NCBI GenBank assembly: GCA_031372065.1
Contig: JANMKN010000248.1
Span: 1-14,131 of the forward strand
Origin: Abditibacteriaceae bacterium
GTDB lineage: Bacteria; Armatimonadota; Abditibacteriia; Abditibacteriales; Abditibacteriaceae
Direction: 5' to 3'
Length of the DNA stretch: 14,131 nucleotides
Under the pieces are notes generated by a model. That model was not told the DNA's origin. It saw only the letters and a program-made list of their open reading frames with translations, and ran no database searches. Positions 1-14,131 of the stretch are shown here, piece by piece. Each line of letters starts with the position of its first letter. The stretch's first letter is position 1. The position numbers were made by a program, and so were the translations under genes.

Positions 1-123
1 TGCAGCAACTCCAAATCATGCTCACAACTCTGCCCAAAACTGCCCGAATTGAGAAACGACGAACTAAACCGGCCACCTTTCAACGACTCTTGGAGGCCAA
101 AATCCCTTAGCTTGATGGCTATG
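1..123 (+). mobile_element. Right end of a probable IS4-family (IS231-like) insertion sequence, truncated by the window start
   Basis: An open frame ends at TAG 108-110, inside an 18-bp terminal motif CTTAGCTTGATGGCTATG (106-123). Its reverse complement CATAGCCATCAAGCTAAG matches the IS231 inverted repeat as I recall it (CATGCCCATCAACTTAAG) at 14/18 positions, including the terminal CAT. The left end is not visible. Confidence 0.65.
3..110 (+). CDS. C-terminal fragment of a probable IS4-family transposase (partial)
   Basis: Hand translation gives ...QQLQIMLTTLPKTARIEKRRTKPATFQRLLEAKIP*. The basic KRRxKPxTFQxL tail resembles IS4/IS231-type transposase C-termini, and the stop codon lies within the putative inverted repeat. 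Confidence 0.55.
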   Translation, partial: QQLQIMLTTLPKTARIEKRRTKPATFQRLLEAKIP

Positions 124-137
124 CCTATTTTAAAAAA

Positions 138-165
138 TGAACCCTTTTGCGCGTCTCTGTAACTA
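138..165 (+). promoter_or_regulatory. Candidate ECF-type (autoregulatory) promoter
   Basis: TGAACC (138-143) followed by a T-tract, then GTAACTA (159-165), ending 8 nt before ATG 174. This is an AAC-containing -35 and a GT-containing -10 as in ECF promoters. Spacing is only approximately canonical. Confidence 0.4.
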
Positions 166-173
166 ATAAGACG

Positions 174-776
174 ATGAGCGCAGCAGAACGGCAGTTGATA
201 CAACGAATCGCCAAGGGCGAACGCGCCGCTTTCGAGGCATTTCTCGACAGTTACGGGCCGCAAGTGCAGCGTTTGGTGCGCCGTTACACCTTGTCCGAAG
301 CCGACGCCGAAGATTTGACGCAGGAGATTTTTCTCGACCTTTATCGAAGCATCAGCAACTTTCGCGGCGAATCGGCGCTTTCGACATGGGTTTATCGCGT
401 GGCGCTCAATCATTGCTTGCGCCACCGCGAAAAACAAAAACAACACAGCGCCACGCAAGCCGACGACCTCCCCGATGAGCGCGCCGATGAAAATCCCGGC
501 ACCGACCCGGCCCGTCAAACGGCGCGCGTCGAACTGCGCGGTCAAGTGCAGGATGCTTTGCAAGATTTATCGCCCGCGCAACGCAGCGTCGTCATTTTGC
601 ACGAACTGCACGGCCTGACTTACAACGAATGCGCGCAGATTTTAGAAGTGCCTGTCGGCACCGTCAAATCGCGCCTTTCCAATGCGTTTACGCATTTGCG
701 CGCCAGTCTGGGAAGCTACGTTTTAGGCGATACCGAAGACTCCGCGCCACCCACCCCGTTGGGAGAAGCCGCATGA
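174..776 (+). CDS. ECF-family RNA polymerase sigma-70 factor
   Basis: Region 2 motifs DAEDLTQEIFL and STWVYRVALN; region 4 LSPAQRSVVIL...LTYNECAQILEVPVGTVKSRL. ATG 174 is preferred over TTG 147, which lies inside the candidate promoter. Confidence 0.95.
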   Translation: MSAAERQLIQRIAKGERAAFEAFLDSYGPQVQRLVRRYTLSEADAEDLTQEIFLDLYRSISNFRGESALSTWVYRVALNHCLRHREKQKQHSATQADDLPDERADENPGTDPARQTARVELRGQVQDALQDLSPAQRSVVILHELHGLTYNECAQILEVPVGTVKSRLSNAFTHLRASLGSYVLGDTEDSAPPTPLGEAA

Positions 777-2110
777 AAACCCCCTTAACGTCTTGCCTCG
801 CCTTGCGCGACGACCTGAAAGCCTATCTCGACGGCGAATTATCGCCACTGCGACGCGCCGAATTGCAATTTCATCTGCGGCACTGCCCCGATTGCCGCGC
901 GGAGGTTGAAACCATGACCCAAATTAGCCACGATTTACAAGCCAGCGAAAGCGCCACGCCCGGCGCCCCCGTCCTCTCGCCCCAATTGCGCGAGCGCATT
1001 TTAGACAACTTGCCTGAAGCGCCACAAACAGCGCCTTCGACACGGCCAACAAAACGCGGAATTCCACCTTTAGTTTGGAATTACGGCATCGCCGCGTGTT
1101 TGATTGGTTTAGTTTGCGTTGGCGCCAATTCTTTGACGCATCAGAGCGCTCCACAAACATTTAGTGCTGCTTCTAATCAATTGGATAGTGGCGGAAGTGA
1201 TGATTCACGCCCGCTTTTGAGCGGCGCTATAACAAGTGAAGATCAAGCAAGAATTTTGGAAAAGAGATTTAATGCAAACGCTCAGTCAAGCACAGAGAAT
1301 GGCTTCAATAAAGAACGAAGAATCGCTGGCCTGCCCTCAACATCTCAGCCGGGCCGTCAAATACCATCGAAAGACACATCAGCCTTGCCTGCTGCGTTGC
1401 GGCGCGTGCATAAAGAAGCGCGCTTGACGGTAGCGGTGAACGATATTGAAGCGCAAAGCGCGGCTGCCGAGCAAAGCGTGCGCGCGGCGGGCGGCTATAT
1501 TGTCAGCAACGATCTCAGCACCGGCGCCGATAATCGCAAAAGCGCGCAACTCGATTTGCGCGTGCCGGTGACGCGATTTGAAAACATCGTTAGCGAATTG
1601 GCCGGCCTCGGCGAAGTGCGCGCCAAACAAGTGACGGGCCAAGACATGACCGAACAATTCAGCGATTCCGAGCAAGCCAAAAACGTGCTAACCAACGAAT
1701 TAAACACTCGCGAAGCGCAACTTAAGGCGGCGCTCGATAAAATCGCCAAAACGAAAAAGAAGGACGCAGCGCCCGCCGATCCGTGGGAATTGCGCGCCGA
1801 AGTGCGCCGTTTGCGCGTCGAAGCGGCCCAAGCGCGGGCGCGACTGGAACTCATGCGCAAACTTTCGGATTTGTCGGTCATCACACTGGAATTAAAAGAG
1901 AAATCGCTGACGCCCACCGGCGGATTCTCGCAGGAAATGGGCGAAACCGTGCGCGGCGCGGGCGACACATTTTTAGTAGCGGCACGCTTGCCCATCAAAC
2001 TTTTCATCTGGATTTTCGCGTTTTCACCGCTCTGGCTGCCTTTGCTGCTGGCTTATCGCGTGCTAACGCGCCGCCTCACGCCACAAAATACACATCGCCC
2101 TTTGCCATGA
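773..2110 (+). CDS. Membrane-anchored zinc-binding anti-sigma factor (zf-HC2/ZAS) fused to a DUF4349-like domain
   Basis: ATGA overlap with the sigma stop (773-776). N-terminal C...LKAYLDGEL...HLRHCPDC (HxxxCxxC); TM segment LVWNYGIAACLIGLVCVGA; DUF4349-like GGYIVS...LRVP...LGEV...QDMTEQF plus coiled coil; C-terminal TM LFIWIFAFSPLWLPLLLAY followed by basic residues. Confidence 0.88.
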   Translation: MKTPLTSCLALRDDLKAYLDGELSPLRRAELQFHLRHCPDCRAEVETMTQISHDLQASESATPGAPVLSPQLRERILDNLPEAPQTAPSTRPTKRGIPPLVWNYGIAACLIGLVCVGANSLTHQSAPQTFSAASNQLDSGGSDDSRPLLSGAITSEDQARILEKRFNANAQSSTENGFNKERRIAGLPSTSQPGRQIPSKDTSALPAALRRVHKEARLTVAVNDIEAQSAAAEQSVRAAGGYIVSNDLSTGADNRKSAQLDLRVPVTRFENIVSELAGLGEVRAKQVTGQDMTEQFSDSEQAKNVLTNELNTREAQLKAALDKIAKTKKKDAAPADPWELRAEVRRLRVEAAQARARLELMRKLSDLSVITLELKEKSLTPTGGFSQEMGETVRGAGDTFLVAARLPIKLFIWIFAFSPLWLPLLLAYRVLTRRLTPQNTHRPLP

Positions 2111-2133
2111 ATTACTTAAAAAAGGCATATTAG

Positions 2134-2162
2134 TTGCCTTGGCTGGAGGTGAATGTTAGAAT
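2134..2162 (+). promoter_or_regulatory. sigma70-type promoter with extended -10
   Basis: TTGCCT (2134-2139), 17-nt spacer, TAGAAT (2157-2162), with TG at 2154-2155. Predicted transcription start about 2168-2169. Confidence 0.7.
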
Positions 2163-2229
2163 GGTCGTGGGTTTTTTACGCTTAAGAAATCCGCAAGAAA
2201 CAAAGATGCAACAAAAGGAGTGAACCGCG

Positions 2230-2271
2230 ATGGTAATCTACCGTCGCAGGGCGCATGAATCAGAACAGTGA
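2230..2271 (+). CDS. Putative 13-aa leader/upstream ORF MVIYRRRAHESEQ
   Basis: Strong Shine-Dalgarno AAGGAG (2215-2220) after an A-rich tract, 9 nt before ATG 2230. TGA 2269-2271 lies just downstream of the next ORF's start. Confidence 0.35.
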   Translation: MVIYRRRAHESEQ

Positions 2272-2419
2272 AAATTGGGCACACTTGGTGGCACAGGCAC
2301 ATGGATTGTATCTCCGCCTGCGTGACCGGGCCAGTGAAGGAACCAACGAGAGCTTTTCTCTCGAATTAGTGCAACAAGCTTATGAGCGCTATGAACGGCG
2401 CATTATGCGCCGCCATTGA
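2255..2419 (+). CDS. Putative 54-aa small helical protein (below the ORF-track cutoff)
   Basis: MNQNSENWAHLVAQAHGLYLRLRDRASEGTNESFSLELVQQAYERYERRIMRRH*. Two amphipathic-looking helices joined by a polar linker. It fills the space between a good promoter and a good terminator, but its own RBS is weak. Confidence 0.55.
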   Translation: MNQNSENWAHLVAQAHGLYLRLRDRASEGTNESFSLELVQQAYERYERRIMRRH

Positions 2420-2468
2420 GCAGCGAATCCTCATAAGGGAATAATTTTCCAGCACAGGCAACCGCAGT

Positions 2469-2504
2469 AAAGGCGAGAGTTAATAACTCTCGCCTTTTAT
2501 TTTT
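2469..2504 (+). terminator. Rho-independent terminator
   Basis: Perfect 13-bp stem AAAGGCGAGAGTT (2469-2481) / AACTCTCGCCTTT (2485-2497), loop AAT, followed by TATTTTT. Confidence 0.88.
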
Positions 2505-2717
2505 GTCTGGCTCTGTGGGGCGCCTATTTTGGTCAGAATCATAGCGGCGGGCCGCAAGACTTTCTGTGCGCAGAACGTTATAATTAACATTGCAGCATCG
2601 TTCTATTGGTGATCACTTTTGCTGCTTACCTTTGCTGTTCATCTTTGACGTTAGCTTGCAAACCTTTTTCTCCAGCGACATTTTGACTTCTCACTATAGA
2701 GATGAGTTTTTCGAATT

Positions 2718-2760
2718 TGTCATAATGAGAGGAGAAAAGGCCAAAAACGCGTAGAGGGAG
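2718..2760 (+). promoter_or_regulatory. Candidate extended -10 promoter and RBS for the GGDEF-EAL gene
   Basis: TGtCATAAT at 2718-2726 with no good -35; RBS GAGGGAG at 2754-2760, 8 nt before ATG 2769. An alternative TATAAT is at 2579-2584. Confidence 0.4.
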
Positions 2761-2768
2761 CCGCTACA

Positions 2769-4571
2769 ATGCCTGAAAGCACTCCGCCAGACAACGAAAA
2801 TTCAAAAAATCGCGACGAAAACCACGATTCGCCTGAAAGCCGCGAAATCTTGCAGGCACAAATGCAGCAACTCGCGACCCAGCTACAAGAATCCGAAGCC
2901 AGTCTTCAATCTCAAAAAGAGCAGTTTCAGGCTGTGCTTGATGCTGTGCCGGGCGGCGTATCGTGGATTGATACAGATTTAATTTATTTAGGCGCTAATG
3001 AGCATCTTACGTCGCTTTATGGCCTCAAACCACTCGATTTTATTGGTCAACCTATCGGCTTTTTGAATAATAGCCCCGGTTTTTCCAATTTTGTGCGCGA
3101 ATTTGTCAACAGTAAAGAATTTACCGCCTCGCGCGAATTGGATGTCATCGTAGATGGAGAACGCCACGTTTTCCTATTCATGGCGAAAAAATATCGTTTG
3201 GGACAATCGGCGCTGTTTGTGGGCATTGACATAACAGATCGCAAATTGGCCGAAGAAAAATTATTTCGCAACGCTTTTTATGATAAATTGACCGGTTTGC
3301 CCAATCGCTCGCTGCTTTTGGAGCGCATGGAACGCTCGCTCGAATATGCCAAACGCCATAAGAACTATTTGTTTTCCGTTTTATTTCTTGACTTTGACGG
3401 CTTCAAAAACGTTAATGACAGTTTAGGTCACACCAATGGTGATCGTCTGTTGGCGTCGTTAGCCCGCCGCCTCGAATCAGCTACGCGCTCTATGGACACA
3501 GTCGCGCGTTTGGGTGGCGATGAATTCGTCATTCTCCTTGAAGATATCGAAGGCTTACATAGCGCCACGCACATTGCCGAGCGTATTCAGCGCGCTTTAG
3601 CGATTCCGTTCACGCTTGAAGGCCAGGAAGTTTTCATGAGCGTTAGCATCGGCATCACGTTAAATACGGTGCCCTACGAGCAAACCGACGAACTTTTGCG
3701 CGATGCCGACACCGCGATGTATCGCGCCAAAACACAGGGCCGCAGTCGCTACGAAGTTTTTGATCGGCAAATGCACGAACAGGCGAAATCTCGACTGCAA
3801 ATGGAAACTGACCTGCACCGAGGGATTGAGCAAAAAGCGTTTTTGTTGCACTATCAGCCGATTGTAAATCTTGAAACTCAGCGTTTGAACGGCTTTGAGG
3901 CTTTGGTGCGCTGGATGCGCCCACAACGCGGCTTCACCGCCCCCGGCGAGTTTTTAGGGCTTGCCGAAGAAACTGGTTTAATCGTGCAAATTGATCGTTG
4001 GGTGATGCTGGAAGCCTGCCGTCAGATCAACGAGTGGCGTGGGCAGTTCTCTGGTTTTGAGGATTTAACCGTCGCCGTCAATTTATCGAGCCGCCAATTT
4101 TTGCGGCGCGATTTTTTGAAGTTTGTGCATCAAATGCTGGAAGAATCCGGCTTGCCGCCGCACTATTTAAAGATGGAAATCACCGAAAGCGCATTAATGG
4201 AAAATATCGAAACCGTCGCCGCAACGTTAGGCGAATTGCGCGACATGGGAATTCGTATTTCGATTGACGATTTTGGGACGGGCTACTCGTCGCTATCCTA
4301 TTTGCATCGTTTGCCGCTCAACACACTTAAAGTAGACCGTTCGTTCATCACGGAAATGGAAACCAAGCAGGAAAATCAAGAAATTGTGCGCGCAATTGTC
4401 ACGTTGGCACACAATCTTCATTTGAATGTCGTTGCCGAAGGTATCGAAACCGAAGCGCAGCTTGCCAGTTGCCGCGCACTCAATTGCGAGTTTGCCCAAG
4501 GCCATTATTTCAGCAAAGCCCTCACTGCCGAAGATGCCACAGAACTGCTCAAAGCCGGGGGACAATGGTAA
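2769..4571 (+). CDS. PAS-GGDEF-EAL diguanylate cyclase/phosphodiesterase (cytoplasmic)
   Basis: N-terminal coiled coil; PAS ending in GIDITDRK; YDKLTGLPNR, LDFDGFKNVND, RSMD I-site, RLGGDEF, ADTAMYRAK; EAL domain with YQPIV, FEALVRW, EITES, DDFGTGYSS, LKVDRSF, AEGIET, QG. Confidence 0.96.
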   Translation: MPESTPPDNENSKNRDENHDSPESREILQAQMQQLATQLQESEASLQSQKEQFQAVLDAVPGGVSWIDTDLIYLGANEHLTSLYGLKPLDFIGQPIGFLNNSPGFSNFVREFVNSKEFTASRELDVIVDGERHVFLFMAKKYRLGQSALFVGIDITDRKLAEEKLFRNAFYDKLTGLPNRSLLLERMERSLEYAKRHKNYLFSVLFLDFDGFKNVNDSLGHTNGDRLLASLARRLESATRSMDTVARLGGDEFVILLEDIEGLHSATHIAERIQRALAIPFTLEGQEVFMSVSIGITLNTVPYEQTDELLRDADTAMYRAKTQGRSRYEVFDRQMHEQAKSRLQMETDLHRGIEQKAFLLHYQPIVNLETQRLNGFEALVRWMRPQRGFTAPGEFLGLAEETGLIVQIDRWVMLEACRQINEWRGQFSGFEDLTVAVNLSSRQFLRRDFLKFVHQMLEESGLPPHYLKMEITESALMENIETVAATLGELRDMGIRISIDDFGTGYSSLSYLHRLPLNTLKVDRSFITEMETKQENQEIVRAIVTLAHNLHLNVVAEGIETEAQLASCRALNCEFAQGHYFSKALTAEDATELLKAGGQW

Positions 4572-4635
4572 ACCCTTGAGGCCCCGCCATTTTTCCTATT
4601 AAATCATCTTTGCTTGGTGTGCTTTGTAACCTACT

Positions 4636-5835
4636 ATGTCCGTTACACCTGTGGATTCGCCTGACGCCTCCTCGCCAGATACTTTTTTCAGCGCCCCTCA
4701 TTGTGGCGCGATTCTGCTGGCAGACGACACTATGACCATGCGCCTGTTGCTGGCGGATCAGATAAAACAAATGGGTCACGAAGTGACTTCGGTAAAGCAT
4801 GGTCAAGCAGCGCTGGAATTGCTGGAACAACGCGACTTTGACGTAGTTCTTCTGGACGTTTATATGCCTGTGCTGGATGGTTTCGGCCTATTACAAGTGT
4901 TAAAACATGACCCGCGCTGGCGTCAACTTCCGGTTTTAATGATCTCCTCGGCTTCCGAACAAGACGCCGTAATTCGCTGCATTGAAATGGGCGCCGATGA
5001 TTTCTTGCACAAACCCTGCGATCAAATTTTGCTGCGGGCGCGTTTAAATGCCTGTCTTGAAAAAAAACGATTTAACGACCAACGCGAACAACTTTTAAAT
5101 CAGCTTCGTAAAAACTACGCGGAATTACAAAAATTTGAAGAATTACGCGATAGCCTGATGCACATGATTGTCCATGATATGCGGGCACCTCTCACTTCCA
5201 TTGTCAGCGGCTTGGAAATGATCGAATTCCTACCCGATATATCAGCAGATCAGCGCGATGAACTGCTGGCTTTGGCTCATCAAGGCGGCAAAACGCTGAT
5301 GGGCATGATCAACGATTTATTGGACATTTCGAAAATGGAAGCGGGCGGTATGGACTTAAATTACGTCCCGGTTAATGCCCATGAGTTAATCGAGATTTCC
5401 ATCCACCAACTCAAAGCATTGCTCGCTGACTGCGCTTTATCCTTACAACACACTATCGCACCTGATTTACCTAAATTTTGGTGCGACGCGTCGAAAATCA
5501 GTCGAGTTTTGGTGAATCTGCTGGGCAATGCCATTAAATTTTCCCCGCGAGAAAGTATTATTACGATAGAGGCAAAAAGAGGCAAAGGCGAGCATGAAAA
5601 CACCATTCAATTTTCAGTGAGCGACATTGGAGAAGGGATTCCACACGAAGCGTTCGGGCGTATTTTTGAAAAGTTTGGACAAGTCGAAAGCCGCAAAGCG
5701 GGCCGCAAAATGTCTACCGGACTCGGCCTAACTTTTTGCAAGATGACCATCGAAGCGCACGGCGGCAAAATCTGGCTCGAAAGCGAACTCGGCGAAGGCA
5801 GCACTTTCTATTTCACCGTGCCCTTACAAAAATAA
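4636..5835 (+). CDS. Hybrid receiver-histidine kinase (REC-HisKA-HATPase_c) with no sensor domain
   Basis: Receiver: ILLADD, VLLDVYMP, FLHKP. Kinase: H-box HDMRAPL, N-box NLLGNAIKFS, G1 DIGEGIP, F-box IFEKF, G2 GLGL, GEGSTFYF. Confidence 0.95.
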   Translation: MSVTPVDSPDASSPDTFFSAPHCGAILLADDTMTMRLLLADQIKQMGHEVTSVKHGQAALELLEQRDFDVVLLDVYMPVLDGFGLLQVLKHDPRWRQLPVLMISSASEQDAVIRCIEMGADDFLHKPCDQILLRARLNACLEKKRFNDQREQLLNQLRKNYAELQKFEELRDSLMHMIVHDMRAPLTSIVSGLEMIEFLPDISADQRDELLALAHQGGKTLMGMINDLLDISKMEAGGMDLNYVPVNAHELIEISIHQLKALLADCALSLQHTIAPDLPKFWCDASKISRVLVNLLGNAIKFSPRESIITIEAKRGKGEHENTIQFSVSDIGEGIPHEAFGRIFEKFGQVESRKAGRKMSTGLGLTFCKMTIEAHGGKIWLESELGEGSTFYFTVPLQK

Positions 5836-5909
5836 GCAGCACGTTTTCCGTTTTATGCCGCACAAACCGAAGCACTGCGATAAAATGTTGCGCGGCAAAT
5901 AGTTTTCAG

Positions 5910-5938
5910 TTGACGACATTCCTGCAATGGGCTACCAA
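5910..5938 (+). promoter_or_regulatory. Candidate sigma70 promoter for the carrier-protein operon
   Basis: TTGACG (5910-5915), 17-nt spacer, TACCAA (5933-5938). The -10 is imperfect. If real, the next gene would start at GTG 5951. Confidence 0.3.
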
Positions 5939-7120
5939 ATGGGCCACATCGTGAATCAATCACAAATCACCGACCTCATTCAAAAATCCCGCGCCATCGC
6001 CGCTGAAATTGCGGCGCCCAACGCGGACGACGTAGATAAAAACTCGCGCTTTCCGCGTGAGGCTTTCGTCGCCGCACGCGAAGCTAAATTGCTGTCCGCC
6101 GCTGTGCCCGTGGAACTGGGCGGCGAGGGTGCTTCCATGCGCGATTTGGCTTCAATTTGCGGCCACTTCGCGCATGGTTGCGGCGCCAGTGGCATGGTGA
6201 TGGCGATGCATTATATTCAAGTCGCTTGTATCGTGCGGCATGGCTTGTCCTCGCCGGATTTGCGCGATTATTTGTGCGAATTGTCAGCGCAACAACGCCT
6301 AATTGCCTCGGTGACTTCAGAAGTCGGCACCGGAGGCGACACGCGCGCCAGCATTTGCGCAGTGGGGCGCGAAAACGGCTGTTACCACGTCGAAAAAGAC
6401 GCCACAACGGTATCGTATGGCGAACACGCCGACGACCTTCTTTTGACGTGCCGCCGCGAAGCCGAAGCGCCCAACAGCGATCAAGTTTTGGTGCTACATA
6501 AAAAAGGCGATTACGAATTAACGCGCAAAGGCGAATGGGACACACTGGGAATGCGCGGCACTTGCAGCCCGCCGTTTTTGGTGACGGCACGCGGGCCGGA
6601 AGGTCATATTGTGCCCGGCTCGTTCGCCGATTCGTCGGCGCAAACGATGGTGCCCTACTCGCATATTTTGTGGGCCAGCGTGTGGCATGGCATCGCCGCT
6701 GACGCGGTGGCGCGTGCGGGCACTTTCGTGCGTGCCGCCGCCCGCAAAACGCCCGGCACGGTGCCTCCCACAGCCACGCGCCTTGCCGAAGTGACTGTTG
6801 AACTCCAAGCATTGCGCAATAATTTCATGGCTGCCGCTGCCGATTTCGATGCCTTGCCAGAAGGCGAAGAAGGACGCGAAGAATTATCATCACTGCGCTG
6901 GGCACTGAGGATGAATAATCTCAAAATTGCAGCCTCTGAAGCGGCACCTAAAATTGTGCATCACGCCTTGCAAATCATCGGCATCAGTGGCTATCGCAAT
7001 GGCACGAAGTTTTCCGTAGGACGCCATTATCGTGACGTTTTATCTGCCTCACTGATGATTGGCAATGACCGTATTTTGTCGAAAAACGCTTCGATGTTGC
7101 TGGTTTTCAAGGACGACTAA
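5927..7120 (+). CDS. Acyl-CoA/acyl-ACP dehydrogenase-family flavoprotein (atypical active site)
   Basis: ACAD features: VDKNSRFPREAF, VPVELGGEG, SVTSEVGTGGD, WDTLGMRGTCS, ALQIIGISGY, RHYRD. Start uncertain (ATG 5927, ATG 5939 or GTG 5951). Confidence 0.92.
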   Translation: MGYQMGHIVNQSQITDLIQKSRAIAAEIAAPNADDVDKNSRFPREAFVAAREAKLLSAAVPVELGGEGASMRDLASICGHFAHGCGASGMVMAMHYIQVACIVRHGLSSPDLRDYLCELSAQQRLIASVTSEVGTGGDTRASICAVGRENGCYHVEKDATTVSYGEHADDLLLTCRREAEAPNSDQVLVLHKKGDYELTRKGEWDTLGMRGTCSPPFLVTARGPEGHIVPGSFADSSAQTMVPYSHILWASVWHGIAADAVARAGTFVRAAARKTPGTVPPTATRLAEVTVELQALRNNFMAAAADFDALPEGEEGREELSSLRWALRMNNLKIAASEAAPKIVHHALQIIGISGYRNGTKFSVGRHYRDVLSASLMIGNDRILSKNASMLLVFKDD

Positions 7121-7123
7121 TTT

Positions 7124-8032
7124 ATGCCAACCTACGATTTGCATGAGTTTTACGAAGGCCTCGTCGCGCATGGCCTGATTATTCCCACCGGCGTGCAAGG
7201 TGCCTTCGGGCGCGGCGCGGTTTTTGAAGACGTTCTTGAACAATTAGACCGCGCCATTTTGCGAATTTCGGCCAACGATGGCGCCGAAGTTGTGAACTTC
7301 CCGCCGGTGATTGACCGCACCATCATTGAGCGCACCGGCTACTTTGAATCGTTTCCGCACTTGGCGGGCACTGTCCACAGCTTTTGCGGCCACGAACGCG
7401 AATCGCGCAACCTCGCTGAACGTGCCAAATCTGGCGAGCCTTACGCCGAGATGTTGGACATCACCGATGTGGCGCTCTCGCCCGCCGCATGCTATCCGGT
7501 TTATCCGACCAACAAAGGGATTTTGCCTGTAGGCGGGCGCTTAGTGACGCTGATTTCATGGGTTTATCGCCACGAGCCATCCGAAGAACCAACGCGAATG
7601 CAATCGTTTCGCGTGCGCGAATATGTGCGTTTGGGAATGCCTGACGAAGTGCTGAAATGGCGCGATATGTGGCTGCAACGCGGCGTGGATTTTCTGCTTT
7701 CGCTGGAATTGCCCGCGACGCCGAGCGTCGCCGCCGACCCGTTTTTTGGACGCGCCGGAAAAATGTTGGCCGCCGGACAACTCGAACAAAAACTCAAATT
7801 TGAGGTGACAATTCCTGTGATTTCGGAAGAAGAGCCAACAGCGGTTTGCTCGTTCAATTATCATCTGGAAAAGTTCGCTTCCACCTTCGGAATTCAAACC
7901 AGCGACGGCGAAGTGGCGCATACAGCTTGCCTTGGTTTCGGTATGGAGCGCGTCGTGATGGCGCTTTTCAAAACGCATGGCTTCGAGCCGAAAAACTGGC
8001 CGCCAAGTGTGCGCGAAAGGCTGTGGTCGTGA
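7124..8032 (+). CDS. Amino acid:[carrier protein] ligase (class II aaRS / atypical SerRS catalytic-domain homolog)
   Basis: 302 aa with no tRNA-binding domain. GYFESFPHL, SPAACYPVYP, motif 2 YRHEPS...RMQSFRVRE, ADPFFGR, SFNYH, motif 3 HTACLGFGMER. Candidate Zn ligands C123, E166, C269. A carrier protein is in the same operon. Confidence 0.93.
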   Translation: MPTYDLHEFYEGLVAHGLIIPTGVQGAFGRGAVFEDVLEQLDRAILRISANDGAEVVNFPPVIDRTIIERTGYFESFPHLAGTVHSFCGHERESRNLAERAKSGEPYAEMLDITDVALSPAACYPVYPTNKGILPVGGRLVTLISWVYRHEPSEEPTRMQSFRVREYVRLGMPDEVLKWRDMWLQRGVDFLLSLELPATPSVAADPFFGRAGKMLAAGQLEQKLKFEVTIPVISEEEPTAVCSFNYHLEKFASTFGIQTSDGEVAHTACLGFGMERVVMALFKTHGFEPKNWPPSVRERLWS

Positions 8033-9027
8033 AGGGCGCACACGATTTGACCGCGCCAATCAGCGCGTTGCCCAGCTTCTTTGCGGCGAACTATCAGCCG
8101 CATCGTTTGCACGCCGAAGAATGTCTATGGGTCGAAAAAAACTGTTACATTGACATCTGGATTGAGCTTTTGCACGCTCTCGGCTGCGAACCTTTGGCTG
8201 CGATGGGCTTCACAGCGGCAATTGATTTCGAGGGCGACAATTGGACCTTTTTCAAGCCGCCGCACGAAGATTTAAAAATGCTTTTTGGCGTGGACGTGCA
8301 GGAACTCAATGTGTGGCGCCCGCTGATTGACCACGCTGCCGAATATCTCGCGGCAGGCAAATTTATCAGCACCGAAGCTAATTCGTTTTGGCTGCCCGAC
8401 ACCGTCGGCACAGATTATCGCACTAATCACGTCAAAACCACGATTGTGCTGGTCGAATTGGACGTAAAACAGCGGCGCCTCGGCTATTTTCACAATGCCG
8501 GTTTTCACTATTTGGATGGCGAAGATTTCGCGCAAACTTTCGCGCTGGATCGGTCCGCCGATTCGAGTTCTCTGCCACTTTTTGCCGAAATCGTGCGCTC
8601 TGATCGTTTGACACGCCATGCGCCGGACGACCTGAAAAAAGTCGCTTTAAATCTGCTGCGCAAACACGTTGCTCGTCGTCCGTTGGACAATCCGGTTCGG
8701 CGTTTTCAAGCGCGTTTTGAAAGCGATTTGCCTTGGTTGCAAGAACAAGGTTTGGCGACTTATCATGCGTGGGCGTTCGCGACTTTGCGGCAATTGGGCG
8801 CCGCGTCGGAATTGCTGTCGCATCATTTGAGTTGGCTTGATGAACAAAAATTCGCGGCGGCAGCAAACGATTTTGCAATGATCAGCGCCATCGCGAAAAC
8901 CTTTATTCTCAAAGCGGCGCGGGCCGTAAATTCCAAAAAACCGCTGGATTCCTCGCCGCTTTTCGACGAAATGAGCGCCGCGTGGCAAAACGGCATGGAC
9001 AATTTAGAAAAGGCACTCGATTCGTGA
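8029..9027 (+). CDS. DUF1839-family protein
   Basis: GTGA overlap with the ligase stop. Family-typical WVEKNCYIDIWIELLH, DFEGDNWTFFKPP, SFWLPDTVGTDY, HVKTT, YFHNAG, AFATLRQLGA. The ORF-track start at 7846 overlaps the ligase by about 190 nt and is unlikely. Confidence 0.85.
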   Translation: MKGAHDLTAPISALPSFFAANYQPHRLHAEECLWVEKNCYIDIWIELLHALGCEPLAAMGFTAAIDFEGDNWTFFKPPHEDLKMLFGVDVQELNVWRPLIDHAAEYLAAGKFISTEANSFWLPDTVGTDYRTNHVKTTIVLVELDVKQRRLGYFHNAGFHYLDGEDFAQTFALDRSADSSSLPLFAEIVRSDRLTRHAPDDLKKVALNLLRKHVARRPLDNPVRRFQARFESDLPWLQEQGLATYHAWAFATLRQLGAASELLSHHLSWLDEQKFAAAANDFAMISAIAKTFILKAARAVNSKKPLDSSPLFDEMSAAWQNGMDNLEKALDS

Positions 9028-9398
9028 ACGGTTTGCGCGTCGGCATTGACTTGGTGCAAATCAGCCGCATCGCGCAGTCGCGCGAGCAGTTCGGCGAGCG
9101 TTTTTTACGGCGCGTTTTCACCGAGCATGAAATTGAATACGCGCTTTCTTCGCCGCCTCACACCGATTCGCGCTTGGCGGCGCGCTTCGCGGCCAAAGAA
9201 GCGACGATTAAAGCGTTGCGCGTGGATGGCGAGGGCGTCAATTTTAAGAATATCGAAGTGCGCCGCGAATCATCTGGCGCTTGCACTTTGGTTTTGCACG
9301 AAGAAGTCGCACGATTGGCTGAAGGCATCGGCGAATTTGCTCTCAGCATGAGTCACGAAGGCGATTATGCGACGGCGGTAGTCGTTGCGTTGTCATAA
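9024..9398 (+). CDS. acpS: Holo-[acyl-carrier-protein] synthase (4'-phosphopantetheinyl transferase, AcpS type)
   Basis: GTGA overlap with the DUF1839 stop; motifs VGIDLV, FLRRVFTEHE, AARFAAKEA, LSMSHE; 124 aa. Confidence 0.93.
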   Translation: MNGLRVGIDLVQISRIAQSREQFGERFLRRVFTEHEIEYALSSPPHTDSRLAARFAAKEATIKALRVDGEGVNFKNIEVRRESSGACTLVLHEEVARLAEGIGEFALSMSHEGDYATAVVVALS

Positions 9399-9451
9399 AA
9401 AGGCAAATAGATTGCTTCTTCATCAGCACGAAATTCGTGAGGAGAAAAATC

Positions 9452-9703
9452 ATGTCTGAACAAAACACCAACACCGCCATTCGCCGCATTTTAGGAGCGC
9501 ATGGGCGCCTCGCCCGCGATGTAAACGACCTGACCGAGGAAGCCGATCTTTATCAGGCCGGCATGACCTCGCACGCCAGTGTCAACGTAATGTTGGCTCT
9601 CGAAGGCGAATTCGACGTGGAATTCCCCGATCATATGCTCAAACGCAGCGTTTTCGGCAGTATTGCCGCGATCCGCAGCGCCATTTGTGAGCTGGCTCTC
9701 TGA
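9452..9703 (+). CDS. Aminoacyl/acyl carrier protein
   Basis: RBS GAGGAG (9439-9444), 7 nt before ATG 9452; 83 aa; DLYQAGMTSHASVNVMLALEGEFDVEFPD, with the phosphopantetheine-attachment Ser in GMTS. Confidence 0.93.
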   Translation: MSEQNTNTAIRRILGAHGRLARDVNDLTEEADLYQAGMTSHASVNVMLALEGEFDVEFPDHMLKRSVFGSIAAIRSAICELAL

Positions 9704-9705
9704 TT

Positions 9706-12198
9706 ATGAATGGTCGCGTTCGCAGCATCAGCGGTCAACAAATTACGCATTTGACGGCGGAGTGGGAGATGACTCTCACTCCGCCGTTTGCCGTCTCCGC
9801 GCCTGAGGCGTTTGGCGATAATTTATCTTGGATTCCGGCCACGGTGCCTTCAACAGCCGCCTCGGTTTTGCGCGAGGCCAGCTTATGGAGTTTGGACGGA
9901 GCGCCGCGACTCTTCGATGCCGAAGATGTGTGGTATCACACCAAATTTACAATTGGAACCAGCAGTGAAAATTTATTTTTATGCTGCGCTGGCCTTGCGA
10001 CAATCGCCGAAGTTTGGCTCAATGGCGAACACATTTTATCGAGCCAAAATATGTTCGTGGCGCACGAAATTCCGCTGCAAAATTTCAGCGGCGAAGTAGA
10101 TTTAACGATTTGTTTTCGCGCCTTGGACGAACACTTAAAACAACGTCGTCCGCGCCCGCGTTGGCGGGCGCCAATGATCGAAAACCAGCAGCTTCGCTGG
10201 GTTCGCAGCACGTTTTTGGGACGAACGCCGGGTTGGTCGCCGCCCGCCGCGCCGGTTGGCCCCTGGCGCTCTGTTTATTTTGAAAAACGTGGCACATTTC
10301 ATATTGATGATGTGAAGTGGAAAACGCGACTTGAAGGCGAAATTGGCCTTATTGAAATCGGAGCGCACATTGTCGGCGCTGACAATGCCAAAATCCTTCT
10401 CGAACGTAAGGGAAAAACATGGCAGGCGCCTTTGACTATTGAAAATGGCCGAGTGATGGGCATTTTGCGAATCGAAAACGTTGAAAAATGGTGGCCGCAC
10501 ACGCATGGCGAACCGGTGCTTTATGCGGCGCGGCTTTGCGCTGATAATTACGAGGCTGATTTAGGCCATATCGGTTTTCGCAGCGTGGAACTGAACACTG
10601 AAAATGGCGATTTCGCCTTATCCATCAACGGCACGCCGATTTTCTGTCGCGGCGCCTGCTGGACGCCGCTGGATATTGTTTCGTTGCATTCAGCGCCCGA
10701 AACCATCGAAAATGCTGTCGTGCAGGCACGCGATGCAGGCCTGAATATGCTGCGCGTTTCCGGCACAATGACCGATGAAAGCGATGCGTTTTACGATGCG
10801 TGCGACAAGCATGGCCTCTTGATATGGCACGACTTTTTGTTCGCCAATTTGGATTATCCCGACGAGGAAAATTTCAACGAAAGTGTCAGAACCGAAGCGC
10901 GCCAATTGCTGGCGCGTTTGGCCGCACGCCCTGCATTAGCCGTGCTATGCGGCAACAGCGAAGTCGAACAGCAAGCCGCGATGTGGGGCGCCGCGCGCGA
11001 TTTGTGGCAGCCGCGCTTGTTTCACAAAATTTTGCCCGAATTAGCGCGTGAATTCTGTCCTGACGTGCCGTATTGGCCTTCGTCGGCGCATGGCGGCGCG
11101 TTTCCGCATCAGGCCAATTGTGGCACGACTTCGTATTATGGCGTCGGCGCCTATTTGCGGCCTCTCGATGACGCGCGCCGCGCCGAAGTGCGCTTTGCGA
11201 CGGAATGTTTGGCCTTTGCGAACGTGCCCGATGAATCGAATTTAAAAGCGATGCCCGGCGGCCTTGCCAATCGTGCCCATCATCCACATTGGAAAACGCG
11301 TGTGCCGCGCGATTTGGGCGCCGGTTGGGATTTCGACGATGTGCGCGACCATTATTTGAAAGAGATTTTCGGGCTTGATGCGGTTCAATTGCGTTCCACT
11401 GATCATGCCCGCTATTTGGAACTAAGCCGCGTGGTGACGGGCGAAGTGATGGCGGCGACTTTTGGCGAATGGCGTCGCGCGGCTTCGCCGGCCAACGGCG
11501 CGCTGATTTTGTTTTTGCGCGATTTGTGGCCCGGTGCCGGCTGGGGAATTGTAGATTCGCAAGGCCATGCCAAAGCCGTATGGCATTATTTGCGGCGCGC
11601 TTTGGCGCCACTTGCCGTTTCCATCAGCGACGAAGGTCAAAGTGGCTTGCATTTGCATCTCATCAACGAGAGGGCTGAAGAATTTACCGGGAACGTTGCA
11701 ATTGAGTTCTACCGTGACGGCAAAATCCCTGTCGGTATGGAACGTTACGGATTCATATTGGCGCCACGAGAAAACCTTGAGCTAAATGCGGGCGAATTGT
11801 TCAGTCACTTCATAGACTCCAGTTATGCTTATCGTTTCGGGCCACCGTCGCACGATTTGGTTGTTGCCACTTTGCATGACAGCGATGGCGAATTTCGTTC
11901 GCAGTCGTTGTTGTTTACGATTGGCCTGCCTTCTGTCCAAAAACGCGATTTGGATTTAAGGGCACGGGCGCGAACTGTTGATGAAAAAACTTGGATTCTA
12001 CGCGTTACAAGCAATGGTTTCGCGCAATCGGTATTTGTCGATGTCGCTGGTTTTGAAACCAGCGATAATTATTTCCACGTTGCGCCCGGCGGCGAACGCG
12101 AAATCGTTTTGCGACGCACAACGTCGGGCGAAAACGCGCCATCAGGCACATTACAAGCGTTGAATTCTGAAAACGCCACGACGATTGTATTAGCATGA
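9706..12198 (+). CDS. Glycoside hydrolase family 2 (beta-mannosidase-like) protein with no signal peptide
   Basis: GLATIAEVWLNG, WWPHTHGEPVLY, GHIGFR, INGTPIFCRGA, GLNMLRV, FYDACDKHGLLIWHDFLFA, LCGNSE (acid/base candidate E419), YWPSS, RFATE (nucleophile candidate E500), WGIVD, SDNYFHVAPG. Confidence 0.92.
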   Translation: MNGRVRSISGQQITHLTAEWEMTLTPPFAVSAPEAFGDNLSWIPATVPSTAASVLREASLWSLDGAPRLFDAEDVWYHTKFTIGTSSENLFLCCAGLATIAEVWLNGEHILSSQNMFVAHEIPLQNFSGEVDLTICFRALDEHLKQRRPRPRWRAPMIENQQLRWVRSTFLGRTPGWSPPAAPVGPWRSVYFEKRGTFHIDDVKWKTRLEGEIGLIEIGAHIVGADNAKILLERKGKTWQAPLTIENGRVMGILRIENVEKWWPHTHGEPVLYAARLCADNYEADLGHIGFRSVELNTENGDFALSINGTPIFCRGACWTPLDIVSLHSAPETIENAVVQARDAGLNMLRVSGTMTDESDAFYDACDKHGLLIWHDFLFANLDYPDEENFNESVRTEARQLLARLAARPALAVLCGNSEVEQQAAMWGAARDLWQPRLFHKILPELAREFCPDVPYWPSSAHGGAFPHQANCGTTSYYGVGAYLRPLDDARRAEVRFATECLAFANVPDESNLKAMPGGLANRAHHPHWKTRVPRDLGAGWDFDDVRDHYLKEIFGLDAVQLRSTDHARYLELSRVVTGEVMAATFGEWRRAASPANGALILFLRDLWPGAGWGIVDSQGHAKAVWHYLRRALAPLAVSISDEGQSGLHLHLINERAEEFTGNVAIEFYRDGKIPVGMERYGFILAPRENLELNAGELFSHFIDSSYAYRFGPPSHDLVVATLHDSDGEFRSQSLLFTIGLPSVQKRDLDLRARARTVDEKTWILRVTSNGFAQSVFVDVAGFETSDNYFHVAPGGEREIVLRRTTSGENAPSGTLQALNSENATTIVLA

Positions 12199-13940
12199 AC
12201 TCTCCACGCGCCCAGCCGCTTTATTTTGGCCCTGAATCGCGCCCGCTTTTTGGCTGGCTGCATCGCGCGGCCACCGAAAATAATCTCGGCCTTGTGATAT
12301 GCAATCCGTTCGGTCACGAAGCACAAAGTTGTCATCGTAGCCTGCGTCACTGGGCGCAAAGTGCCGCCGCAACGGGCATTCCAGCGTTGCGTTTCGATTT
12401 CGATGGCACGGGCGACTCGTGCGGCAGCGATACAGACCAAGATCGCCTCGCGGCGTGGATTGGCAGCGTTCAGAGTGCCGTCGCAACTTTGAAACAGACA
12501 ACTGGCGTGCATCGCGTGGCGCTTTTGGGCGTGCGATTGGGCGCGTTGTTGGCGACTTTAGCGGCGTCCGAAAATCCAGAAGTATGCGCGTTGGCTTTGG
12601 TCGCGCCCGTTATCAGCGGCAAAGCATGGCTGCGCGAAATGCGCGCTTTGCACAGCGCGTTAGCTTTATCCGAAACGCCCGCCGACGCCGAACCTTTGCC
12701 CGATGGCGCCCGCGAAGCGTTGGGCTTTTTTCTCTCGGCGCAAACGCAGCAATCGCTGACAGAAATTGATCTGTCCAAAATCGAAAAAGCGCCCGCTGCG
12801 CGCGTTTTATGGCTTGACCGCGATGATTTGCCCAACGGCGAAAAGGTGAGGGCGCATTTTGAGGCATTGGGCGCCGAAGTTGACCACCAAACCTTGCCCG
12901 GCTATGCCGATATGATGCGCGATCCGCATGAATCGCAAGTGCCGCAAACGATGATTGCGGCGACGACAGATTGGCTGTGTTCAATGGCTGCTAAAAATGC
13001 CTCGTCGCCCATTTCCGCCCCAATAAAAACGAGTGCTTTGGTCAGCGACAAAGTGCAAGAACACGCGGTTTTTTTAGACGACGAGCGCCAATTATTTGGC
13101 ATCGTCAGCGCGCCGCGCGAAAAGAACATTGGGCAAGCGCACAAAGCGATTTTGCTGATTAATTCCGGCGCGAATCATCGCACCGGGCCGAACAATCTTT
13201 ATGTGAAATTAGCGCGCCATTTCGCCCGGCGCGGTCATTTGGTTTTGCGCATGGACATCGCGGGCCTCGGCGATAGCTTGCCGCACAAAAACGAAGACGA
13301 ACACATTGTTTACACGCCGCACGCGACAAACGATGTGCAAACGGCGCTGAAATACCTGCGCGACAAATGGAATGTCACCGAATGCCACGCGGCGGGACTG
13401 TGTTCGGGTGGTTATCATGCCTTCAAAGCGGCATTGGCAGGCGCGCCGCTGAACGGCGTGATTTTGATTAATCCGCTGACATTCAACTGGAAAGTCGGCG
13501 ATTCTTTGTATGGGCCGAACAGTCAGGTCATCGCCGAAGCCGAGCGCTATAAGCAATCCATGATGCAGGCCGACAAATGGAAAAATTTACTAAGAGGAAA
13601 AACCAGTGCGAAAGTCGTGGCGCAATTTGTGGGACGCCGCGTTGCTGATGTTGCCGGGCGGCGTGCCCTAAATGCCGCACAACGCTTCGGTTATCGTCGC
13701 CGCGATGATTTAGGCGCGGCCCTGGAAACTCTGGCGCGGCGCGGCGTTGCCTTGCAATTCCTATTTTCTGAAGACGATCCCGGTTTTGCCCTCTTGCACG
13801 AACAAGGCGGAGCGGCGGTGTCGCGTCTGGAAAAAGCTGGTTTCCTCACGATTCAACGCCTCGCCGGGCCAGATCATACCTTTACGCCGCTGTGGTCGCA
13901 TCCGCACCTCATAGCGGCAGTTGAGAAAACTTTCGAGTGA
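12195..13940 (+). CDS. Tandem alpha/beta-hydrolase-fold fusion protein (resembles exosortase-A-associated hydrolase 2 + hydrolase 1)
   Basis: ATGA overlap with the GH2 stop. Domain 1: PFGHE, LRFDFDGTGDS, LGVRLGA. Domain 2: LRMDIAGLGDS, AGLCSGG, FSEDD, GPDHTF. Confidence 0.9.
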   Translation: MNSPRAQPLYFGPESRPLFGWLHRAATENNLGLVICNPFGHEAQSCHRSLRHWAQSAAATGIPALRFDFDGTGDSCGSDTDQDRLAAWIGSVQSAVATLKQTTGVHRVALLGVRLGALLATLAASENPEVCALALVAPVISGKAWLREMRALHSALALSETPADAEPLPDGAREALGFFLSAQTQQSLTEIDLSKIEKAPAARVLWLDRDDLPNGEKVRAHFEALGAEVDHQTLPGYADMMRDPHESQVPQTMIAATTDWLCSMAAKNASSPISAPIKTSALVSDKVQEHAVFLDDERQLFGIVSAPREKNIGQAHKAILLINSGANHRTGPNNLYVKLARHFARRGHLVLRMDIAGLGDSLPHKNEDEHIVYTPHATNDVQTALKYLRDKWNVTECHAAGLCSGGYHAFKAALAGAPLNGVILINPLTFNWKVGDSLYGPNSQVIAEAERYKQSMMQADKWKNLLRGKTSAKVVAQFVGRRVADVAGRRALNAAQRFGYRRRDDLGAALETLARRGVALQFLFSEDDPGFALLHEQGGAAVSRLEKAGFLTIQRLAGPDHTFTPLWSHPHLIAAVEKTFE

Positions 13941-14034
13941 TTCTTCAATCGGAAAGCGGCGGGTGATTATTGGGGTCGCATAAAACAAATTACGTCTTTG
14001 TAGTTCAAAGCTTGAAAACCTCGCAGGTCGCGCC

Positions 14035-14131
14035 ATGAGAATTCCCCTAGTCCCTTCCACCTTTTTTAGCATCGCTCTTCTGGTTGCCATGCAATTTGCT
14101 GCGACTGCGTGCAGTTGCACGGGTCCCTTGC
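14035..14131 (+). CDS. N-terminus of a secreted protein with a CSC motif after the signal peptide (partial)
   Basis: Hand translation MRIPLVPSTFFSIALLVAMQFAATACSCTGPL...: basic N-terminus, hydrophobic core, A-T-A cleavage site, then CSCxxP. The frame is open to the window end. Confidence 0.65.
   Translation, partial: MRIPLVPSTFFSIALLVAMQFAATACSCTGPL

Follow-up and report, generated by a model that had tools for sequence, protein, structure and literature searches.

A recurrent seven-gene cassette with an amino acid:[carrier protein] ligase in an Abditibacteriaceae bacterium and its possible role in polysaccharide acylation

The window, a stretch of 14,131 nt that is one entire contig (JANMKN010000248.1) of an Abditibacteriaceae bacterium, holds a real copy of a seven-gene set that is present in many unrelated bacteria. 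On balance, we lean towards the view that this set puts a carrier-bound, alanine-derived acyl group on polysaccharide repeat units. The cassette itself is of an already known kind, as the ligase family is known and the neighbourhood has been published. The copy in the window is ordinary, and its value is that all the soluble enzymes and the priming transferase lie within one 8-kb piece.

Layout, genomic setting and recurrence of the cassette

As shown in Table 1, the cassette consists of seven co-oriented open reading frames, whose starts and junctions were confirmed by ORF analysis of the window and whose families were assigned by Pfam and NCBIfam. The intergenic distances, in gene order, were 3, -4, -4, 53, 2 and -4 nt, and this spacing suggests that the seven genes are co-transcribed. 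The seven genes and five junctions given in the first-pass annotation were all correct, with the 53-nt spacer between the AcpS and carrier genes having been omitted, and the gene identities that it proposed were borne out by the family matches. Since the contig ends 191 nt past the hydrolase gene, more downstream genes remain possible.

Table 1. Genes of the cassette, in window coordinates
Gene product	Position	Strand	Family evidence
ACAD-fold flavoprotein	5927-7120	+	family match
SerRS-like amino acid:[carrier protein] ligase	7124-8032	+	NF005479
DUF1839 protein, GTG start	8029-9027	+	DUF1839 match, 352 bits
AcpS-type phosphopantetheinyl transferase, GTG start	9024-9398	+	ACPS, 70 bits
Dedicated carrier protein	9452-9703	+	NF005480
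GH2 beta-mannosidase-like protein	9706-12198	+	GH2 domains
Fused double alpha/beta hydrolase	12195-13940	+	halves match TIGR03101 and TIGR03100, sub-cut-off

The 5' neighbours in the window are signalling genes (an ECF sigma factor pair, a GGDEF-EAL protein and a hybrid kinase) and do not belong to the cassette at other loci. The GC content was 54.6% for the cassette, 50.3% for the upstream part and 53.2% for the genome. DUF1839 was present in only 3/41 genomes of the same lineage, the genome of the window counted, and the window ligase clustered with Myxococcota and Proteobacteria copies (support 0.93) in a tree of the 66 rows left after removal of 12 near-duplicates. Together, the sparse distribution and the grouping with other phyla suggest a mobile unit, for which no donor is claimed.

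A DUF1839-anchored set of 42 loci (41 from one search and one from another, after removal of four duplicate or own loci) was then compared. The ligase and the ACAD-fold protein were each found in 41/42 loci, the carrier and GH2 each in 36/42, the hydrolase in 28/42 and AcpS in 18/42; AcpS is thus an accessory member. The co-occurrence of the core genes in other bacteria had been claimed before and agrees with these counts. In contrast, the claimed novelty of the compact arrangement did not hold, because the identical seven-gene order occurred in 4/41 related loci, with three more having a GNAT gene inserted, and because the 2023 supplement of PMC10318531 already names GH2, the ligase, an ACAD and the carrier among the genes always found next to DUF1839. 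Five loci without a nearby GH2 gene were checked, and all five genomes (5/5) carried GH2 elsewhere.

Two even genome samples, one of an order (151 genomes) and one of a phylum (201 genomes), each including the seed genome, gave DUF1839 in 3/151 and 5/201 genomes, respectively. The GH2 profile, at an E value of 1e-100 or better, picked out exactly these 3 and 5 genomes, and one further genome scored 2e-90. The hydrolase was present in all 8/8 DUF1839-bearing genomes, with weaker matches, many of them split pairs, in 27 (order) and 10 (phylum) other genomes. At one of the eight loci (L086), no ligase was found within the fetched stretch, and one Rhizobium plasmid copy of the cassette had no GH2 nearby. 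The first-pass annotation had named separation of the GH2 and hydrolase genes from the ligase as grounds for rejecting the grouping; both were found to travel with the ligase across genomes. Recurrence across phyla argues that the gene grouping is not due to chance, although the sampled kin are not independent and the linkage counts overstate the certainty.

Predicted functions of the encoded proteins

The ligase (302 aa) scored 405.5 bits against NF005479 (cut-off 357) and has a class II catalytic core without a tRNA-binding domain. The carrier scored 99 bits against NF005480 (cut-off 72), and its Ser40 (codon 9569-9571) is the predicted phosphopantetheine site. C123, E166 and C269 of the ligase were kept in 45/45 cassette ligases and are predicted zinc ligands, such Cys/Glu/Cys residues being what we take to be the zinc site of this enzyme class. 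These residues aligned with those of Bll0957, the Bradyrhizobium Gly:CP ligase 1 (PDB 3MEY; chimera 4H2W), which the window ligase matched at an E value of 1e-76. The systems of Bll0957 and of Atu2573, presumably the Agrobacterium Ala:CP ligase, also share the NF005479 family and the carrier and ACAD neighbours. However, the window ligase carries G271 in place of the Ala seen in the Bradyrhizobium Gly ligase, and Gly at this position, after C-x, was found in 45/45 cassette ligases. Presumably, residue 281 of Bll0957 is tied to Gly versus Ala specificity, an Ala there going with Gly. From G271, we infer an enzyme of the Ala/Ser type and not of the Gly type of Bll0957; of the earlier proposal that the ligase loads Ala, Gly or Ser, the Gly part would thus fall away. 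Aminoacylation of the carrier by the ligase, with alanine, is likely.

The two ligase types were also separated by their neighbours. In a third, ligase-anchored sample, 26/151 genomes matched and 25 non-seed loci were analysed. Gly was present at the specificity site in 16/25 loci; 16/16 of these hold carrier, ACAD, DUF1839 and GH2, and 12/16 hold the hydrolase as well. The Ala-type ligases, as in Bll0957 (6/25 loci), kept the ACAD gene, whereas DUF1839, GH2 and the hydrolase were found in 0/6 within about 9 kb, which places the crystallised enzyme in a different branch of the system. The remaining 3/25 loci held distant ligases adjoining an MBOAT gene.

No condensation, ketosynthase or AMP-binding family matched any of the seven cassette proteins, as had been stated earlier; nevertheless, the fold search showed DUF1839 itself to be condensation-like. 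DUF1839 combines a papain-like domain with a helical bundle, in the fold of CcbD, AziU3 and CtaG, and C39, D124, H134, T/S137 and H155 were kept in 39/39 sequences. The likeness to CcbD/LmbD (lincosamides), CtaG (closthioamide), BtrH (butirosin) and AsbE (petrobactin) covers the whole-chain fold and the two-part architecture. Moreover, DUF1839 shares with CcbD, CtaG, BtrH and AsbE an invariant N-terminal Cys and a carrier and loading enzyme encoded alongside, albeit at an identity of only 11-15%. DUF1839 is a predicted carrier-dependent amide-forming acyltransferase; in AziU3/U2, the same fold can also do ring closure. The residues for a canonical Cys-His-Asp/Glu triad would be available among C39, H134, H155 and D124, but PMC10318531 describes DUF1839 as papain-like with a non-canonical C(T/S)H site. 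The text and supplement of the CtaG paper do not mention DUF1839. Comparison with DUF6005, using a 5-sequence profile, gave an hhalign probability of 0.4.

The flavoprotein, which may in fact begin at 5939 or 5951, has the ACAD fold, with a TM score of about 0.8 to SCAD, MCAD, TcsD and DszC alike at 16-23% identity; the fold scores for a DszC/nitrososynthase-type monooxygenase and for a dehydrogenase were tied. The two base positions, which we take to be the SCAD/MCAD and IVD catalytic Glu sites, are I378 and S245. The canonical Glu is absent at both, position 378 being I/V in 43/43 relatives and position 245 being S/T/A, unlike in classical acyl-CoA or acyl-carrier dehydrogenases. Meanwhile, S163, H246, W249, W253, M377, N380 and R382 were invariant, and a flavin reductase-like gene was near only 3/42 DUF1839 loci. 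As to the earlier suggestion that the flavoprotein oxidises the tethered residue, plain alpha,beta-oxidation is doubtful, since both glutamates are missing.

In the double hydrolase, the N-terminal half has Arg114 at the nucleophile elbow and is predicted to be inactive. The C-terminal half has C403 in a G-x-C-x-G elbow, D/E528 (Asp in the window) and H561, all found in 21/21 sequences, so that the proposed Cys-type hydrolase fusion was supported. Exosortase A-associated hydrolases 1 and 2 (TIGR03100, TIGR03101) have the same two domains in the order Arg elbow to Cys elbow, and they too are found beside carrier-loading genes. The window halves scored 104 of 168 bits and 98 of 203 bits against these families; membership was therefore rejected, and the cassette hydrolases form a separate branch. 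In the tree, they grouped with PKS/NRPS-linked pairs (support 0.94), the cassette clade itself having a support of only 0.40. In genomes without DUF1839, related hydrolase pairs follow PKS/NRPS genes (L088, L089, L091), the pair in L089 sitting among glycosyltransferases and Wzx, or follow an acyl ligase and a decarboxylase (L079). In the genome of the window, another fused copy sits behind an acyl-ligase gene. These positions fit a general carrier-unloading role, and the double hydrolase is predicted to be a carrier-unloading transacylase. With this prediction, the TIGR03100/TIGR03101-like hydrolase pair, which is unstudied, gains a function open to testing.

The GH2 protein has the GH2 domain set and no hydrophobic N-terminus, and E419 and E500, which align with mannosidase motifs, were invariant in 25/25 members. 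The -1 pocket of beta-mannosidases, presumably formed by W-D-W, W-G-G, N-E and W-Q-x-N-D with their assigned roles, was not conserved. The pocket reads instead P-G-W, small residue-G, S418-E419 (25/25) and W-F-x-R-D (most members). The cassette thus marks a GH2 subfamily with an altered sugar pocket.

Polysaccharide context and competing readings

Fusions of the hydrolase with a Wzx-family flippase occur in L100, which lies inside a cassette, and in P0007 and P0008, the order being reversed in P0008. The latter two are 2 of 8 long proteins returned. With about 30% identity where aligned, the three proteins do not go back to a single copied assembly error, although P0007 is a single sequence. 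Furthermore, the cassette lies inside polysaccharide loci in Burkholderia, in alphaproteobacteria and in locus L083. The sugar or glycan acceptor suggested by the first-pass annotation is supported by these fusions and loci, and is the predicted one here.

The proposed proximity to polysaccharide loci was seen in part of the set. Polysaccharide genes were in the flanks of 11/42 DUF1839 loci (one being the seed self-hit) against a background of 6%, and AT3 was in 10/42 (one being another seed self-hit) against 0.5%, both backgrounds being taken from this one genome. In the other 31/42 loci, the flanks that were fetched lacked polysaccharide genes, many contigs being short. The window itself has no Wzx, Wzy, Wzc, Wza or glycosyltransferase gene, and the sole AT3 match in its genome was weak and on another contig. 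In the ligase-anchored sample, scored with local profiles, polysaccharide genes were found in 10/12 hydrolase-bearing loci vs 0/4 without the hydrolase, where some of the GT4 matches in the 10/12 may be unrelated enzymes, e.g., glycogen synthase.

A small diffusible product, which we consider unlikely, would require DUF1839 to amidate an amino sugar or amine in the style of CcbD, BtrH and AsbE, GH2 to free the product from a glycoside, and the hydrolase to serve as a thioesterase or editor. The closest folds all come from small-molecule pathways, the 31 loci mentioned above stand alone, pairwise identities follow those of the ligase more tightly for GH2 (rho 0.76) than for the hydrolase (rho 0.57), and methyltransferase and GNAT genes recur beside the cassette in neighbour clustering. 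However, the hydrolase-flippase fusions in both orders and the cassettes within polysaccharide loci argue against this reading, and the neighbour clustering gave no exporter family recurring across unrelated loci.

For the acyl group, a destination other than a Wzx/Wzy exopolysaccharide, namely a different envelope glycoconjugate (LPS core or lipid A, a glycolipid, a periplasmic glucan or a glycoprotein), is less probable still. The AT3 genes, often found without polymer genes, and the MBOAT gene beside the distant ligases are consistent with it, and a part in the processing of cell-wall glycans or lipids was suggested in PMC10318531; nevertheless, the adjoining polysaccharide genes, where present, encode Wzx, Wzy, Wzc, Wza and priming transferases. 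Salvage, in which GH2 and the hydrolase break an acylated glycan or glycoside and the ACAD-fold protein oxidises the carrier-bound product, is very improbable: two hydrolase-fold enzymes with an ACAD are typical of catabolism and both GH2 glutamates are intact, but the ATP-using ligase, dedicated carrier and amide-ligase fold indicate synthesis, the PKS and NRPS genes that precede related hydrolase pairs are biosynthetic, and no uptake system recurred in neighbour clustering.

Among known polymers, the bep locus of Burkholderia cenocepacia (Bcam1330-1341, with BerB as Bcam1342 and BerA as Bcam1349) was matched by gene content, the order differing in part. In Burkholderia, a five-gene cassette block lies between Crp-type and sigma-54 regulators, beside bep-kind genes. 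Wzx, Wzy, Wzc, Wza and glycosyltransferase genes accompany the cassette in these Burkholderia relatives, unlike in the window. Alkaline treatment with 0.3 M NaOH would strip esters, not amides. Bep was extracted in 0.3 M NaOH, its repeat is all alpha-linked Gal/Glc/Man, and no substituent is described in the accessible part of PMC7084887. With Gal, Glc and Man as the sole sugars of the repeat, an ester made by the hydrolase or AT3 fits, whereas an amide that DUF1839 would form on the repeat itself does not. Within bep, Bcam1333 encodes an AT3 and Bcam1334 a TIGR03100-like hydrolase (PMC3584217), and the regulators are those of PMC5552954; the accessible part of PMC9684580 adds nothing more on bep. 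A literature search for Bcam1343-1348 named in the cassette sense gave one unrelated match. The all-alpha Bep repeat also does not fit a beta-glycosidase.

Proposed route and comparison with Dlt

For acylation of polysaccharide repeat units, the reactions after carrier loading would be those suggested by linkage, folds, residues and fusions. From family knowledge, AcpS would prime Ser40 of the carrier. The ligase would then load Ala, possibly Ser, as a thioester, by a family chemistry that is established and with a specificity suggested by G271. The flavoprotein might oxidise the tethered residue, more likely at C-alpha/nitrogen than at C-alpha/C-beta, to give either a 2-oxoacyl group (pyruvoyl, for example, once hydrolysed) or an alanine oxidised at nitrogen. 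Judging from its fold, DUF1839 would accept the acyl group on Cys39 and form an amide with an amine, either the amine left free on a second, likewise loaded carrier (CtaG mode) or an amino sugar (CcbD, BtrH mode). GH2, which stays with the ligase, flavoprotein and DUF1839 steps, could perhaps supply or trim the sugar partner, this being the weakest step. Finally, the Cys403 half of the hydrolase may unload the carrier by passing the acyl group to a hydroxyl of a sugar in the lipid-linked repeat, on the cytoplasmic side of the membrane and before Wzx flipping, and the fusions and gene context suggest that a membrane AT3 acyltransferase, where present, shares the unloading. The pathway had been called self-contained; this is doubtful, as relatives often add a membrane acyltransferase, esterase or methyltransferase and the acceptor is likely encoded elsewhere.

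A broader proposal is possible but tentative. The tRNA-synthetase-like ligase, the Glu-less flavoprotein and the CcbD/CtaG-type ligase might together assemble, on a carrier, an alanyl unit that is oxidised or N-acylated, and the Arg/Cys hydrolase pair might be a new class of cytoplasmic carrier-to-glycan acyltransferase at Wzx, also serving PKS, NRPS and acyl-ligase systems; this would be a general, missed decoration of exopolysaccharides. If so, Bep-type polymers would carry an alkali-labile substituent invisible to the published structure, and such a substituent on Wzx/Wzy polysaccharides is the place to look. The analysis names a likely condensing enzyme, DUF1839, and tells two branches of the system apart according to the type of ligase. 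Acylation of polysaccharide would also answer what amino acid:[carrier protein] ligases load carriers for, a role called still unknown in a 2022 review (PMC9437257), with which the earlier statement on the fate of the aminoacyl group agrees.

The proposed route can be set beside a familiar one. D-Alanylation of teichoic acids by the Dlt system uses DltA, DltC, DltB and DltD. In Dlt, a ligase charges a carrier with alanine, which is then moved to a surface polymer, and the cassette would follow the same logic. However, the cassette ligase is class II synthetase-like and not of the ANL type, and the cassette has no MBOAT. Beyond Dlt, the cassette adds an oxidase, an amide ligase, a GH2 protein and a hydrolase.

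Ligase-anchored loci

Among the loci of the ligase-anchored sample, the ACAD gene was retained at those carrying a Gly-type (Bll0957-like) ligase (L115 and L117-L121). At L117, L119 and L120, nearby genes encoded an AMP-binding enzyme together with a short-chain reductase, and L119 additionally carried genes for a TPP enzyme, a class IV aminotransferase and a cupin, together with a GINT1_N gene. A third kind of SerRS-like ligase, approximately 400 aa in length and scoring below the family cut-off, was found in L122:5595-9794, L123:6915-9997 and L124:4697-8725. In all three loci, it was flanked by an MBOAT gene on one side and by an ORF of 75-87 aa on the other. This arrangement looks like a Dlt-type aminoacylation system, as in the D-alanylation of teichoic acids, powered by a class II synthetase homologue.

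Surroundings and variants of the cassette

Genes preceding the cassette in the window
Feature	Window position	Remarks
ECF sigma factor	147-776	overlaps anti-sigma-like gene; pair spans 147-2110
Anti-sigma-like gene (zf-HC2 finger + DUF4349)	within 147-2110	overlapped by ECF sigma factor gene
PAS-GGDEF-EAL protein and receiver-histidine kinase	within 2769-5835	cassette strand; directly upstream of cassette

The anti-sigma-like gene likely starts at 773 rather than 629. By analogy with the Burkholderia cenocepacia exopolysaccharide cluster bep, the PAS-GGDEF-EAL gene might connect the cassette to c-di-GMP; this signalling context was not conserved across the related loci.

A cytoplasmic GFSQG carboxylesterase joined the cassette in 19 of the 42 loci found through DUF1839 (e.g., L003:17168-17860), and SAM methyltransferases (L002, L007 and L085) and GNATs (five loci) were recurrent neighbours. 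Two ligase genes lay in tandem at L025:394-2238, and a GH99-like gene sat between DUF1839 and GH2 at L045:8625-9854.

Further Arg/Cys hydrolases

In genomes without DUF1839, split Arg/Cys hydrolase pairs were adjoined by PKS or NRPS genes (L088, L089 and L091), and within these genes no thioesterase family was matched. The pairs may be enzymes of release or transfer that have so far gone unrecognised. Fusions of GH2 with the hydrolase, and double hydrolases in tandem, were each seen as single sequences (P0003, P0004, P0001 and P0002); they may be real or read-through errors. The window's genome encodes a second fused Arg/Cys double hydrolase (L097:3301-6552; G000:C84), immediately preceded by an AMP-binding acyl ligase gene.
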